From Candidatus Bathyarchaeia archaeon (GTDB lineage: Archaea; Thermoproteota; Bathyarchaeia; Bathyarchaeales; Bathycorpusculaceae): a stretch of DNA of 64,000 nt. Both the position numbers and the translations under genes were made by a program. The stretch covers positions 192,001 through 256,000 of the forward strand of contig JAVYWL010000002.1 in assembly GCA_038727135.1 (NCBI GenBank). The letters run 5' to 3'. The notes under the pieces are model-generated. The model was not told the DNA's origin and ran no database searches. It saw nothing but the letters and a program-made list of their open reading frames with translations. Below, piece after piece: positions 1-64,000 of this stretch; positions within the stretch are counted from its first letter, which is position 1; each line of letters starts with the position of its first letter.

Positions 1-900
1 GGCGATATCATCGCCAAGTATGGTCTCCCCAGGAAGCATGGCGGTTGCTGTTTTGCCACAAGCGCTTGGAAAGGCTCCAGCAAAATACGTTTTCCTACCG
101 CCAGGTCCATGCACTCCCATAATCATCATATGCTCTGCAAGCCATCCCTCCTGATTCGCCTTCCTTATAGCAAGGCGAAAGGCCAATTTTTTAAAGCCTA
201 CAGAGTTCCCAGCATATTGGGTGTTAACACTGTAGATTATGTCCTCAGTGTAGTCAATGTAAACCCTTTTCTTGTCATGGTCCACGCTAACCATGTTTTC
301 ATTAAGTCTTCCGCTGGAATGCAGCACCCTTAAAAAGTGAGTGTCAGGATAAGCCTTAGTGAAAGCTTCATAGCCAGGTCTAAAAAGGAGGTATTCTGAA
401 TGGGCGACATACCACGAGTCTGTGCATTGCACGCCTAGAATAGTGAAGATAGAGTTTGGTGGACCAAGGCAGACAAAGCGGACAATCATCGTGCGCCCTT
501 TCATAGAATCTTTTAACAGGCTTTTTACTTCGGCTAATCCTTCATCCCTATCAATCTGATTTAATGCCTTACTCAAGTAGTCCCCCTTTGGCACAAGATA
601 CTTGGTGGCTTCGCGGTCCCTTCCCTGGTCATAGGGTCCATCAAAATGAACGGTGTGTCCAGGCATTGCAAGGGGTTTCTCTTCGCCAGTTTCTATCGCC
701 ATCCGCCTAATGTAGGCTATATCCTCAGGCGAATCATCGGAAACAAAAATCTTTTCGGGGTTACAGAGCTCCGCAGCCTCAACAATAAACTGGTGAACCC
801 TTGGAACTTTTATGGCACGGAGCTTCGCGTAATCCCCGTCGCTCAATTTTGGACTTATAGCTTGGAGACATCGGCTCACTTCGTCGATGATTTGCTGCAT
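1..900 (-). CDS. pckG: Phosphoenolpyruvate carboxykinase (GTP), 5' part; runs off the window edge
   Basis: Not in the ORF track. Manual translation from ATG at 900: MQQIIDEVSR...YSVNTQYAGNSVGFKKLAFR...GWLAEHM...FAGAFPSACGKT...GDDIA, i.e. the PEPCK-GTP kinase-1a (FPSACGKT) and GDDIA motifs. Confidence 0.93.
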   Translation of the reverse strand, partial: MQQIIDEVSRCLQAISPKLSDGDYAKLRAIKVPRVHQFIVEAAELCNPEKIFVSDDSPEDIAYIRRMAIETGEEKPLAMPGHTVHFDGPYDQGRDREATKYLVPKGDYLSKALNQIDRDEGLAEVKSLLKDSMKGRTMIVRFVCLGPPNSIFTILGVQCTDSWYVAHSEYLLFRPGYEAFTKAYPDTHFLRVLHSSGRLNENMVSVDHDKKRVYIDYTEDIIYSVNTQYAGNSVGFKKLAFRLAIRKANQEGWLAEHMMIMGVHGPGGRKTYFAGAFPSACGKTATAMLPGETILGDDIA

Positions 901-1019
901 TTTGGATTCCTTAACGCATTAAACAGTGGCGTATATAAATTTTCAGCTAGATTAACGGTAAAGAAGGCAAAAAATAATCAACTTTCTTTTATTTTAATGT
1001 AAAAATTACAAAAATATTT

Positions 1020-2315
1020 CTAATTCAATAATGAGCCTTCAAGATAAGTTGAGGAGGCATCATAAATTTTAACATGCAAAACTTTGCCCAACAAGTCCCC
1101 GGCGTTTTCCACCACTATTGGCTTGTAGGCGAAGTTTCTACCCATCCACGAACCAGAAACTTTTCCATGCTCATCTATTAGGACTTCGCCCTCCCAGCCA
1201 ACCCATTCACGATTCCTCTCCAAAGCAATTTTCATTGCTAAACTGCTTAGCAAGGCGCTTCTCCGCTTTATCTCTGGAAATGGAACAGCACCTCGCATGG
1301 CTGCCGCTGGCGTTCTCGGTCTGGCAAAAAACTTCGATATATTAACTATGTCGGGCTTAACATCCTCTATCAACTGCATGGTTTTTCCAAAGGCTTTTTC
1401 ATCTTCGCCTGGAAAGCCGCAGATTACGTCTGTCGCTATCGTTATTTTTGGAAAGGCTTCTCTAAAGGCGTTTACAATCCTTTTAAAGTCAGCCACCGTG
1501 TAAAAGCGGCGCATTTTCTCTAGAACATAGTCGTCTCCGCTTTGGACAGGCAAGTGGACAAATTTGAAGACCTTCTCGCTTTTGTAGGCTTCAATCAAGT
1601 TTTCTAGAATGCCCATAGCCATATTCGGGGTCATCATTCCAACCCGCACTTTGAAGTCTCCCTCGACCGCGCACACAGCCTCAACAAGCTCAGCCAAGTT
1701 TGTGCCCATATCTCTCCCATAGCACGCGGTGTCCTGTGAAGTAAGCCAAAACTCCCGTACGCCATCAGCCAAGTCGGCTTTAACCCGTCCCACAATTTCT
1801 CCTATGCTGTAACTTCTTAGGCGCCCTCTTGCAAAGACAACACAACAGTAGGCGCATGAACCCAAACAGCCATAGCTTATTGGGATTATGCCTACAACAG
1901 GGTTTAGGCGAATCCTCGGAAGGTTTAGGCTTGGTTTAGCCCTATCTGCATTTTCTAAAGCTACAACCTTCTCGCCCCTCAAAACATCATTAACTATATC
2001 AACTATTTTTTCGCCTAAAGCTGGACCGGCAACACCGTCAAAATGTACTTCGCGGCATAGCCTATCAAAGTTGATTAGAGGTAGACAACCCACAACAAGA
2101 AGCTTCTTTCCCTTTGGCACTTTTTTCAAAATGTCGATCATGCGGTTTTCTGTTGGACCCTTGACAGCACAAGTGTTGTAAATGACTATTTCAGCATCAG
2201 CCACGCTATCGACAAGTTTGAACCCAGCCTTCGCTAGGCAACCAGCCATAACTTCGCCGTCAGCCAAATTTGTCGAACAACCGAAGCTCCTAAGGAACAC
2301 TCTTGCGGCTTCCAT
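1020..2315 (-). CDS. tRNA t6A37 methylthiotransferase (archaeal MtaB/CDKAL1 type radical SAM)
   Basis: UPF0004 N-terminus (FGCSTN, NTCAVK, VGC), CxxxCxxC (CLGSCAYC), C-terminal TRAM-like region. Confidence 0.9.
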   Translation of the reverse strand: MEAARVFLRSFGCSTNLADGEVMAGCLAKAGFKLVDSVADAEIVIYNTCAVKGPTENRMIDILKKVPKGKKLLVVGCLPLINFDRLCREVHFDGVAGPALGEKIVDIVNDVLRGEKVVALENADRAKPSLNLPRIRLNPVVGIIPISYGCLGSCAYCCVVFARGRLRSYSIGEIVGRVKADLADGVREFWLTSQDTACYGRDMGTNLAELVEAVCAVEGDFKVRVGMMTPNMAMGILENLIEAYKSEKVFKFVHLPVQSGDDYVLEKMRRFYTVADFKRIVNAFREAFPKITIATDVICGFPGEDEKAFGKTMQLIEDVKPDIVNISKFFARPRTPAAAMRGAVPFPEIKRRSALLSSLAMKIALERNREWVGWEGEVLIDEHGKVSGSWMGRNFAYKPIVVENAGDLLGKVLHVKIYDASSTYLEGSLLN

Positions 2316-2427
2316 GGCAATACGTAAAATGCTTTAACAAGGAATAAAAACCTAGAGGTTCGCCACTAGGCGTATTTACAAGTTTCTGAAACAGCTATAG
2401 CATAATTTTTATAAAGAAAAGAACGAG

Positions 2428-2450
2428 CATATTTAAAACATATTTAAAAC
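2428..2450 (+). promoter_or_regulatory. Tandem 11-bp repeat (CATATTTAAAA x2) with TATA-like cores upstream of cdrS-ftsZ
   Basis: Read directly at 2428-2438 and 2439-2449 in the divergent intergenic region. Confidence 0.5.
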
Positions 2451-2511
2451 GTATTATGTAAAAGTATAGGTCTGAAGCTCGTTTTCTCGCTCACCGAAGG
2501 GGGAATTTAAA

Positions 2512-2667
2512 ATGAAGTTAATCACGCTCTATCTTCCCGAACCATACATTGAGGCGTTAGACCAGCTTGTGAATGAGAGGTTTTATCCAAACAGGGCTGA
2601 AGCTATTCGTGTGGCTATCCGCGACTTGATTAACAATGAGGTTTGGCGTAGAAAGAGGGTTGGTTAG
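2512..2667 (+). CDS. cdrS: Ribbon-helix-helix (CopG/Arc) regulator, CdrS-like, 51 aa
   Basis: Below the ORF-track cutoff: MKLITLYLPEPYIEALDQLVNERFYPNRAEAIRVAIRDLINNEVWRRKRVG. Its stop abuts the ftsZ ATG; cdrS-ftsZ2 synteny is known in archaea. Confidence 0.85.
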   Translation: MKLITLYLPEPYIEALDQLVNERFYPNRAEAIRVAIRDLINNEVWRRKRVG

Positions 2668-3783
2668 ATGCAGCCAGCTAGCCAGCAGCAGACCTTCAAA
2701 TATTCTTGGCAGAACACTTTCCCAGAGGAAATTCGTCCCCCAAGCTTCTGCCGAATGCTTGTTTTAGGCGTTGGTGGGGCCGGGAATAATACTGTTACAA
2801 GGCTTATGGAGATGGGCATAGTTGGGGCTGAATGCATAGCCATAAACACCGACGCCCTTCACCTCAACATTTCAAAGGCTCACAGAAAAATCTTGATAGG
2901 CGAAAAGCTTACGAAGGGCTTGGGTGTTGGCGGAGACCCACAACTTGGAAGAGCCGCCATCGAAGAGTCAAGGAAAAAGATTGAAGAAATGCTCAGTGGG
3001 GCGGATATAGTCTTTATAACCGCCGGCCTTGGAGGCGGAACTGGAACAGGTGCAGCGCCAGTTATAGCCGAAATAGCCAAGAAGAAGGGTGCTTTAACGG
3101 TTGGTGTTGTGACAACGCCTTTCCGAATTGAGAAGGGACGCATAGAATATGCAGCTCAAGCTTTGACTGAGTTGCGGAGACACTGCGACACAGTTGTTGT
3201 AATAGACAATAATAAGCTGATTCACTTGGCTCCAAACCTGCCCATAAATGAGGCTTTCAAGGTTGCAGACCAAGTTTTAGCAAACATGATTAAGGGCATT
3301 GTGGAAACCATTTCAGCTCCAAGCTTAATAAACCTGGACTTTGCAGACTTCAAAACCATTGTTAAGCGGGGAGGCTTAGCCGTCATAGGCGTAGGCGAAT
3401 CAGACGCCCCAAACCGCGCTGAAGAGGCTGTGCGAAACGCCTTAAGAAACCCGCTCCTCGACGTGGACTATGCAGGCGCGAAGGGCGCCCTAATCCATGT
3501 TTCAGGAGACGCCCAAATGACAATTGAGGAGGCAAACCGCGTTGGAGAAATAGTCACAGAAATGATGGACGACGACGCACTGGTCATCTGGGGAGCAAGA
3601 GTAAACCCCGAAATGGACGGAAAGCTAAAAGTAACCCTCGTGCTAACAGGAGTGAATTCGCCATACACCCCAAGCGGACTTGGAGCAATAGCACCACAAC
3701 TCTTCAACCTAGAGCCATATGCCGAACCAGAAAAACCCCTAGGCATAAAACTGAATTTGTACCAAATGGAACAAGACTCATAA
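2668..3783 (+). CDS. ftsZ: Cell division protein FtsZ (FtsZ2-like by synteny)
   Basis: GVGGAGNN, tubulin signature GGGTGTG, INLDFAD. Confidence 0.97.
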   Translation: MQPASQQQTFKYSWQNTFPEEIRPPSFCRMLVLGVGGAGNNTVTRLMEMGIVGAECIAINTDALHLNISKAHRKILIGEKLTKGLGVGGDPQLGRAAIEESRKKIEEMLSGADIVFITAGLGGGTGTGAAPVIAEIAKKKGALTVGVVTTPFRIEKGRIEYAAQALTELRRHCDTVVVIDNNKLIHLAPNLPINEAFKVADQVLANMIKGIVETISAPSLINLDFADFKTIVKRGGLAVIGVGESDAPNRAEEAVRNALRNPLLDVDYAGAKGALIHVSGDAQMTIEEANRVGEIVTEMMDDDALVIWGARVNPEMDGKLKVTLVLTGVNSPYTPSGLGAIAPQLFNLEPYAEPEKPLGIKLNLYQMEQDS

Positions 3784-3816
3784 GTTCCTTCAACATCCCC
3801 CATTTTATACAAACAA

Positions 3817-3844
3817 CTTTCTGTTAGGAGACACTAACAGAACC
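3817..3844. repeat. 28-bp 11-6-11 inverted repeat (dif/Xer-like site A): CTTTCTGTTAG-GAGACA-CTAACAGAACC
   Basis: Perfect 9-bp arms TTCTGTTAG/CTAACAGAA around a 6-bp spacer. Confidence 0.6.
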
Positions 3845-3945
3845 CACTGCTTACACGATTGTAAATGGCATTGGAACCAAAAACATCGTTCTTTTCAACA
3901 CTATTCTCATTTAAGTAGGAGGGCTGGCGGCTTAAACATTCTTTT

Positions 3946-4827
3946 TCATACATGGTTCTCTGGGTAAAGCATGGTTAAAAGGTGGCCTATTGCTATTTCA
4001 ACATCCTGAACATATTTATTCGCTTCTTGAGCACTTATGTCTATCTCCTTTGGTCGATGGATGAGTTTGTTCCTTATCTCGGCGCCTTTTTGAAGTTCCT
4101 TTAGCTTTGGAGATTTTTGTCCAGTAAAAGATTCTAGAATTGAACCGTATAGTTTATGTAGTGGGGGTGATGGGATCTCAATAAGCAATGCCTCTACTTC
4201 TGGCTTTTTTCTGATTAAGAACTCTTTAATGGCTAATTCTGCAGCAATTGTCGCCTCTATCCACTTGTAACGAGGATTATCTTCATTTTTAGCTCTATGT
4301 AAGTGCCGTAATGCCAAAAATGGCTGAAAATCATTATCCAAATACTCTTGGATGATTTTAGCATTATCTTCATTTAAAGGTGTAACGTTTTTTATGTCTA
4401 CAACTAATTTTGTTAACATGGGAAAATGTTTCCATTCCAACCTGTCTTTTGACCAGTAATAACCCTTAACTGAAAACAGATTCTCATCCAACTCTGTTTG
4501 ATTTAAGCAGTATTTAATTAGATTAAGCACTTTTCGAGTCGCTAAAGAAATAATGGATGTTATCTCTGAAATTTGGGTTTGAATATCTTCAGGCAATTTT
4601 CTTATGTCAACAGAATCTCTATTTAGAACCTCCCTTAGATCTTCAGAGATATCAGCCTCATGAAAAGATTCAATTATCTTCTCTGTTGGATTTATTTCAA
4701 CTATAACTGGCGGTTTATCTTTTAGAGCTACTTTAAACCTAATTCTGTTTTCCTTTAAGTTAGAAGCAATTTCGCCAATTAAGGCATAACAACCTTTGAT
4801 ATAAATAAACATAGGCCTATAGTTCAA
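3946..4827 (-). CDS. Hypothetical protein with C-terminal HEPN-like RxxxxH motif (possible RNase/defence effector); start uncertain
   Basis: Helical C-terminal domain with AAELAIKE and IRNKLIHR; visibly AT-richer than flanking genes. Confidence 0.55.
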   Translation of the reverse strand: MNYRPMFIYIKGCYALIGEIASNLKENRIRFKVALKDKPPVIVEINPTEKIIESFHEADISEDLREVLNRDSVDIRKLPEDIQTQISEITSIISLATRKVLNLIKYCLNQTELDENLFSVKGYYWSKDRLEWKHFPMLTKLVVDIKNVTPLNEDNAKIIQEYLDNDFQPFLALRHLHRAKNEDNPRYKWIEATIAAELAIKEFLIRKKPEVEALLIEIPSPPLHKLYGSILESFTGQKSPKLKELQKGAEIRNKLIHRPKEIDISAQEANKYVQDVEIAIGHLLTMLYPENHV

Positions 4828-4906
4828 GTATTTTAGTGTAGATGATATTAAAAGTATTGGAAGCGTGCCAAAAAACTCGCATTGGAGATTTACATGATTT
4901 TATGTA

Positions 4907-4934
4907 TTTTCTGTTAGTAACGTCTAATCGAAGT
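4907..4934. repeat. 28-bp 11-6-11 imperfect inverted repeat (dif/Xer-like site B): TTTTCTGTTAG-TAACGT-CTAATCGAAGT
   Basis: Shares TTTCTGTTAG left arm, 6-bp spacer length and CTAA..GAA right arm with site A. Confidence 0.55.
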
Positions 4935-5044
4935 AATTTTCATAATAGCGAGATTTCCACAGGAATAGGCTTTTCTTGGGCAAATGGTTTATGTAGGGAA
5001 ACTTCCAGCATTCACGTAGATGAATATGGAAGGTTAAGGGTGAA

Positions 5045-5866
5045 ATGCCTTTAGGTGTAGGGCTTATTGGATGCGGCGCCATTGGGACGGTGCTGGCGCA
5101 AGCCATAGATAGGGGGCAAGCTGGAGACACGTGCCTACTCATGGTTTTTGACAGGAATATTGAAAGAGCTGAAAATTTGGTGCAAAGGTTGAAAAGCAAG
5201 CCTAGAGTCGCAAAAAGCTTTAAGGAGCTTCTAGAATGCGATGATGTTAAGCTTGTTGTTGAGGCTGCCTCCCAAGAGGCTGTGAAAGCTTACGCCGTTG
5301 ACGTTCTGAAGGCTGGAAAAGACTTAATGATCATGAGTGTGGGCGCCCTAGTTGATTCTGGACTGCTAAGTGAAATCAGCCGAACCGCCAGGGAAAACGG
5401 AGGGAAAGTCTATATTCCATCTGGCGCTGTAGCTGGACTGGACGGTTTGAAGGCTTCAGCAATAGGTAAAATTGAAAGCGTAACCCTAACAACGAGAAAG
5501 CCTGTTGAAGGCTTAATGGACAACCCATATTTCATGGAGAAGACCGGCGGAAAGGTTGAAAAGTCAACACTAGTATATGAGGGGCCAGCCAGAGAGGCGT
5601 GCAGGCTTTTTCCAGCTAATGTTAATGTGGCGGCAACCCTCAGCTTGGCTGGCATAGGCGCTGAAAAAACGGTTGTGCGGGTTGTGGCTGACCCAACTAT
5701 CAGTCGAAACATCCACGAGATTGAAGTTAAGGGTGATTTTGGTGAGTTGCGGGTTCATGTAGAAAATGTGCCTTCTGCCGAAAATCCAAAAACAAGTTTT
5801 TTGGCGGCTCTTTCAGCCATCGCAACATTGAAGAGGTTAACAGAATCCATCGTTGTTGGAGCATGA
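5045..5866 (+). CDS. nadX: L-aspartate dehydrogenase
   Basis: GCGAIG Rossmann motif, VVEAAS, SGAVAGLDG, FPANVNVAA, NIHEI, NPKTS. Confidence 0.93.
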   Translation: MPLGVGLIGCGAIGTVLAQAIDRGQAGDTCLLMVFDRNIERAENLVQRLKSKPRVAKSFKELLECDDVKLVVEAASQEAVKAYAVDVLKAGKDLMIMSVGALVDSGLLSEISRTARENGGKVYIPSGAVAGLDGLKASAIGKIESVTLTTRKPVEGLMDNPYFMEKTGGKVEKSTLVYEGPAREACRLFPANVNVAATLSLAGIGAEKTVVRVVADPTISRNIHEIEVKGDFGELRVHVENVPSAENPKTSFLAALSAIATLKRLTESIVVGA

Positions 5867-6526
5867 ACCGCGATTTTTCCTAAAATACTTGGTTTTTAAG
5901 GCTAGAATTTCCCTTTTCAGCCTTGTTCCCAAAGGTATGGCTTTGCCGAAGGGTTCGCACAGCCCTTTGCTTATTGCTTTAACAACCTCCTCACAGTTGA
6001 GTTCAGCGTCCACCAGAGTGTATGCCAAGCCTATTTCTGGGGCGTAGTGGGCGTCACTGCCGCCAACCTGCGGAACCCCAAGGTTTTTGGCCATTTCCAA
6101 CGCTTGCTTTGTGGAACGTTTGAAGGGGAAAGCCGAAGCATTCACGACCTCTACAGCATCAAATTTCTTGTCCGCTTTCCGTCTAAGACTTGCCTTGAAA
6201 AAGGCTTTTGGGTGGCATGCAATAGCTAACCCGCCGAGGCTATGGATTCTTTCTATGGTTTCTTCTGCTGTTAGTTTTTTGGGGACAATCTCTTGGATGT
6301 TCAGCCCGATTATGTGGCCTTCTAGGCTTGAGACCTCTATGCCTGGTATAATTAGCAGGTCTGCCACTTTTTTTGCTAGTTTTAACGCTCCGTCAACTGT
6401 GTCGTGGTCTGTTATGGCTATTCCGTTTAATTCAGCCCTTTTGGCGTAAATGGCAAGCTCCTTTGGTTTTATTAGTCCATCATAGGAGTAGTATGTGTGG
6501 ACGTGGAGGTCTACTTTAATTTTCAG
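5837..6526 (-). CDS. PHP-domain metal-dependent phosphoesterase; probable CTG start at 6526
   Basis: Frame extends upstream of the tracked ORF through DLHVHT...SYDG...AITDHD; GIEVS, CHP and GGSDAH follow. No ATG/GTG/TTG before the N-terminal motifs. Confidence 0.85.
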   Translation of the reverse strand: MKIKVDLHVHTYYSYDGLIKPKELAIYAKRAELNGIAITDHDTVDGALKLAKKVADLLIIPGIEVSSLEGHIIGLNIQEIVPKKLTAEETIERIHSLGGLAIACHPKAFFKASLRRKADKKFDAVEVVNASAFPFKRSTKQALEMAKNLGVPQVGGSDAHYAPEIGLAYTLVDAELNCEEVVKAISKGLCEPFGKAIPLGTRLKREILALKTKYFRKNRGSCSNNDGFC

Positions 6527-6532
6527 AGGTTT

Positions 6533-8227
6533 TCACTTCGCCATTGCCTTTCTAACTTTCTCCAACATTTCGTCAAGCTTTTTCTCGTCAGCCTCTATTT
6601 TGCGGAAAAGCGGCTTAGCCTCGGCTATTTTGTGACCCGCTGGCAAGGGCTTTAGGGCTTCATCCCACCTTTGCTCGTGAACGCTTCCCGGCAAGCTCAA
6701 GGTTTTCCAAAGCTCCTCCGCAGTGAAAGGAATTATTGGGGCTGAAGTTATGGCCAACGCCTTAACTAGTTGGGCAGCCACGTAAATCACGGTTGCGGCC
6801 TTGGCTCTGTCGCTTTTAATTAGGTTCCACGGCTCCTTATCGTTCAAATACTGGTTTCCAAGGCGGCTTATGCCTATAACGCCGTTTGCGGCTGACTGGA
6901 GTCGGCAAGCCTCAAAATCAGCGGCGATTTCGCTAACCTTCTCTTTTAGGGCTTCTAAAACCTTTTTGTCGTCAACGTCTAGTTGGGCTGGTTCTGGAAC
7001 TTGGCTGTTAAACTGCCTATTAATGAAGGATAATGTGCGGTGGATGAAGTTGCCGAAGGTATCGTTTAAGTCAGCATTAATTTTTTCAGCGAAGATTTCC
7101 CAAGAGAAGTTTGAGTCTTTTGTTTCCGGTCTTGTGGCTATTAGGAAATAGCGCCAATAATCAGCTGGGAAAAGCTCCAAGGCTTCGTCAATCCATATGC
7201 CTATCCTAAGGCTTTTTGAGGCTTTTTCGCCCTTAAACTGGAGGAATTCTGTGGCGGAAACGTTCCATGGCAGATTATAATCTTCATGGGAAGCCATCAA
7301 TAGTGCTGGAAAAATTATTGTGTGGAAGGGGATATTGTCCTTCCCAATGAAGTAGAGAGTCTTCGCATTTTTGTCGAACCAGTAGTCTTTCCATCCTTCG
7401 GGTTTTCCACGGTTTTTGAAATACTCTATTGTGGCTGAAACATAGCCTAAAACGGCTTCAACCCAAACATAAATGGTCTTTCCCTCAGCCTCTGGAAATG
7501 GCGCTGGAATCCCCCAGCTGACGTCCCTTGTCACGGCTCTGGGCTTTAATCCTTCCTTTATCAGGTTTAGGCTGAAGTTTTTGGCGTTTGTTGGCAACTG
7601 TCTATTTTCACTTATGTATTTGGCTAGTTTTTCCGAGAACTTTCCAAGGTCAAAGTACCAATGCTTTGTGGCTTTAATGACGGGTTTGCCCTTGCAGATC
7701 ACACAATACGGCTCGATGAGAGCTGTTGGCTCAAGGAGTCTTCCGCAGTTGTCGCATTGGTCTCCGCGGGCTGGTTCATGCCCACAGTAGGGGCATTTTC
7801 CCTCAACAAAGCGGTCTGGAAGAAAACGCTTACATTTTTCGCAGTAAAGCATCCCGGTTTCCTTCGTGAATATGTAGCCGTTCCTGTAAATCTTCATCAA
7901 ATGTTGTTGGACAAACTCCTTGTGCACCGGGCTTTCGGTCCGCGTGTAATTGTCGAAGGATATTCCCCACCTTTTGAAAAGTTCCACAACCCTAGCGTGA
8001 TTTTTATCTGTCAGCTCTTTCGGTTTTACACCAAGCCTTATGGCTTCAACCTCAATGGGGGTTCCATGCTCGTCGGAACCGCTCACCATGACAACATCTT
8101 CGCCCTTAAGCCTATAATAGCGAGCGACAACATCCGCTGAAAGAACAGAACCCACCAAGTTGCCAATGTGCGGCGTCACATTTATGTAGGGCCAAGCCGA
8201 GGTAACCAAAACCTTTCCGAGCGCCAC
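6533..8227 (-). CDS. metG: Methionyl-tRNA synthetase (short form, no C-terminal OB appendage)
   Basis: PYIN..PHIGN, GSDEHG, zinc knuckles, YVWVEA, GKDN, KASKS. Confidence 0.97.
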   Translation of the reverse strand: MALGKVLVTSAWPYINVTPHIGNLVGSVLSADVVARYYRLKGEDVVMVSGSDEHGTPIEVEAIRLGVKPKELTDKNHARVVELFKRWGISFDNYTRTESPVHKEFVQQHLMKIYRNGYIFTKETGMLYCEKCKRFLPDRFVEGKCPYCGHEPARGDQCDNCGRLLEPTALIEPYCVICKGKPVIKATKHWYFDLGKFSEKLAKYISENRQLPTNAKNFSLNLIKEGLKPRAVTRDVSWGIPAPFPEAEGKTIYVWVEAVLGYVSATIEYFKNRGKPEGWKDYWFDKNAKTLYFIGKDNIPFHTIIFPALLMASHEDYNLPWNVSATEFLQFKGEKASKSLRIGIWIDEALELFPADYWRYFLIATRPETKDSNFSWEIFAEKINADLNDTFGNFIHRTLSFINRQFNSQVPEPAQLDVDDKKVLEALKEKVSEIAADFEACRLQSAANGVIGISRLGNQYLNDKEPWNLIKSDRAKAATVIYVAAQLVKALAITSAPIIPFTAEELWKTLSLPGSVHEQRWDEALKPLPAGHKIAEAKPLFRKIEADEKKLDEMLEKVRKAMAK

Positions 8228-8306
8228 GCACCTCCAACATCAAACTGCTATAAAGTAGAGTAGGGGTTCATGCTTAAAAATTAAATGGAAAAACAGGGGT
8301 TTAGGG

Positions 8307-8915
8307 CTATTTTGATTTTTCTTCCTTCTCTTCCTCTTCAACCCATATGGCTCTGGGTCTTCTTGTAGAGAAGAATATGACCGCGGCAACGATTATGGTG
8401 CAGACAATTACCAGAACCGTTAGTACAGTCAGCAACGTGAGAAGCTTGTCCATGTTCTCCAACAATGTATACGTGTAGGATGTTTCAATAATAGATAGCG
8501 GGATGGCGTTACGAAATTCAGGCGTATACACAACGGATCCAATGGCATATGTAACGACAACTTTAATGTTTCCGCTGTCAGCTCTACCATCTGTTGGAAT
8601 TTCAATATCAGATATTGTCGTATTCCAGTAATGGTCCTTAGATAACACAGCGTTTTGTGCATCTACGGTATAGTTTCCACCCCAGACAAGGCTGTACCAT
8701 GGGAGATAAACTGTAACGTTTTTCAGAACGATCTCGTCTGGTCCCTTATTGTATACCCAGAGTTTTAGGGTTATGGTTTCGCCGGGCATATACTGGAGCT
8801 TGTCCGTATAACCGTAGACTTCAACGTTGGCAATGCATTCTGCCTTCTGAATTAGCATCGGCATCAGTGTTGCTATCATAATTATTGTTAGAGGAAACAG
8901 TATTTTCTTTTCCAA
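8307..8915 (-). CDS. Secreted/surface protein: signal peptide, Ig-like beta domain, C-terminal TM anchor
   Basis: Hydrophobic N-terminus, TDKLQYMPGETITL beta-sandwich pattern, C-terminal TM and charged tail. Confidence 0.6.
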   Translation of the reverse strand: MEKKILFPLTIIMIATLMPMLIQKAECIANVEVYGYTDKLQYMPGETITLKLWVYNKGPDEIVLKNVTVYLPWYSLVWGGNYTVDAQNAVLSKDHYWNTTISDIEIPTDGRADSGNIKVVVTYAIGSVVYTPEFRNAIPLSIIETSYTYTLLENMDKLLTLLTVLTVLVIVCTIIVAAVIFFSTRRPRAIWVEEEEKEEKSK

Positions 8916-8984
8916 ATAACCACCGATATGGGTATACGTGGCTGATTGCTTTTAAAACTTGCTAAGTTTTCATCCTTATTCTCG

Positions 8985-10208
8985 CTATTTTGTAGCAGTC
9001 CTATGCTCCACAAAAGCTCTGATTTGCATGATAGATGCGTCTGACTTTATTCCCTTTGGGTTAAAATGGGTTAACGAAGCCTTAAAGCCCTTTTCTCTTA
9101 AGGTTCTAATGAAAACTTTGACGGACGGTACCGGCATGCCCATTTTACTACAGATTTTGTCTAAAACGTAATATGTTGCTGGAGCCGAACACTCATTCTC
9201 AATCAGTAGCAAGATTTTCCTAATCCTAGTTTTCAATTTGAGATTCCTTTTTTCAGCTTCTTTCTCCATTAAAATACAGAAGCTTTTATCGGCTGTATTT
9301 CCAAGCCATAATGGTCCAGCATAATCCATTTTCGAGCCACATTGTGGGCATTTTCCGATGTTTCCAAATGCAACATTTTTGTTTAGGGTTTCCCTATAGA
9401 GGCAGTTGAAGCAGTGGAGGATGTATCCCATGTTTTTGAGGCTTTTGTCTGTGTTTTTTGCGCCGTGAATTAGGACTGCGTAAACGCGTATGTAGTGGTC
9501 TGTGCTGTGGCTGAAAAGCACTTTTATGCCCATCTCATGTTTTGCTGCTGTTGTGGCTAAGCAGCCTATCAATAGCCTAACAGCCAGCTCGTGGCAGTAT
9601 TCCGTTCTGAGGGGTTTCCCGCCGTATTTCCGTAGGCAGGCTTTTGGGTGTACTCCGCATAGGGGGGCCATGTCTGTGGCTGTTAAAGCCAGTAAACCGC
9701 CGTCTCGGGTGGCGCGTATGGCAGAATCCAAGAAGGGCACAGGAGAACCGAAGGGATCTATGTCTATGACGTCGAAGCGTTTCCTTGGCGCGGCATAACG
9801 AGCTAATAGAAGATTAGCATCCTCATTTTTAACGGTCACAATTTTCTCCAGTCTGTTCATTTTCACGTTATATTTTGCAAGCTGGTAAGCCTTCTCGTTG
9901 ATGTCGTTAACCACAACTTTTTTTACGCCATCCACTTCTTTTGCGAATCTTATGCCCCTTATGCCGCATCCCGCCAGTGGCTCACAAATGGAGATTTCAT
10001 GTTTCACCATTTTTTGGTAGGCTTGAACAGCTAGAACAGCTAAGTCTCGGTTTAGCTCCATGACCGGATTGTAGAAGACCGGAGCCTTTGAAGGCGCATA
10101 CTCGCCCGGCTTTTCAATAAAGGCTGAAAGCTTCGGCACAAGCGCCTTAACTTCGCCTTCTTGGACAATTTCTGTTGGAAAATCTATTTTCGGCTTTCCA
10201 CAGCTCAT
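8985..10208 (-). CDS. trm1: tRNA (guanine26-N2)-dimethyltransferase
   Basis: VFYNPVMELNRD, GIRGIR, DIDPFGSP, TATD, Zn-finger CxxC..CxxC, GPLWLG. Confidence 0.95.
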   Translation of the reverse strand: MSCGKPKIDFPTEIVQEGEVKALVPKLSAFIEKPGEYAPSKAPVFYNPVMELNRDLAVLAVQAYQKMVKHEISICEPLAGCGIRGIRFAKEVDGVKKVVVNDINEKAYQLAKYNVKMNRLEKIVTVKNEDANLLLARYAAPRKRFDVIDIDPFGSPVPFLDSAIRATRDGGLLALTATDMAPLCGVHPKACLRKYGGKPLRTEYCHELAVRLLIGCLATTAAKHEMGIKVLFSHSTDHYIRVYAVLIHGAKNTDKSLKNMGYILHCFNCLYRETLNKNVAFGNIGKCPQCGSKMDYAGPLWLGNTADKSFCILMEKEAEKRNLKLKTRIRKILLLIENECSAPATYYVLDKICSKMGMPVPSVKVFIRTLREKGFKASLTHFNPKGIKSDASIMQIRAFVEHRTATK

Positions 10209-10320
10209 TTCTAACTGGATAAACCTAACAGCCCATATTAGACTTCTGGTTTATGCCTGCGCCCAAAACGTTTTAGCTGTGAATGGATGTTATGATGAAT
10301 AAACAGCAAGGTGAGGTTGA

Positions 10321-11172
10321 TTGAAGGCGTTTATATCCGTTGATTTGGAAGGCATGCCCTACATTGTCACGCCAGGCCACTTGGGTTTAAAAGGAACATT
10401 ATATGAAGAGGCTAGGAAAATAGCCACAAAGGTTACCCTTATAGTCGCCGATGAACTACACAAAAATGGCTTCGAAGAAATTGTTGTGGCAGACAGCCAT
10501 GGTCCAATGGTTAACCTCCATGTGGAAGACTTGCCGGAATACATGGAGATTGTTAGGGGTTTTCCCCGCCCGTTAAGCATGGTTGCCGGCGTTGAAGAAT
10601 GCGACGCCGCTGTTTTTCTTGGGTATCACGCCAAGTTTGGAACAGCGAAATCCTCCTTCGACCACACATATAGCGGCGGGAGCATACGGAAGGTTGAGGT
10701 TAACGGCGTCGAAGTAAGCGAATTCCTCCTGAATGCTTATGTTGCCGGGGAGTTGGGCGTTCCAGTAATAATGGTTGCTGGCGAAGCCCAGCTCATAAAA
10801 GACGATGTTAAAAGGTTTGCTTCATGGGCTGAAACAGTCAGCCTAAAAGACTCTTTGAGCAGAGTTTCCGCCAAAAGCCCAAGCATGACAAGAATTGAGA
10901 AAGAGTTAAGAGAGGCTGCCAAAAGAGCGGCGTCGAATTTTAAGCCTTACGCAGTTGACATGCTACTAACTGCAAAAAAGCCCGTTAACATGCGGATAAC
11001 CTTCCTAGTAAGCCACTTTGCAGACGTCGCTGAACTTTTGCCGACCGCCAAAAGGGTTGACGGCTTAACAGTGGAATACACAGCGCAAAGCATGGTTGAA
11101 GCCTACAAAACTTTTGAATTACTTGCACTTGCAGCAAGCGGAATGTCCGCAATCCTAACACAATTATCATAA
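10321..11172 (+). CDS. dppA: D-aminopeptidase DppA (peptidase M55)
   Basis: ISVDLEG, VADSHG, GYHA, HTYS. Confidence 0.9.
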   Translation: MKAFISVDLEGMPYIVTPGHLGLKGTLYEEARKIATKVTLIVADELHKNGFEEIVVADSHGPMVNLHVEDLPEYMEIVRGFPRPLSMVAGVEECDAAVFLGYHAKFGTAKSSFDHTYSGGSIRKVEVNGVEVSEFLLNAYVAGELGVPVIMVAGEAQLIKDDVKRFASWAETVSLKDSLSRVSAKSPSMTRIEKELREAAKRAASNFKPYAVDMLLTAKKPVNMRITFLVSHFADVAELLPTAKRVDGLTVEYTAQSMVEAYKTFELLALAASGMSAILTQLS

Positions 11173-11185
11173 AGGTTGACTAAAA

Positions 11186-11746
11186 TTGCCTAAACGGGTT
11201 CTCCTAATAACTGGAAGCCCGGGCGTTGGAAAAACAACATTATTACTTAAGGTCGTTGAGACTTTAAGGGCTAGAGGCTACAGCGTCGGCGGAATGGTAA
11301 GCCGCGAGGTTCGCTCATGTGGAACACGCGTTGGCTTTGAAATTCTAGATTTAGCTGACAATAACAGACGTGGCTGGCTTGCCCATGTACAGCAGAAAAT
11401 AGGTCCACAAGTGGGCAAATACCGCGTAAATTTGGAAGACTTGAACGGTGTGGGTGTTGAGGCAATTTTAAGGGCGGTTAGGGAATGCGACGTCATAGCT
11501 ATAGACGAGATAGGCCCCATGGAGCTCTTCTCAGAAAATTTTAGGCAGGCAGTTGCAAAGGCTTTGGAAAGCGGCAAACTCGTTATAGCTGTTGTCCACT
11601 GGAAAGCACGCGACAAACTGATAGATGACGCAAAGGCTCGGAAGGACGCCGAAATATTCAGTGTCACCTTTGGAAATAGGGACGAACTGCACAAAGTGAT
11701 TGTGCAAAAAGCCGAAGAATTCTTAAAGGGGGGAGTGAGGCGCTAA
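11186..11746 (+). CDS. Nucleoside-triphosphatase (THEP1 family)
   Basis: GSPGVGKTT, RVGF, VGKYRV, IDEIGPMEL. Confidence 0.92.
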   Translation: MPKRVLLITGSPGVGKTTLLLKVVETLRARGYSVGGMVSREVRSCGTRVGFEILDLADNNRRGWLAHVQQKIGPQVGKYRVNLEDLNGVGVEAILRAVRECDVIAIDEIGPMELFSENFRQAVAKALESGKLVIAVVHWKARDKLIDDAKARKDAEIFSVTFGNRDELHKVIVQKAEEFLKGGVRR

Positions 11747-11801
11747 AGCTTTAACCATCCCCCGAGCTTATATTGGATGTAGCGTTTGAAGGAATCCTCC
11801 A

Positions 11802-12464
11802 ATGTTGGTTGCTGGTGTTGATGATGCCGGACGCGGCTCCGTCATAGGACCGCTGGTAATAGCTGGAATCCTAATAGATGAGGGAGACATTCCAAAACTT
11901 GTCCAGCTGGGCGTTAAAGACTCAAAACTTCTCTCGCCCAACAGAAGGGAAACGCTTGCCGTTGAAATTAAGAGCATAGCCAAAAAACACGCCGTTGTGA
12001 AGCTTTCACCATCAGAGATTGACAAGGTTGTGGAGGGGGGCAGAAAACTTTTTAGGCTTAATAGGCTGGAGGCACAGGCAATGGCGAAGGTCATAGAGCT
12101 TCTTAAGCCGGACATCGCCTACGTGGACGCCTCAGACGTTCTGGAGGAACGCTTTAAACAACAGATTCTGGAATACCTACCCTTCAAAGTTGAGATAGTC
12201 TCGGAGCATAAGGCTGACCGTAAATATCCCGTTGTTTCAGCCGCTTCAATAATAGCAAAAGTTGAAAGGGACCGCGAAATAGCAGAGCTGAAAGCCAAGT
12301 ATGGTGACTTCGGATGTGGCTACCCAACAGACCCGAAAACTTTAGCTTTTCTCCGCCGATGCCTAGAAAACTTTAAGGAGTACCCCGATTTTGTCAGAAG
12401 GTCTTGGAAACCAGCCAAAAAGATTAAGCGGGAAAACGACGCGCAGCAGACAAGGCTTGCTTAA
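11802..12464 (+). CDS. rnhB: Ribonuclease HII
   Basis: GVDDAGRG, VKDSK, KAD..YPVVSAASIIAKV.RD, GYPTD. Confidence 0.95.
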   Translation: MLVAGVDDAGRGSVIGPLVIAGILIDEGDIPKLVQLGVKDSKLLSPNRRETLAVEIKSIAKKHAVVKLSPSEIDKVVEGGRKLFRLNRLEAQAMAKVIELLKPDIAYVDASDVLEERFKQQILEYLPFKVEIVSEHKADRKYPVVSAASIIAKVERDREIAELKAKYGDFGCGYPTDPKTLAFLRRCLENFKEYPDFVRRSWKPAKKIKRENDAQQTRLA

Positions 12465-13405
12465 AGCTTGCACAAGTCTTCTGGACTTTTAATTTTTGAA
12501 ATTTCCTCGCTTTTGATGCATGAAATGTCCTCGTCCAGCCGGGGCTTCTGTCCATCTGTCACAAGGACCGGGTGGGCTTGAACAACCCTGCTTAGGCTTA
12601 AAATCTCTTCAACCCTGCGGTTTAATGCTTCCTCCCTGCCGTCTGCAACTCCGCCGATAATCTTCATGTTCTCCTCTGGAACAGTTATGACAAAGTCGAA
12701 GGGCGCCTTCCTAACGGCTACGATATTGTAGCCTGCAAGCTTTCTAAAAATCCTTTGAAGAAGCCTATTTCTGGTTATTATCCGTCTGGCTCTTGCCATA
12801 AGGGTTTTCCGCTGGCTCTTGGGAGCTTCAAAAATGTTAACCGGCTTTGCAACTGGAACGCCCAATGTGCAGAGAAGGTTGTAAGCCACTGTAACTGAGG
12901 CTTTAGCCATGCCCCGCTCATAGCCGTAAAGCGTCCGCCTTGAAATGCCAATTTTCTCGGCAACCTCGCCGACGGATAAGCCCAACTCTTGCCTACGCCT
13001 CTTAATGGCTTCTCCGTCAATTTCTACATAGTAGCCTCCGGGACCAGCCTGAATCAGCGGATAGATGCCCTTCAAAACGATGTTTTTGAAAGTTTTCGGA
13101 GTGATAGCCAAAACATTGTATCTCGAATAAACAGTGTCGTCCTCTAGCGGCTTTTCACGAGTTTTCTCGCTGATGAAGAGGGATGCAGCGGAGACATGCT
13201 CTGAAATTATCCTTAACTCTAGGGAGTCGTACGGGGAGACACATCCAATGTCTGGTTGGACTTTTATGAAAATTAGGGATTCTTCCTTTCTTGCTGCTAT
13301 ATCGAAGCAGCTTGGTCTTGAACAGCACCTCTGGGAGACGGTGAAGCCGCCCTCCCTCAGTATGGCTTCTGCAGCCTTAACTTTCCCCATCTCCCTATAA
13401 GTCAT
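12461..13405 (-). CDS. Archaeal HTH transcriptional regulator (COG1395-like, central Xre HTH)
   Basis: SCFDIAAR, GPGGYYVEIDG, GLSVGEVAEKIGISRRTLYGYE. Confidence 0.8.
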   Translation of the reverse strand: MTYREMGKVKAAEAILREGGFTVSQRCCSRPSCFDIAARKEESLIFIKVQPDIGCVSPYDSLELRIISEHVSAASLFISEKTREKPLEDDTVYSRYNVLAITPKTFKNIVLKGIYPLIQAGPGGYYVEIDGEAIKRRRQELGLSVGEVAEKIGISRRTLYGYERGMAKASVTVAYNLLCTLGVPVAKPVNIFEAPKSQRKTLMARARRIITRNRLLQRIFRKLAGYNIVAVRKAPFDFVITVPEENMKIIGGVADGREEALNRRVEEILSLSRVVQAHPVLVTDGQKPRLDEDISCIKSEEISKIKSPEDLCKL

Positions 13406-13469
13406 CGGCTATTCACAAAAGAATTCACGTCGCTCTGAAATATAAAGGATATGCGCCTTTGCTTTCGCT

Positions 13470-14159
13470 TTACCTTTTAGCCACGATCATGGCGTGAGCC
13501 TTATCGTAAGGTTCCAAGTGAACAACATCCTCTATGTTGAAGCCTCTTTCTTCAAGGACGCGAACTTCCCGTTTATAGATTTCAGAGGGCTCCTTTGTGA
13601 CGTCTATGCTTTGGGCTTTCACGGCGAGCATTATCCACCCCGGCTTTTTAAGGAAGAGGTCGGCGTTGTCAGCCAAAATTTTTGCCTGCTCAGGCTGGGC
13701 TATGTCGCAGTATATGTCGTCAACCTTCCCGCGAATAAACATGGCGTATTTTTCTGGAAAGCGTGCATCTTCAAGTATGGGTAGCATGTTAACTCTGTAG
13801 GCGCAGACGTTGTTAACCAGCTCCCTTATGGCTCTCGCTGCAAACTCGACACAGTACACATATCCCTTCTCGCCGACTATGTCGGAGACATGGCTGGCTG
13901 TTGTTCCAGAAGCCGCACCCAAATATAGCACTTGATGGTTGGGTTTTATTGGAACTGCTTTGATTCCTTTGAGGATGGCGGCTGCAAGCTTGCTTCTGAA
14001 CGGGTCCCAAAGGCGGTATTCGGCGCCTTCAAAGCGTATGAGCCGCTCGCCGTAAACGGTTCTTCCGGGCGCTAGGTTTCGCGTTGCAAGTTTTTGGCTT
14101 CCATCCTCCAAGGTAGCTATAAATACTTGGGGAAATTGAGGGTGGGGTTTAACGTGCAT
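13470..14159 (-). CDS. flpA: Fibrillarin-like rRNA/tRNA 2'-O-methyltransferase
   Basis: YGE, YRLWDPFRSKLAAAI, LYLGAASGTT.SH, DIAQP; start placed at MHVKPH, overlapping the nop5 end. Confidence 0.95.
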   Translation of the reverse strand: MHVKPHPQFPQVFIATLEDGSQKLATRNLAPGRTVYGERLIRFEGAEYRLWDPFRSKLAAAILKGIKAVPIKPNHQVLYLGAASGTTASHVSDIVGEKGYVYCVEFAARAIRELVNNVCAYRVNMLPILEDARFPEKYAMFIRGKVDDIYCDIAQPEQAKILADNADLFLKKPGWIMLAVKAQSIDVTKEPSEIYKREVRVLEERGFNIEDVVHLEPYDKAHAMIVAKR

Positions 14160-15369
14160 GCCTACCCTTTCTCCACCTTTCTTTGACTTTTGGCTTTTTC
14201 TCCGGCACCTTTGGAGGTTCAGCGTATTTTTGGCGTATTTCCTCAACCCTCTTTTCCAAGTCAGCCCTCAACTCTTCGCCAATGTATCTTCCGCCGAAGG
14301 CGTCGGTTCTAGCGGCTATGGCAAGCTTGCCGGCCAAGGCACGGGCTATTTTGCCCCTCTGCCACTTTTTGGCTTCATGCAGAAAGGCGTGCTGAAAGAT
14401 TATTCCATGTTTTGGAGGCTTGGTTCCAGTTTTAAGCGAGCGGAAAAGCGCCTTTTCAGCGCCTAAGACTTGTAGTGTGCTTGCTGGCATCTTAGCCAAG
14501 TTTGTCAATCCGCCAGCCAAAGCGATGAGACGAGCACCCAGAAGCGCTCCGGTTAAGGCTTTAATGTTGGGGGCAACCTCCTCCATGGCTGAGTCTATGT
14601 AGTCTTCCAGCTTCTGCCTAAGCTCATAAAGGTTCAACACCGTCTTGCCTAAGGCTTGAATTTGGGCTAAGTCAACCTCTGCCAAGTCTGCGCCCATCGA
14701 GGTTTGGGCTGACTTTGCTATCTGCTCAGCCTTCGACTTCGGCAAGCCCTCCTTCTCAAGCCTTTCAGCTGTGAAGTTTTCCCTAATTCCAAGGTTCACG
14801 ACGAGGCGGGCGTAGGTTTCATGCTTCTCTAGTAGGCGGTCAAGCTCTGGAAAGTGAATTCCATACCACTCCCGCACACGGCTCATGAAAAGATTTATTG
14901 TCTTATCCAGATCGTCAAGAGTCTGAATAGCCTGAGCAATTATCAAGTCCCTCTTCTCAACAGCCCTCTTAACCCGTAGTTTGGCGATTTCCATTGTCAC
15001 GCTGTGCGTCCAAACACGGAACTCCTCATAATCCTTAACAAAGCCTGTTTCTATGGCGAATCCTTCTACATTAGAGCGGAGCATTTCGCCAGCTTCAGAA
15101 ACCTTCGAAACCTCAACCTCAACGCCAAACTTTTCCTTAACGTCCACCGCCAGAAGGGGGTTCTCAAAAACAAAAGTGCTGTAGCCCAAGCCTTTCAGAT
15201 GGTTTATGAGGTCGGCAACCTCTTTTACAGCCTTTCCAGACTCTATCTCAACTATCGTTTTCGCAGCTTCATCAGGCTTTTTGCTAAAAAGCGAATGAGC
15301 CACAAGCCTATTACCCTCGTCGAAGGCTAAAACCCCAAACAAAGACTGAATTACTGCCGCCTTCATCAT
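14149..15369 (-). CDS. nop5: C/D box sRNP subunit Nop5 (NOP56/58)
   Basis: REWYGIHFPEL, PASTLQVLGAEKALF, PKHGIIF, RGKIARALAGK. Confidence 0.95.
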   Translation of the reverse strand: MMKAAVIQSLFGVLAFDEGNRLVAHSLFSKKPDEAAKTIVEIESGKAVKEVADLINHLKGLGYSTFVFENPLLAVDVKEKFGVEVEVSKVSEAGEMLRSNVEGFAIETGFVKDYEEFRVWTHSVTMEIAKLRVKRAVEKRDLIIAQAIQTLDDLDKTINLFMSRVREWYGIHFPELDRLLEKHETYARLVVNLGIRENFTAERLEKEGLPKSKAEQIAKSAQTSMGADLAEVDLAQIQALGKTVLNLYELRQKLEDYIDSAMEEVAPNIKALTGALLGARLIALAGGLTNLAKMPASTLQVLGAEKALFRSLKTGTKPPKHGIIFQHAFLHEAKKWQRGKIARALAGKLAIAARTDAFGGRYIGEELRADLEKRVEEIRQKYAEPPKVPEKKPKVKERWRKGRHAR

Positions 15370-15439
15370 CCAACCTCAGAGTCTAAAATACTATTCTATT
15401 AGGCTTGGATAGATAAAGGATTCTGAAGAGAAATCCGTT

Positions 15440-15712
15440 TCACTTCTTGACACGGCGAATTTCGAAGACAACAGGGTTTTCTGGGTCGGGGCAAGCGTTG
15501 TATATGATGTCCTTATCTTCAGCCCATGGAAACTCCACGCCATAGCGCATGGCATAAACCTTTGGAAGCAAAACCATTAATGCGCTGTAGCATATCTCGC
15601 CCTTAATGGATTTCCCGTCAAAGACTATTTTATCGCCAACTTTGTGCCCAAAGGCGCATTTCCCCTTTTGACTTTTAACAGCAACTTCAATAACAGACAT
15701 AAGGCTATTCAC
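15440..15712 (-). CDS. TIGR04076-like small Cys-containing protein
   Basis: GKC..GHKVGD, IC..A, CPDP..PVVFEI. Confidence 0.75.
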   Translation of the reverse strand: MNSLMSVIEVAVKSQKGKCAFGHKVGDKIVFDGKSIKGEICYSALMVLLPKVYAMRYGVEFPWAEDKDIIYNACPDPENPVVFEIRRVKK

Positions 15713-15818
15713 CTCGACATTAAGTGGTTGTCTATCCCCATTTTAGGCTTTTGTTGTTTGAAACTAAACTTTATCTCTTTAAAACGCAATCACTTTAGAA
15801 GCAAGCGGTGAAAACCTG

Positions 15819-16742
15819 GTGGGAAACGAAGATTTAAAGGTTAACCTCGCTGGCTTATGCCTCAAGAACCCCACGATGTTGGCTTCTGGAATTTTGGGGT
15901 ATTCAGCGCAAACCCTTGAAGGCATCGTTAAGGGCGGAGCTGCTGCGGTGGTAACAAAATCCGTGGGGTTAAGGGCTAGAAAAGGCTATGCAAATCCAAC
16001 AGTTGTCCAAACTAATTGCGGCTTGATAAACGCTGTGGGGCTTCCTAACCCCGGGATAGAAGAATTCACAAAGGATATTCAAGAAGCAAAGAACCTTCTG
16101 GAAGTGCCTTTAATAGTGAGTGTTTATGGGTTTTCAGCAGAAGAATACTCCGTAGTCGCAGAGAAAGCCGTGGAGGCTGGCGCTGATGCTGTTGAGCTTA
16201 ACGTCTCATGTCCCCACGTCAAGGAGACTGGAGCCGAAATAGGACAGAAGCCAGAAGTTTTAGCCGAAGTTGTTAAGAAGGTCAAAGGCGCCATTGACAA
16301 GCCAGTTTTTGTCAAACTTTCGCCAAACGTTACAGACATTGGGGAAGTCGCCGAGGCAGCCGTTAAGGCTGGCGCAGACGCTATAACAGCCATAAACACG
16401 GTGAAAGCCATGGCAATAGACGTTGAAACCACAAAACCGATTTTAAGCAATAGGAAGGGCGGACTATCCGGACCAGCCATAAGGCCTGTGGCTGTTAGAT
16501 GCGTTTACGAAATCTATGAACGAGGTGTTAAAGCACCCATAATTGGATGTGGCGGCATAACCAGCTGGCGGGACGCTGTGGAGTTTATGCTGGCTGGAGC
16601 CACAGCCATCCAAATTGGAACAGCCATAGCCACTAAAGGACCAAGCGTTTTCAAGGCGGTGGCAAGAGGGATGCGGGCTTACTTGAAAAGGAGGGGCTTT
16701 AGGAGCGTGACTGAAATTGTCGGCTTGGCTCACAAAAGCTAA
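15819..16742 (+). CDS. pyrD: Dihydroorotate dehydrogenase (family 1B) catalytic subunit
   Basis: KNP.MLASG, NAVGLPNPG, ELNVSCPH, KLSPN, INT, GGLSG. Confidence 0.95.
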   Translation: MGNEDLKVNLAGLCLKNPTMLASGILGYSAQTLEGIVKGGAAAVVTKSVGLRARKGYANPTVVQTNCGLINAVGLPNPGIEEFTKDIQEAKNLLEVPLIVSVYGFSAEEYSVVAEKAVEAGADAVELNVSCPHVKETGAEIGQKPEVLAEVVKKVKGAIDKPVFVKLSPNVTDIGEVAEAAVKAGADAITAINTVKAMAIDVETTKPILSNRKGGLSGPAIRPVAVRCVYEIYERGVKAPIIGCGGITSWRDAVEFMLAGATAIQIGTAIATKGPSVFKAVARGMRAYLKRRGFRSVTEIVGLAHKS

Positions 16743-17544
16743 CAAGCTAAGAACTACACGCCTTCTAAGCATTAAAGCGGAAAGCCCAACAGTTAAAACC
16801 TTCACTTTTAAGGATGGGTTGTGCACAAAAGCCAAGCCCGGACAGTTCCTAATGCTTTGGATTCCCGGAGTGGACGAAATCCCACTCAGCATTTTCGACA
16901 CAAACGAAAGGGAAGGAGTGGTCTCCGTAGCCGTTAAAAGGGTCGGCGAGGCAACACAAGCGCTCCATGACAAAAAGGTGGGCGATATAATAGGCGTCCG
17001 CGGACCCTTTGGAAACAGCTTCACGCTAAGCACTGGCAGAATCCTCATGGTTGGAGGCGGAATAGGCATAGCACCACTATCGTTTCTAGCCAAGAAACTG
17101 GCATCTTCTAAAAAGGCAAAAATTACAATGGTTATGGGTGCAAAGACAAAGAGCGAACTTCTATTCTTGGAAGAGTTGAAGGAAGTATGCGGTGAGGCAA
17201 ACGTCCTGACAGCAACAGAGGACGGAAGCTACGGCGTGAAGGATGTGGCTTCAAACTTTGCCGAAAAAGTTTTGACCATGGAAAAATTTGACATGGTCTA
17301 CACCTGTGGTCCAGAACAAATGATTCGAAAAGTTTTTGACCAATGCGAAAAGCATAACGCTTTCATGGAGGCAAGCCTAGAACGCCTAATGCGCTGCGCC
17401 ATAGGCATATGTGGAAGCTGCATTATTGGCAGATTCCGAGTCTGCAGAGACGGACCAATATTCAACACGGAACAACTAAGAACAGTTAAAGATGAGTTTG
17501 GAGTTTGGAAGCGCGACTTTAACGGGAGAAGGATACCAGTATAG
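16717..17544 (+). CDS. pyrK: Dihydroorotate dehydrogenase electron transfer subunit
   Basis: PGQF, GPFGN, GGGIG, CGP, CAIGICGSC..VCRDGP. Confidence 0.93.
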   Translation: MSAWLTKANKLRTTRLLSIKAESPTVKTFTFKDGLCTKAKPGQFLMLWIPGVDEIPLSIFDTNEREGVVSVAVKRVGEATQALHDKKVGDIIGVRGPFGNSFTLSTGRILMVGGGIGIAPLSFLAKKLASSKKAKITMVMGAKTKSELLFLEELKEVCGEANVLTATEDGSYGVKDVASNFAEKVLTMEKFDMVYTCGPEQMIRKVFDQCEKHNAFMEASLERLMRCAIGICGSCIIGRFRVCRDGPIFNTEQLRTVKDEFGVWKRDFNGRRIPV

Positions 17545-17562
17545 AGTAGCAGAAGGCTTAAG

Positions 17563-18102
17563 ATGCCAATTACGCCCCTCCACGCAACAGCCCTATTCTT
17601 CCTATACTTTAGGGATAGAAGGCGCATCGACCCTTTGGCATTGGCGGTTTCAACAACCTTCATAGACCTTGAACCCTTCTACTACATTCTCTTAGGCGAG
17701 TCCCTAGACCATCGGGTTTGGCACGGCTTCACATTGGCGCTAACCTTGTATCCTATCCTGGTGACCATTGGAGTTTACGTGGCGGAAAGCCTTTTTGAAA
17801 ACAAGTTATTGACGGCCTACAAGTGGTTGGAGCTTAATCCTGTTAAGGCGAAATATCCGCTACTCAACATTTATCTGTTAAGTCTTTTTGGCGGGTTCAG
17901 CCACATATTCCTAGACATGTTCACCCATCATGAAATGTTTTGGGTTTTATACCCGTTTGCCAATGGCAATCCTCTCTACAATTGGCAAGCCGCAATAATC
18001 GTAGAAGCCACAGTAATCATGTTATCCATTTATTCGCTGTGGTGTTGGCTGAAAAGTATAGGAGGGGCTACGCGTATTGGCTTTTCTCACAACCAAAAAT
18101 AG
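17563..18102 (+). CDS. Membrane protein, DUF4184/metal-dependent hydrolase-like
   Basis: MPITPLH, DLEP, H..H, SHIFLD.FTH, several TM helices. Confidence 0.7.
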   Translation: MPITPLHATALFFLYFRDRRRIDPLALAVSTTFIDLEPFYYILLGESLDHRVWHGFTLALTLYPILVTIGVYVAESLFENKLLTAYKWLELNPVKAKYPLLNIYLLSLFGGFSHIFLDMFTHHEMFWVLYPFANGNPLYNWQAAIIVEATVIMLSIYSLWCWLKSIGGATRIGFSHNQK

Positions 18103-18228
18103 ATAGAGAGGGTACCCAATTTAGGCTTCTGCCCAGCCCTAAATTTGATTGTCAGAGACGCCTAATTCAAAAAGGTTATATTTGGCTTGGGCTATTTTGT
18201 TGTGTTTGCGGGTGCGCTGTGATGAAAG

Positions 18229-21200
18229 GTGACCGCCAAATTCCAAGCTAGTTTTGAAAAAACGTTGAGCATGGACTACCGCCCGCTTGAAATTGAAAGA
18301 GAAATCCGCGAGTTCTGGGAGAAAAACCGCATAAGACAAAAACTCATGGAGTACCGCGAGAAAAACAACGTGGGCGTTTCCGGATGGGTTGAGGGACCAC
18401 CAACACTGAACGGCATACCCCACGTGGGACACGCCAGAGGACGTGTAATGAAAGACTTACGTTTCAGATGGAAGACTATGCAAGGCTATTTTATGCCTTT
18501 CTGGGCGGGTTGGGACTGCCAAGGCTTGCCAGTGGAGCTTGAAGTTGAAAAATTGTTAGGCGTCAAAAACAAACGCGAACTCCTAGAGCGTGTTGGCGAA
18601 GAACGCTTCATAGAAGAGTGCAAGAAAACCATAATGCGTTATCATAAAGAGTGGGTTGAAGCTGACCGAAAACTCGGCATATTCATAGACCAAGAAAAAG
18701 CCTACTGGACCTATTTAGACAGCTACATAGAACGGGAGTGGCAGTACCTCAAGCGAGCTTGGGAGCAAGGCTTGCTTGAAGAGGGCTACTATGTTGTTGC
18801 CTACTGCCCCGGATGCCAAACAAGCCTAAGCAGCGCCGAGGTTGGCTACGAAGGCTCATATGTTGAGGTTGAGGACCCGTCCCTTTACTTCAAGTTTAGG
18901 GTGGCGGGAAGCCAAAACGAGTACTTCCTAATATGGACGACCATGCCCTTCACAGTGGTCACAGACCTGATGCTGGCAGTCCACCCAGAAGCCGAGTATG
19001 CAAAAGTCCAGGTTGGCGATGAAAAGTGGATAATGGTGAGGCAGCGTGTCGAACCAGTAATGCAGGAGCTTGGCATAAAAGAATATGCAATAACCGAAAC
19101 AGTTTCGGGCAAAAGCCTTGAAGGCGTAAAGTACGATTACCCGTTTAAGGATTTGATTCCCAAGCAGGCGGAGCTGGATAGTCATCCCCTTGTACATAGG
19201 GTTGTATGCGAAGACTTTGTAGACGTAAACACAGCAACTGGTGTTGTGCACCTCTCGCCTGGAAACGGTGAGGAAGACTTTTTTGCAGCACAAAAGCGTA
19301 GGGTTCCAGTTTTCGCCCCCTTTGACGACGAGGTTAAGTTTACTGAGGAGGCTGGAGCCTTCAGCGGAGTTTTTGCGAGAGACGCAGACGCCATGGTTGT
19401 TGAAGAACTCCGCAAAAGAGGCTTGCTGGTTGAGGTTAAGACGATAAGACATGAGTATCCAACTTGTTGGCGCTCCCACCACAAGCTGGTTTGGCTTGCA
19501 AGAAGGGAATACTTCCTAAGAACGGATAGGATAAACGACAAGGTTTTGGAGGCAGCGGAGAAAGTCGAATATTTCTTCGAAGCTCCGAAGAACCGCTTCC
19601 TATCCTTCTTGAAAGAAGGCAAACCATGGTGCATCTCAAGGGAACGCGTCTGGGGCGCCCCACTGCCCATATGGGTCTGCGAAAAATGCGGAACAAAAAC
19701 CCTAGTGGCAAGCAAGAAAGAGCTGATTGAAAAAGCCATAGAAAAACCCCCGCCAAACTTTGAGCTCCACAAGCCATGGATAGACCGCTTAAAGATAAAA
19801 TGCGAAAAATGCGGAGGCACAATGCACAGAGAACCCTACGTTCTAGACACTTGGCACAACAGCGGAGCCTCGCCGTACGCAAGATTCACAGATGAAGAGT
19901 TTAGCAAATACGTGCCAGTAGATTTCCTAACAGAGGGCATAGACCAAACAAGGGGTTGGGCAAACTCGCTTCTACTAGAACACGTAATACTGACGGGGAG
20001 GGCTGAAGCCCCCTACAAGGCTTTCCTATTCCAAGGCTTAACCCAAGACGCTAAAGGAAGAAAAATGAGCAAAAGCCTCGGAAACATAATCGAAGTGAAC
20101 AAACTCTTGGAAAAGGCTTCAGCCGACGTCTGCCGGTTCTACCTCCTACGAAAATGCTCACCAATAGAGTTCATGAACTTCGACATAAACGAGATGAACA
20201 GACGACCATACCAGGTGCTGGCAACACTATACCACCTTAACAGGTTCTTTGTGCAAAACGCCGAATACGACAACTTCAACCCGCAAAGGCATACACTTGA
20301 ATGGGCAAAAACCAACAGCTTACTTAAAAAGCCAGACCTATGGCTACTATCAAAACTTCAAGAAGTAATTGGCAACTACACTGCAAAGCTGGAAAAATGC
20401 GAATTCAACTTAGCACTAGCGGAACTTGAAGAGTTCGTTGTTGAAACAGTAAGCCGCCTATACGTGCCAATGATCAGAAGAGAACTATGGACAGACGACC
20501 CAGAAACCCTAAACCGAAGACTAGCCATATACGCAACCCTATGGCACGTGCTAAAAACAGCCATAGCCCTCTTCAACCCCGTCACACCATTCCTAAGCGA
20601 AGCCCTATACCAGAAAATCTACAGACGCCTAGACCCGACACTACCAGAATCAGTAAACTTTGAAGAATGGCCAAAACCAAAAGAAGAATTACGCAACAAG
20701 GCCCTTGAAGAAGACTTTGAAATCCTAATGAAATGTGTCTCGCTGGTTTATTCCGCGCGGCAATCAGCAAAAATAAAGCGTAGGTGGCCCCTCAGAAAAG
20801 TTGTCATTGTAGCGCCAGAAAAAGCGTGTAAATCCATAAAAAGCCTAAACGAAGTTTTCCTCGAACTTGCAAATGTCAAAGAAGCTGAATATCACGAAGA
20901 AACACCTGAATACGTTAAAACCGAGGCTGAAAAATGGGTTTCAACCACAGAAAAAGACATAAGCGTATACCTTGACACCCACCGCGACGAGAAGCTTTTA
21001 GGCGAGGGACTAATGCGGGACATAGCCAGAAGAGTCCAATCCCTAAGAAAGGAGCTTGGCTACATGCCAACAGACATACTAAACACAGTCCAAATAGCCG
21101 GACTCGACGAGGAAAGCATAAAGCTATTAGAGCCATATTTAGGCGAAATGGCAGAACTAGTCCGAGCCAAAAAAGTTCAGCTGCACACAAGCCGAGAAGC

Positions 21201-21261
21201 CAGGGCAGAATGGTATAAATATCCATTAGACGAAAAAGAAATTTACATCGCAATAACTTAA
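18229..21261 (+). CDS. ileS: Isoleucyl-tRNA synthetase (archaeal/eukaryal type)
   Basis: GPP...PHVGH, GWDCQGLP, WTT, WCISR, EGIDQTRGW, KMSKS. Confidence 0.97.
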   Translation: MTAKFQASFEKTLSMDYRPLEIEREIREFWEKNRIRQKLMEYREKNNVGVSGWVEGPPTLNGIPHVGHARGRVMKDLRFRWKTMQGYFMPFWAGWDCQGLPVELEVEKLLGVKNKRELLERVGEERFIEECKKTIMRYHKEWVEADRKLGIFIDQEKAYWTYLDSYIEREWQYLKRAWEQGLLEEGYYVVAYCPGCQTSLSSAEVGYEGSYVEVEDPSLYFKFRVAGSQNEYFLIWTTMPFTVVTDLMLAVHPEAEYAKVQVGDEKWIMVRQRVEPVMQELGIKEYAITETVSGKSLEGVKYDYPFKDLIPKQAELDSHPLVHRVVCEDFVDVNTATGVVHLSPGNGEEDFFAAQKRRVPVFAPFDDEVKFTEEAGAFSGVFARDADAMVVEELRKRGLLVEVKTIRHEYPTCWRSHHKLVWLARREYFLRTDRINDKVLEAAEKVEYFFEAPKNRFLSFLKEGKPWCISRERVWGAPLPIWVCEKCGTKTLVASKKELIEKAIEKPPPNFELHKPWIDRLKIKCEKCGGTMHREPYVLDTWHNSGASPYARFTDEEFSKYVPVDFLTEGIDQTRGWANSLLLEHVILTGRAEAPYKAFLFQGLTQDAKGRKMSKSLGNIIEVNKLLEKASADVCRFYLLRKCSPIEFMNFDINEMNRRPYQVLATLYHLNRFFVQNAEYDNFNPQRHTLEWAKTNSLLKKPDLWLLSKLQEVIGNYTAKLEKCEFNLALAELEEFVVETVSRLYVPMIRRELWTDDPETLNRRLAIYATLWHVLKTAIALFNPVTPFLSEALYQKIYRRLDPTLPESVNFEEWPKPKEELRNKALEEDFEILMKCVSLVYSARQSAKIKRRWPLRKVVIVAPEKACKSIKSLNEVFLELANVKEAEYHEETPEYVKTEAEKWVSTTEKDISVYLDTHRDEKLLGEGLMRDIARRVQSLRKELGYMPTDILNTVQIAGLDEESIKLLEPYLGEMAELVRAKKVQLHTSREARAEWYKYPLDEKEIYIAIT

Positions 21262-21279
21262 AATTATGCGACTTAGAAG

Positions 21280-21726
21280 ATGGAGAAAGAAGAAATTATT
21301 GAAAGAGCAGTTGCAAGATTTAGGGAAGGCTACCTCTGCTCAGAGGCAATCCTGAAAACCTTTGCAGAAGCCTACGGAATAAAATGTGAGCAAATACCAA
21401 AAATTGCCACGGGATTCGGCGCCGGAATAGGTAGAGCTGGCTCACTATGTGGAGCCCTAACGGGAGCAATAATGGCATTAAGCCTAAAATATGGAAGAAA
21501 AACGTTAAATGAAAAAGAAACCTACGAGAAATGCCTAGCCAAAAGCTTACAATTTTACAGAAAATTTGAAGAAAAATTTGGAACAGTGTTCTGTCGAGAC
21601 CTAACCCAATGCGATCTAACAACGGTTGAGGGAAGACAAAAATTCAGGGAGCAACAACTAAAAGAGAAAAAATGCATAAAATATGTAGAAAGCTCCATGA
21701 GAATACTGCTGGACGTAACAGAATAG
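21280..21726 (+). CDS. C-GCAxxG-C-C family redox protein
   Basis: CSEA, GFGAG..LCGALTG, FCRDL, C-terminal Cys. Confidence 0.85.
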   Translation: MEKEEIIERAVARFREGYLCSEAILKTFAEAYGIKCEQIPKIATGFGAGIGRAGSLCGALTGAIMALSLKYGRKTLNEKETYEKCLAKSLQFYRKFEEKFGTVFCRDLTQCDLTTVEGRQKFREQQLKEKKCIKYVESSMRILLDVTE

Positions 21727-21739
21727 CTGGTGAAATAGC

Positions 21740-22132
21740 ATGAATAAGAAAGAAAAAATAAAAATCACCTTTGAATTCGGAATATCCGTTATATGCGAAA
21801 TAAGTTTTGACGAAAACCCTAAAACAGCCGAGGCTTTAATGAGGGCTTTACCCTTCGAATCGAGAGCCGAATTTTGGGGAAAAGAAATCTACTTCGAAGT
21901 CCCATTTCAAGTCGTTCCAGAAAAAGCGAAAGCCATAGTCGATTATGGTGATGTAGCCTACTGGCCTGAAGGGCCAGCCTTATGCCTCTTCTTCGGCCCG
22001 ACCTTATCAAGCCCATCACCAAACATAATAAAACCCTATAGCCCAGTAAACGTAATAGGAAAAATCCTCGAAGACCCAAAAATCCTAGAAAAAGTCAGCG
22101 AAGGCGAAAAACTAAAAGTTGAGAAGCTCTAA
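21740..22132 (+). CDS. Cyclophilin-like fold protein (DUF369/TM1367-like)
   Basis: LPFES...WGKEIYF, GDVAYWPEG.ALCLFFGPT. Confidence 0.85.
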   Translation: MNKKEKIKITFEFGISVICEISFDENPKTAEALMRALPFESRAEFWGKEIYFEVPFQVVPEKAKAIVDYGDVAYWPEGPALCLFFGPTLSSPSPNIIKPYSPVNVIGKILEDPKILEKVSEGEKLKVEKL

Positions 22133-22199
22133 GTCTCTGCTCATAAAACAATCGAAAGCCCTAAATCTATAAACTTCTCATCTCACCCAGAAACAAGCA

Positions 22200-22273
22200 G
22201 GGCCGGTAGTTCAGCTGGTATGAACGCCCGACTTGCACTCGGGAGGTCGCGGGTTCAAATCCCGCCCGGTCCA
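22200..22273 (+). tRNA. tRNA-Ala (anticodon TGC), intron-less, CCA not encoded
   Basis: Acceptor GGGCCGG/CCGGTCC with G3:U70, anticodon arm CCCGA-CTTGCAC-TCGGG, T-arm GCGGG-TTCAAAT-CCCGC. Confidence 0.97.
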
Positions 22274-22283
22274 TCATTCCCTA

Positions 22284-22796
22284 TCAAGCTTTTAGTTGGT
22301 TTAGCACAGTTTCTAGGGTCCTCAAGGCGTCTTCGATTTTGTTTTGAATCTTGTGAAGCCTCTCTTGAAGTTCGATTTTTTCTCGCCTTTCCCTTTCGAT
22401 TTCAGCTTTTAGCTTTTCAATCTCTTCTTTTGATGGTGAGACCTCAGCTTCTTTTACTATGAATGTTAGAGCTTTTTCACCTTTAAGAAGCATTTCGTAG
22501 GTTTCTCTTACAAGCTTTCCAGCCTCGGTCTTTCCGGTTAGGTGCGCCCTTACCGTCTGTTCACCTCTGCCAAGTTCGTCAGCTATTCTTGTGACCGTCA
22601 TCCCGGCTTTTTCTCTTGCAAGGGCACCAGCGGCAACAGCCAAAGAGTCTATCCACGTGATTCTATCCTTCGGGTCTGCGCTTCGCATTTTTTCGATGAC
22701 ATCTTTCCTAGACACCGTTCCTAGGAGGAGAACTGCCTCAAGCTTTTGGATGTCTTCCCTTCCCAGGGGTTTTAAGGGAACTTCTATTTCGTTCAT
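22284..22796 (-). CDS. KaiC-associated HTH regulator (COG1318-like) with coiled-coil tail
   Basis: [38 protein letters not shown]. Confidence 0.8.
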
Positions 22797-23554
22797 ATGC
22801 TTTCACTTCCTTCAATAAATCCTCTAGGCGTAATCCTTACAGTCTTGTCTGGATAGACAATTATACCTTTGCTTGTTATGTCGAAGGGGTGCCTCCTCAT
22901 AGAGTGCCCTGTTCCACGCATCTTCCAAACAATTATTGAACGTTTAAGCTCACCTTGAAACTCGTCTAAATCTAGCCTTATAATTCCGTCAGCGGCATGC
23001 TCAACACCCGGTCCGCCGAACCCACGGTCTGTCACACTCACTTGGGAAATGAGAAAACCTGTGCATCCTAAACCGGCGAGAACCTTTTTAATGAGCATTA
23101 ATGTTGAACGTGCCAGCATGGGCTTGGTCATATAAAGCGTTGAAACAGAGTCTATAACGACCCTCTGCGCATTTAAATCGGTAATTGCTTGGCGAATAAC
23201 ATCCAAAAAGCTTGGAACATCATCTGGGTCCTTAACGACGTAGCGTTCCCTCTTAGCTGACTCGCCAACCCCAGAGGTGAAAGCATCCACTATTGCAAAC
23301 TTCCCGTCCTGCTCATATTTTCTAGGCTCCCAACCAAAACGATCCATGTTAATCCTAACCTGAACAGGATGCTCCTCCAAAGTTACAAGAACGCCGGGCT
23401 CATCCAATCTAAAGCCAGCATAAAGAAACTGTTGACCAAAAATAGATTTGCCAGTGCCAGGCCCACCAGACAGTAGGACAATGTTCCGTCTCGGTATCCC
23501 GCCGTACAGTATCTCATTCATCCCCGGAATGCCCACATCAACACGGTCACTCAT
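22793..23554 (-). CDS. Single-domain KaiC-like ATPase (PH0284-like)
   Basis: [42 protein letters not shown]; start at MSDRV after GGAGG. Confidence 0.9.
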
Positions 23555-23662
23555 AAAGAAACCTCCGAGAAACACGTTTATCGCTTTATTAACTGTTATA
23601 AATAAATTTTTACCCGTTAAACCGAGAGTAAAAATTTTAAAACTGCACTCTTGAAGTATTTG

Positions 23663-23733
23663 TCGGCGATGAGGATATGCTCCTCCTCTCATCAACTGAT
23701 AGAAGATGAAGAGGGGGCATACTCCTGAGCCGA
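23663..23733 (+). ncRNA. Candidate C/D-box (K-turn) small RNA
   Basis: Terminal stem TCGGC/GCCGA; C ATGAGGA 23669, D' CTGA 23696, C' ATGAAGA 23706, D CTGA 23725; TATA-like TTTTAAAA at about 23635-23642. Confidence 0.65.
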
Positions 23734-23760
23734 GACCAGAGACTTATGGCTAAAAAGGGT

Positions 23761-24702
23761 TTAAAGGATTATCTGAATTATTATTAGAGCAATTATTAGC
23801 GCTGCAAGTACTTCCATAGCCTTTTTGTTGAATTTTGTGGCATCCTCGATTTTCTTGGCATCTACAAGCTTCATAATGTAAACGGATACTGAAAGATTGT
23901 AAAGGAATATGACGTAAACTGACATCATCATTCTATCTGCAAAGGTTAAATAGCCTATTGGCGGCAAACCGCTGAGGAGGGATAAGTGGAAGGCCGTAGC
24001 CGACATAAGGGTTGTTACACCCAAGCCTATTCTCTGACCGAAGTTTTGGGGTGATATGAAGAACGTGAGAAGAGATATCGTTGTTATGACGATTATGGGT
24101 AGTACGCTTTTCACAAAGGATGACAGCATTGGGCGTCTTAATTGAATGTTAAAAATGAATCTTGAAAAAATCTCGCCGCCGTATGAGTGTTCAGTTTCTG
24201 TGGCGTTATACCCGCCTATCTCCCATCCTGCGACATTAATGGCCTCATCAACTGTCGAGTTCTGGTCTGCAATATAGCGTAGGCTTGACACGTCAAGCTC
24301 TTTATGTTCCAGTTCTATAGTGAGCGTGTGAGTTTCAAATGGGTAGTCGGTGAAGTCAAAAGTTTTTATGAAATCTCCTTTGATGCGGTATTCAACATAA
24401 CCGCGTGTTTCGTCCTCCTCTATCGGGGTGAAAGGCCCAAGCGGACCGTTTACAAACTCGAATTTCTTTACATCTGACAAACTAATTTCAGAAGAGTTAA
24501 ACTTGAACCACAAATAGAAGTCTAGGCGGTAGCTGCTCGCGGCTAAATCTACCTTTTCAACATTCACAAGCCAAACTCCAACATAAACCTTTGTTGGCTC
24601 CGTGTTTGACTCAAGGCTTTCAGCCATCGTTCGTGGGGTTGGCATCAACATCAGTGACAAGGCGAAAGCAAATATCAGCATGAGTAAATAACGCCTCTTC
24701 AA
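23761..24702 (-). CDS. Prokaryotic pentameric ligand-gated ion channel (GLIC/ELIC-like)
   Basis: Signal peptide, VYVGVWLVNVEKVD...YRLDFYLW, Pro-loop DYPFE, GWEI, pre-M1 RR, M1 LP, M2 RIGLGVTTL, M2-M3 LPPIGYLT.AD, M4. Confidence 0.88.
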   Translation of the reverse strand: MKRRYLLMLIFAFALSLMLMPTPRTMAESLESNTEPTKVYVGVWLVNVEKVDLAASSYRLDFYLWFKFNSSEISLSDVKKFEFVNGPLGPFTPIEEDETRGYVEYRIKGDFIKTFDFTDYPFETHTLTIELEHKELDVSSLRYIADQNSTVDEAINVAGWEIGGYNATETEHSYGGEIFSRFIFNIQLRRPMLSSFVKSVLPIIVITTISLLTFFISPQNFGQRIGLGVTTLMSATAFHLSLLSGLPPIGYLTFADRMMMSVYVIFLYNLSVSVYIMKLVDAKKIEDATKFNKKAMEVLAALIIALIIIQIIL

Positions 24703-24902
24703 AGCGCCTCACCAGCAGAGTTTCAATTCGAATGCCGAGTTTGATATATAAGCGTTAAGGGCGGCAAAACATCAATTTTAGCATGATTTTTATTGCTAAT
24801 AAGTATGTTTGGCTATTCCTACGGATACATTTTAAGGATTCGCTACCTTTATTTATATAAGAGGGCATTGAATAGGTTGAAGAAATACAGGAGAGCAATC
24901 CC

Positions 24903-25454
24903 ATGTCGAAAAAGGCTCCATCAAAGGACGACGCGCTTGAAGCATTAGACTTCATAATTAACGTTTTAAGGGAGCATGAGAAGGATTTAGACCGCCTCAT
25001 AAACGAGTTAGGCAAAATAACCGAGAGGCTCGGAGAGGCTGGCGAACTAAGCGGTAAAATAGAAAACGTTGAGGAACGACTCACAAATCTTCAGAATGAA
25101 ATATCCAATCTTATCTCTTACCTCTCAACATCTCACGAAACTCCGAGAACAGCCATTACTACAGCCCCAGTTCAAAAACCTCAAGTTTTCGCCGCTGAAG
25201 TTCGGGGTCCGCCAGTCATTTTACGCTGCAAACAATGGGAGGACTTTCAAACCCTAGCCCGTCAAGCCCAAGCACTTTCATTCCTATATAAGGAGGCGGA
25301 GAAAACGTTCCAAGCAGATGCCCTGAAAAATAACCAAATCATAACTTATAGCGGGGAACTCCCAAAACCCACAACTCTCCTGAAGAGTTGGCTTTCTAAG
25401 CAGCTGGATGTTCCTGAAGATAAGATTCTTGAGGGGATATTAGCCGTCGGCTAA
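24903..25454 (+). CDS. Hypothetical protein, N-terminal coiled coil
   Basis: 183-aa ORF with a TATA-like element upstream; no family recognised. Confidence 0.7.
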   Translation: MSKKAPSKDDALEALDFIINVLREHEKDLDRLINELGKITERLGEAGELSGKIENVEERLTNLQNEISNLISYLSTSHETPRTAITTAPVQKPQVFAAEVRGPPVILRCKQWEDFQTLARQAQALSFLYKEAEKTFQADALKNNQIITYSGELPKPTTLLKSWLSKQLDVPEDKILEGILAVG

Positions 25455-25553
25455 GCTTCTGTTTTGGAAGTTTGTATGTTTGTGTTATGTAGTAATGTTT
25501 TTATATTTGCATGAGTATTAAGTCTTACGATGCAGTATGGGGCGGAGGTTGAA

Positions 25554-25641
25554 GGCTGAACAGGGGCAGCCAAAATCGGTTTTTCCGTTTTCGAAGCCTT
25601 CTCCTTTCTCCTCGATGACGGAAATGGCTGCTCGTTCAGCC
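25554..25641 (+). ncRNA. Candidate structured RNA: long interrupted hairpin with pyrimidine-rich loop
   Basis: Stems GGCTGAAC/GTTCAGCC, GGGCAGCCA/TGGCTGCTC, TTTCCGTT/GACGGAAA, TCGA/TCGA; strand uncertain. Confidence 0.5.
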
Positions 25642-25697
25642 AAAAAACAATGAGAGCCCCCAAAGCCAAACCATAAAATTATGGAGGCATAATAAGC

Positions 25698-25844
25698 GTG
25701 GATGAAGGCAGAAAAGCCATAGAGAGGCTTCATGAAGAGTTTGTGAGGTTTGAGAAGGCCATGGAGGAACTACGCTTCTTAAAGATGGTGGCTCAGGACC
25801 TTAAAAGCTTTAGGAAGATGCTAAGTTTTAGGAGATACGATTAA
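25698..25844 (+). CDS. Small hypothetical helical protein, 48 aa
   Basis: GTG start about 10 nt after GGAGG: MDEGRKAIERLHEEFVRFEKAMEELRFLKMVAQDLKSFRKMLSFRRYD. Confidence 0.5.
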   Translation: MDEGRKAIERLHEEFVRFEKAMEELRFLKMVAQDLKSFRKMLSFRRYD

Positions 25845-25902
25845 GCATTATCCAAGAAGTAAAGCCTTTAAGTATTGTTGTTACTATCATTTTGGACGGG
25901 AC

Positions 25903-27327
25903 ATGGAATCTAAGTATGGAGAAATTTTCTTCTTTAACACTTTGACACGGAAAAAGGAGAAGTTTGTTCCTTTAGAGGAGGGCAAAGTTCGGATTTACAC
26001 TTGTGGTCCCACGGTTTGGGATTTTGCCCATATCGGAAACTTTAGGACCTTTGTTTTTCAAGACATTTTAAGGAGATGGTTAGAGTATCGCGGTTTTAAG
26101 GTAATACAGGTCATGAACATCACCGATGTTGATGATAAGACAATTAAGGGGGCTAGGAAGCGGAACATTCCTTTAAGAGAGTATACAGACTACTATATCA
26201 AGGCGTTTTTTGAGGATATTGAGGCATTAAACCTTGAAAAGGCTGAGTATTATCCTAGGGCTACTGAGCATATTCCAGAAATGGTTGATTTGATTAAGAG
26301 GCTTATGGAGAAGGGCTATGCCTATAGGGGAGAGGATGGCTCCATTTATTATGACATTTCAAAGTTTAAGGATTATGGGAAACTTTCAAAGTTGAAAATT
26401 GAAGAGTTGAAGCCGGGCGCAAGAGTGAAAGTTGATGAATATGGGAAGGAGGAAGCTCGCGACTTCGCTCTTTGGAAGGCTTGGGACGAAGAGGATGGCG
26501 ACGTTTTTTGGGAGACGGAAATTGGCAAGGGAAGACCCGGATGGCATATCGAATGCTCAACCATGGCAATGAAATATTTGGGTGAAACCATAGACATTCA
26601 CAGCGGCGGCGTTGACCTCATTTTCCCGCATCACGAGAATGAGATTGCTCAAAGTGAGGCTGCTACTGGCAAGCCCTTTGCCCGTTATTGGCTTCACTCT
26701 GAGCACTTGCTCGTCGAGGGTAGGCGTATGGCTAAGAGATATGGCAACTTTTACACTCTGAGGGATTTGGTGGCAAAGGGTTATGACCCTTTGGCTATAC
26801 GTTATTTGCTTATGTCCACTCATTATAGACAACAGTTAAATTTCACCTTCGAAGGGCTTGAGGCTGCAAAGGGTGCTGTTGACCGCTTAAGAACTTTTAT
26901 GCGAAGGCTTTTGGAGGCTGATGGTGAAGGTTGCGGAGAAAAAGTGAGAAGTTTGATGGTTGAAGTGCAGAGGCGTTTTGAGGAGGCTATGGATGACGAC
27001 TTAAATATAAGTGTAGCTTTGGCTGCCCTTTTCGACTTCATTAGGGATGTAAACAAGCTTATGGACGAGAACAAAATAAGCAGGCAAGAGGCTGAAGAAG
27101 TATATAATTTGATGATGAATTTTGACAAGGTTTTAGGCGTTATAGGCGAAGTTAAAGCCGAAGAAAAGTTGCCGCCAGAGGCTGAAGAACTAATTAGAAG
27201 GCGGGAGGAAGCAAGAAAAGCCAAGGACTGGGCGACCGCTGATAAGATTAGGGAGCAGCTTAGAGCTATGGGCATTATATTGGAGGATACGCCTCAAGGA
27301 GTGAAGTGGCGAATAGAAAAACGTTAG
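25903..27327 (+). CDS. cysS: Cysteinyl-tRNA synthetase
   Basis: CGPTV...HIGN, NITDVDDK, GRPGWHIECS, DLIFPHHENE. Confidence 0.97.
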   Translation: MESKYGEIFFFNTLTRKKEKFVPLEEGKVRIYTCGPTVWDFAHIGNFRTFVFQDILRRWLEYRGFKVIQVMNITDVDDKTIKGARKRNIPLREYTDYYIKAFFEDIEALNLEKAEYYPRATEHIPEMVDLIKRLMEKGYAYRGEDGSIYYDISKFKDYGKLSKLKIEELKPGARVKVDEYGKEEARDFALWKAWDEEDGDVFWETEIGKGRPGWHIECSTMAMKYLGETIDIHSGGVDLIFPHHENEIAQSEAATGKPFARYWLHSEHLLVEGRRMAKRYGNFYTLRDLVAKGYDPLAIRYLLMSTHYRQQLNFTFEGLEAAKGAVDRLRTFMRRLLEADGEGCGEKVRSLMVEVQRRFEEAMDDDLNISVALAALFDFIRDVNKLMDENKISRQEAEEVYNLMMNFDKVLGVIGEVKAEEKLPPEAEELIRRREEARKAKDWATADKIREQLRAMGIILEDTPQGVKWRIEKR

Positions 27328-28115
27328 CGTAACTCTTTTCCATGCATATTCCATTCTATTGTTGCATATTTTTCTATGCAGAGTTTTTCAGTTAGCTTTT
27401 TTTCATAATTTGTTAAATCATCTTTTTCAAGCGTTGCCTTTAGCGCCTTTTGGAAGCCTTCAATTAGGGCTTCGTGCACTGTAGTGAGCGGAATTTCTCT
27501 TCCAAGCTCCGCCTTTATAGATGTTATCTTGTTTTTTGCTATGCTTACAACTTCCATGCATGTTTTTGCCCATGGAACCCTTATGAATGTGAACATCTTT
27601 TCGAGGTTAACGTCTACAAGTATTGTGCCATGTTGCAGGACTACGTCGGATTTGTGGCACTGGGCGCTTCCAGAAATTTTCTTCCCATTTATTGTTAGGT
27701 TTGGGCATGCCCTTGCATCGCCCTCATTAAAATCTGCTTTCAGCCCTAAAATTTTTAGGGCTTCAACTATGCCGGCGTAAATTTTTGCATAAACCTCTGT
27801 TATGTCCTTGGCGCCTAAATCCTCTTTGCTTGCGACTACACTGTAGGTTATTTCGCCTTCTGCGTCATGGTAGACTGTGCCTCCGCCAGTTACCCGCCTA
27901 ACAACGTCCACGCCATACCTTTGACAATTTTCGAGATAAACTTCATTTTCTATTTTTTGAAATCGCCCAATAGACACTGCCGAAGGTTTCCAACGGTAAA
28001 ACCTTACAGTGTTAGGCGCCAACCCTTTTGTTCTCGCCTCCAATATGGCTTCGTCTACTGCCATGTTCATGTAGGCGTTATGGGTTTGAAACTTTAGCAG
28101 TCTCCAATCAGCCAT
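27324..28115 (-). CDS. lplA: Lipoate-protein ligase A catalytic domain
   Basis: NMAVDEA, RRVTGGGTVYHD, KISGSAQ, LQHGT. Confidence 0.88.
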   Translation of the reverse strand: MADWRLLKFQTHNAYMNMAVDEAILEARTKGLAPNTVRFYRWKPSAVSIGRFQKIENEVYLENCQRYGVDVVRRVTGGGTVYHDAEGEITYSVVASKEDLGAKDITEVYAKIYAGIVEALKILGLKADFNEGDARACPNLTINGKKISGSAQCHKSDVVLQHGTILVDVNLEKMFTFIRVPWAKTCMEVVSIAKNKITSIKAELGREIPLTTVHEALIEGFQKALKATLEKDDLTNYEKKLTEKLCIEKYATIEWNMHGKELR

Positions 28116-28290
28116 TTTGGAAGGCTCCACGCATCTGCATCAACTTATGTGTTTCATGTTTTAGAAAATTTCTGTTTTGGAGCTTTTCTAAGCCAATACA
28201 AGCCTCCCCTTTCTAGTTTTGATGGTTTCTGTCTCGTTCAGTTTAAATATTAGATGTGTGATTACACGTAGCGAGAGGAAAACGTAGGCT

Positions 28291-28731
28291 ATGGGTTCAA
28301 AGTCTCCGAGGGGCGAGTTCGCCGCAAGAAAACTCGCAGAGAAAAGGAAGAAGTTCCGTTGGAGTAGCATGTACTATAAAAGGCGCATGCTGGGCTTAGA
28401 TGTGAAGGCTGACCCCCTTGAAGGCGCACCAATGGCGAGGGGCATAGTTCTTGAAAAGGTTGGCGTGGAAAGCAAACAGCCCAACAGCGCCATAAGAAAA
28501 TGCGTCCGAGTCCAGCTAATCAAGAACGGAAAGGTTATTACGGCTTTTCTGCCCGGAGACGGAGCCCTAAATGTTGTTGACGAACACGACGAGGTAATAG
28601 TTGAGGGTATTGGTGGGTCCCGTGGGAGAAGTATGGGCGACATCCCAGGCGTCCGCTGGAAGGTCATAATGGTTAATGGTGTTTCCCTAAAAGAGCTTGT
28701 GCTTGGTAGGAAACAGAAGCCAATGCGGTGA
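28291..28731 (+). CDS. rps12: 30S ribosomal protein uS12
   Basis: [22 protein letters not shown]. Confidence 0.98.
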
Positions 28732-28737
28732 TAAAGG

Positions 28738-29367
28738 TTGAGCAAGGAGCAAAAAGCAAAAGAGACAGAGCAGCAGAAAAAGGCCGAACGAAAGGCTGAG
28801 GAGAAGGAGATAAAGCTTTTCGGAAAATGGAGCTTCAAAGAGGTTGAAGTTAGAGACCCCGGCTTGAAGAGATACATATCTCTAAAACCAGTTGTTATCC
28901 CCCACAGCATGGGACGCCACGAGCACAAACGTTTTGGAAAGGCAAACGTGAACATTGTGGAGAGGCTTGTAAACAATCTTATGCGTCCAGGAAAGAACGC
29001 GGGTAAAAAGGCAAAAGCCATAAACATTGTTAAGCATGCCTTTGAAATTATCCACTTGCGGACCGGGAAAAATCCAATAGAGGTTCTTGTTAGGGCTGTT
29101 GAGAACTCCGCGCCATGCGAAGACACCACGAGAATCGCCTACGGTGGCATAGTCTACCACTTGTCTGTTGACATCTCACCCCAAAGAAGAGTTGACCTCG
29201 CTCTAAGGTACATATGCGAGGGAGCGCGGCAAGCTGCTATGCACAATCCCCGCTCAATTGAAGAGTGCCTGGCAGAAGAGCTTATTTTGGCGGCAAACAA
29301 CGACATGAAAAGCTATGCGGTTTCAAAGCGCCACGAGCTTGAAAGAATAGCTATGGCTTCAAGATAG
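28738..29367 (+). CDS. rps7: 30S ribosomal protein uS7
   Basis: [30 protein letters not shown]. Confidence 0.98.
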
Positions 29368-29379
29368 CCTCATCAAGCC

Positions 29380-30555
29380 CTATTTTGTGTGAATTTCAAC
29401 AACGTCTCCATCTTCAAGGGTAAATGTGGCCCCAACCCTTTGGGGACTGAAGACGAGGCGTTTAGCCCAAACCCTTGCATAGGCAAAATTCTCGCTCAAG
29501 TCGCTGTGGATATTTCTGGCTAAATCATACACTATTGAGCCCCTCTTCATGACAAAGGGCTTTTCAGAAGCACCTTTTTTAGCCGGCTCCTTTGTGTATA
29601 CACGAATTAGGTCCAAAGTTTTGAATAGCGCCTCGCCTATCTCTTTTATGCCGGTTCCTGTCTTGCATGAAATGGCAATTATCGGAAGTTGTCCGCCAAC
29701 ATACTCCTCTAAAATTTTAAGGTTCGCTTCTGCGTTTTCCACGTCAACCTTGTTTGCAACAATTATGGCTGGCTTGTAAACCGTGCTTTCGAAGATAGCA
29801 TCTTCAACGTCGTCCAGTGTTGCCTCGCCATAAATTTTGACAACAGCGTCTGTAACCCTATAGCTTCTCAGAAGTCCCTCAACATCCTTAAAATTGCAAT
29901 CTAGAAGCTTTCCAAAAACGATTATGCGTAAGCCGGCGCCCATATACTTCCTTTCAATTTCAACTCGTGCTTTCGGCTTGCTAACAAGTATCCGCGTCTT
30001 CTCCAGTTCGTTGAGAATTGTGGAGAGCTGCCAAACAGGGTCTTGTGTTAAATCCACTATTAGGATTAAGCCGTCGGCATTTCTAGCCAAGGCAAGGGTT
30101 TGAAGACCCCATGCTCTCCCGTCCGCTGCGCCTTCCATTAGAGCTGGAGCCTCAACAAGCTGAAATTGAATATCCTCGTAGGGAAGCATTCCGGGAACAG
30201 GCTCTTTAGTGGTGTATGGAGCTGGTGAAACCTCAACTTTTGCGTTCGTGGCAGAAACGAGAAGACTGCTTTTCCCAACGTTTGTCAAACCCAAAATAAC
30301 TATTTGGGCTGCACCCTCCTTTTCTATGAAGAATTTTGGTCCTCCCCTGCCAGCCTTTCGCCGCTTTCCCTCCTCAAGCTCTCTCCGCAGAACAGCCATC
30401 TGCTTCTTAACTTGGGCGCATAACTTGGCTGTTCCCTTGTGCTTTGGAACAAGGCTTAGAAACTCTTGCATAAGCTGAAGTTTCTCCCTTGGGTTTCGTG
30501 CAGCTGAAACCTCAGCCCATTTTCGTTTGGCTTCCGCTGGCAGGTTTGTAGGCAT
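29380..30555 (-). CDS. DRG/OBG-family GTPase with TGS domain
   Basis: MPTNLP, PKHKGT, GLTNVGKSS, PYTT, NKVD, C-terminal LEDGDVVEI. Confidence 0.9.
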   Translation of the reverse strand: MPTNLPAEAKRKWAEVSAARNPREKLQLMQEFLSLVPKHKGTAKLCAQVKKQMAVLRRELEEGKRRKAGRGGPKFFIEKEGAAQIVILGLTNVGKSSLLVSATNAKVEVSPAPYTTKEPVPGMLPYEDIQFQLVEAPALMEGAADGRAWGLQTLALARNADGLILIVDLTQDPVWQLSTILNELEKTRILVSKPKARVEIERKYMGAGLRIIVFGKLLDCNFKDVEGLLRSYRVTDAVVKIYGEATLDDVEDAIFESTVYKPAIIVANKVDVENAEANLKILEEYVGGQLPIIAISCKTGTGIKEIGEALFKTLDLIRVYTKEPAKKGASEKPFVMKRGSIVYDLARNIHSDLSENFAYARVWAKRLVFSPQRVGATFTLEDGDVVEIHTK

Positions 30556-30615
30556 AAGCCGTACGCGTCCCAAAACTTTATTCAAGGCGAATGCTAATAT
30601 CCGTTTCGAAAGGAC

Positions 30616-30963
30616 ATGCCAAACGGCGACCTACTTTTCAAAGCTAAAATAGTGCAGCTTATCATCGCGGGACAGGTTGACGAAGCTCTATCTATGCTAA
30701 GTCACCACTATGGCGTTGATTCTCCACATTTAAAGGTTGGAATGCCTAAGGGACACAGTGGCAAAGCTGGATGCTATGTTCCCAAAACAGAAACCATTCA
30801 TATTATCAACCATGAAAAGATTAGAGATTCCTTTATCATCCTCCACGAGTTTTACCATCACCTCCGAACCCTCGGCGGAAAACATAAAGGAACGGAGAAA
30901 AACGCGGACAAATTCGCAAAAGATTTCATAGAAGCCTACAGAAATTTTGCAAATGTCCAATAA
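30616..30963 (+). CDS. Small HExxH (zincin-like) hypothetical protein
   Basis: ILHEFYHHL...EKNADKFA. Confidence 0.65.
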   Translation: MPNGDLLFKAKIVQLIIAGQVDEALSMLSHHYGVDSPHLKVGMPKGHSGKAGCYVPKTETIHIINHEKIRDSFIILHEFYHHLRTLGGKHKGTEKNADKFAKDFIEAYRNFANVQ

Positions 30964-31075
30964 TTCACGCTTCAAACGTTTTTATCATAAACTTAAAATA
31001 ATTGAATGAACAGTTGTGTAAACGAATCCACTAAAAATAGGGAAAATTTAGAGTTTAAAGTATGGAGGAAAAGGG

Positions 31076-32383
31076 ATGAGCAGACCGGAAAAACCCCACC
31101 TAAACCTGGTGATTATGGGGCATGTTGACCATGGAAAGTCAACAACAACGGGTCACATGCTCTACCTAGCGGGCGTTGTTGACGAGAGAACAGTGAAGCA
31201 ATACGAAGAAGAAGCCAGAAAACTCGGAAAGGAAACTTTCAAGTTTGCATGGATTCTCGACAACCTCAAGGAGGAGCGGGAAAGAGGGCTAACAATAGAC
31301 TTGCGGTTCCTGAAATTTGAAACCAAAAAATACTACTTCACAATCATCGACGCGCCTGGCCACAGAGACTTCGTTAAAAACATGATTACAGGCGCAAGTC
31401 AAGCCGATGGCGCCATCCTCTTCGTCTCAGCGAAAAGAGGGGAATTCGAAGCTGGCATAGGTCCCGGTGGACAAACACGAGAGCACGCCTTTTTGGCTTT
31501 CACTTTGGGCGTTAACCAGCTTGTTGTAGCCATCAACAAGATGGACGACCCCACGGTTAACTGGAGCCAGGAACGCTATAACGAGGTCAAAAACGAAGTT
31601 GCCAGGATGCTCAAAATGGTTGGCTACAAGGTTGAGAAGATTCCATTTGTGCCAACTTCTGGATGGACAGGCGACAACCTTGTCAAGCCCAGCGACAAAA
31701 TGCCATGGTATAAGGGACCAACCCTGTTAGAGGCATTAGACGTCTTTGAAGTCCCGCCAAAACCACTTGACAAGCCGCTACGAATTCCGATTCAAGACGT
31801 TTACAGCATAACGGGCGTAGGCACGGTGCCCGTTGGCAGAGTTGAAACAGGAGTTCTTAAGGAAGGCGACACAGTCATATTCATGCCAGCCAACAAGCAA
31901 GGCGAAGTTAAGTCAATAGAAATGCACCATACAAGAATCCCAAGGGCTGAACCGGGCGACAACATAGGTTTCAACGTCAGAGGCATAGCCAAAACAGACA
32001 TACGCCGAGGAGACGTCTGCGGACATGTCAACAATCCGCCAACAGTAGCGCGAGAGTTCATAGGCCAGATAATCGTCATATACCACCCAACAGCCATAGC
32101 CGCCGGCTATACGCCAGTGCTCCACTATCATACTGGGCAAATGGCTTGCAGATTCACAGAACTAATAAGGAAGATTGACCCACGCTCCGGACAGGTTGTC
32201 GAGGAAAAGCCGTCCTTCCTAAAGACCGGAGATGCCGCACTGGTGCGGATGGAGCCGCTACGTCCAATAGCCATTGAAGCCTACTCTGAGTTTTCAGAGC
32301 TTGGAAGGTTCGCCGTAAGGGACATGGGCACAACCATAGCCGCCGGCATCGTGAAGGAAATAACCAAAAAGGGGCTGCAATAG
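31076..32383 (+). CDS. tuf: Translation elongation factor EF-1alpha
   Basis: [37 protein letters not shown]. Confidence 0.99.
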
Positions 32384-32401
32384 CCCTCATCCTCTCTTTT
32401 T
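32384..32401 (+). terminator. Pyrimidine/T-run terminator after tuf
   Basis: CCCTCATCCTCTCTTTTT directly after the stop codon. Confidence 0.5.
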
Positions 32402-32521
32402 ATCCATTCTAATTTTGAAGGTAAGTAAGCAGACAATCTTCTTTATAGAAGGGCACAAAAGCTAGAGGAACCGTAAGAGAAAATAAAGTCAAAGTTTTAG
32501 GATAGCATTAGAGTTGAGGCT

Positions 32522-33229
32522 ATGTCTGGAGATGAGACACTTCTCCCATACTTAAAGGAGAAGAAGGGTGAAGAACAAGAACCAACAATAATTGTGGATA
32601 GCCGTGAAGCGAGCAGCGCCGGAAAGGTCGTTAAGGGTCTTAGGGAACGCGGCGTAAACGTGAAAATTGAGCCTTTAGAAAAGGGAGACTACATTTTATC
32701 CGACGTTTGCGCTGTTGAGCGTAAAAGGGTTCAAGATTTTGTTTATACACTTACGCATCGCTACCTCTTCGAGCAGCTTTTCAAGCTTAAGGAGGCTTAT
32801 CCCAAAGCGTTGATTCTATTGGAGGGCTATATGCCCATCATCTACAAGTTCAGCAGAATAAAGCCGGAAGCCGTCTGGGGCGCCCTATTTAATTTGGCAA
32901 AAAATGGAGTGGCCATAGTTAACACAACATCCTATAAGGAAACAGTGGATTTTCTCTACATTGCTGCCCGCCAAGAGCAAATAGTGGAAAAAAGGGTGCC
33001 AACTGTGCACCCAGTCAAAAAGTGTGAAACCTTGGAGGATGCCCAAATATTCTTTGTGGCAAGTTTGCCCAATATTGGGAGGGAGAAAGCCATAGCAATC
33101 CTTAAATCCTATCAGACACCGTTAAATGCCTTCTTAAATGTTGACGAGTGGCCAAAAACTGTTTACGGTCTTGGACCAAAAATAAGCAGCAGAGTTAAAG
33201 AAGTGTTAAATACACCATTTAAGGGGTGA
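32522..33229 (+). CDS. Short XPF/ERCC4-domain nuclease with HhH motifs
   Basis: IVDSRE, GDY, VERK, LPNIG, GLG. Confidence 0.88.
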   Translation: MSGDETLLPYLKEKKGEEQEPTIIVDSREASSAGKVVKGLRERGVNVKIEPLEKGDYILSDVCAVERKRVQDFVYTLTHRYLFEQLFKLKEAYPKALILLEGYMPIIYKFSRIKPEAVWGALFNLAKNGVAIVNTTSYKETVDFLYIAARQEQIVEKRVPTVHPVKKCETLEDAQIFFVASLPNIGREKAIAILKSYQTPLNAFLNVDEWPKTVYGLGPKISSRVKEVLNTPFKG

Positions 33230-33582
33230 AAAGACGTATGAACGTGGAAATTGCCCCAACAAAAAAAGTTACAGTCTTAGGGCTGGACAAGCGCACTGTA
33301 GGCGACATTGCATGGTGCGCCACCACTTACGGAGCGAATAGGCTATACTGGATAGACGGTTATTTGCTGTGCCTAGAAGTTTATGAGAAGTCCTTTGAAC
33401 ATGAGTTGAAAAATAGAGAGTTTCCAATAAGCCAAATCTGTTACGTGGAATTCCCAAAATATGAAAAAATTTACGAGGTGGACAAAAGCCTCCAAATTCC
33501 AGTAGTGAACGTTTCAGACATGAAAATATTTAAAAACATATTGAAAGCCATAAAAGAAAACGCGCAAACCGAAGGCAGCTAA
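33226..33582 (+). CDS. Hypothetical protein
   Basis: 118-aa ORF overlapping the ERCC4 stop (GTGA). Confidence 0.65.
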   Translation: MKRRMNVEIAPTKKVTVLGLDKRTVGDIAWCATTYGANRLYWIDGYLLCLEVYEKSFEHELKNREFPISQICYVEFPKYEKIYEVDKSLQIPVVNVSDMKIFKNILKAIKENAQTEGS

Positions 33583-34205
33583 AGCAGTTGTAGCTGAAAT
33601 TTAGGCTTCTTTAAGTTTTTACCGTATTTATAGCCAAGTTCAAAAGCATTCACATTCATTTTGGCGTATTTTTCCGGAACAAGCTCTTCCAAAGCCTCTA
33701 TTAGGCTCTCCTTTTTTATTGGCAATTTCCCAATGGCAGATAAAGCTCCAAGCAGAACAGCGTTCTGCATTACAGCACTTCCAGCTTCTTTGGCAATCCT
33801 CAAAGCTTCGATAACGACAATGTTTTTAGAAATTCGCCTTAACTTTTCAAGAATTTCATCCAGCCTCGGGTAGCTTTCACCTTTTAACGTAAACTCTGGC
33901 GGAGGAATCTTTTCGTCCCCCATAATTATGAGGGTTTTTTCAGAGGCATATCTTATATTTCTTAAAGTTTCCAGAGGCTCAAATCCCAGTAGGACATCTG
34001 CTTGTCCGTCAAGGACTAGTGGAGACAAAACGTTTTCGCCTATTCTAACGGTGCATAAGACGGCTCCCCCTCGCTGAGCCATTCCGTGGATTTCGCCGAC
34101 GCGAACATTTAAGCCTTCCTTCACGGCGGCTGTTCCAAGAACTTCAGCCGCCAAAAGTATGCCTTGACCGCCAACGCCGACAAGAACAATGTTAAACTCC
34201 TTCAT
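33579..34205 (-). CDS. iorB: Indolepyruvate:ferredoxin oxidoreductase beta subunit
   Basis: GVGGQG, EIHGMAQRGG; alternative start at 34217. Confidence 0.92.
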   Translation of the reverse strand: MKEFNIVLVGVGGQGILLAAEVLGTAAVKEGLNVRVGEIHGMAQRGGAVLCTVRIGENVLSPLVLDGQADVLLGFEPLETLRNIRYASEKTLIIMGDEKIPPPEFTLKGESYPRLDEILEKLRRISKNIVVIEALRIAKEAGSAVMQNAVLLGALSAIGKLPIKKESLIEALEELVPEKYAKMNVNAFELGYKYGKNLKKPKFQLQLL

Positions 34206-34219
34206 TCCGCGTGTCATCC

Positions 34220-36097
34220 TCACACTTGTTTTGCTGGTTCTATGGCTTTGTATGGGCAAACATGGGCGCATAAACCGCAGCCCACACAGATATTTTCGCT
34301 TATAGCTACAGCCTTATCATCTTTAAGGACTATTGCTGGGCAACCTAACAACTTTATGCATGCCATGCAGTTTGTACATTTCTCATTTATCTTAAAAGGC
34401 ACAATTTCTAAGCCTTTGCGCCTTTTCTCCCTGACAAGCATTAGGGCGCATGGCGCTCTAAAAACGATAAGGGAGGTTTCAGGAAACTGTAAAGCCTCTT
34501 TTAGGACCTTCTCGGCTTCTCTAATATTGAAGGGGTCAACAACTCTGACAAATTTTACTCCACAGCCCTCAGCAACCTTCTCGATTGCTATGGGTTCTGT
34601 TGGTGTTTGCATGCCCGTCATTCCGGTTCCTGGATGCGGTTGGTGCCCAGTCATTGCCGTTGTTAGGTTGTCTAATACCGCGACCACAAGCCTATGCCTA
34701 TTGTAAACGGCGTTTAGGAGCCTTGGGATTCCAGCGTGGAAGAAGGTTGAATCTCCAATTATTGCAATTGTGTCCATCCCAGTCGTCTTGCTTATGCCTT
34801 GGGCTGTCCCTATTCCAGCGCCCATGCAGACGAGGATGTCGCCAATTTTTAGGGGTGGAGCTATTCCTAAGGCGTAACAGCCAATGTCCGTTGGATATAT
34901 TGCCCTTTCGCCAGCAACCCTCTTCATAACATAAAATGAAGCCCTGTGGGGGCATCCGGCACACAAGATTGGAGGTCTAGGCGGAATTCCTTTGGAGACT
35001 TCATTGTAGCGTTTGGCTAAACTTTCAAAGTCTATTGGAATTTTTCTACCGGTTATTGTGGCTAGTCCCTTCAAAACATGGCTTGTGGAAAACTCACCAG
35101 ACCTTGGAAAATACTGCTTGCCATAAACATCTGTTGAGGGGGCATGGTCCTTTGCAATTGCCTTGACATGAAGCTCCAGGTAGGGTTCAAGCTCCTCAAC
35201 AACTACGACTTTGCTGTGCTCCCTTAGGAATTTTCCAATCATGTTCTCTGGGAGTGGATGGGTCATCCCAAGCTTTAAGACGTCAACATCTAAGCCCAAG
35301 ATTGCGGCGGCTTCAACCGCGTAGTTGTAGGCTGAGCTTGACGAGATTATGCCGTATTCCTTGTCTTTTCCTCTAGGACTTATTGTGTTGTATGGAGAGT
35401 TTTCGGTTATTTCCTTCGCCTTTTCCATCTGTTGTAGGAGGACGTCGTGTCTTGGTCTTGCATTTGCTGGAACCATGACTAAACGTTTAACATCTCGGAT
35501 AAATTCGCCCTTCAAACTAGGCTTTGTAAGTTTTCCAAGGGTGACTGGCGCCCTTGTGTGGCTTACACGAGTGGTTGTCCGCATTATAACTGGAAGCTCA
35601 AGTTTTTCCGAAATCTCAACGGCATAAGCCACCATGTCCTTTGCTTCTTGCGGGTTTGATGGTTCAAGACATGGCAGATTGGAAAGCAGAGCGTATAGTC
35701 GGCTGTCCTGTTCGTTCTGCGAGCTGTAACATTCTGGGTCGTCAGCAGCCACGATAACTAATCCGCCTCTAACACCAGTATAAGCCAAAGTCATTAACGC
35801 GTCTGCAGCCACATTTAAACCCACATGCTTCATGGCTGCAAGAGCCCTAACTCCACAGTTGGCAGCTCCACCAGCCACCTCAACAGCAACAATCTCGTTA
35901 ACAGAATACTCCATATAAACGCCAGCCTCTTGGGCTATGGCGGAAACCGCATCGCCGATCTCGGAGGCTGGCGTCCCAGGATAGGTGGTGACAACTCCTA
36001 TGCCCGATTCCAGTACTCCGCGGGCGATAGCCTCATTACCGAGCAGTAGTACACGCTTTCCAGGTTCATCCTTCAATAATATGTGGGGGTCTGGCAT
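34220..36097 (-). CDS. iorA: Indolepyruvate:ferredoxin oxidoreductase alpha subunit
   Basis: GNEAIARG, YPGTP, MKHVGLNVA, SSQNEQD, LCAGCPHR, GDSTFFH, C-terminal 2x[4Fe-4S]. Confidence 0.95.
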   Translation of the reverse strand: MPDPHILLKDEPGKRVLLLGNEAIARGVLESGIGVVTTYPGTPASEIGDAVSAIAQEAGVYMEYSVNEIVAVEVAGGAANCGVRALAAMKHVGLNVAADALMTLAYTGVRGGLVIVAADDPECYSSQNEQDSRLYALLSNLPCLEPSNPQEAKDMVAYAVEISEKLELPVIMRTTTRVSHTRAPVTLGKLTKPSLKGEFIRDVKRLVMVPANARPRHDVLLQQMEKAKEITENSPYNTISPRGKDKEYGIISSSSAYNYAVEAAAILGLDVDVLKLGMTHPLPENMIGKFLREHSKVVVVEELEPYLELHVKAIAKDHAPSTDVYGKQYFPRSGEFSTSHVLKGLATITGRKIPIDFESLAKRYNEVSKGIPPRPPILCAGCPHRASFYVMKRVAGERAIYPTDIGCYALGIAPPLKIGDILVCMGAGIGTAQGISKTTGMDTIAIIGDSTFFHAGIPRLLNAVYNRHRLVVAVLDNLTTAMTGHQPHPGTGMTGMQTPTEPIAIEKVAEGCGVKFVRVVDPFNIREAEKVLKEALQFPETSLIVFRAPCALMLVREKRRKGLEIVPFKINEKCTNCMACIKLLGCPAIVLKDDKAVAISENICVGCGLCAHVCPYKAIEPAKQV

Positions 36098-36226
36098 TAG
36101 CGCCTTCTCCAGCAGTTAGAGAACCCATTAGCCTTACGCTTTCAGATATAACTTTTGGTGAACTTAAAACGTTGCAAACATAGCAAAAACAAGGGAATAA
36201 AAGGGGAAATAGCGTTTTACAATGCT

Positions 36227-37009
36227 TTATTTACCCTTAAACATGGGCTTTCTCTTTTCAATGAAGGCTGAGACACCCTCTTGAAGGTCTTCTGTTGAGG
36301 CTACAACACCGAAGCCTTCCCTTTCCAAGGCTATTGCAGCGTCAAGGCTTATTTCCGAACCTTTGTTTATCAGGGCTTTAGCCACTTTGAGGGCAACAGG
36401 AGCCTTTTGAGCGAGTTCTAGGGCGAATTGGCGAACCGTCTCCCTAAACTTTTCCTGCGGAACAACCATATTCACAAGCCCGAGCTGTTCGGCAGTTTTT
36501 GCATCAATCATTTTCCCTGTGAAAATCAGCTCCTTAGCTTTTGTCGCGCCAATCAATCGTGTCAATCTTTGGGTTCCACCCCATCCCGGAATCAGGCCTA
36601 TGTTTATTTCTGTTTGTCCCATCCGAGCATTTTCAGAAGCAATGCGAAGGTCACATGCCATTGCAACCTCTAAGCCTCCGCCTAGCGCGTATCCGTTTAT
36701 AGCGGCTATGACTGGCTTTTCAAGATTTTCTAGGGCTGAACAGAGCTTTTCGCCCATCTGGGAGAGTTCCCGTGCTTTTAGGGCGTTCATCCCCTTCATG
36801 GCTTTTATGTCAGCGCCAGCAGAAAACGCCTTTTCGCCAGCGCCAGTCAAAACGACAACCCGTACATTTTCATCAGCCCGCACATCATCAAGGGCTTGCA
36901 TAATTTCGCTGACCACTTCGGCGTTGAAGGCGTTTAGTGCCTCTGGCCTGTTTATCGTTATTGTGGCTATGCCCTCGCTTTTCTCGTACATAATGTACTT
37001 AAACTCCAA
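36227..37009 (-). CDS. Enoyl-CoA hydratase (crotonase)
   Basis: AFSAGADI, GYALGGG.E, EINIGLIPGWGGTQRL. Confidence 0.92.
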   Translation of the reverse strand: MEFKYIMYEKSEGIATITINRPEALNAFNAEVVSEIMQALDDVRADENVRVVVLTGAGEKAFSAGADIKAMKGMNALKARELSQMGEKLCSALENLEKPVIAAINGYALGGGLEVAMACDLRIASENARMGQTEINIGLIPGWGGTQRLTRLIGATKAKELIFTGKMIDAKTAEQLGLVNMVVPQEKFRETVRQFALELAQKAPVALKVAKALINKGSEISLDAAIALEREGFGVVASTEDLQEGVSAFIEKRKPMFKGK

Positions 37010-37033
37010 TTGCGCCTATCCTCCCTTTTTCAA

Positions 37034-37900
37034 TTATTTCTGCGCCCAATCATAGAAGCCTTTGCCAGTTTTTCTTCCCAGCAGGTTGGCCTTAACCATC
37101 TGCTTCAATCCCGGATGCGGGTGAAACTTTGGGTCAAGCTCCCTTTCAAGAACCTCTGCTATGGCTAAAGTTGTATCCGCGCCAATGTAGTCTAACAGCA
37201 TTAGAGGCCCCATAGGCCAGTTCAGTCCAAGCTTAATAGCCTTGTCAATGTCGTCTCTGTCCGCCACGCCCTCCCAGTAGAGGGCCACAGCCTCATTCAA
37301 AGCTGGTATCAATATGCGGTTAACAATGAAGCCCGGACAATCTTTCTTGACCAGAACTGTTTCTTTTTGCATTTTATGAGCGACGTCCAAAACTGTCTGC
37401 ACAGTCTCATCTGAGGTTTTGGCGCCCCTTATCACTTCCACAAGTTTCATTAACTGCGGCGGGTTAAAGAAGTGCATCCCGCAAACCTTTTCTGGGCGCT
37501 TTGTTGCTGAGCCGAGTTCTGTTATGCTTATGGAAGAGGTGTTTGAGGCTATTATGGCGTGGGGAGGTGCCAACGCATCCACTTCGCGGAAAGTTGCCTT
37601 TTTCAGTTCAACGTTTTCTGGAATAGCCTCAATGACTAGGTCAGCTTCTGAAACAGCCTTCCGCAAATCTGTTGTTGGATGTATCCTAGCCAAGGTTTCA
37701 TTTAAATCCGCCTCTGTTATCTGTCCTTTACTGAGGAATTTCTGAAGGCTGTTGCGGATCATGTCCATGCCATTGTCCAAAAACTTCTGCTCAATATCCC
37801 GCATGTAAACCTCGTACTTGCCAACTTGGGCAGCCACTTGCGCAATGCCGTGACCCATCAAACCAGCGCCTAGAACGGCTATCCTTTTAACTTCAACCAA
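37034..37900 (-). CDS. 3-hydroxyacyl-CoA dehydrogenase
   Basis: GAGLMG.GIA, SNTSS, GMHFFNP, GFIVNR, PMGP, GRKTGKGFY. Confidence 0.93.
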   Translation of the reverse strand: MVEVKRIAVLGAGLMGHGIAQVAAQVGKYEVYMRDIEQKFLDNGMDMIRNSLQKFLSKGQITEADLNETLARIHPTTDLRKAVSEADLVIEAIPENVELKKATFREVDALAPPHAIIASNTSSISITELGSATKRPEKVCGMHFFNPPQLMKLVEVIRGAKTSDETVQTVLDVAHKMQKETVLVKKDCPGFIVNRILIPALNEAVALYWEGVADRDDIDKAIKLGLNWPMGPLMLLDYIGADTTLAIAEVLERELDPKFHPHPGLKQMVKANLLGRKTGKGFYDWAQK

Positions 37901-38007
37901 ACTTGTTCACCATCCAAGATAGAAGACTAAATTGTTAGGAAGACTGTTAAAAGATTTTCCAGCTCCTTACATTTCCAAAACATGCCAAGTGCTAAGCTAA
38001 TGAAACA

Positions 38008-38901
38008 TCAAGTATTCTTTGTTTTGAGCACCATGGCTGCGCTTAAAAGAATAAGTCCAACACCCACATAGCGGATTTGAGAAATGTACTGTTGGAGAAG
38101 CAGCACCGCCCAAAGATTGTGCAGCAGAGGGTCTAAAAGCAAAATTGTTCCCTCAGTTGTCGGCGGAACCTCGCTTGGCTTTACATAATTCAATAAGCCG
38201 TAGGAAAGAGCCGTGCTAAATGAGGCAAACAAGACTAATAGGGCTAGTTGATAAGAGTTTGGCAATACAAACCCTATTAAACCAGTGTTTTTCGTGAAAA
38301 AGCTTAGAATCATTCCTAAAAACAGCGAAGACGGCGCCGCAAATAAAAATGTGTTAAATAAGCCTTGAAGGGGCGTGTAATCTGCCTTCCTCATCCTTTT
38401 TACATAAAGGTAAACAGAGTAAAAGAAGCCGCCGAGCAGGGCGAATCCTAAGCCGCCAACGTTAAGGCTTGGAAGCGGCTCCGTGACCACCCCGCTTACA
38501 AGAAAGACTCCGACCACTCCCATCGCCATTGCCATAATCTTTCTCGAAGTCAACTTCTCTTTTCGAGAAACGGTAGCTAAAATTGCCGTGAAAAAGGGTT
38601 GAGTGTAGATTAGGGCGGTGGCAACTGCTATGGGGCAGCCAAACACAATTGAGGATAGACCTGAGAGCAAGAAGCACGAAAAAACCAAGCCAGCTAATGC
38701 AAAGTATTGCAAGTCCTCTTTTTTGAGTTTGAATCTCCCTTTAATTAACACGAAAATTAATGGAAGAGCCAATGTTATGCGGGAGAAAGCTTGCTGCAGA
38801 CTTGAGACTCCAGCGTTTTTAAGAAGGGTTGAAATAACAAGAATGAAGCTGAAACAAAAGCACGTCAGAATTAATATGGCGTGGCTTTTTGTAAAGCTCA
38901 C
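38008..38901 (-). CDS. EamA/DMT family transporter
   Basis: About 10 TM, YTQP.F.A...KEK pattern. Confidence 0.8.
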   Translation of the reverse strand: MSFTKSHAILILTCFCFSFILVISTLLKNAGVSSLQQAFSRITLALPLIFVLIKGRFKLKKEDLQYFALAGLVFSCFLLSGLSSIVFGCPIAVATALIYTQPFFTAILATVSRKEKLTSRKIMAMAMGVVGVFLVSGVVTEPLPSLNVGGLGFALLGGFFYSVYLYVKRMRKADYTPLQGLFNTFLFAAPSSLFLGMILSFFTKNTGLIGFVLPNSYQLALLVLFASFSTALSYGLLNYVKPSEVPPTTEGTILLLDPLLHNLWAVLLLQQYISQIRYVGVGLILLSAAMVLKTKNT

Positions 38902-38941
38902 TTACGCTTTTCTCCGCATTAGCAAAGCGCTGTAAGGTTTC

Positions 38942-40108
38942 CTAATAGGATTTTGGCAGTCCCAAGACATGTTGCCCTATGAAAGCTAAAGCCATTTGAT
39001 GCGTAACCGGAGCCAGCCTAATGAGGTTTATTTCTCGCCACCACCTTTCCACGTCGTATTCCACGGCATAGCCGTATCCGCCAAAGGTCTGCATTGCATG
39101 GTAAACCGCCATAGTTCCAGCTTCAACGGCTGCTACTTTAGCCATGTTGGCTTCCGCCCCACATTCTTGTCCGCGGTCATAGAGCCATGCAGCCTTATAG
39201 TTTAGGAGTCTCGCAGCCTCGATTTTTGCCTTGGCTTCAGCTAGTGGGAACTGTATGGCTTGATGCGCTCCTATGGGCGCGTCGAAAACTCTTCTTTCTT
39301 TTGCGTATTCAACAGCCTTTTTGATGGCTAGTAGTCCTAAGCCGCATGCCGCCGCTGAAAAGGACATGCGCTCCGGGTTAAGCGTATCCAAAAGCAGGTA
39401 CCAGCCCTTTTCGGGTTCGCCTAAAACATTTTCCTGTGGAACCCGTAGGTCACTTATGTAAACCTCAAAGGTTTTTGAGTAATTTATTCCATGCTTCTCG
39501 ATGGGGATTATTTCAACGGCTGGATTTGGCAAATCCACAAGGAAAAGCGTCAAGCCCAAGGTTCTTTTGGGTGCTTTATCAATTGGTGTCGTTCTAGTGA
39601 CTAGAAGCATCCCTTTGGCTCTGTCCGCCCCAGATATGAAGATTTTCTGACCGTTAATCACGTATTCGCCATTTTGCTTAACAGCCATGGTTTTAATGTT
39701 TAGAGTGTTTGTCCCGGCATCCGGTTCTGTTAGGGCTAGGCAGAACTCCATCCCCTTTGCAATTTTTGGCAAGTACTTCTCTTTTTGGGCTTCGTTGCCG
39801 TGCTTCACTATGGATAGGCCGCCGAAAACCGCTGAAAGGCACAGAAACCATTCTCCAGCAAGCCCACAGCCCTCTGAAACTAGGGTTTCCATGGCCAGCA
39901 GCATTTCGAACATGCCCATTCCGCTTCCGCCATACTTTTCCGGGATAACTATGCCTGGGAAACCCGCGTCAACAAGGCTTTTCCAAAAGTCTTCTGGAAA
40001 CTCATGTTTCCGGTCTTTTTCACGCCAATATTCTGGGCCATAGTCTCGGGCAATTTCAGTGGCTGTTTCAACTATCATTTTCTGTTCCGAGGTTAATTCA
40101 AAATCCAT
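38942..40108 (-). CDS. Acyl-CoA dehydrogenase
   Basis: PEKYGG, LTEPDAG, NGQKIFIS, F..PIG..QAIQ, GGYGY..EY.VER. Confidence 0.93.
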   Translation of the reverse strand: MDFELTSEQKMIVETATEIARDYGPEYWREKDRKHEFPEDFWKSLVDAGFPGIVIPEKYGGSGMGMFEMLLAMETLVSEGCGLAGEWFLCLSAVFGGLSIVKHGNEAQKEKYLPKIAKGMEFCLALTEPDAGTNTLNIKTMAVKQNGEYVINGQKIFISGADRAKGMLLVTRTTPIDKAPKRTLGLTLFLVDLPNPAVEIIPIEKHGINYSKTFEVYISDLRVPQENVLGEPEKGWYLLLDTLNPERMSFSAAACGLGLLAIKKAVEYAKERRVFDAPIGAHQAIQFPLAEAKAKIEAARLLNYKAAWLYDRGQECGAEANMAKVAAVEAGTMAVYHAMQTFGGYGYAVEYDVERWWREINLIRLAPVTHQMALAFIGQHVLGLPKSY

Positions 40109-40200
40109 GATATCACAACCAGTCTCACATTTTCCAGAAGTCGCTATAAAATGCTTTCCTAGAGGAAATGCAAAACAAATTGAAAAAGAAGGGTTTACGC

Positions 40201-41010
40201 CTATTTACTTTGTCCGGGTCTTGGTATGTAAATTCCGTGGGGGTCTATGGCCCTTAAAATGGCTAGTTCTTCATATGTTGGCGGCTCTGTTGTTGGCACA
40301 TGCTCCGGTATAATCAAGTCGAATCCCGTGTTTTCCATAATTTCTTGTAGAGTAACTCCTGGATGGATGGTGGCAAGTCTAATCCTCTTTGTTTCTGGGT
40401 CGAAGTCCATTTGGCAGAGGTTTGTAACCACGAGGGATGGCCCACCGCCCAGCAAGCCAGCCTTTTCTCTTGCTCCTGGGCCGTCCAAATAGCCTGGACT
40501 TGTTAGGTAGTCGAGTTTCTTCACCATTTTCCGCTTTTCATGGGTCATTATTATGACTATGCGTTTTGCTGATGAAACTATGTCGTTTCCGCCGCCGCTC
40601 CCTGGAAGTCGCACGGTTGGGTGTTCGAAGTCGCCTATATATGTAGTGTTTATATTTCCATACTCGTCTATTTGGGCGGCTCCCACAAAGCCAACATCCA
40701 CGTGTCCGCCTTGAAGAAGAAGTCCCAACGTTTCGATTAGGCCTATGGCTGCTGAAGCCCTATAACCAAGCCTAGAGTCGGCTATTGATAGGGCTATGTC
40801 TATGGCGTTTGAGTCTATGAAGCCAGCCTCATAAACTATTTTGGCCTTGGGCGCATGGGTTCTTTTTGCAAGCATCGCGGCTATCATGGGCAAGCCTGTT
40901 CCAACGAAAACTACTTCGCCATTTTTTATGGCCCTAGCTCCACAAACTGCCATAAGCTCGAGAGTTGTGAACTCGCCAGGTTTTGCATAATTCTTCTTTT
41001 CCATAGGCAT
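40201..41010 (-). CDS. Family I CoA-transferase beta subunit (GctB-like)
   Basis: FVGTGLP, YEAG, AQID.YGNIN, RLPGSGG. Confidence 0.87.
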   Translation of the reverse strand: MPMEKKNYAKPGEFTTLELMAVCGARAIKNGEVVFVGTGLPMIAAMLAKRTHAPKAKIVYEAGFIDSNAIDIALSIADSRLGYRASAAIGLIETLGLLLQGGHVDVGFVGAAQIDEYGNINTTYIGDFEHPTVRLPGSGGGNDIVSSAKRIVIIMTHEKRKMVKKLDYLTSPGYLDGPGAREKAGLLGGGPSLVVTNLCQMDFDPETKRIRLATIHPGVTLQEIMENTGFDLIIPEHVPTTEPPTYEELAILRAIDPHGIYIPRPGQSK

Positions 41011-41018
41011 TTCACCCC

Positions 41019-41930
41019 CTAATATGGGAAGGGTTTTTTGGCTCTAAGCTTTAGGAGGCGTTCCATACCTATCTTCTTGAGGAACTCCATGTGGTCCTCA
41101 ACTCCAGTGATGTATTCTTCGCAGTATTTTTGCCATCCCTCCTCTGTTTTGCACTGCTGGTAGTACATACGCACATGTTCCATGTCATAGTCGTAGTAGT
41201 TGTAAACCATCATTGGGTATGCTCCCCACGGGCATTCCACAACGTAGTCCACGTAAATGTTTGGAATCGCCGTCTGGTCTGGTTGTGAACGTATGAATTC
41301 TGTGTCAACTATTTCTTCGGCTAAAACAATCACTTTTTTGCCAGCCCTCGCGCCCTCCACGTCCTCGCCTTTAATGCCGTCTATTTGGGCGTTGCCTTCC
41401 CTATCCACACGGGAGACATGCACAATGCTGAAGTCTGGACGCACAGACGGAACAAGCACAACCTTCTCGCCTGTGAAGGGGCAATTTATGACTTCCGCCT
41501 TTTTAGGTTTGAATTTTGTTTTTGTAAGGAGGTCTGTTCCAAGCATGCTTTTCAAGGGCATGAATGGGACGCCAAGCGCCCCGCCAAGAAAGCGCAGAGC
41601 CATAGCCAAATTCGTATAATCTTCAATTTGAACAGCGCCTTCGCGTATTCTCCGCTGGATGTTTGGAGCCAACCCTATACCCTCTATCGCGAAAAAAGCT
41701 AGTTCAAAATGGGAAACCACATATGCCCCTGCAAGTATGTCAATGTCCATCTCTGAACCACATGTGTAAATTGTTAGGTTTCGCTTTTTCTGCCTCACAA
41801 GCTCGTGGGCGAAAGCCATTGGCGGTCTCTGGAAGCCGAAGCCTCCCCAGAAGAGATGCGCCCCATCAGGAATTAGTTTCGCCGCCTCTTTAAGGGTTAT
41901 CCGCTTATCCTCCACCGGCGCCTCCACCAA
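41019..41930 (-). CDS. Family I CoA-transferase alpha subunit (GctA-like)
   Basis: GGF, GALGVPF.P, CPFTG, D..GN, VVECPWGAYP; start after GAGGTG. Confidence 0.87.
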   Translation of the reverse strand: MVEAPVEDKRITLKEAAKLIPDGAHLFWGGFGFQRPPMAFAHELVRQKKRNLTIYTCGSEMDIDILAGAYVVSHFELAFFAIEGIGLAPNIQRRIREGAVQIEDYTNLAMALRFLGGALGVPFMPLKSMLGTDLLTKTKFKPKKAEVINCPFTGEKVVLVPSVRPDFSIVHVSRVDREGNAQIDGIKGEDVEGARAGKKVIVLAEEIVDTEFIRSQPDQTAIPNIYVDYVVECPWGAYPMMVYNYYDYDMEHVRMYYQQCKTEEGWQKYCEEYITGVEDHMEFLKKIGMERLLKLRAKKPFPY

Positions 41931-41987
41931 CAAAGACACCTCTAATACTATTTTATGTTCCAAATTTAAATCTTCGAAGACTTCGAT

Positions 41988-42532
41988 TTAAAGTTCTAGA
42001 GGAACACCATAGGATTCTTTGAAGAATATTTCGTTGAAGGCTTTTCTAGGTCTTGCTGGAGGTTCTTCGTCTGGAACACCTATTGGAAGCAATGCTATGA
42101 CGGCTAAATCCTCTGGAACTTTAAGAATCTTTTTAACCTCTTTCTCATCGAAGGCTCCAATTCAGCATGTTCCATATCCTAGGGCTGTGGCAGCCAAAAC
42201 CATATGCTCAATTGCAATCATGGGGTCTTGCTTGTACGGTATCCTAGTTGCTGAAAGCGTGTATGGAAGTTTCACTGGTGACGCTTTTGGATCTCCTAAG
42301 GCAACGATGACCGCGTCAGCATTCGCTATAAACATTTGATTATTTGCTGCGGTGGCCAAGGCTTTTTTCGTTTCTCCTTCTCTTACAATTATAAAGTACC
42401 ATGGTTGGCGGTTTCCACCAGAAGGAGCTAAGCGTCCAGCCTCGAGAATTTTCTTTAAATCCTCATTGGGTATCGGATTGGGCTTAACTTCCTTATGCTT
42501 CTCCTTTTCTTTACGGCTTCAAACAAATCCAA
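41988..42532 (-). pseudogene. Nitroreductase family pseudogene (1-nt deletion plus premature TGA)
   Basis: MDLFEAVKKRRSIRK, then a frameshift at about 42486 (AAG TT AAG CCC instead of KFKP), APSGGNRQPW, and TGA at 42162-42164 in place of Trp in GTC(W)IGAF; frame continues to TAA at 41988. Confidence 0.85.
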
Positions 42533-42642
42533 TTTGTTCCCTCCTTCAGCCTTGTTAGGCTTTGAATGCTGAATTCTTATATAAGTGCTTGCGGAATAAC
42601 AAGATGCGTCTGCGCTCGTTTACTTGTTGGAATGTGGTGTTC

Positions 42643-43974
42643 ATGCGGAAAACAATCTTCAAGAAACTTGAGGCTCAAGGTTTAATAGCCAACTACAACC
42701 GTTTGAGGAAAAACCTACCGCCGAGGCTTCCAGAAAGAGTTTATATTTGGGATGAAACTTTGAGGGAAGGTGTTGAAACCCCAACAGTTTTCTTGACCTA
42801 TGTGGAGAAGGTTAAATTGGCAAAGCTTTTGGATGAGGCTGGTGTTTCCATTATAACGGTTGGTTTTCCGGCGCTTTCAGATGAGGAAAAGAACACTGTT
42901 AGGAGGATAGCCAACGAGGGTTTCCAGCAAGCCAGCATAGCCGCCTCAGCGAGAGCCACTAAAAGCGACGTAGACGTGTGCCTTGACTGCGGCGTTAAGG
43001 AAATCGTCATCTTCACGCCCTTCAATGGGCTTAACCTCCAGTATAGGCTTAAAATGTCAAAAGAGCAGGTTCTAAAAAACACTGTGGAGTGCATTGAATA
43101 TGCCAAAAGGCACGGTGTAACCGTCAACTTCGTTTTGGAAGACGCTTCAAGAACGCCTTTGCCGGACATCCTGCAAATTTTTGAAGCTGCCGTGAAGGCT
43201 GGTGCTGACAGGCTTGTGATTGCCGACACCGTTGGCTTTTTAAGACCTTTGTCTACGCGTTATCTTATTTCCCATGTGAGGGATGGACTTCAACAAGCAC
43301 TAGGGAAGGATATTACACTCTCTATCCATTGCCACAACGATTTCGGATTAGCCACAGCAAACACCTTGGCAGCCGTTGAGGAGGGCGTAGCCTACGTGCA
43401 CGCATGCCTTGTAGGTTTCGGCGAGAGGGCTGGTGTAGCCCCCTTAGAGGAGGTTGTTGCCGCCCTAGAACTTCTATACGACATAGATACGGGCGTTGAC
43501 ATGAAGAAGCTTTATAGGCTTGCCCAACAAGCGGAGAAAAGCTTCGCCTTGCCAATACAGTTCCATAAGCCAATTGTTGGCGAAAACGCCTTCTCCTACG
43601 AGGTTGACGAGCACGTCGAGGGAATGCTTGCCCACCCACTGCTTTTTGAGCCTTTTCCGCCTGAAATGATTGAGAGGGAAACACAGTTCTACATAGGGAG
43701 AACTGGTGGAAGACGCCTCGTTGAAAAGAGGCTTGAAATGGCGGGTATAAAGGCTACACCGTGGCAGATTGACGAAATAGTCAGAAGGATAAGAAGCTTG
43801 CAAGAAAGCCTAGACAAGGGCGGAACACAAATGACCTTCTACCAAATCAAGAAGCTTATGAAGGAACTTCGCAGAGGCTTAACCGAAGAGGATTTCTGGC
43901 GCATAGTTGAGCAGGTTACGAGACAAAAGCCGAAAATTCCACAGCAGCCCTTGCTAGAGGCAAAAGGACCCTAA
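42643..43974 (+). CDS. DRE-TIM metallolyase, isopropylmalate/homocitrate synthase (LeuA) family, divergent
   Basis: DETLREG, EDASR, IADTVG, HCHNDFGLATAN, GERAG. Confidence 0.8.
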   Translation: MRKTIFKKLEAQGLIANYNRLRKNLPPRLPERVYIWDETLREGVETPTVFLTYVEKVKLAKLLDEAGVSIITVGFPALSDEEKNTVRRIANEGFQQASIAASARATKSDVDVCLDCGVKEIVIFTPFNGLNLQYRLKMSKEQVLKNTVECIEYAKRHGVTVNFVLEDASRTPLPDILQIFEAAVKAGADRLVIADTVGFLRPLSTRYLISHVRDGLQQALGKDITLSIHCHNDFGLATANTLAAVEEGVAYVHACLVGFGERAGVAPLEEVVAALELLYDIDTGVDMKKLYRLAQQAEKSFALPIQFHKPIVGENAFSYEVDEHVEGMLAHPLLFEPFPPEMIERETQFYIGRTGGRRLVEKRLEMAGIKATPWQIDEIVRRIRSLQESLDKGGTQMTFYQIKKLMKELRRGLTEEDFWRIVEQVTRQKPKIPQQPLLEAKGP

Positions 43975-44975
43975 GTTAAGGCTAGTTCTTCAAAAACCTT
44001 TGCTATTTCTTCCATGCTTAATGGTCTCGGATAGTTGTAGATTGGACCGCTTGGCTTTTCATTGTAGTATGGGCGGTTGCAGTATGGACATCCAGAAGTC
44101 CTAAAGGGTTCGCCAGAACCAATAATTTGCTTCAATGCCTGTTTATCTACGCCAAAACCTGTTATGCAACCATTTTCGTCAAAGGTCATGGCTTCAACCC
44201 TTGAAATTTTGTGGAAGATTAAATGTCTGGCCAGCTGCACCCGTCTGTACTGTTGGATTGGCGGCTGCCCTAAACTTTCTAGGGCTGTTCCAGCGACTGG
44301 TGTAAAAGCAAAGAGGGCTGGCAAAACACCCATATCAACGCATCTTTGAATCATCTCCACCATTTCCCTTTCAGACTCGCCTAAACCAACGATTAGGTGA
44401 GTGCTGACTTTTCCCTCCCCAAAAACCTTCACAGCTTCCTTGAGCAGCTCCAGCTGCCTCTCCATATCGTAGGGCCCGCCAGCAGAGGCCCCCTTAACCT
44501 TGTCAAAAATTTCCGGAGTTGCCGCATCCAATGGTATGCCTATTCTTTCAACGCCGGCCTCTGCCAAACGCCTTATGTTTTCTGGGCTTATGGGCTGGCA
44601 TGAAACAGATATTGGGACGCTCACGCGTTTGGAGATTTCCCTTGCAAGTGCTTGGATATGCTCATGGACTTGTGGATAGTTTAGGGCTTGTATGCATACG
44701 CGCCTAATTCTGCCACCTTTTGCGGACGCTTCTATTCCATCGAGTACTCGTCTTGTGCTGAAGGCTGGCCACGTAACCCTTGAGAGCATGTCGGCTCTGC
44801 TGTGGCTTTTTCTTGCTTGGGGACAGAACCCGCAGTTGGCTAGGCACCTCCCACGCCTATACGTCATTAGATAGGCTGTTGTTGGTTTAGCGTCAAGTCT
44901 ACCGCTAGTTAGTCCTAAAACTATGGCTGAGCCTAGTGAAACACGAATCCTATTTGGAATTCTCGCGGCTGTCAA
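43971..44975 (-). CDS. lipS2: Radical SAM protein, archaeal lipoyl synthase component LipS2-like
   Basis: CLANCGFC, C-terminal TSGCPYCNRP. Confidence 0.78.
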   Translation of the reverse strand: MTAARIPNRIRVSLGSAIVLGLTSGRLDAKPTTAYLMTYRRGRCLANCGFCPQARKSHSRADMLSRVTWPAFSTRRVLDGIEASAKGGRIRRVCIQALNYPQVHEHIQALAREISKRVSVPISVSCQPISPENIRRLAEAGVERIGIPLDAATPEIFDKVKGASAGGPYDMERQLELLKEAVKVFGEGKVSTHLIVGLGESEREMVEMIQRCVDMGVLPALFAFTPVAGTALESLGQPPIQQYRRVQLARHLIFHKISRVEAMTFDENGCITGFGVDKQALKQIIGSGEPFRTSGCPYCNRPYYNEKPSGPIYNYPRPLSMEEIAKVFEELALT

Positions 44976-45082
44976 AGGTTTTCACATTTTGTTAGCGTTT
45001 CAGATGTCTTTCTGCTATTGATTCTGAATTCATAAGTATTATTATCATTATCGTTGTCAAACCATTTCGAGTGTGAAGAAGT

Positions 45083-45415
45083 TTGCGAAGGTCCAAGCTT
45101 GAAAACTATGAGGCCATATTGGCAGCCTTGGCTAAAAGACCCTTAACAGTTGACAGCATAGCCTACAAAACTAACATGGATTGCACCGTTCTTGGGCAGT
45201 ACTTGGAATCCTTAATGAGGAACGGGCTAGTTGTGGAGAAAATCACTAGCAAAAAGAAGCTTTACGCCATAACCGAGAGAGGCTTGTCGGTTTTCAGAAC
45301 CCTAAGCTTCCAGAGGTATCTGGAGAAAATAGCCAAAACAATTAAGGCTGTTAACACTTTGGAAACAGCACCAACTCCGACCATATCGAGCAATGAAGAA
45401 GAAAATAAAAGTTAA
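45083..45415 (+). CDS. Winged-helix transcriptional regulator
   Basis: RRSKLE...IL, Y.ITERG pattern. Confidence 0.75.
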   Translation: MRRSKLENYEAILAALAKRPLTVDSIAYKTNMDCTVLGQYLESLMRNGLVVEKITSKKKLYAITERGLSVFRTLSFQRYLEKIAKTIKAVNTLETAPTPTISSNEEENKS

Positions 45416-45472
45416 GTTGCAGACGTCAGCGAAAGTTATTAAGGCTCTTCTAGGGCTTTAGTAGAGAGGAAA

Positions 45473-46465
45473 ATGGCACAATTCACTCCAGAAATCATTT
45501 GGCAGATGAACAAAGAAGAGTTCTCAAAACTTTTAGAAAACAACGCCTTCCGTTCTGAAAGGAGAAGCGTTTGCTTTTATGCTCCAAGCTTCACATACTA
45601 TAAGACGGCTTACTTCTGCTCTTCACCCAAGGATTTTCCAACAATCTCCGTGACAGGGAAGGGCTGCGCATTAAACTGTAAACACTGTGGCGGAAAAGTT
45701 CTCGAAACCATGCGTCCGGCTAGAACCCCGGAAGAGCTTTACAATTTGTGTGCAAAGCTTAAGGCAGATGGAGCTGTCGGCTGCCTAATCAGTGGCGGCT
45801 GCCTACCAGACGGTTCTGTTCCACTGGATAGCTTCACAGAAGCCATTAGGCGGGTTAAGGCTGATTTTGGCTTGAAAATTTTTGCGCATGTCGGAATTGT
45901 GAACTATGAAAAGGCTGTAAAGCTTAAGGAAGCCTGTGTTGACGCCGCCCTAATCGATGTTATTGGGGATAATGAAACAATACGGGAAATTTACAACTTG
46001 AAAGTTACAGTTAGGGATTATGAAGACGCGTTAAAGGCGTTAAGTCAGTCCGGCTTGTGTTTCGTTCCCCACGTAATTGTTGGGCTTCATTATGGACGGT
46101 TGAAAGGGGAATTTTACGCCTTACAGATGATTTCCAAATATAAGCCATCAGCCCTAGTCGTAATCGCTTTCATGCCCATACACGGCACAATAATGGAGAA
46201 TGTGAAACCGCCAGAACCGATGGAAATAGCTAAAGTTCTAGCCACTGCAAGGGTTATGTTTCCAAAAATTCCGATAGCTTTAGGTTGCATGCGACCAAAG
46301 GGCAAGCAAAGAGCAGAAACAGACACCTTAGCCATAAAAGCTGGTGCTGACGCCATAGCCTTTCCATCCGAAGAAGCCATAAAATACGCCAAGGCACAAA
46401 GCTACGGGATAAGTTTTTCATCCCACTGTTGCGCGCAGATTTACGCTGACATTTTAAGGGTGTGA
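45473..46465 (+). CDS. lipS1: Radical SAM protein, archaeal lipoyl synthase component LipS1-like
   Basis: CALNCKHC, LISGG, LGCMRP, C-terminal CC. Confidence 0.78.
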   Translation: MAQFTPEIIWQMNKEEFSKLLENNAFRSERRSVCFYAPSFTYYKTAYFCSSPKDFPTISVTGKGCALNCKHCGGKVLETMRPARTPEELYNLCAKLKADGAVGCLISGGCLPDGSVPLDSFTEAIRRVKADFGLKIFAHVGIVNYEKAVKLKEACVDAALIDVIGDNETIREIYNLKVTVRDYEDALKALSQSGLCFVPHVIVGLHYGRLKGEFYALQMISKYKPSALVVIAFMPIHGTIMENVKPPEPMEIAKVLATARVMFPKIPIALGCMRPKGKQRAETDTLAIKAGADAIAFPSEEAIKYAKAQSYGISFSSHCCAQIYADILRV

Positions 46466-46570
46466 TGCACATATCCTATTTATCGTTGATAAGGCATTCG
46501 TTGTTTGCAGTTTTGTGGAAAGTATTAAATGTGGGCGCATCCAGAATTTATGGTTAAGGTTGATGTGTGC

Positions 46571-46774
46571 ATGCCGAAAGTTAAGGTTGACTGGAGTAAG
46601 TGCAACGGCGACGGCGTCTGTGTTGAAATCTGCCCAGTAAATGTTTTCGAACTCAAGAAGTTGCCAGAATATCCGGACACTCAGAAGTCTGTTCCCGTTA
46701 GGGAGGGCGACTGCATAGCTTGTATGGCTTGTGTGACATCTTGCCCAACGCAAGCGATAACTGTTGAAGAGTGA
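46571..46774 (+). CDS. Small ferredoxin (two Fe-S binding motifs)
   Basis: CNGDGVCVEICP and CIACMACVTSCP. Confidence 0.9.
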   Translation: MPKVKVDWSKCNGDGVCVEICPVNVFELKKLPEYPDTQKSVPVREGDCIACMACVTSCPTQAITVEE

Positions 46775-46931
46775 AGGCGCTGCTAAAACTTGCGCTTGGT
46801 TCCTCTCACGAAGAAGTATTTTCTATACTGTTTAAACCAAACCTTTTCGTAAACGTGGATTGCAGGGGCATTTTCATGCTTTTCTAAGCAGAAATGAAGT
46901 AGGCATTTTTAAGATTTTTCAGTGGTTGAGG

Positions 46932-47873
46932 CTAAGTTATGTGGTTGAATGTTTCTAGGGTGAAGGCTGCTGCGGCTATAGCCAGCATGAGTATGCTCCA
47001 TGCTCTTGTTATTTTGTGGCTTCGTCTATTCATGATGAACAAGATGAGAGTTACGATAATCATGAACGGGACTGTTGTTAAAATCTCCTGCAGTGTTACC
47101 GGGAAAGACTTTATCAGTGCGACTATTCCGAAAACCAGCGTGGCCGTTATAATGTTGTCGCCTATAACGTTGCCTATGGATATTTCTTGTTCGCCGTGGA
47201 GGGCTGCGGCCACTGAAACGGCTGTTTCTGGGATTACGCAGCCTAAAGCCATTATTGTTAGTCCTGCGTAGAAGTGGCTTAAGCCGAAAATTTCAGCCAT
47301 GGCTGTGGCGCTGTAAACGAGCAGAAAAGTACCGGCTATTAGGGCGGTGCCGCCAAGAATCATTATGGCTGCTGGTTTGGCGGTGCTTTCTTTTGTTTGG
47401 TCTGTGAGGTTTCCGTTGCCGTTCCCCTTTCGTATGGAGTAGTAGATGAAGGCTGGATAAAGTGCCAAGAAGATTAGTCCGATCCACCATGTCACTGTGC
47501 CAGTAGCCATTGTCAGCAGCATTAGTAGGGCGGCTAGGCCTATCATGAGGAGGCATTCCTTGTTGATGGTGGAGTTTTTCATTTTGAACTCGCCGATTAA
47601 GCCGCATATGCCTATTATTAGGGGGACGTTGTAGATGTTTGAGCCTATTATGTTGCCGAAGGCCATCTGTGAAGAGCTGAAAACGGCTGCGAAGAGTGAG
47701 CTGAAAAGTTCTGGGGCTGATGTTACGGAGGCTACGAAAACTGTTCCTACGACGACTTTATGGAGGTTTAGACTGTTGGCTAGGCGTGCGGCTGCATCCA
47801 CTATCTTTTTTGAGCCGACATAGAGGAGCAGCAGACTCGCTATGAAGGCTGCTACGCTTAATGGTAGGTTCAT
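46932..47873 (-). CDS. Sodium/calcium exchanger (CaCA, YrbG-like)
   Basis: TSAPE, GNIIGSNIYN, second repeat IPE, GNVIGDNI. Confidence 0.88.
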   Translation of the reverse strand: MNLPLSVAAFIASLLLLYVGSKKIVDAAARLANSLNLHKVVVGTVFVASVTSAPELFSSLFAAVFSSSQMAFGNIIGSNIYNVPLIIGICGLIGEFKMKNSTINKECLLMIGLAALLMLLTMATGTVTWWIGLIFLALYPAFIYYSIRKGNGNGNLTDQTKESTAKPAAIMILGGTALIAGTFLLVYSATAMAEIFGLSHFYAGLTIMALGCVIPETAVSVAAALHGEQEISIGNVIGDNIITATLVFGIVALIKSFPVTLQEILTTVPFMIIVTLILFIMNRRSHKITRAWSILMLAIAAAAFTLETFNHIT

Positions 47874-48006
47874 ATGCAATCCTTAGCATTTTTGTTATCA
47901 TTTTCCCATCACACTTCAAAAACGGAGATATAAACCTATCTGGACTTTAAGCCTTATATCAAGCATGAACCAAGCATGCCTTAAACAAAAACTCAGGCAT
48001 GAAATT

Positions 48007-49140
48007 TTATTGGAGTGTTGGCGGGATGAAAACCCTAAGCCTGTTCAAGGCGTTGAGCTTTTCTTTGTCGCCCAGTTTTGCATCTTCAATAGCCCTTCTT
48101 AGGATTTGTATGGATTCATCCATGGCTTTTCTGTCCACTGGGTAGGGGACGCCGTCTTTTCCGCCATAGGCGAAGGAGTATTTCACAGGGTCTTTCCAGC
48201 TTGGCTTTTCGCCGTAAATCAGTTCTGCTATTAGGGCTAAGCCGCGGACTGTTGCGGCGCCAACGCCCTTAAAGCCTAAAAGCTCTTCGTAGTTTCTTGG
48301 TTTGAACTCGTAGACTTGTTGTAGGGCTTTCCAGTTTATGTTGGCTGGCATGGATAAAACGTCTATTGTGTAGTCTGCCCATTGGGTTTGGGCTGTTTTT
48401 GGCAGCCACTCTTCGAGGGATTTCTGGTAGGCTGGGCGTATAGACATTATCAGGCGCATAAGCTTCTTGGGTGGCTCGCATGCAAGGTCCACTGAGGCTT
48501 TTCTGCAGCCTTCGCTTTCTTTTGCCGTCATGTCTAGGGCTATTTCGCGTTTTGCATCGCCTACTATGGCATTGTGAGGTTCCACCACAAAGTTTTTGAT
48601 GTTTTCTGAAAGCCAGTGGTAGCGTCTTGCTGTTCGGTCTTGGGGGCACATGCCCTGCTGTATAACTGCCCATCGCCCATCCTCGTCTACGAAGAAGGCG
48701 TGGTGGTAGAGCTGGTAGCCAGCTTGAATGGCTGTGTTGTCAACTTTTGCGCTCATCCGACTGGCGTACTGTAGGCTTCCTATCTTATTTTCTGAAAAAC
48801 CAAACTTTTCACCCACTAACCCAATTTCAAGAGGCGTCTGCCTAGAAAATTTTCCTTTTCCGCCGCAGACCGCCACACCATGCTCTTCTGGAATTACTGC
48901 TTGCTTCAAAACTCCAGTGACGACTGTTGTTACGCCTGATGAGTGCCAGTCATAACCCAAAACACAGCCTAAAGCCTGAAACCAGAAGGGGTCTGATAGG
49001 CGTTTCAGAAACTCGCCGGTCCCATACTCGTCTATGATTATAGTTACTATTTCTTTGGCTAGTTTTCGCATGCGGACAACTAGCCATTTTGGAGCCTTAC
49101 CATAGTGGAGGGGGAGCTTAGCAACACCTGTTCTTTGCAT
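48007..49140 (-). CDS. DUF763 family protein
   Basis: LPLHYGKAP.WL, DWHSSGVTT, KVDN, QQGM, GGKDGVPYPV. Confidence 0.88.
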   Translation of the reverse strand: MQRTGVAKLPLHYGKAPKWLVVRMRKLAKEIVTIIIDEYGTGEFLKRLSDPFWFQALGCVLGYDWHSSGVTTVVTGVLKQAVIPEEHGVAVCGGKGKFSRQTPLEIGLVGEKFGFSENKIGSLQYASRMSAKVDNTAIQAGYQLYHHAFFVDEDGRWAVIQQGMCPQDRTARRYHWLSENIKNFVVEPHNAIVGDAKREIALDMTAKESEGCRKASVDLACEPPKKLMRLIMSIRPAYQKSLEEWLPKTAQTQWADYTIDVLSMPANINWKALQQVYEFKPRNYEELLGFKGVGAATVRGLALIAELIYGEKPSWKDPVKYSFAYGGKDGVPYPVDRKAMDESIQILRRAIEDAKLGDKEKLNALNRLRVFIPPTLQ

Positions 49141-49199
49141 TTAGCCTCTAAACCAATAAAACGCTATAGTTTTAGCCCTATTTTTACCTTGCCAAAATG

Positions 49200-49234
49200 T
49201 CAATTTTGCTGCTGGCGACGAACTGCAAAATTGA
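49200..49234. repeat. 10-bp perfect inverted repeat TCAATTTTGC-N15-GCAAAATTGA
   Basis: Between the sipW 3' end and the DUF763 start. Confidence 0.5.
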
Positions 49235-49296
49235 TAGCCCCTCTATAGAATTTTAGCGAAAAAGTCACATTTGTGCTTCCTAAAAGCCACAAAACA

Positions 49297-49848
49297 CTAC
49301 CCTCTATAGTTTTTGGTCGAATGGTTATGGTTTGTTTTTGCTTGATGTTTCTTTGCGGTTTTTATGATGTTACGGATTTCTATTGCTATTATTAAGGTTG
49401 CCGGGATTATTATTAATAGTGTGAAGCCTATTGGGGTTCTTACAAAATAGCCTAGATATCCTATGTAAGGGATTATGGCTATTACCTTTCCTATGACGTC
49501 TTGTTTTTTGACTATCCATGTGTCTGGGTCTTCGTTGGCGTCCCCTTTTGTTATGAAGCCTTGGCTTGTTATGCCTATTATTCTGTGGGTTACCGTTGTG
49601 GGATGTTCTGTTTCAACTTTGAAGCATATTATGTCGCCTACCTTCAAGGTTTCTGGGTTGGCTGGTTTTATGACGACTATGCTTCCGACCGGGATGGTGG
49701 GCTCCATGCTTCCTGTATGGACAGGTTCGTAGAGGGTGTCACCCCAGAGCGAGACAGGTCTGTAGAAGACTAGGAAGATTATGAGGAATGTGGCTATGAG
49801 GGCGTATATGGCTATTTTTAGGATTTTCCTAATTTTTGGGTTTAGCAT
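49297..49848 (-). CDS. sipW: Signal peptidase I, SipW/Sec11 type
   Basis: TGSMEP, VGDII, VTHR, TKGDAN..D, IPYIG, flanking TMs. Confidence 0.88.
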   Translation of the reverse strand: MLNPKIRKILKIAIYALIATFLIIFLVFYRPVSLWGDTLYEPVHTGSMEPTIPVGSIVVIKPANPETLKVGDIICFKVETEHPTTVTHRIIGITSQGFITKGDANEDPDTWIVKKQDVIGKVIAIIPYIGYLGYFVRTPIGFTLLIIIPATLIIAIEIRNIIKTAKKHQAKTNHNHSTKNYRG

Positions 49849-50408
49849 TTCATACCATCATGAGTTGGTGGAAAGCGCACTGTTATAGCTATGTAGGCTG
49901 TTACTGTTAGTCCTTGATATTCGTTTCCGGCTGTGGCGGGCATCCATACGCTGATCTGTAGTGTGACGCTGTCTTTTGGTGGAACAGCCCTCTTGCCATA
50001 AACTTTTATACCTTCTGCTAAATTGCTTAGGGTTCCGTTGTAGAGGAGGTTTGGTTTTTCTCGTCTACCTTTTCCAAGCTCTAAAATTTCTATTTGCAGT
50101 CCATCGGCTAGATGGGTGTCTCCTTCAAAAGTGGCATTGAGCATGCAAATTCGGAAGGGCAAATCTCCAACATTAATCAGTCTTAAATATTTTGTGACCT
50201 TTGGGCGTCCAGGGTAGAAGTGACCGTCCACATCTGGATGGAAAAGGGGAACTTTTGGCGAGATCTCCATGTCAAATTTAATTTTCTTCCCGAAATAAAT
50301 TGTGCAAGCTGACGCTGTAGGATCATCAGAAGCTAAATTTAGGCTTATGAATAACAAAAGGATTGTCAATAATATCAGTACGGCTTTTTTCTTATACACT
50401 TTAATCAA
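49842..50408 (-). CDS. Secreted TasA-related accessory protein
   Basis: Signal peptide, FYPG...L..N.G, LYNGTLSNL, WMP..AGNEYQG (TasA/camelysin-like C-terminus). Confidence 0.6.
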   Translation of the reverse strand: MIKVYKKKAVLILLTILLLFISLNLASDDPTASACTIYFGKKIKFDMEISPKVPLFHPDVDGHFYPGRPKVTKYLRLINVGDLPFRICMLNATFEGDTHLADGLQIEILELGKGRREKPNLLYNGTLSNLAEGIKVYGKRAVPPKDSVTLQISVWMPATAGNEYQGLTVTAYIAITVRFPPTHDGMKC

Positions 50409-50488
50409 TCTCCTTAGAGGGTTTTAATAAAAAATGGGGATTTTAGGCTGGTTGCAGCGGTGCAGTCTGACTTGTTATTTTTGCTCTT

Positions 50489-51091
50489 TTATGGGTTTTG
50501 AGATAGTAGAAATGTGAATGTGATGCTGAGGGTATCTGTCTGTGCTTGGTTGTCAACACCACCGTGTGCCCACCAGTTATAGATTTCTACGACAAAGTCA
50601 ACACCGCCATTAGCCTCAATTGGTTCGTTGATATCCATAAAGCTTGTTGGAAGATCTGTTATGAGCCCTTCAAAGATCTTTTTATCTCCAGTGCTAAACC
50701 AGCCGCTGTGATCGTAGTCAAGGAACAGTATTAAGTAGAGCACGTCGTCCAGTTCGCCTGTGTCAGCGCTGGTATCTCCCGCCTCTATTTCCGGCTCTGT
50801 GAGACCATTTTCTTCGCTGACAACTACGATGTTACTTATGTCTAGATAGCCCATTATAGTGCCAATGTTTTTGAGCGTTAATGAATAAAGTGGCTGATTT
50901 CCAGGTCTTAGATTGTTCCAAGTGAAGGTTACTGGCACTCCGTTATGGTCGTTTATTGTCAAGTCAAGTGAACCCGCACTGAATGTTGTTATGGTTGTTT
51001 CCGTGTCGCTGAATTGGGAGTATGTTCCCCAGCCGACTGCCAAGGCTACTAGTCCGATTGCCAGTATTCCAACCAATATTTTCCTGTTCAT
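50489..51091 (-). CDS. TasA/camelysin-family protein with SipW-class signal peptide (copy 2)
   Basis: K-rich start, hydrophobic core, GTYSQFSDTE...FSAGSLDL, NLRPG, KNIG, DNQAQTD. Confidence 0.85.
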   Translation of the reverse strand: MNRKILVGILAIGLVALAVGWGTYSQFSDTETTITTFSAGSLDLTINDHNGVPVTFTWNNLRPGNQPLYSLTLKNIGTIMGYLDISNIVVVSEENGLTEPEIEAGDTSADTGELDDVLYLILFLDYDHSGWFSTGDKKIFEGLITDLPTSFMDINEPIEANGGVDFVVEIYNWWAHGGVDNQAQTDTLSITFTFLLSQNP

Positions 51092-51130
51092 TTTTTATTC
51101 TTCCTCCTCCTTTTTACGGGAGAAGGGAGG

Positions 51131-51685
51131 CTAAGCCTGTGTCAGAAGGAACGTTATCGTAAAGCCAACAACATCGCTCTGTATAACATCGTCCACAGAC
51201 TCGTCAATACTGTAATTAACTGTGAATGTAACTGAAGCGCCAGCATTCAACGGATAGTTGGCTAAGCCTCCGCTCAAGACGCCATTGGCATATCCCTCGT
51301 AAACTACAGTTCCATCAACGGTGATTTTCAAGTATAGATTTTCAGCAAGCTCCCCATCAGGTTCCGTGTCGTCAAGCACAAGTTCTGGCTCCGTCAGCCC
51401 ATTCTCATTGTCAACAAGGTCGCTAAATGATATGGAGAGTTTGCCATTAACAGACCCGATGTTCTTTATAACCACGCTTTCGCTACCGCTGCATCCGGGC
51501 AGCAGGTTCGCTAGATCAATCTTCCAGCTTACTGGGTCATCGTCGCCGACCTTCAAGTTCAATGTTCCAGCAGTAAAAGTCGCCGTAGTCGTTTCCGTGT
51601 CGCTAAACTGGCTATAGGTTCCCCAGCCGAGAGCAAAGCCAACAAGCCCAATAATGAATAGGCTTACCAATATTTTCTTGTCCAT
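51131..51685 (-). CDS. TasA/camelysin-family protein with SipW-class signal peptide (copy 1)
   Basis: MDKKIL...GTYSQFSDTE...FTAGTLNL, NLLPG, KNIGS, IQSD; GAGGTGA RBS. Confidence 0.85.
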   Translation of the reverse strand: MDKKILVSLFIIGLVGFALGWGTYSQFSDTETTTATFTAGTLNLKVGDDDPVSWKIDLANLLPGCSGSESVVIKNIGSVNGKLSISFSDLVDNENGLTEPELVLDDTEPDGELAENLYLKITVDGTVVYEGYANGVLSGGLANYPLNAGASVTFTVNYSIDESVDDVIQSDVVGFTITFLLTQA

Positions 51686-51735
51686 TTCCGCATCACCTCT
51701 CCCTTCTCCTCTTTTTCGGGGACCTATCATCGCGA

Positions 51736-51830
51736 GACGCTTTAACGGGGGCTAATCCCCATTTTAGTCCCCCGGACGCCAGCACATTTAACGTGCCCCA
51801 GCGTCAAGGCACGGGTTAGGCCGGCCTAAC
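51736..51830 (-). promoter_or_regulatory. GC-rich structured 5' leader of the tasA operon (candidate cis-regulatory RNA)
   Basis: Multiple stems with mutually exclusive pairings; TTATAT on the minus strand at about 51869-51874. Confidence 0.5.
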
Positions 51831-51927
51831 CACATAGACTATTCTAAACACCAATAGCCTAACCAAAAATATAATGGAAAAAGTAATTTGAAATAAGCGT
51901 TACGAAGATTTTTTCTAGAAAATTCCT

Positions 51928-53046
51928 CTAGTCATACAAGCGTTTCCTATCGTTACATATGTGTTTGCTGCAGACCAGAAATGGAATAGTCAACAAAATG
52001 AATATTCCAAGTAGCATGAAATAGCCAAAATAATTCTCCTCGGCGATAAGAAGAACTGTGGGCACGAGATTGACTATTCTTCCAAGCATTAAGCCCACCT
52101 CCATTAGAACTAGGATGCTTGCATAATGTTCTCGACTGAAGGAGTTTCCATAGTGGGCGAACCATGAAATGGTAAAGGCGCTTGCCAAACCAGACAAGGC
52201 GGATAAAAGCACTATCTGCTGTGGTGCGGTGGCATGCCCTATTAGGAAAAACCATACAGCGTTTAGCACAACGCCTATCACGGCGAATTCAACACGTCTC
52301 ATCTTGACGTCTGAAAGCCAGTTAACCAGAAAAGTTATGGCGGAAACCACAAGGCTTGTTAAGGCTAGGACAAAACCCATCCTGGAAGTTGTTTCAGAAA
52401 TCCTATTAATGAAAAGGGGATAAGCCAACCAATAGGCCTCGGACATACCAAAAATTATGAAAGTTATGAAGAAAATGGAGATTCTACGCCCCCTTGGGAT
52501 TAACAAACCATGAGCCTCACGTCTAAACTTCACTCGCGTAAAAAAGATTAAAGCAGCAAAATAAAGAGCCACACACAAGCCCAGAAGAATTGGAAAACCA
52601 AAATTTTCTATGATTAAGCCGCCAACCGCTGGACCGGCAATGCTAGCAATTGATGGAATTATTATGGAGAATAGACTTACTGAACGTGCCCTGACGGTGG
52701 ACTCGCTTAACCTAAACTGTAGGAGATTGAAGCTTGGCCAAAAAGTGGCTATGCCCAACCCATAAGTGACGCCCAAAACCACCGGATTTTTAACATAAAT
52801 TAGAAGTATGTAGAAAACCATTGTGAAGAGCACGCCGAAGCATATCACTCGCTCAAAATTTCTAACAAACCTAAGCAGAGTTATGGGTAAAAGCCCAATT
52901 ATCGTGAAGGTGACCAGTAGCAAAACCGCTATTTGGATAATGCTCAGTCCAAGTGTCACGTAGTAGACTGGCAGGAACATGCTTGTCATGTTGCTGGAAA
53001 AGAAGTATATGAAGGAAGCAACCCCAAGATTTTCAAAATCTCCCAT
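51928..53046 (-). CDS. MFS transporter
   Basis: About 12 TM, GPAVGG, WLSD...RR. Confidence 0.8.
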   Translation of the reverse strand: MGDFENLGVASFIYFFSSNMTSMFLPVYYVTLGLSIIQIAVLLLVTFTIIGLLPITLLRFVRNFERVICFGVLFTMVFYILLIYVKNPVVLGVTYGLGIATFWPSFNLLQFRLSESTVRARSVSLFSIIIPSIASIAGPAVGGLIIENFGFPILLGLCVALYFAALIFFTRVKFRREAHGLLIPRGRRISIFFITFIIFGMSEAYWLAYPLFINRISETTSRMGFVLALTSLVVSAITFLVNWLSDVKMRRVEFAVIGVVLNAVWFFLIGHATAPQQIVLLSALSGLASAFTISWFAHYGNSFSREHYASILVLMEVGLMLGRIVNLVPTVLLIAEENYFGYFMLLGIFILLTIPFLVCSKHICNDRKRLYD

Positions 53047-53075
53047 ATGACTTGAAGCACTCTCATCGTTTGAAC

Positions 53076-53588
53076 CTATTCAAGCAGCTTACTATACCAA
53101 ATGTAGGTTTGGCTCTGCTTGAAACCAAGCTTCTCCATGAAACGCATACCAGCCAAATTCGTGCCCTCCACGTCAACTATGGCTATTCGGGCACCCTTCT
53201 CCTTGAAACGTTTTTCCAACTCGCGGTAAAGCCTCCTTCCAACGCCCTGCCGACGCCGCATACGCTTAACACCAGCCCAAACAAAATAGCCATAAGTCCA
53301 AGGACTAAAAGGACGCCTCAAAATAGTGCCAAGGGCAAAACCAACAATCCTCTTTGAGGCAACATCCTCAGCCACAAGGCATAGTTCCGGATCCGCCTGA
53401 AAAAGAGAAAGCAGCTCATTAACATTCCAAGTGCGGTAAGTGAACTGCAACTGCGAAGGCGTAAAAATCTTTTCGCTTAAGCGCCAGACCTCTGGCAGAT
53501 CTTCCAAAGTCATCTGCCTAATCTCAATTTCAACACGTCTTTTCTCGGCACGTCTACGCTTATGCTTTGAAACTGATTTTTTAGCCAA
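53076..53588 (-). CDS. GNAT family N-acetyltransferase
   Basis: IVGF, RRQGVG..L, N..G..F.EKLGF; TTG start inferred. Confidence 0.88.
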   Translation of the reverse strand: MAKKSVSKHKRRRAEKRRVEIEIRQMTLEDLPEVWRLSEKIFTPSQLQFTYRTWNVNELLSLFQADPELCLVAEDVASKRIVGFALGTILRRPFSPWTYGYFVWAGVKRMRRRQGVGRRLYRELEKRFKEKGARIAIVDVEGTNLAGMRFMEKLGFKQSQTYIWYSKLLE

Positions 53589-53796
53589 CCTCGCCCCTTC
53601 AAAGCCATAATTTGTATGGAATAGGCAATATAAAACATTCCAAAATTCTATGGATTTCAGCCTACACATGCCAACATTGCTCGGATAATCTAGCAAAATT
53701 GAAATTCACCCAAAATTTCGGAGTAAAATTATGTTATGTTGTAAAAAGAAAAACTAATCTTAAAGGACGATAGCTAACTTCTTGGATGGGCGTGCA

Positions 53797-54024
53797 ATGG
53801 AAGATAAGCTTACAAACTTCAAAGCCAAATACAAACGCTTTTTAAAGGATGGAAGTGGAGACCCCTTAGCCCTAAAAGCAGAGGCAGAAAAACTTCTAAC
53901 TGAAATAAAGGCTAGGGGCAACCAAAACCTTGCAAAAGAGCTTGAAGAGATCCTAATAGACTTAACCTTCGCAGTTGAGGAGACAAAATGCCACTGTCAC
54001 ATGGCGAGCCGCTGCAGATGCTAA
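53797..54024 (+). CDS. Small hypothetical protein with Cys/His-rich C-terminus
   Basis: Helical body ending KCHCHMASRCRC. Confidence 0.6.
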   Translation: MEDKLTNFKAKYKRFLKDGSGDPLALKAEAEKLLTEIKARGNQNLAKELEEILIDLTFAVEETKCHCHMASRCRC

Positions 54025-54049
54025 AAAGGTAAAAGAGGAAGAAGAGATT

Positions 54050-55615
54050 CTACAAAGTTTCTCTTAAGATTTCGAGGATGTCTCTGACGGCTACTTTTTC
54101 TTCCACTTCCAAAACTTTTATGGCGTCTTCAAGGGTTGTCACGCAGAAGGGACAAGCCACAGCTATAACCTCAGCACCAAGCTCCAAAGCCTCTTTAACA
54201 CGGTTTACGCATGGTCTCTTTTCCGGTTCGGCTTCCTCTGTCCAGACTCTTCCAGCTCCGCCGCCGCAGCAGAAGCTGGCTTCCCTTGTTCGCTTCATTT
54301 CGATAAGCTCTAAACCTTTTATTGATTGTAGAATTTGCCTTGGCTCTTCGTAGATATGGTTTCGCTTGCCCAAGAAGCATGGGTCGTGGTAGGCAACCCG
54401 CTTGTTATAAGGTTTTGTGGGTTTAAGTTTGCCCTTTTCTAGGGCTTCAGCCAAAAACTGCGTGTAGTGCTGAACGTTTAGCGCCAAATCCTTGTAGGGC
54501 TTGTCGTTTTTGAAGGTGTTGTAGCAGTGGGGCGAAACCGTAACAATGCCGTCTGCATTAAACTTCTGGAACACCGCCACATTATGTTCTGCAAGCATTT
54601 CAAACAAACCCTTCTCGCCCATGCGCAGTATGTGGTCTCCACAACACCACTCCTCTTCGCCTAAAGTGGCATAATCAACGCCAAGCCTGTCAAAAATTGT
54701 TGCCATCGTTCTGGCTATTTCCCTGTTCCTAACGTCATAGGCGGTTGAACAGCACGCAAAAAATATAACAGCAGCCCTTGTAACATTTGGATATGTTTTA
54801 ACGGTTAAACCTTCAGCCCAAGCCATCCGTCTACTTTGATGAGTTCCCATTGGATTGTGATATTTCATAACGCTTTCAAGAACATCTTTAACTGTTCTTG
54901 GGATGGCTCCCATTTCTACCAAGAGACTGCGGTCCTCAACCACAGAATTTGCACAATTAACAAGCTTTGGACAGAAAAGCGTGCAAGAATTGCATGAGGT
55001 GCAGAGCCAAACATTATCCGCCATGGGCTTAAGCCTTTCATCCAAGCCCTCATCCCGCGAATCGGCAATAAACCTATAATTGGCTGTCAAAGCCGAAGGT
55101 CCAAGAAACCTTTCATCTATGGCTGCTGGACAAGCAGAATAGCAAATTGAACACTTTGTGCAAAGTGTCAAATCCCAGTACTTTTTAAGGTCTTCAGGCG
55201 ACTGTGTAAACTCTACGGGCTTTTTGAAGGCTTCCGCCGGCTTGATGAGCACTGTTTTGATTTTTCTGAAGTTTTGGAAGAAGGGCTGTATGTCAACCAC
55301 CAAATCCTTAATGACTGGAAGATTTGACAGAGGCTCGATGGTTACCGTGTCGGCGTTTAAGTCTAAAACCTGCGTGTAACATGCCAGCATCGGCTTGCCA
55401 TTAACATTTACTGCGCAGCTTCCGCAGATTCCCATTCTACATGAGTGCCTAAAAGTAAGGGTCTCATCAAAATTCTCCTTAATATAGTTAAGCACATCTA
55501 GGATAGTTGTTCCACGGCGAATTGGCACCTTAAACGTGGAAATGTAACTCCTATTCGTGTCTGAGTCGTATCTGCGAATTCTGAATTCAACAACCTTAAC
55601 AACCTCACCATTCAT
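54050..55615 (-). CDS. SdhB/FrdB iron-sulfur subunit fused to two CCG domains (TfrB-like)
   Basis: SCRMGICGSC, CTKCSICYSACP, CTSCNSCTLFCP, then WCCG..SPHC and YHDPC..FCCGGG..ACPFC. Confidence 0.88.
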   Translation of the reverse strand: MNGEVVKVVEFRIRRYDSDTNRSYISTFKVPIRRGTTILDVLNYIKENFDETLTFRHSCRMGICGSCAVNVNGKPMLACYTQVLDLNADTVTIEPLSNLPVIKDLVVDIQPFFQNFRKIKTVLIKPAEAFKKPVEFTQSPEDLKKYWDLTLCTKCSICYSACPAAIDERFLGPSALTANYRFIADSRDEGLDERLKPMADNVWLCTSCNSCTLFCPKLVNCANSVVEDRSLLVEMGAIPRTVKDVLESVMKYHNPMGTHQSRRMAWAEGLTVKTYPNVTRAAVIFFACCSTAYDVRNREIARTMATIFDRLGVDYATLGEEEWCCGDHILRMGEKGLFEMLAEHNVAVFQKFNADGIVTVSPHCYNTFKNDKPYKDLALNVQHYTQFLAEALEKGKLKPTKPYNKRVAYHDPCFLGKRNHIYEEPRQILQSIKGLELIEMKRTREASFCCGGGAGRVWTEEAEPEKRPCVNRVKEALELGAEVIAVACPFCVTTLEDAIKVLEVEEKVAVRDILEILRETL

Positions 55616-55628
55616 GTACACTTCCCTC

Positions 55629-57341
55629 CTAATACTTTCTGGCGGCAGGCTGCCACTTCGTAATCGTAACTGGAATGTAGTCAAGTCTTGGTCCATCCAC
55701 GGTATAATATGCCAGTGTGTGGACAAGCCACTTCTCGTCGTCGCGGTTTGGATAGTCAAGCCTTGAGTGAGCGCCCCGTGACTCGGTTCTCGCCAACGCG
55801 CTTATAATTGTGACTTCAGCCAAGTCCAACATAAAGTCAAGCTGGAGGGCAGCTGTTAACCCCGTGTTGAAGGTTTTGCCCTTATCCTCAACCTTTATGT
55901 GTTTAAAGCGCTCCTTAAGCGCTCTAATCTCTTTTAAGGCGCCTTTCAGTTCCTCGCCTGTTCTGAAAATCCAAACTTTAGTGTTCATAAGCCTCCTCAT
56001 CTCATCCCTCAATTGTGGGACTCTCTCGCTGCCTTCGCTTCCAAGGATTCCATCGAAAACCCGCTTCTCTTCGGCTAAAGCCTTCCCCTCTGGAAATTCG
56101 TGGAAACTGGCAGACATGGCGTACTTTGCCGCTTCTTCCCCGGCGACGGCTCCAAAAACTAGGCATTCAGCCGTCGAGTTTGTTCCAAGCCTGTTGGCGC
56201 CATGAAGGCTTAAACATGAGCACTCGCCAGCAGCATACAAACCCCTAATTGGCGTCTCGGTTCTTATGTTGGCTCTAATCCCGCCCATAGAATAGTGGGC
56301 TGCCGGACGAATCGGTATAGGCTCCTTAACGGGGTCAACCCCGGCAAGCTTTATGGCGACATCTCTTATGAGCGGTAGCCTCTCGTTAATCTTCTCCTCG
56401 CCTAAGTGTCTAAGGTCCAAAGCAATGTATGGTCCATAAGGGCCTTGGAAGGCTCTCCCTTCGAGGATTTCTGTTTGCTCAGCCCTTGAAACCACGTCGC
56501 GGGGAGCCAACTCCATCTTTTCCGGGGCATAGCGCTTCATGAAGCGCTCTCCAAGGGCATTATATAGGTAGCCGCCCTCGCCCCGCGCGCCTTCGGTGAT
56601 CAGCACGCCCGACGGCACCAAGCCTGTTGGGTGGAACTGGACAAACTCCATATCTTCAAGAGGCGCGCCAGCCCGATAAGCCATCGCCATGCCGTCGCCC
56701 GTTGTTGTGTGGGAGAAGGTAGTAAACTCGTAAATGCGCTCGTGTCCGCCAGTAGCCATCACAACAGCCTTAGCCTTAAAGGCATGCATCTCTCCTGTTT
56801 TCAACTCTATGGCTGTTAAGCCCACTACGGCATCATCTTCAACTATTAGCGAAGTGGCAAACCACTCGTCATAAAACTTAACATTGTCGTAGGTTGTGGC
56901 TTTCCCATACAGCGTGTGCATCTCGTGAAAACCAGTCATGTCAGCCGCGAAGCAAGCCCTTGGATACGTATGTCCGCCAAAGGGGCGCTGGTCTATTTTC
57001 CCATCCGGTGTGCGGCTCCATGGACAACCCCAATGCTCCATCAAAATGATTTCTTTGGGGGCTTGCCTAACAAAGAATCCCACAACATCCTGATCCGCTA
57101 GGTAATCAGCACCCTTCACGGTGTCAAAGGCGTGCAGGTCGAAAGAGTCCTTTTCCCGCATGACAGCGGCTGTTCCACCCTGCGCACAAACAGAATGCGA
57201 CCGTAACGGGTGAAGCTTTGAAATAACCGCTATGTCCAGCTTGTTGCTGAACTCTGCGGCTGCAACGGCAGCCCTCAAACCAGCCAAGCCCGCGCCAACA
57301 ATAACTATATCATGGGTGTGCTTCTCCATTAACGATACCAT
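55629..57341 (-). CDS. sdhA: Succinate dehydrogenase/fumarate reductase flavoprotein
   Basis: [46 protein letters not shown]. Confidence 0.92.
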
Positions 57342-57482
57342 CCAAACTTAAGGAATAGGAATACCCTAGTTTAATCTTCTAGCCTTTATATTTTTCCAGA
57401 GCAAACCCAAATGTTTAAACTTATTTTAAGGCGAAGCCAATAAACTGTTAAAAGCCACTCTTGGCTAGTTAAAGGGCGGGAA

Positions 57483-58994
57483 ATGTTCAACAAGGTTTTA
57501 GTCGCCAACAGAGGAGAAATCGCCTTAAGAGTGATTAGGGCATGCCGGGAACTCGGCGTTAAAACGGTCGCTGTCTACTCAGAGGCGGACACCGACTCGC
57601 TTCATGTTCAGTATGCCGACGAATGCTATTTTATAGGCGCAGCGGAGCCAAGCCAAAGCTACCTAAACATAGAAAAAATAATTGAGATAGCCAAAAAATC
57701 TGGTTGCGAAGCCATCCATCCAGGATACGGCTTTCTATCCCAAATTCCAGCCTTTGCAGAAGCATGTGCAAAAAATGGTTTAGAGTTTATTGGTCCTCCA
57801 GCCGAAGTTTTGAGGCGGATGGGGAATAAGGTTGAGGCTAGAAAGGCTGCGGCAGAAGCTGGAGTGCCAGTTATCCCCGGAAGCCTAAAACCCGCCAAAA
57901 GCCCGGAAGAAGCCTTAGAAATAGCCGAGAAGGTTGGTTATCCAGTTTTGGTTAAGGCTGTTTACGGAGGCGGCGGGAAAGGCATGCGCCTCGTCAAAAA
58001 CGAGGCTGAAATGCGCCGCGTTTTGGAAACCGCCGCCTTGGAGGCAGAATCCTCCTTCGGAAGACGCGAAATTTATGTGGAAAAGTTTCTTCCAAGGGCT
58101 AGGCACATAGAATTCCAAATACTAGCAGATAAGAAGGGGAGGGTCATCCACCTAGGCGAAAGGGAATGCTCAATCCAAAGGCGATATCAGAAACTCATTG
58201 AGGAGACGCCTTCGCCCCTCATGACTGCGGAACTGCGGAAGGAGATGGGCGCATCCGCGATAAGAATCGCGAAAGCCATAAACTACGTTAATGCTGGAAC
58301 TGTTGAGTTCCTTGTAGACCAGAATGGCAACTACTACTTTTTAGAGATGAACACTAGGCTTCAGGTGGAGCACTTGATAACTGAAATGGTGACGGGCATA
58401 GACATAGTCAAAGAGCAAATAAGAATCGCAGCCGGCGAAAAACTTGCCTACAGCCAGAGGGACGTGAAAATCCGTGGACATGCCATAAACTGCCGTATAA
58501 ACGCTGAAGACCCCTACGAAAACTTTGCGCCATCACCGGGAACAGTCACAAACTTGCGTTTGCCAGGCGGTCCTGGAGTTAGGGTTGACACCCACCTTTA
58601 CGCTGGCTACATGGTGTCAGTCTTCTACGATCCCTTGATTGCCAAGCTTGCTGTTTGGGGTTTAAGCCGCTTAGAAGCCGTAAAGAGGGCGCGTAACGCC
58701 TTAGACGAATTTGTGATAGAGGGAGTTAAAACCACAATCCCACTGCATAAGAGGATAATGGAGGATGAAGATTTCTTAAGAGGAGATATCCACATAAACT
58801 TTGTCGACGAAAGGATTGAAAAGCTTCTTCCAAAGAAAGCCTTAACGGATGAGGAGGTAGCCGCCCTTACCGCTTTTCTGGCAAATCAAATAGCTGAAGC
58901 CAAAGTTAAGGCACTAATTCCAAGACGTGAACAAGGGAGAGTTTCCCTTTGGAAGCTTGCCGGCAGATGTAGGGGGCTGAGGCGAACCTTTTGA
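57483..58994 (+). CDS. accC: Biotin carboxylase subunit
   Basis: ANRGEIA, HPGYGFLS, GGGGKGM, ERECSIQRR, EMNTRLQVEH, RINAED. Confidence 0.93.
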   Translation: MFNKVLVANRGEIALRVIRACRELGVKTVAVYSEADTDSLHVQYADECYFIGAAEPSQSYLNIEKIIEIAKKSGCEAIHPGYGFLSQIPAFAEACAKNGLEFIGPPAEVLRRMGNKVEARKAAAEAGVPVIPGSLKPAKSPEEALEIAEKVGYPVLVKAVYGGGGKGMRLVKNEAEMRRVLETAALEAESSFGRREIYVEKFLPRARHIEFQILADKKGRVIHLGERECSIQRRYQKLIEETPSPLMTAELRKEMGASAIRIAKAINYVNAGTVEFLVDQNGNYYFLEMNTRLQVEHLITEMVTGIDIVKEQIRIAAGEKLAYSQRDVKIRGHAINCRINAEDPYENFAPSPGTVTNLRLPGGPGVRVDTHLYAGYMVSVFYDPLIAKLAVWGLSRLEAVKRARNALDEFVIEGVKTTIPLHKRIMEDEDFLRGDIHINFVDERIEKLLPKKALTDEEVAALTAFLANQIAEAKVKALIPRREQGRVSLWKLAGRCRGLRRTF

Positions 58995-59530
58995 AAGTCC
59001 ACGAAGTTTTAGTGAACAATAAAGCGTACAATGTTAAGGTTTTGAAAAGGGAAAATAACACTTTCCTAGTTGATGTTAACGGAAAAACAGTTGAGGTTAA
59101 ATTTGCAAATTCTGGCGGCGGAAAACTTTCCTTGGAAATAAACAGCGAAAAATTTTTGGCAGAGCTTTTGAGGCTATCCGGGAACATTATGCGGGTTAAG
59201 GTTGGCGGGAAAGTCTTCGAAGTTCAATATCCCACCCCAACCTCTAAACCGGAAACTTCAAAAATTGAGCCGCTTCCAGCACTTTCTAAAAAGCCTGCTG
59301 TTAGCCTTATCGTTGGGAAGGATGCCGTTTTAGCCCCTATAGCAGGAAGGATTGTAGCGTTAAAGGTTGGCGTTGGACAGAAAGTCTCCAAGGGAGATTG
59401 CGTGTGCATTTTGGAAGCTATGAAGATGGCGAATGAGGTTGCAGCGCCAAAAGACGGTGTTGTTAAAGAAGTCCTCGTCTCTGAAGGGGCTGTTGTGAAC
59501 AAAGGAGATGTTTTAGCAGTTATCGCCTAG
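58991..59530 (+). CDS. Biotin carboxyl carrier protein
   Basis: EAMKM biotinylation motif. Confidence 0.92.
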   Translation: MKVHEVLVNNKAYNVKVLKRENNTFLVDVNGKTVEVKFANSGGGKLSLEINSEKFLAELLRLSGNIMRVKVGGKVFEVQYPTPTSKPETSKIEPLPALSKKPAVSLIVGKDAVLAPIAGRIVALKVGVGQKVSKGDCVCILEAMKMANEVAAPKDGVVKEVLVSEGAVVNKGDVLAVIA

Positions 59531-59596
59531 AAACTTTTTATAACAAGGGATGATTGCATTTAACCCTCAAGCAATAAACTGGAGTTGAGATGGCAC

Positions 59597-59998
59597 ATGT
59601 TTATTGGAATGGACCATGTTGGAGTGGCTGTTAAAAATCTGGATGAGGCTATTAGCGTTTACCGTGATATCCTTGGCTTCAAGCTTTTAGGCGTTCACGT
59701 CCTGACAGAGCGGAAGGTTAAGGTGGCCTTCCTATCCGCTGGTGGCGAAACCCAAATTGAGCTTCTAGAGCCTTTGGGCAGCGATAGTCCGGTTGCAAAA
59801 TTCCTTGAAAGCCGAGGTGAAGGAATTCATCACATAGCCATAAAAGTAGATGATATCGAAAGGGCTTTAGAGGAGCTTAAAGGGAAGGGTGTTATGCTTG
59901 TTGATGAAAAGCCTAGAACTGGTGCCGAGGGGAAGAAGATAGTCTTTGTCCACCCTAAAAGCACAAAGGGTGTTCTATTGGAACTCGTGATGGTTTAA
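59597..59998 (+). CDS. mce: Methylmalonyl-CoA epimerase
   Basis: [33 protein letters not shown]. Confidence 0.9.
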
Positions 59999-60047
59999 AG
60001 CGCATAAATCGGAGTTTCACTGGACACTTGTCGGGGGCTGAAGCCTT

Positions 60048-61170
60048 CTGCGTCCCTTAAAAACGGTTCTCGTCATCCAGTCTTTCCACTCCTTTACCAG
60101 CGGCATCCTCGGAGTCGTAATCCCCTTAATAATGGAGGAGAGACGCATAGACATAGTCCTAATAGGCTTTGTTTTCGCAGCTATGCCCCTAATAATGCAA
60201 CTTGGCAGAATGTTCTTCGCCACCCTTTCAGACTTTTTTGGAAGGAAGCCCTTCTTTATGGCGAACGGATTCTTAGGCACCATATCAAGCCTCATCTACT
60301 ATTTTGCCCACACTCCAATGGAGTTCCTCTTCGGAAAAGTTGCAGAGGGAACAAAGGAGGGCGCCATATGGGCTGTAAATAGGGCCTATATTCTAGAAAG
60401 AAGCAAGGGGAACTGGAGGATTCTTGTCAACCTAAGAACGGTTGTTTATGTTGCCTACGCCGTCGGCAGCCTCATAGCCGGATTTCTAGCGGCACTAGTC
60501 CTATATGAGGGGACGATGATTTTATGCGCCCTTTTAGGCGTTCTGGGATTTCTCCTCTCCTTCACATTAACTGATGAAAGGAAGGGCGAATTCACCACAG
60601 GACAAGCCTTACGTTTCCTTGACTTTAGGAGGAAGGGGCGAAAGTTCAAAATTTTCCTATTCCTATTCTTTACAATGGGCTTGGCCTTTGGCTTCCGCTC
60701 CGGATATGTCATACCATGTTTCCTAAACAATGTTGGCTTTTCCCCAGAAAATGTTGGACTGGTTTTTGGCACCATGATTCTTACGGCAGGCTTGTCCTCG
60801 TACATCTTCTCCAAATATCGCGACGTGAAAAGACTCATTCTAACAAGCGGAATAATCTATTCGGCTCTTTTAATCCCCCTAGGGTTTTCCCCCCGCTATT
60901 CTCGCCGCCGTCCTAGTGGTGGCTGTTGGCTTCGCCGAGGGGATGAACAGTGTGGGACAAGAGGGAATACTATCAAAAATTTGCGAAAAGGAGTCTTATG
61001 GGACCGACATCGGCCTGCTTATGATGGGGCTCCACTTGGGCGAGTCGGCGAGCCTAGCCCTAAGCGGCATACTAATCGCCAACTGGGGCTTCACAGCGTC
61101 CTTTGTTCTGGCAGCCACAATATACGCAGCCTTCTACATCGGCGCCTTCGCATTATATGGGGAGAAATAG
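60048..61170 (+). pseudogene. MFS transporter interrupted by a frameshift in a T4C6 run; probable CTG start
   Basis: Motif A (LSDFFGRK) and TM pattern up to GGGTTTTCCCCCC at 60882-60894; the TM sequence resumes one base further on (AILAAVLVVAVG...) to TAG at 61170. Confidence 0.75.
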
Positions 61171-61172
61171 CC

Positions 61173-61991
61173 TTGCCCACAAACATAAAAGTGGAAAAAC
61201 TTCAAGAAGGGCTGAAAACAAGGCTTGTCGGAAAATACATTTTCTTCGCCCACGAAGTCGGCTCAACCAACGATTGGGCTAAGGAGCTGGCAGAACTCGG
61301 CGCCCCAGAAGGCACAGTTGCCGTAGCCGAAACCCAAACCTCTGGGCGGGGAAGACTTGGCAGAAAATGGATTTCACCAAAAGGAGGCTTATGGTTCTCA
61401 ATAATTCTTAAGCCAAAGCTTAAGCCACCGGAAACCGTCAAACTTGTGTTTTTGGCAGGCTTAGCCGTTGCAGAAACCCTACGCGAATTGTATAGCTTGA
61501 AGGCTGAAACAAAATGGCCCAACGATGTTGTGGTGAATGGGCGGAAGGTTTGCGGCATCCTCTCAGAAATGAAAACCATAGGAGAAAAAGTTGATTACAC
61601 AATAATTGGCGTAGGCGTAAACGCCAACATTGACGTTGAAAAAGAATTTCCGAAAGAGCTTAGCGAAACAGCAACTTCCCTCCAAAAAGCCTTAGGCAGA
61701 AAAATCTCCCTAGAAGAGCTTTTCAAGGCTTTGCTGGAGAAAATGGACAGCCTTTATCAAATCTTCCTTAAAGAAGGATTCACGCCAATTTTGAAGGAAT
61801 GGAAAAGCTTCGCATCTTTTCTAGGCTGCGAAGTGGAAGTCTCCAGCGATGGTGAGAGGCTTAAAGGTGTAGCTTCTGATGTTGATGGGAACGGGGCGCT
61901 GGTTTTAAGGTTTGAAGATGGTTCTGTAAAACGTGTTTTCTTTGGAGATGTTTCCCTGCGATGTTTGAAATTAAAACCACATGGACTTTGA
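61173..61991 (+). CDS. birA: Biotin-protein ligase (no HTH domain)
   Basis: STND, QTSGRGRLGR.W, KWPND, KVCGIL, GVGVN; TTG start just after the MFS stop. Confidence 0.92.
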   Translation: MPTNIKVEKLQEGLKTRLVGKYIFFAHEVGSTNDWAKELAELGAPEGTVAVAETQTSGRGRLGRKWISPKGGLWFSIILKPKLKPPETVKLVFLAGLAVAETLRELYSLKAETKWPNDVVVNGRKVCGILSEMKTIGEKVDYTIIGVGVNANIDVEKEFPKELSETATSLQKALGRKISLEELFKALLEKMDSLYQIFLKEGFTPILKEWKSFASFLGCEVEVSSDGERLKGVASDVDGNGALVLRFEDGSVKRVFFGDVSLRCLKLKPHGL

Positions 61992-62166
61992 ATATTCAAT
62001 GTATTTTTGTATGATATTTGTTACGACGTTTTCTTCAACTGTGCTGGGTGAATAGCGTGCGCATAAATGGAAAACTTGTATTCTGTTATCATTGAAAATT
62101 TTGGAGATCTGTGTTCGCAATCCTACATGCCTACTTTCAAGACGTATGAACTGATTAGCGATTTCC

Positions 62167-62388
62167 TTAAGTTCGGACTCGAGAGCTCTTTTCCGTTCCT
62201 CTAACGCTTTGATTTTTTTGTAGGAGTTGTTCCTCTGAGTAGGGGGACGCTATTCCAAGATGTATAACCTTCTGAATAAATGCGGCGTTGCCCACTGAAA
62301 CTTTCAGCTTTTCGGCGGGTTCTAAAATCCCACAGCTTCCATTCACATATATCGCTTTCTGGTTCCTCTTTAGTTCAACTTTAACCAA
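62167..62388 (-). CDS. Small hypothetical protein
   Basis: 73-aa ORF tightly packed behind the upstream genes. Confidence 0.4.
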   Translation of the reverse strand: MVKVELKRNQKAIYVNGSCGILEPAEKLKVSVGNAAFIQKVIHLGIASPYSEEQLLQKNQSVRGTEKSSRVRT

Positions 62389-62394
62389 AACTGG

Positions 62395-62670
62395 TCACAC
62401 CTTTCTGTTTAAAATGTTTTCAAGTTTTTTCTGATCTTCAATCAACTCGTTCAGCATTCTTTCCTCTCTTTTTATGTCATCTGGCAGCTCCGCTATCCGC
62501 TTCCTTAAATATGCTATCCTATCTTCAAGAGACTGCACTTCCTGTGCAAGAAATTGAATCTTAAGCGTGAGCAACCCTTTACGGATTATTTCTTCCGCTT
62601 GGTTTCCAAGTTTTTCATATAACCGTGCCGGAATGATAATCTTAACACGTTTATCTTCACCCTTACTCAT
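62395..62670 (-). CDS. Hypothetical protein (RHH-like N-terminus plus coiled coil)
   Basis: VKIIIP..LYEKL then heptad repeats; ATG abuts the upstream stop. Confidence 0.6.
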   Translation of the reverse strand: MSKGEDKRVKIIIPARLYEKLGNQAEEIIRKGLLTLKIQFLAQEVQSLEDRIAYLRKRIAELPDDIKREERMLNELIEDQKKLENILNRKV

Positions 62671-63378
62671 CTATGAGTAAGCCTCCCGCAACTTTAGTCC
62701 CCTCCTACCTACAACCTTTTGAACGCTCCTCAACAACACGTCTCCGATTGCTGTGCGATCCTTTTCTGAGAATTCGTAGCTTTGCCTCTTTACGTATTCG
62801 GAAAGTTCCATGTTCAAGCGGCGTAGGTTTTTCTCTTCAACATCAACAACGGCTTTAATGACGTCTTGGCTCTGGTTGTGTGTAGCCTTTTCCATAGCAT
62901 GGAGTAGGGTTGTAAAGTGAGGAAGACACAAGCCTTTAGACTCTTTAAAGAGATTAAGAAATTCTCCATCGCGTGAAGAGAGCAGCTCCACAATTTTCTT
63001 GACGTAGACTTTCAATAAACTGGCTAGGTGGACACATGCAGGGCAGCCGGCTGTTTGGATGAAAGCTTCTTTGCGATTCTTCCTTTGTTTATGTAAGTCC
63101 TGTAGAAGTTTTTCTATGATGCTTTGAGTGATTAGGGCTATTCCGTGACCGTCGGGGCTTTCTGGTTTTGTGGCTGTTATCAGCATTCTGTAGAAGTGGT
63201 GGTTGCAAAATCCCCCGCCTTCAATAAGTGTCTCCCTTGCCTTGGCGTCCATGACAAGTTCGGAGAGGTAAGCGTCTATGTATTTTCTTTCAATTTCATC
63301 TTCGAGTGCGCATAGGAAGCATTCTGCACCGCTTTTTATCATCCTTTCGATGCGGAAGTATGTTACATCAACGCTCAT
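62671..63378 (-). CDS. DUF6062-like protein (duplicated CxxC ... CxxH)
   Basis: CFLC, GFCNHH, CPAC, GLCLPH. Confidence 0.75.
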   Translation of the reverse strand: MSVDVTYFRIERMIKSGAECFLCALEDEIERKYIDAYLSELVMDAKARETLIEGGGFCNHHFYRMLITATKPESPDGHGIALITQSIIEKLLQDLHKQRKNRKEAFIQTAGCPACVHLASLLKVYVKKIVELLSSRDGEFLNLFKESKGLCLPHFTTLLHAMEKATHNQSQDVIKAVVDVEEKNLRRLNMELSEYVKRQSYEFSEKDRTAIGDVLLRSVQKVVGRRGLKLREAYS

Positions 63379-63382
63379 GCAA

Positions 63383-64000
63383 TCACCACTGCTCCTCAAT
63401 TGTTTTTAATATGCTTACAGCGTAGAAGGTGTCCTCAAAAGTGGATATTCCAATGTCTGACCTTGCAAATCCACCGTTTGCGTTTTGGCATCTTAACACA
63501 AACTCGGCTGTCTGCCTTGGATACCGCAAGCTTTCGCCGAGAAGATTAAGCGTTGACACTCCGTAATATACATGTTCCATGAATGGTGTGGAGCCGTCCG
63601 GCACAACGGTGAAGCCTCCATAAGGCTTTTCGCAAGCCCTAACATATCCAAGCGTATTCTTAAGCAGCTTAACCTGATAGCCCAAATTGAAAAGCGAAGC
63701 TACAGCATGATAAGTTGAATTCAGGTTTGAGTGCCCGTAGGCTCCAAAACCGCCGTCATTATTTTTGAAGCTCAACAGCCAATCTATAATTTTCTCACGG
63801 TTAACTTTTACATTAATCATGTTGGCAAGGTCAGTTGCCATAAACACTGATAGAAATTCTGAGGCAACCTCAGCATAAACGTCAACGGTTCCAAACTCGC
63901 CCCTGATAATTGGCAAAGAAAGAACAAACTTTTTCAAGCTCTCCCTGTCCGGCTCTTTGCCGCATAAATTTAGGGCTTCAGCCACATAATAATGCGAGTA
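63383..64000 (-). CDS. Prenyltransferase/squalene oxidase repeat protein, 3' part; probably starts beyond the window
   Basis: Repeats FKNNDGGFG..STYHAV, CEKPYGGF..VYYGV, CQNANGGF..TFYAV. Confidence 0.8.
   Translation of the reverse strand, partial: YSHYYVAEALNLCGKEPDRESLKKFVLSLPIIRGEFGTVDVYAEVASEFLSVFMATDLANMINVKVNREKIIDWLLSFKNNDGGFGAYGHSNLNSTYHAVASLFNLGYQVKLLKNTLGYVRACEKPYGGFTVVPDGSTPFMEHVYYGVSTLNLLGESLRYPRQTAEFVLRCQNANGGFARSDIGISTFEDTFYAVSILKTIEEQW

Follow-up and report, generated by a model that had tools for sequence, protein, structure and literature searches.

Short palindromic sites bounding an accessory-gene slot between ftsZ and nadX in hot-spring Bathyarchaeia are probable core sites of a tyrosine recombinase cassette system

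Integron attC sites span 57–141 bp and carry two boxes, pdif (dif) modules and IMEX elements exploit Xer, and the XerS/difSL and XerH/difH systems are single-copy, housekeeping and devoted to dimer resolution. Engineered recombinase-mediated cassette exchange uses heterospecific sites, for example lox or FRT variants; we know of no natural system built like it. Passages of two papers describe dif as two inverted arms with a 6-bp spacer (PMC2958812, PMC8371274), and the dif site is given in part of the second as single-copy per chromosome (PMC8371274). Archaeal integrons were identified, according to sections of Ghaly et al. 2022 (PMC9668308), by standard IntI and attC criteria. Our literature search returned no description in Bathyarchaeia of sites like those presented here, and supplementary files might list related integrases.

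We analysed a 64-kb stretch (hereafter the window, C2:192001-256000) of a Bathyarchaeia genome in seven contigs (G000, 94.7% complete), where two related palindromes, sites A and B, bracket one gene between ftsZ and nadX. We consider it reasonably probable that these are core-type sites of a Bathyarchaeia tyrosine recombinase family, each with two 9-bp arms for recombinase binding and a 6-bp spacer for crossover, and that they would bound a single slot within a dispersed system of cassettes. The features of the locus, in window coordinates, are:

2512..2667, plus strand: ribbon-helix-helix (RHH) gene, 51 aa, immediately 5′ of ftsZ (RHH_1, E 1.8e-08)
2668..3783, plus strand: ftsZ, conserved left flank (Tubulin, E 1.3e-48; FtsZ_C, E 1.1e-32)
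3817..3844, no strand: site A (GAGACA class), core 3819-3842, from sequence
3946..4827, minus strand: cargo gene, 293 aa, low GC (ORF; no Pfam match)
4907..4934, no strand: site B (TAACGT class), core 4909-4932, from sequence
5045..5866, plus strand: nadX (aspartate dehydrogenase), conserved right flank (Asp_DH_C, E 4.4e-38)

An earlier note on this DNA had described a solitary low-GC gene between ftsZ and nadX, and the ORF list, Pfam annotation and GC profile all bear this out, with GC of 0.31–0.34 across 4201-4950 against 0.45–0.53 in the flanks. The 51-aa RHH gene is, to judge from a flank that is kept in relatives, part of the conserved left flank and outside the module. No match to PF00589 was found within the 64-kb window, and the closest lie at C2:150466-150933 and from C2:299807 onward. 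As in pdif and IMEX systems, which likewise have accessory genes between two arm–spacer–arm sites with 6-bp spacers, the module contains no recombinase, so the enzyme must act in trans.

Site A reads CTTTCTGTTAG-GAGACA-CTAACAGAACC and site B TTTTCTGTTAG-TAACGT-CTAATCGAAGT. Both palindromes are at the positions first reported (3817-3844 and 4907-4934), with a common 10-bp left arm (TTTCTGTTAG) and a common 6-bp spacer length but unlike spacer letters. In the core of site A (TTCTGTTAG-GAGACA-CTAACAGAA) the 9-bp arms are fully complementary; in that of site B (TTCTGTTAG-TAACGT-CTAATCGAA) they are complementary at 7/9 positions. The 6-bp spacer of the proposed 11-6-11 layout therefore stands, but strict 11-bp arms do not, the conserved arms being 9 bp, or 10–11 when the T run is counted. 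Inverted arms (~11 bp in dif) and the 6-bp spacer give the sites a likeness to Xer/dif, yet an arm-6-arm layout is common to many tyrosine-recombinase core sites and is not diagnostic of dif. Transposon-like terminal inverted repeats (cargo ends CTAACAGAA...TTCTGTTAG) were considered and rejected: there is no target duplication, and breakpoints lie at spacer edges.

Alignment of the ftsZ–nadX interval in relatives, for which empty alleles or other cargo had been predicted, gave that outcome. Seven sister species carry unrelated cargo or nothing in the interval, and homology breaks inside the sites. With ftsZ 86–93% identical in 10 sister-genus genomes and nadX 80–88% identical in sister species, left homology ends at query 1332-1343 (window 3831-3842, within site A) and right homology restarts at query 2410-2419 (window 4909-4918, within site B). 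The distance from the ftsZ-end to the nadX-start anchor is 1261 bp here, 1529 bp in G001, 3706 bp in G007, 3063 bp in G009 and 550 bp in G005, and falls to 140–145 bp in G011 and G012, both of which have no site. Slot contents in the sister species are unrelated genes, for surface or membrane proteins or forming multi-gene cargo. Aligned by eye, the junctions divide each site in two: at site A the left arm and spacer go with the chromosome and the right arm with the cargo, and at site B the right arm goes with the chromosome and the left arm with the cargo.

Hot-spring metagenomes, with joints drawn from Logan contigs only, place further breaks at or within the two sites: at window 3827, 3837, 4909 and 4925, other DNA adjoins the ftsZ/nadX flanks. 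A single contig (run X5, depth 14.2, shorter side 45 letters) joins 3837 to 4925 and is cargo-free; its joint is composed of the A left arm, the A spacer and then the B right arm. In runs X1, X5 and X6 an inverted class-A spacer, TGTCTC, adjoins the ftsZ flank, an arrangement that strict same-spacer exchange does not predict and that better fits a spacer-edge crossover with no homology check. Joints from 3842/3843 to 4905-4909 have a shorter side of just 19–26 letters, and a search of 14 assembled genomes for abutting A–B sites (0–8 nt apart) found none, so we regard these joints as unusable. Depth is 0–5 over the cargo against 100–450 on the flanks, but a 90% likeness threshold draws related species' flanks into the latter and the data are contigs, so the depths give no allele frequency.

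Two of these joints, the cargo-free one (a single contig) and that to the inverted spacer, speak for an integron-like mechanism. A circular cassette with a single site would insert at a resident site by a spacer-edge crossover that needs no spacer homology, and replication would resolve it; the resulting junction sites would be hybrids, with left arm and spacer from the upstream unit and right arm from the downstream unit. The way the sites divide agrees, in that the left arm and GAGACA stay chromosomal while the right arm varies with the cargo, and the right arm of the right junction is chromosomal.

Within the window alone, a loose pattern (≤2 mismatches) gave 5 matches against a mean of 2.28, a count reached by 9/100 shuffles and thus not significant, so whole-genome and cross-genome counts were required. 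Across the genome the pattern at ≤1 mismatch has 15 matches, 5 of them exact, against 0 in the reversed control, and the full 9-6-9 palindrome at ≤3/18 mismatches gives 8 distinct sites against 0. When arm position 9 is set to A or G, there are 7 matches against 1 in the control at ≤2 mismatches, and 12 sites against 4 at ≤3 mismatches, with degenerate ones besides. The motif scan of genome and relatives proposed in the earlier note thus finds it far commoner than in the control and flanking accessory genes at other loci.

The sites sort into ~6 classes with common arms, TTCTGTTAR/YTAACAGAA, each having a conserved spacer (A, GAGACA; B, TAACGT; C, TCGCTG; D, TCATCG; E, GAGGTG; F, TTGCAG). Class order and orientation are fixed (B, A, D, C) and occur in two settings, as arrays adjoining the recombinase described below and as single pairs set between housekeeping genes. 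Three genera (g1, G064 (g32) and G042 (g29)) show the same spacer classes, order and orientation, and across them B–A, A–D and D–C pairs bracket differing low-GC cargo; one class pair is inserted between ribosomal-protein and RNA-polymerase genes. Surveyed with an 18-mer at ≤1 mismatch, class A has ~72 matches in 401 genomes of the order against 2 in the control, and is present in 35/401 genomes, 21/117 genera and 3/12 families. A Tn916-like coupling-sequence mechanism was also rejected, the spacers being class-conserved and not target-derived.

The site A 24-mer is repeated at C2:318828-318851(-) and in other species, and the class B spacer occurs again at C2:316465-316488(-) and C3:6610, as well as at the stop of a 159-aa gene beside each recombinase copy. 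The region C2:316465-318851 (locus 2) is accordingly bracketed by both spacers, GAGACA and TAACGT, and its likeness to the ftsZ–nadX locus is limited to the 21–24-bp sites. Its cargo is KaiC and a 103-aa gene here, and a 221-aa and a 156-aa gene in G007. Identity rises sharply at sites: C2:318827-321114 is 98.6% identical to G007 from the first base of its site A, with ftsZ at 87% between the two genomes. Similarly, C7:410-5252 is 96.1% identical to G005 from inside a class-D site, with ftsZ and nadX at 85–88%. Exchanged segments can reach at least 4.8 kb. DNA appears to move between species because these 96–99% identical segments start exactly at sites. The ftsZ–nadX interval is, on these alignments, an A/B slot, one of several in which hot-spring Bathyarchaeia appear to have repeatedly swapped accessory genes.

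The cargo gene of our locus is horizontally acquired. It was absent from the 300 other genomes of the order that were searched, and its 269 homologues are scattered over archaea and bacteria; their alignments begin at residue 6, which makes 4812 the probable start. The protein had no Pfam or PADLOC match, and no Pfam HEPN model hit it at E ≤0.1. One homologue carries, in one source, the name 'Apea-like HEPN domain-containing', and 1/14 family members matched HEPN_RiboL-PSP (E 0.12). R252-x4-H257 is invariant in 14/14 aligned homologues. A structure model of low confidence (pLDDT 59.8) has HEPN proteins as its top PDB matches (target TM-scores 0.55–0.73), with no PDB match at E ≤0.001 in the fold search. 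From this weak evidence, the cargo is probably a HEPN protein with a C-terminal HEPN domain. That much remains of the suggestion that the module is a single-gene cassette delivering defence genes; the multi-gene and surface or membrane cargo of the sister species does not agree with it. A scan for flanking sites at 80 metagenome loci with cargo homologues gave 6 weak candidates and 0 clear pairs. Since the homologues at these loci are not flanked by such sites, the cargo was captured and is not an obligate passenger.

The candidate enzyme in trans for the ftsZ–nadX slot is a 304-aa tyrosine recombinase with two intact copies in this genome, one 110 kb away and one on contig C4. It scores 41.3 bits on PF00589 (cut-off 27.1) and has the superfamily pattern R..HxxR..H/W..Y, with H247, R250, W270, H273 and Y282 invariant in 20/20 aligned sequences; the protein looks catalytically competent. 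Adjacency of gene and site is what links it to the palindromes as their candidate recombinase. A class-E site lies 96–111 bp upstream of the recombinase start in 7/7 close homologues with upstream sequence, and a small putative DNA-binding gene always adjoins it. Arrays occur near the class-E site in G005, G042 and G064 and at the C2 end in G000, although genes without sites can separate the two by several kb. In paralogues (~51–66% identity) a TTAR-N6-YTAANNGAA site is found ≤70 nt past the gene end at 16/18 loci, against 0/5 for the close homologues and a background of 0.0006 per 70 nt. Upstream of these paralogues we found tRNA 3′-like fragments and no 9-6-9 palindromes, the site being at the 3′ end instead. 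A 66-kb mobile-element contig has a 28%-identical recombinase lying between sites of this kind; the 24 sites of the contig have covarying arms (TTCGGTTAA) and lie 10–40 bp past the stop codons of many genes.

The linked recombinase is found in 8/81 genomes of the order, often in at least two copies per genome and at contig ends. No homologue (E ≤1e-20) was found in 6/13 sister-genus genomes, some of which have sites, these being MAGs of 62–94% completeness; among the 81 genomes, G042 and G031 possess class-A sites but no recombinase homologue. Pseudogenes are present in G002, G008, G011, G012 and G013. The family is a patchy integrase of mobile-element type that appears specific to Bathyarchaeia. 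Like XerS/difSL and XerH/difH, it has a recombination site directly adjoining the recombinase gene; unlike them, it is patchily distributed, multi-copy and linked to mobile elements.

The positions of sites relative to genes might instead suggest operators (for example, of the RHH-like 159-aa protein by the recombinase), hairpins or terminators, with the cargo turning over by homologous recombination in the flanks. Site A begins 34 bp past the ftsZ stop, the 66-kb element repeats this arrangement after many genes, and a small putative DNA-binding gene accompanies every class-E site. Homology, however, breaks inside the 24-bp sites at three loci, an operator does not need a few spacer classes conserved across genera, and gene direction is not constant relative to the sites, site B being upstream of the cargo at the ftsZ–nadX locus and downstream at locus 2. 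An Rfam search of 3600-5150 returned no family. We consider this explanation very improbable.

The earlier note had instead invoked a dif module mobilized by the host XerA on dif-like sites, as XerCD does with plasmid pdif modules. The sites do have dif-type architecture, as passages of PMC2958812 and PMC8371274 present it, and among solved structures Pyrococcus abyssi XerA (4a8e, E 6e-10) comes closest to the linked recombinase. Yet none of the 13 genomic matches to the XerA equivalog model reaches the cut-off (NCBIfam NF040815, 220 bits; best 114 bits), the 304-aa and 309-aa site-linked enzymes score 52 and 51 bits, and the same search passes the cut-off in 4/14 control genomes. The sites of this genome, at least 12 in ~6 spacer classes, are likewise unlike a single-copy dif, as is the patchy occurrence of the enzyme, which is not a housekeeping Xer; pdif and IMEX modules differ from the present chromosomal, multi-class sites in the same respects. 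A host XerA/dif system is thus not borne out and is scarcely credible.

Integrons resemble the system in several ways. Both have a tyrosine recombinase gene with a site beside it, a patchy distribution and variable, low-GC cargo; short accessory-gene cassettes parted by palindromic sites occur here in what may be comparable arrays, and the int-proximal class-E site, with arrays near it in several genomes, would be in an attI-like position. On the other side, the sites are simple 24-bp 9-6-9 cores with neither the paired core boxes nor the double-box structure of attC, the orientation of cargo is not uniform, and slots also occur singly between housekeeping genes. IntI models (TIGR02249 and NF011946) did not match the 304-aa or 309-aa enzyme, and the other recombinases of the genome reach ≤73.8 bits against a cut-off of 265. 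Insertion in any order would also not be expected to leave a fixed B–A–D–C order and orientation, with the same few conserved spacers across genera. We therefore find a strictly integron-like mechanism rather doubtful. Because these sites are outside the standard IntI/attC criteria, such searches would not detect them.

We also propose, tentatively and as something short of probable, a natural counterpart of cassette exchange. Heterospecific classes would define numbered slots, and a matching pair would let any DNA swap in through two crossovers. Under this proposal the slots could be, with similar reserve, arrays by the integrase and CRISPR loci, or lie between essential genes (ftsZ/nadX, ribosomal-protein/RNA-polymerase). 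The mechanism that we think likeliest would have three steps: recombinase dimers would occupy the arms and cleave at the spacer edges; DNA entering from a relative, a virus or a plasmid and carrying the same two classes would recombine A with A and B with B; and the segment between the sites would be swapped, much as happens in engineered cassette exchange. The natural and the engineered version share equal arms, incompatible spacers and a replaceable segment, and the same pair is present at other loci, although the engineered version is a laboratory design and spacer restriction of recombination is here a prediction. Cassette exchange does not account for the first acquisition of a site pair by a new chromosomal locus. 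On the best reading, the system would be either integron-like or one of cassette exchange, with address-like spacers and a mechanism and activity inferred from sequence.

Decay at the ftsZ–nadX locus raises the question of whether anything moves there now. G005 and G002 retain only the left arm and spacer, and the sites of G009 are degenerate, so the locus may be mostly fossil. Extending this, and with the recombinase pseudogenes of five genomes in mind, the sites could be fossil att scars of an inactive relic, with nothing mobile today in this genome. We think this unlikely: here the arms of site A are perfect and both recombinase genes intact, the segments of 96–99% identity between species begin at sites, and the metagenome contigs hold several alleles.

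If the slot reading is true, these Bathyarchaeia would have an archaeal system of gene capture and exchange that is invisible to standard integron or Xer searches, with very small sites (24 bp) and swappable slots between essential genes. Accessory and defence genes, as well as multi-kb segments, could then pass between species in an ordered way with no homologous flanks. From the address-like spacers follows a clear prediction open to in vitro testing, and a compact, naturally orthogonal set of sites with a thermophile recombinase could become available for genetic tools. For the organisms themselves, such a system would help to explain how accessory and defence genes diversify in the small genomes of hot-spring Bathyarchaeia.

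Two palindromes, each with a 6-bp spacer (sites A and B), bracket the low-GC gene between ftsZ and nadX, and both sequences picked out in an earlier note made by reading the DNA alone are present here. The source organism is a hot-spring Bathyarchaeia MAG (G000; 1.55 Mb, 7 contigs, 94.7% complete). The cargo, meaning the DNA between two sites, holds a single ORF with a GC content of 0.31–0.34 (versus 0.45–0.53 for the flanks), and no Rfam family matches within 3600–5150. The 51-aa RHH_1 gene of the left flank stops a single base short of the ftsZ start codon, resembling the small regulator–ftsZ gene pair described in other archaea.

Features of the ftsZ–nadX region (window positions).
2512–2667, RHH_1 gene, 51 aa, left flank, upstream of ftsZ
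2668–3783, ftsZ, left of site A
3817–3844, site A, CTTTCTGTTAG-GAGACA-CTAACAGAACC, 9-bp arms fully complementary
3946–4827, minus strand, cargo ORF, 293 aa, sole ORF between sites A and B
4907–4934, site B, TTTTCTGTTAG-TAACGT-CTAATCGAAGT, 7/9 arm positions complementary
5045–5866, nadX, right of site B

The sites are breakpoints of cargo replacement. Searching the 3.4-kb ftsZ-to-nadX stretch in 40 relatives, we found that left-flank homology in sister-genus genomes stops at query 1332–1343 (window 3831–3842), inside site A, and that right-flank homology starts at query 2410–2419 (window 4909–4918), inside site B. The interval holds other cargo, as the earlier note had anticipated, or is short and site-less; it is also short in G006, G017 and G018.

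ftsZ–nadX interval (between ftsZ-end and nadX-start anchors) and its cargo.
G000, 1261 bp, HEPN-like gene
G001, 1529 bp, three small membrane proteins
G007, 3706 bp, secreted protein of 1052 aa (the same cargo in G004)
G009, 3063 bp, secreted protein of 875 aa
G005, 550 bp, protein of 109 aa
G002 and G003, other genes
G011 and G012, 140–145 bp, without site

Across species, what stays with the chromosome is, on the left, the left arm plus a GAGACA-like spacer and, on the right, the right arm CTAATCGAAGT; the right arm of the left junction varies with the cargo. The sites have decayed in some species. Logan contigs of hot-spring metagenomes (four runs mapped on 3000–5800) show other DNA joined to the flanks at 3827, 3837, 4909 and 4925, leaving out joints with sides of 19–26 letters. 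In runs X1, X5 and X6, the 3827 joint shows the inverted class-A spacer and different DNA after the ftsZ flank and left arm, and one X5 contig carries a cargo-free joint from 3837 to 4925. Contig depth is 100–450 over the flanks and 0–5 over the cargo, which is not an allele frequency because flanks at 90% likeness gather related species. An integron-like process, in which circular cassettes with a single site cross over at one spacer edge, accounts for hybrid arms and for the inverted-spacer allele better than cassette exchange does.

Inside the window, a loose site pattern is no more frequent than chance (5 matches versus 2.28 expected, not significant), and a match with 2 mismatches at 11351–11369 (minus strand) is probably fortuitous. 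The genome-wide motif scan suggested earlier gave a clear excess, with 15 matches to arm-N6-CTAA (<=1 mismatch) versus 0 in the reversed control. The full palindrome occurs at 8 distinct sites versus 0 (<=3 mismatches), or 12 versus 4 in the control when A or G is allowed at arm position 9.

The sites form conserved spacer classes in a conserved order. Recurring in the genus are A (GAGACA), B (TAACGT), C (TCGCTG), D (TCATCG), E (GAGGTG) and F (TTGCAG), with 319 matches summed over 14 genomes versus 85 in control. On a single strand the classes run B (ACGTTA), A (TGTCTC), D (TCATCG), C (TCGCTG), and two further genera, represented by G064 and G042, share both classes and order.

Sites in the order B-A-D-C (genome, contig, positions).
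G000 C2:316465/318828/319594
G007 C1:157755/159419/160185
G013 C2:9317/11460/12686
G005 C3:63339–72979
G064 C8: B 2959, A 5752, D 6810, C 7917
G042 C6, same pattern

Isolated pairs also sit between housekeeping genes (named from ORF translations): in G064, ribosomal-protein genes stand on one side of a D-C pair with a 339-aa gene and an RNA-polymerase subunit gene on the other (C11), an A-D pair adjoins replication factor C genes (C14), and there is a B-A pair on C2. Order-wide, class A (18-mer, <=1 mismatch) has ~72 matches versus 2 in control, in 35/401 genomes. Because these are scattered over 21/117 genera and three families (f1 26/247, f8 1/1, f11 7/47), with 0/89 genomes in the largest genus, the site system is old or horizontally spread, and patchy.

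Beside the G064 array, a CRISPR array (C8:7917–9067; 15 repeats of ~37 nt, ~76-nt spacing) starts ~18 bp past the closing class-C site and is followed by cas1- and cas2-sized ORFs; in G042 C6 after 17545, the ORFs alone show the same repeat-like pattern. Class-C and class-B sites also lie tail to tail, 20–28 bp apart, in three genomes (G000 C3:6566–6633; G005 C1:1223924–1223999; G010 C49:3111–3178), which may represent an empty junction or a composite site.

The second and third loci behave like the ftsZ–nadX slot. At locus 2 (C2:316465–318851, on the window's contig), 316465–316488 and 318828–318851 carry the exact spacers of B and A, inverted relative to the window pair and enclosing 2.36 kb; by BLAST the two loci are similar in their 21–24-bp sites only. 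The cargo is KaiC (PF06745, E 1.9e-59) and a 103-aa gene in G000, and two unrelated genes between the same sites in G007; in G013, B and A enclose the KaiC cassette (76% identity) in a different gene neighbourhood. Recent inter-species exchange also breaks at the sites. From the first base of locus-2 site A rightwards, G000 and G007 share 98.6% identity for 2.29 kb, to the contig end; their ftsZ genes are 87% identical. On G000 contig C7, a 4.8-kb match to G005 (96.1%) begins inside a class-D site, with no homology left of it.

A PF00589 search found no tyrosine recombinase within the 64-kb window and 14 matches in the genome, none reaching the XerA equivalog cut-off; the host XerA proposed earlier as mobilising enzyme is not supported. 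The sites are instead physically linked to one recombinase family, found in a 2.5-kb unit present twice (C2:304954–307504 and C4:153296–155833, 84% identical).

Components of the recombinase unit, in order.
Gene 1, TFIIB-zinc-ribbon-like protein, 236 aa
Gene 2, tyrosine recombinase, 304 aa or 309 aa by copy
Perfect class-E site, TTCTGTTAA-GAGGTG-TTAACAGAA, 96–98 bp upstream of the recombinase start
Last gene, 159-aa protein

A tRNA-3'-like fragment marks one edge of the unit, and a class-B site at the 159-aa gene stop marks the other. A class-E site precedes the recombinase in 7/7 close homologues having upstream sequence. Paralogues at 51–66% identity are widespread in Bathyarchaeia, and at 16/18 loci a site TTAR-(CTGCAA, CAGCGA or CAGCAA)-CTAACAGAA overlaps or just follows the stop codon (background 0.0006 per 70 nt). 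The recombinase family has 270 database relatives (E <=1e-5), nearly all unnamed or labelled Bathyarchaeia integrases. It is patchy (8/81 genomes of the order, 8/14 of the genus, several copies being pseudogenes), often with at least two copies per genome, at contig ends; this pattern is that of a mobile-element integrase rather than of a housekeeping Xer.

In G000, an 8.5-kb integrated element (C2:296198–304781), bounded by a 47-bp exact direct repeat into which the 3' part of tRNA-His falls, has a 313-aa integrase at its right end, directly adjoining the class-E-bearing unit. Five G000 tyrosine recombinases of 388–444 aa have an N-terminal IS1/IS1595-type zinc-binding domain (C4:537–1712, C1:~4300–5530, C3:30702–31889, C2:~150300–151640 and C3:~95730–96900), several near contig ends; the fusion is unusual, and repeated within a 1.5-Mb genome. 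In G005, inverted copies of one unit (truncated recombinase, class-E site, 176-aa gene, class-B site) occupy both ends of the 1.24-Mb contig C1 (1–1350 and 1238398–1239743). Since the assembly breaks at this end repeat, a large inversion polymorphism is possible.

A 66-kb contig from another family (G075 C14), virus- or plasmid-like and encoding ParB, PCNA, helicase and glycosyltransferases, has 24 palindromic sites TTCGGTTAA-N6-TTAACCGAA, every spacer different, mostly 10–40 bp past stop codons. Its 326-aa recombinase, which shares 28% identity with the 304-aa enzyme, has such sites on both sides, and the contig may be a site-delimited modular genome.

The window's cargo protein has 269 homologues (E <=0.001) scattered over archaea and bacteria; a search of 300 further genomes of the order did not find its gene. 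It matches no Pfam or PADLOC model. An Rx4H motif is invariant in 14/14 aligned sequences, and the predicted fold points weakly towards HEPN. The protein may plausibly act in defence or as a toxin-like RNase.

On the defining features tested, the system belongs to neither Xer/dif nor integrons, and in a literature search (supplements aside) such sites were described for neither Bathyarchaeia nor other archaea. Its closest kinds are integrons, Xer-dependent modules and engineered heterospecific cassette exchange. The recombinase would bind the arms and cut at the spacer edges. We favour cassette exchange, a double crossover between same-class sites, because it accounts for why the spacers are conserved and the order fixed, and for how all DNA between two sites, multi-kb segments included, is swapped. 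Cassette exchange and the integron-like model predict opposite outcomes when A is paired with B for recombination in vitro.
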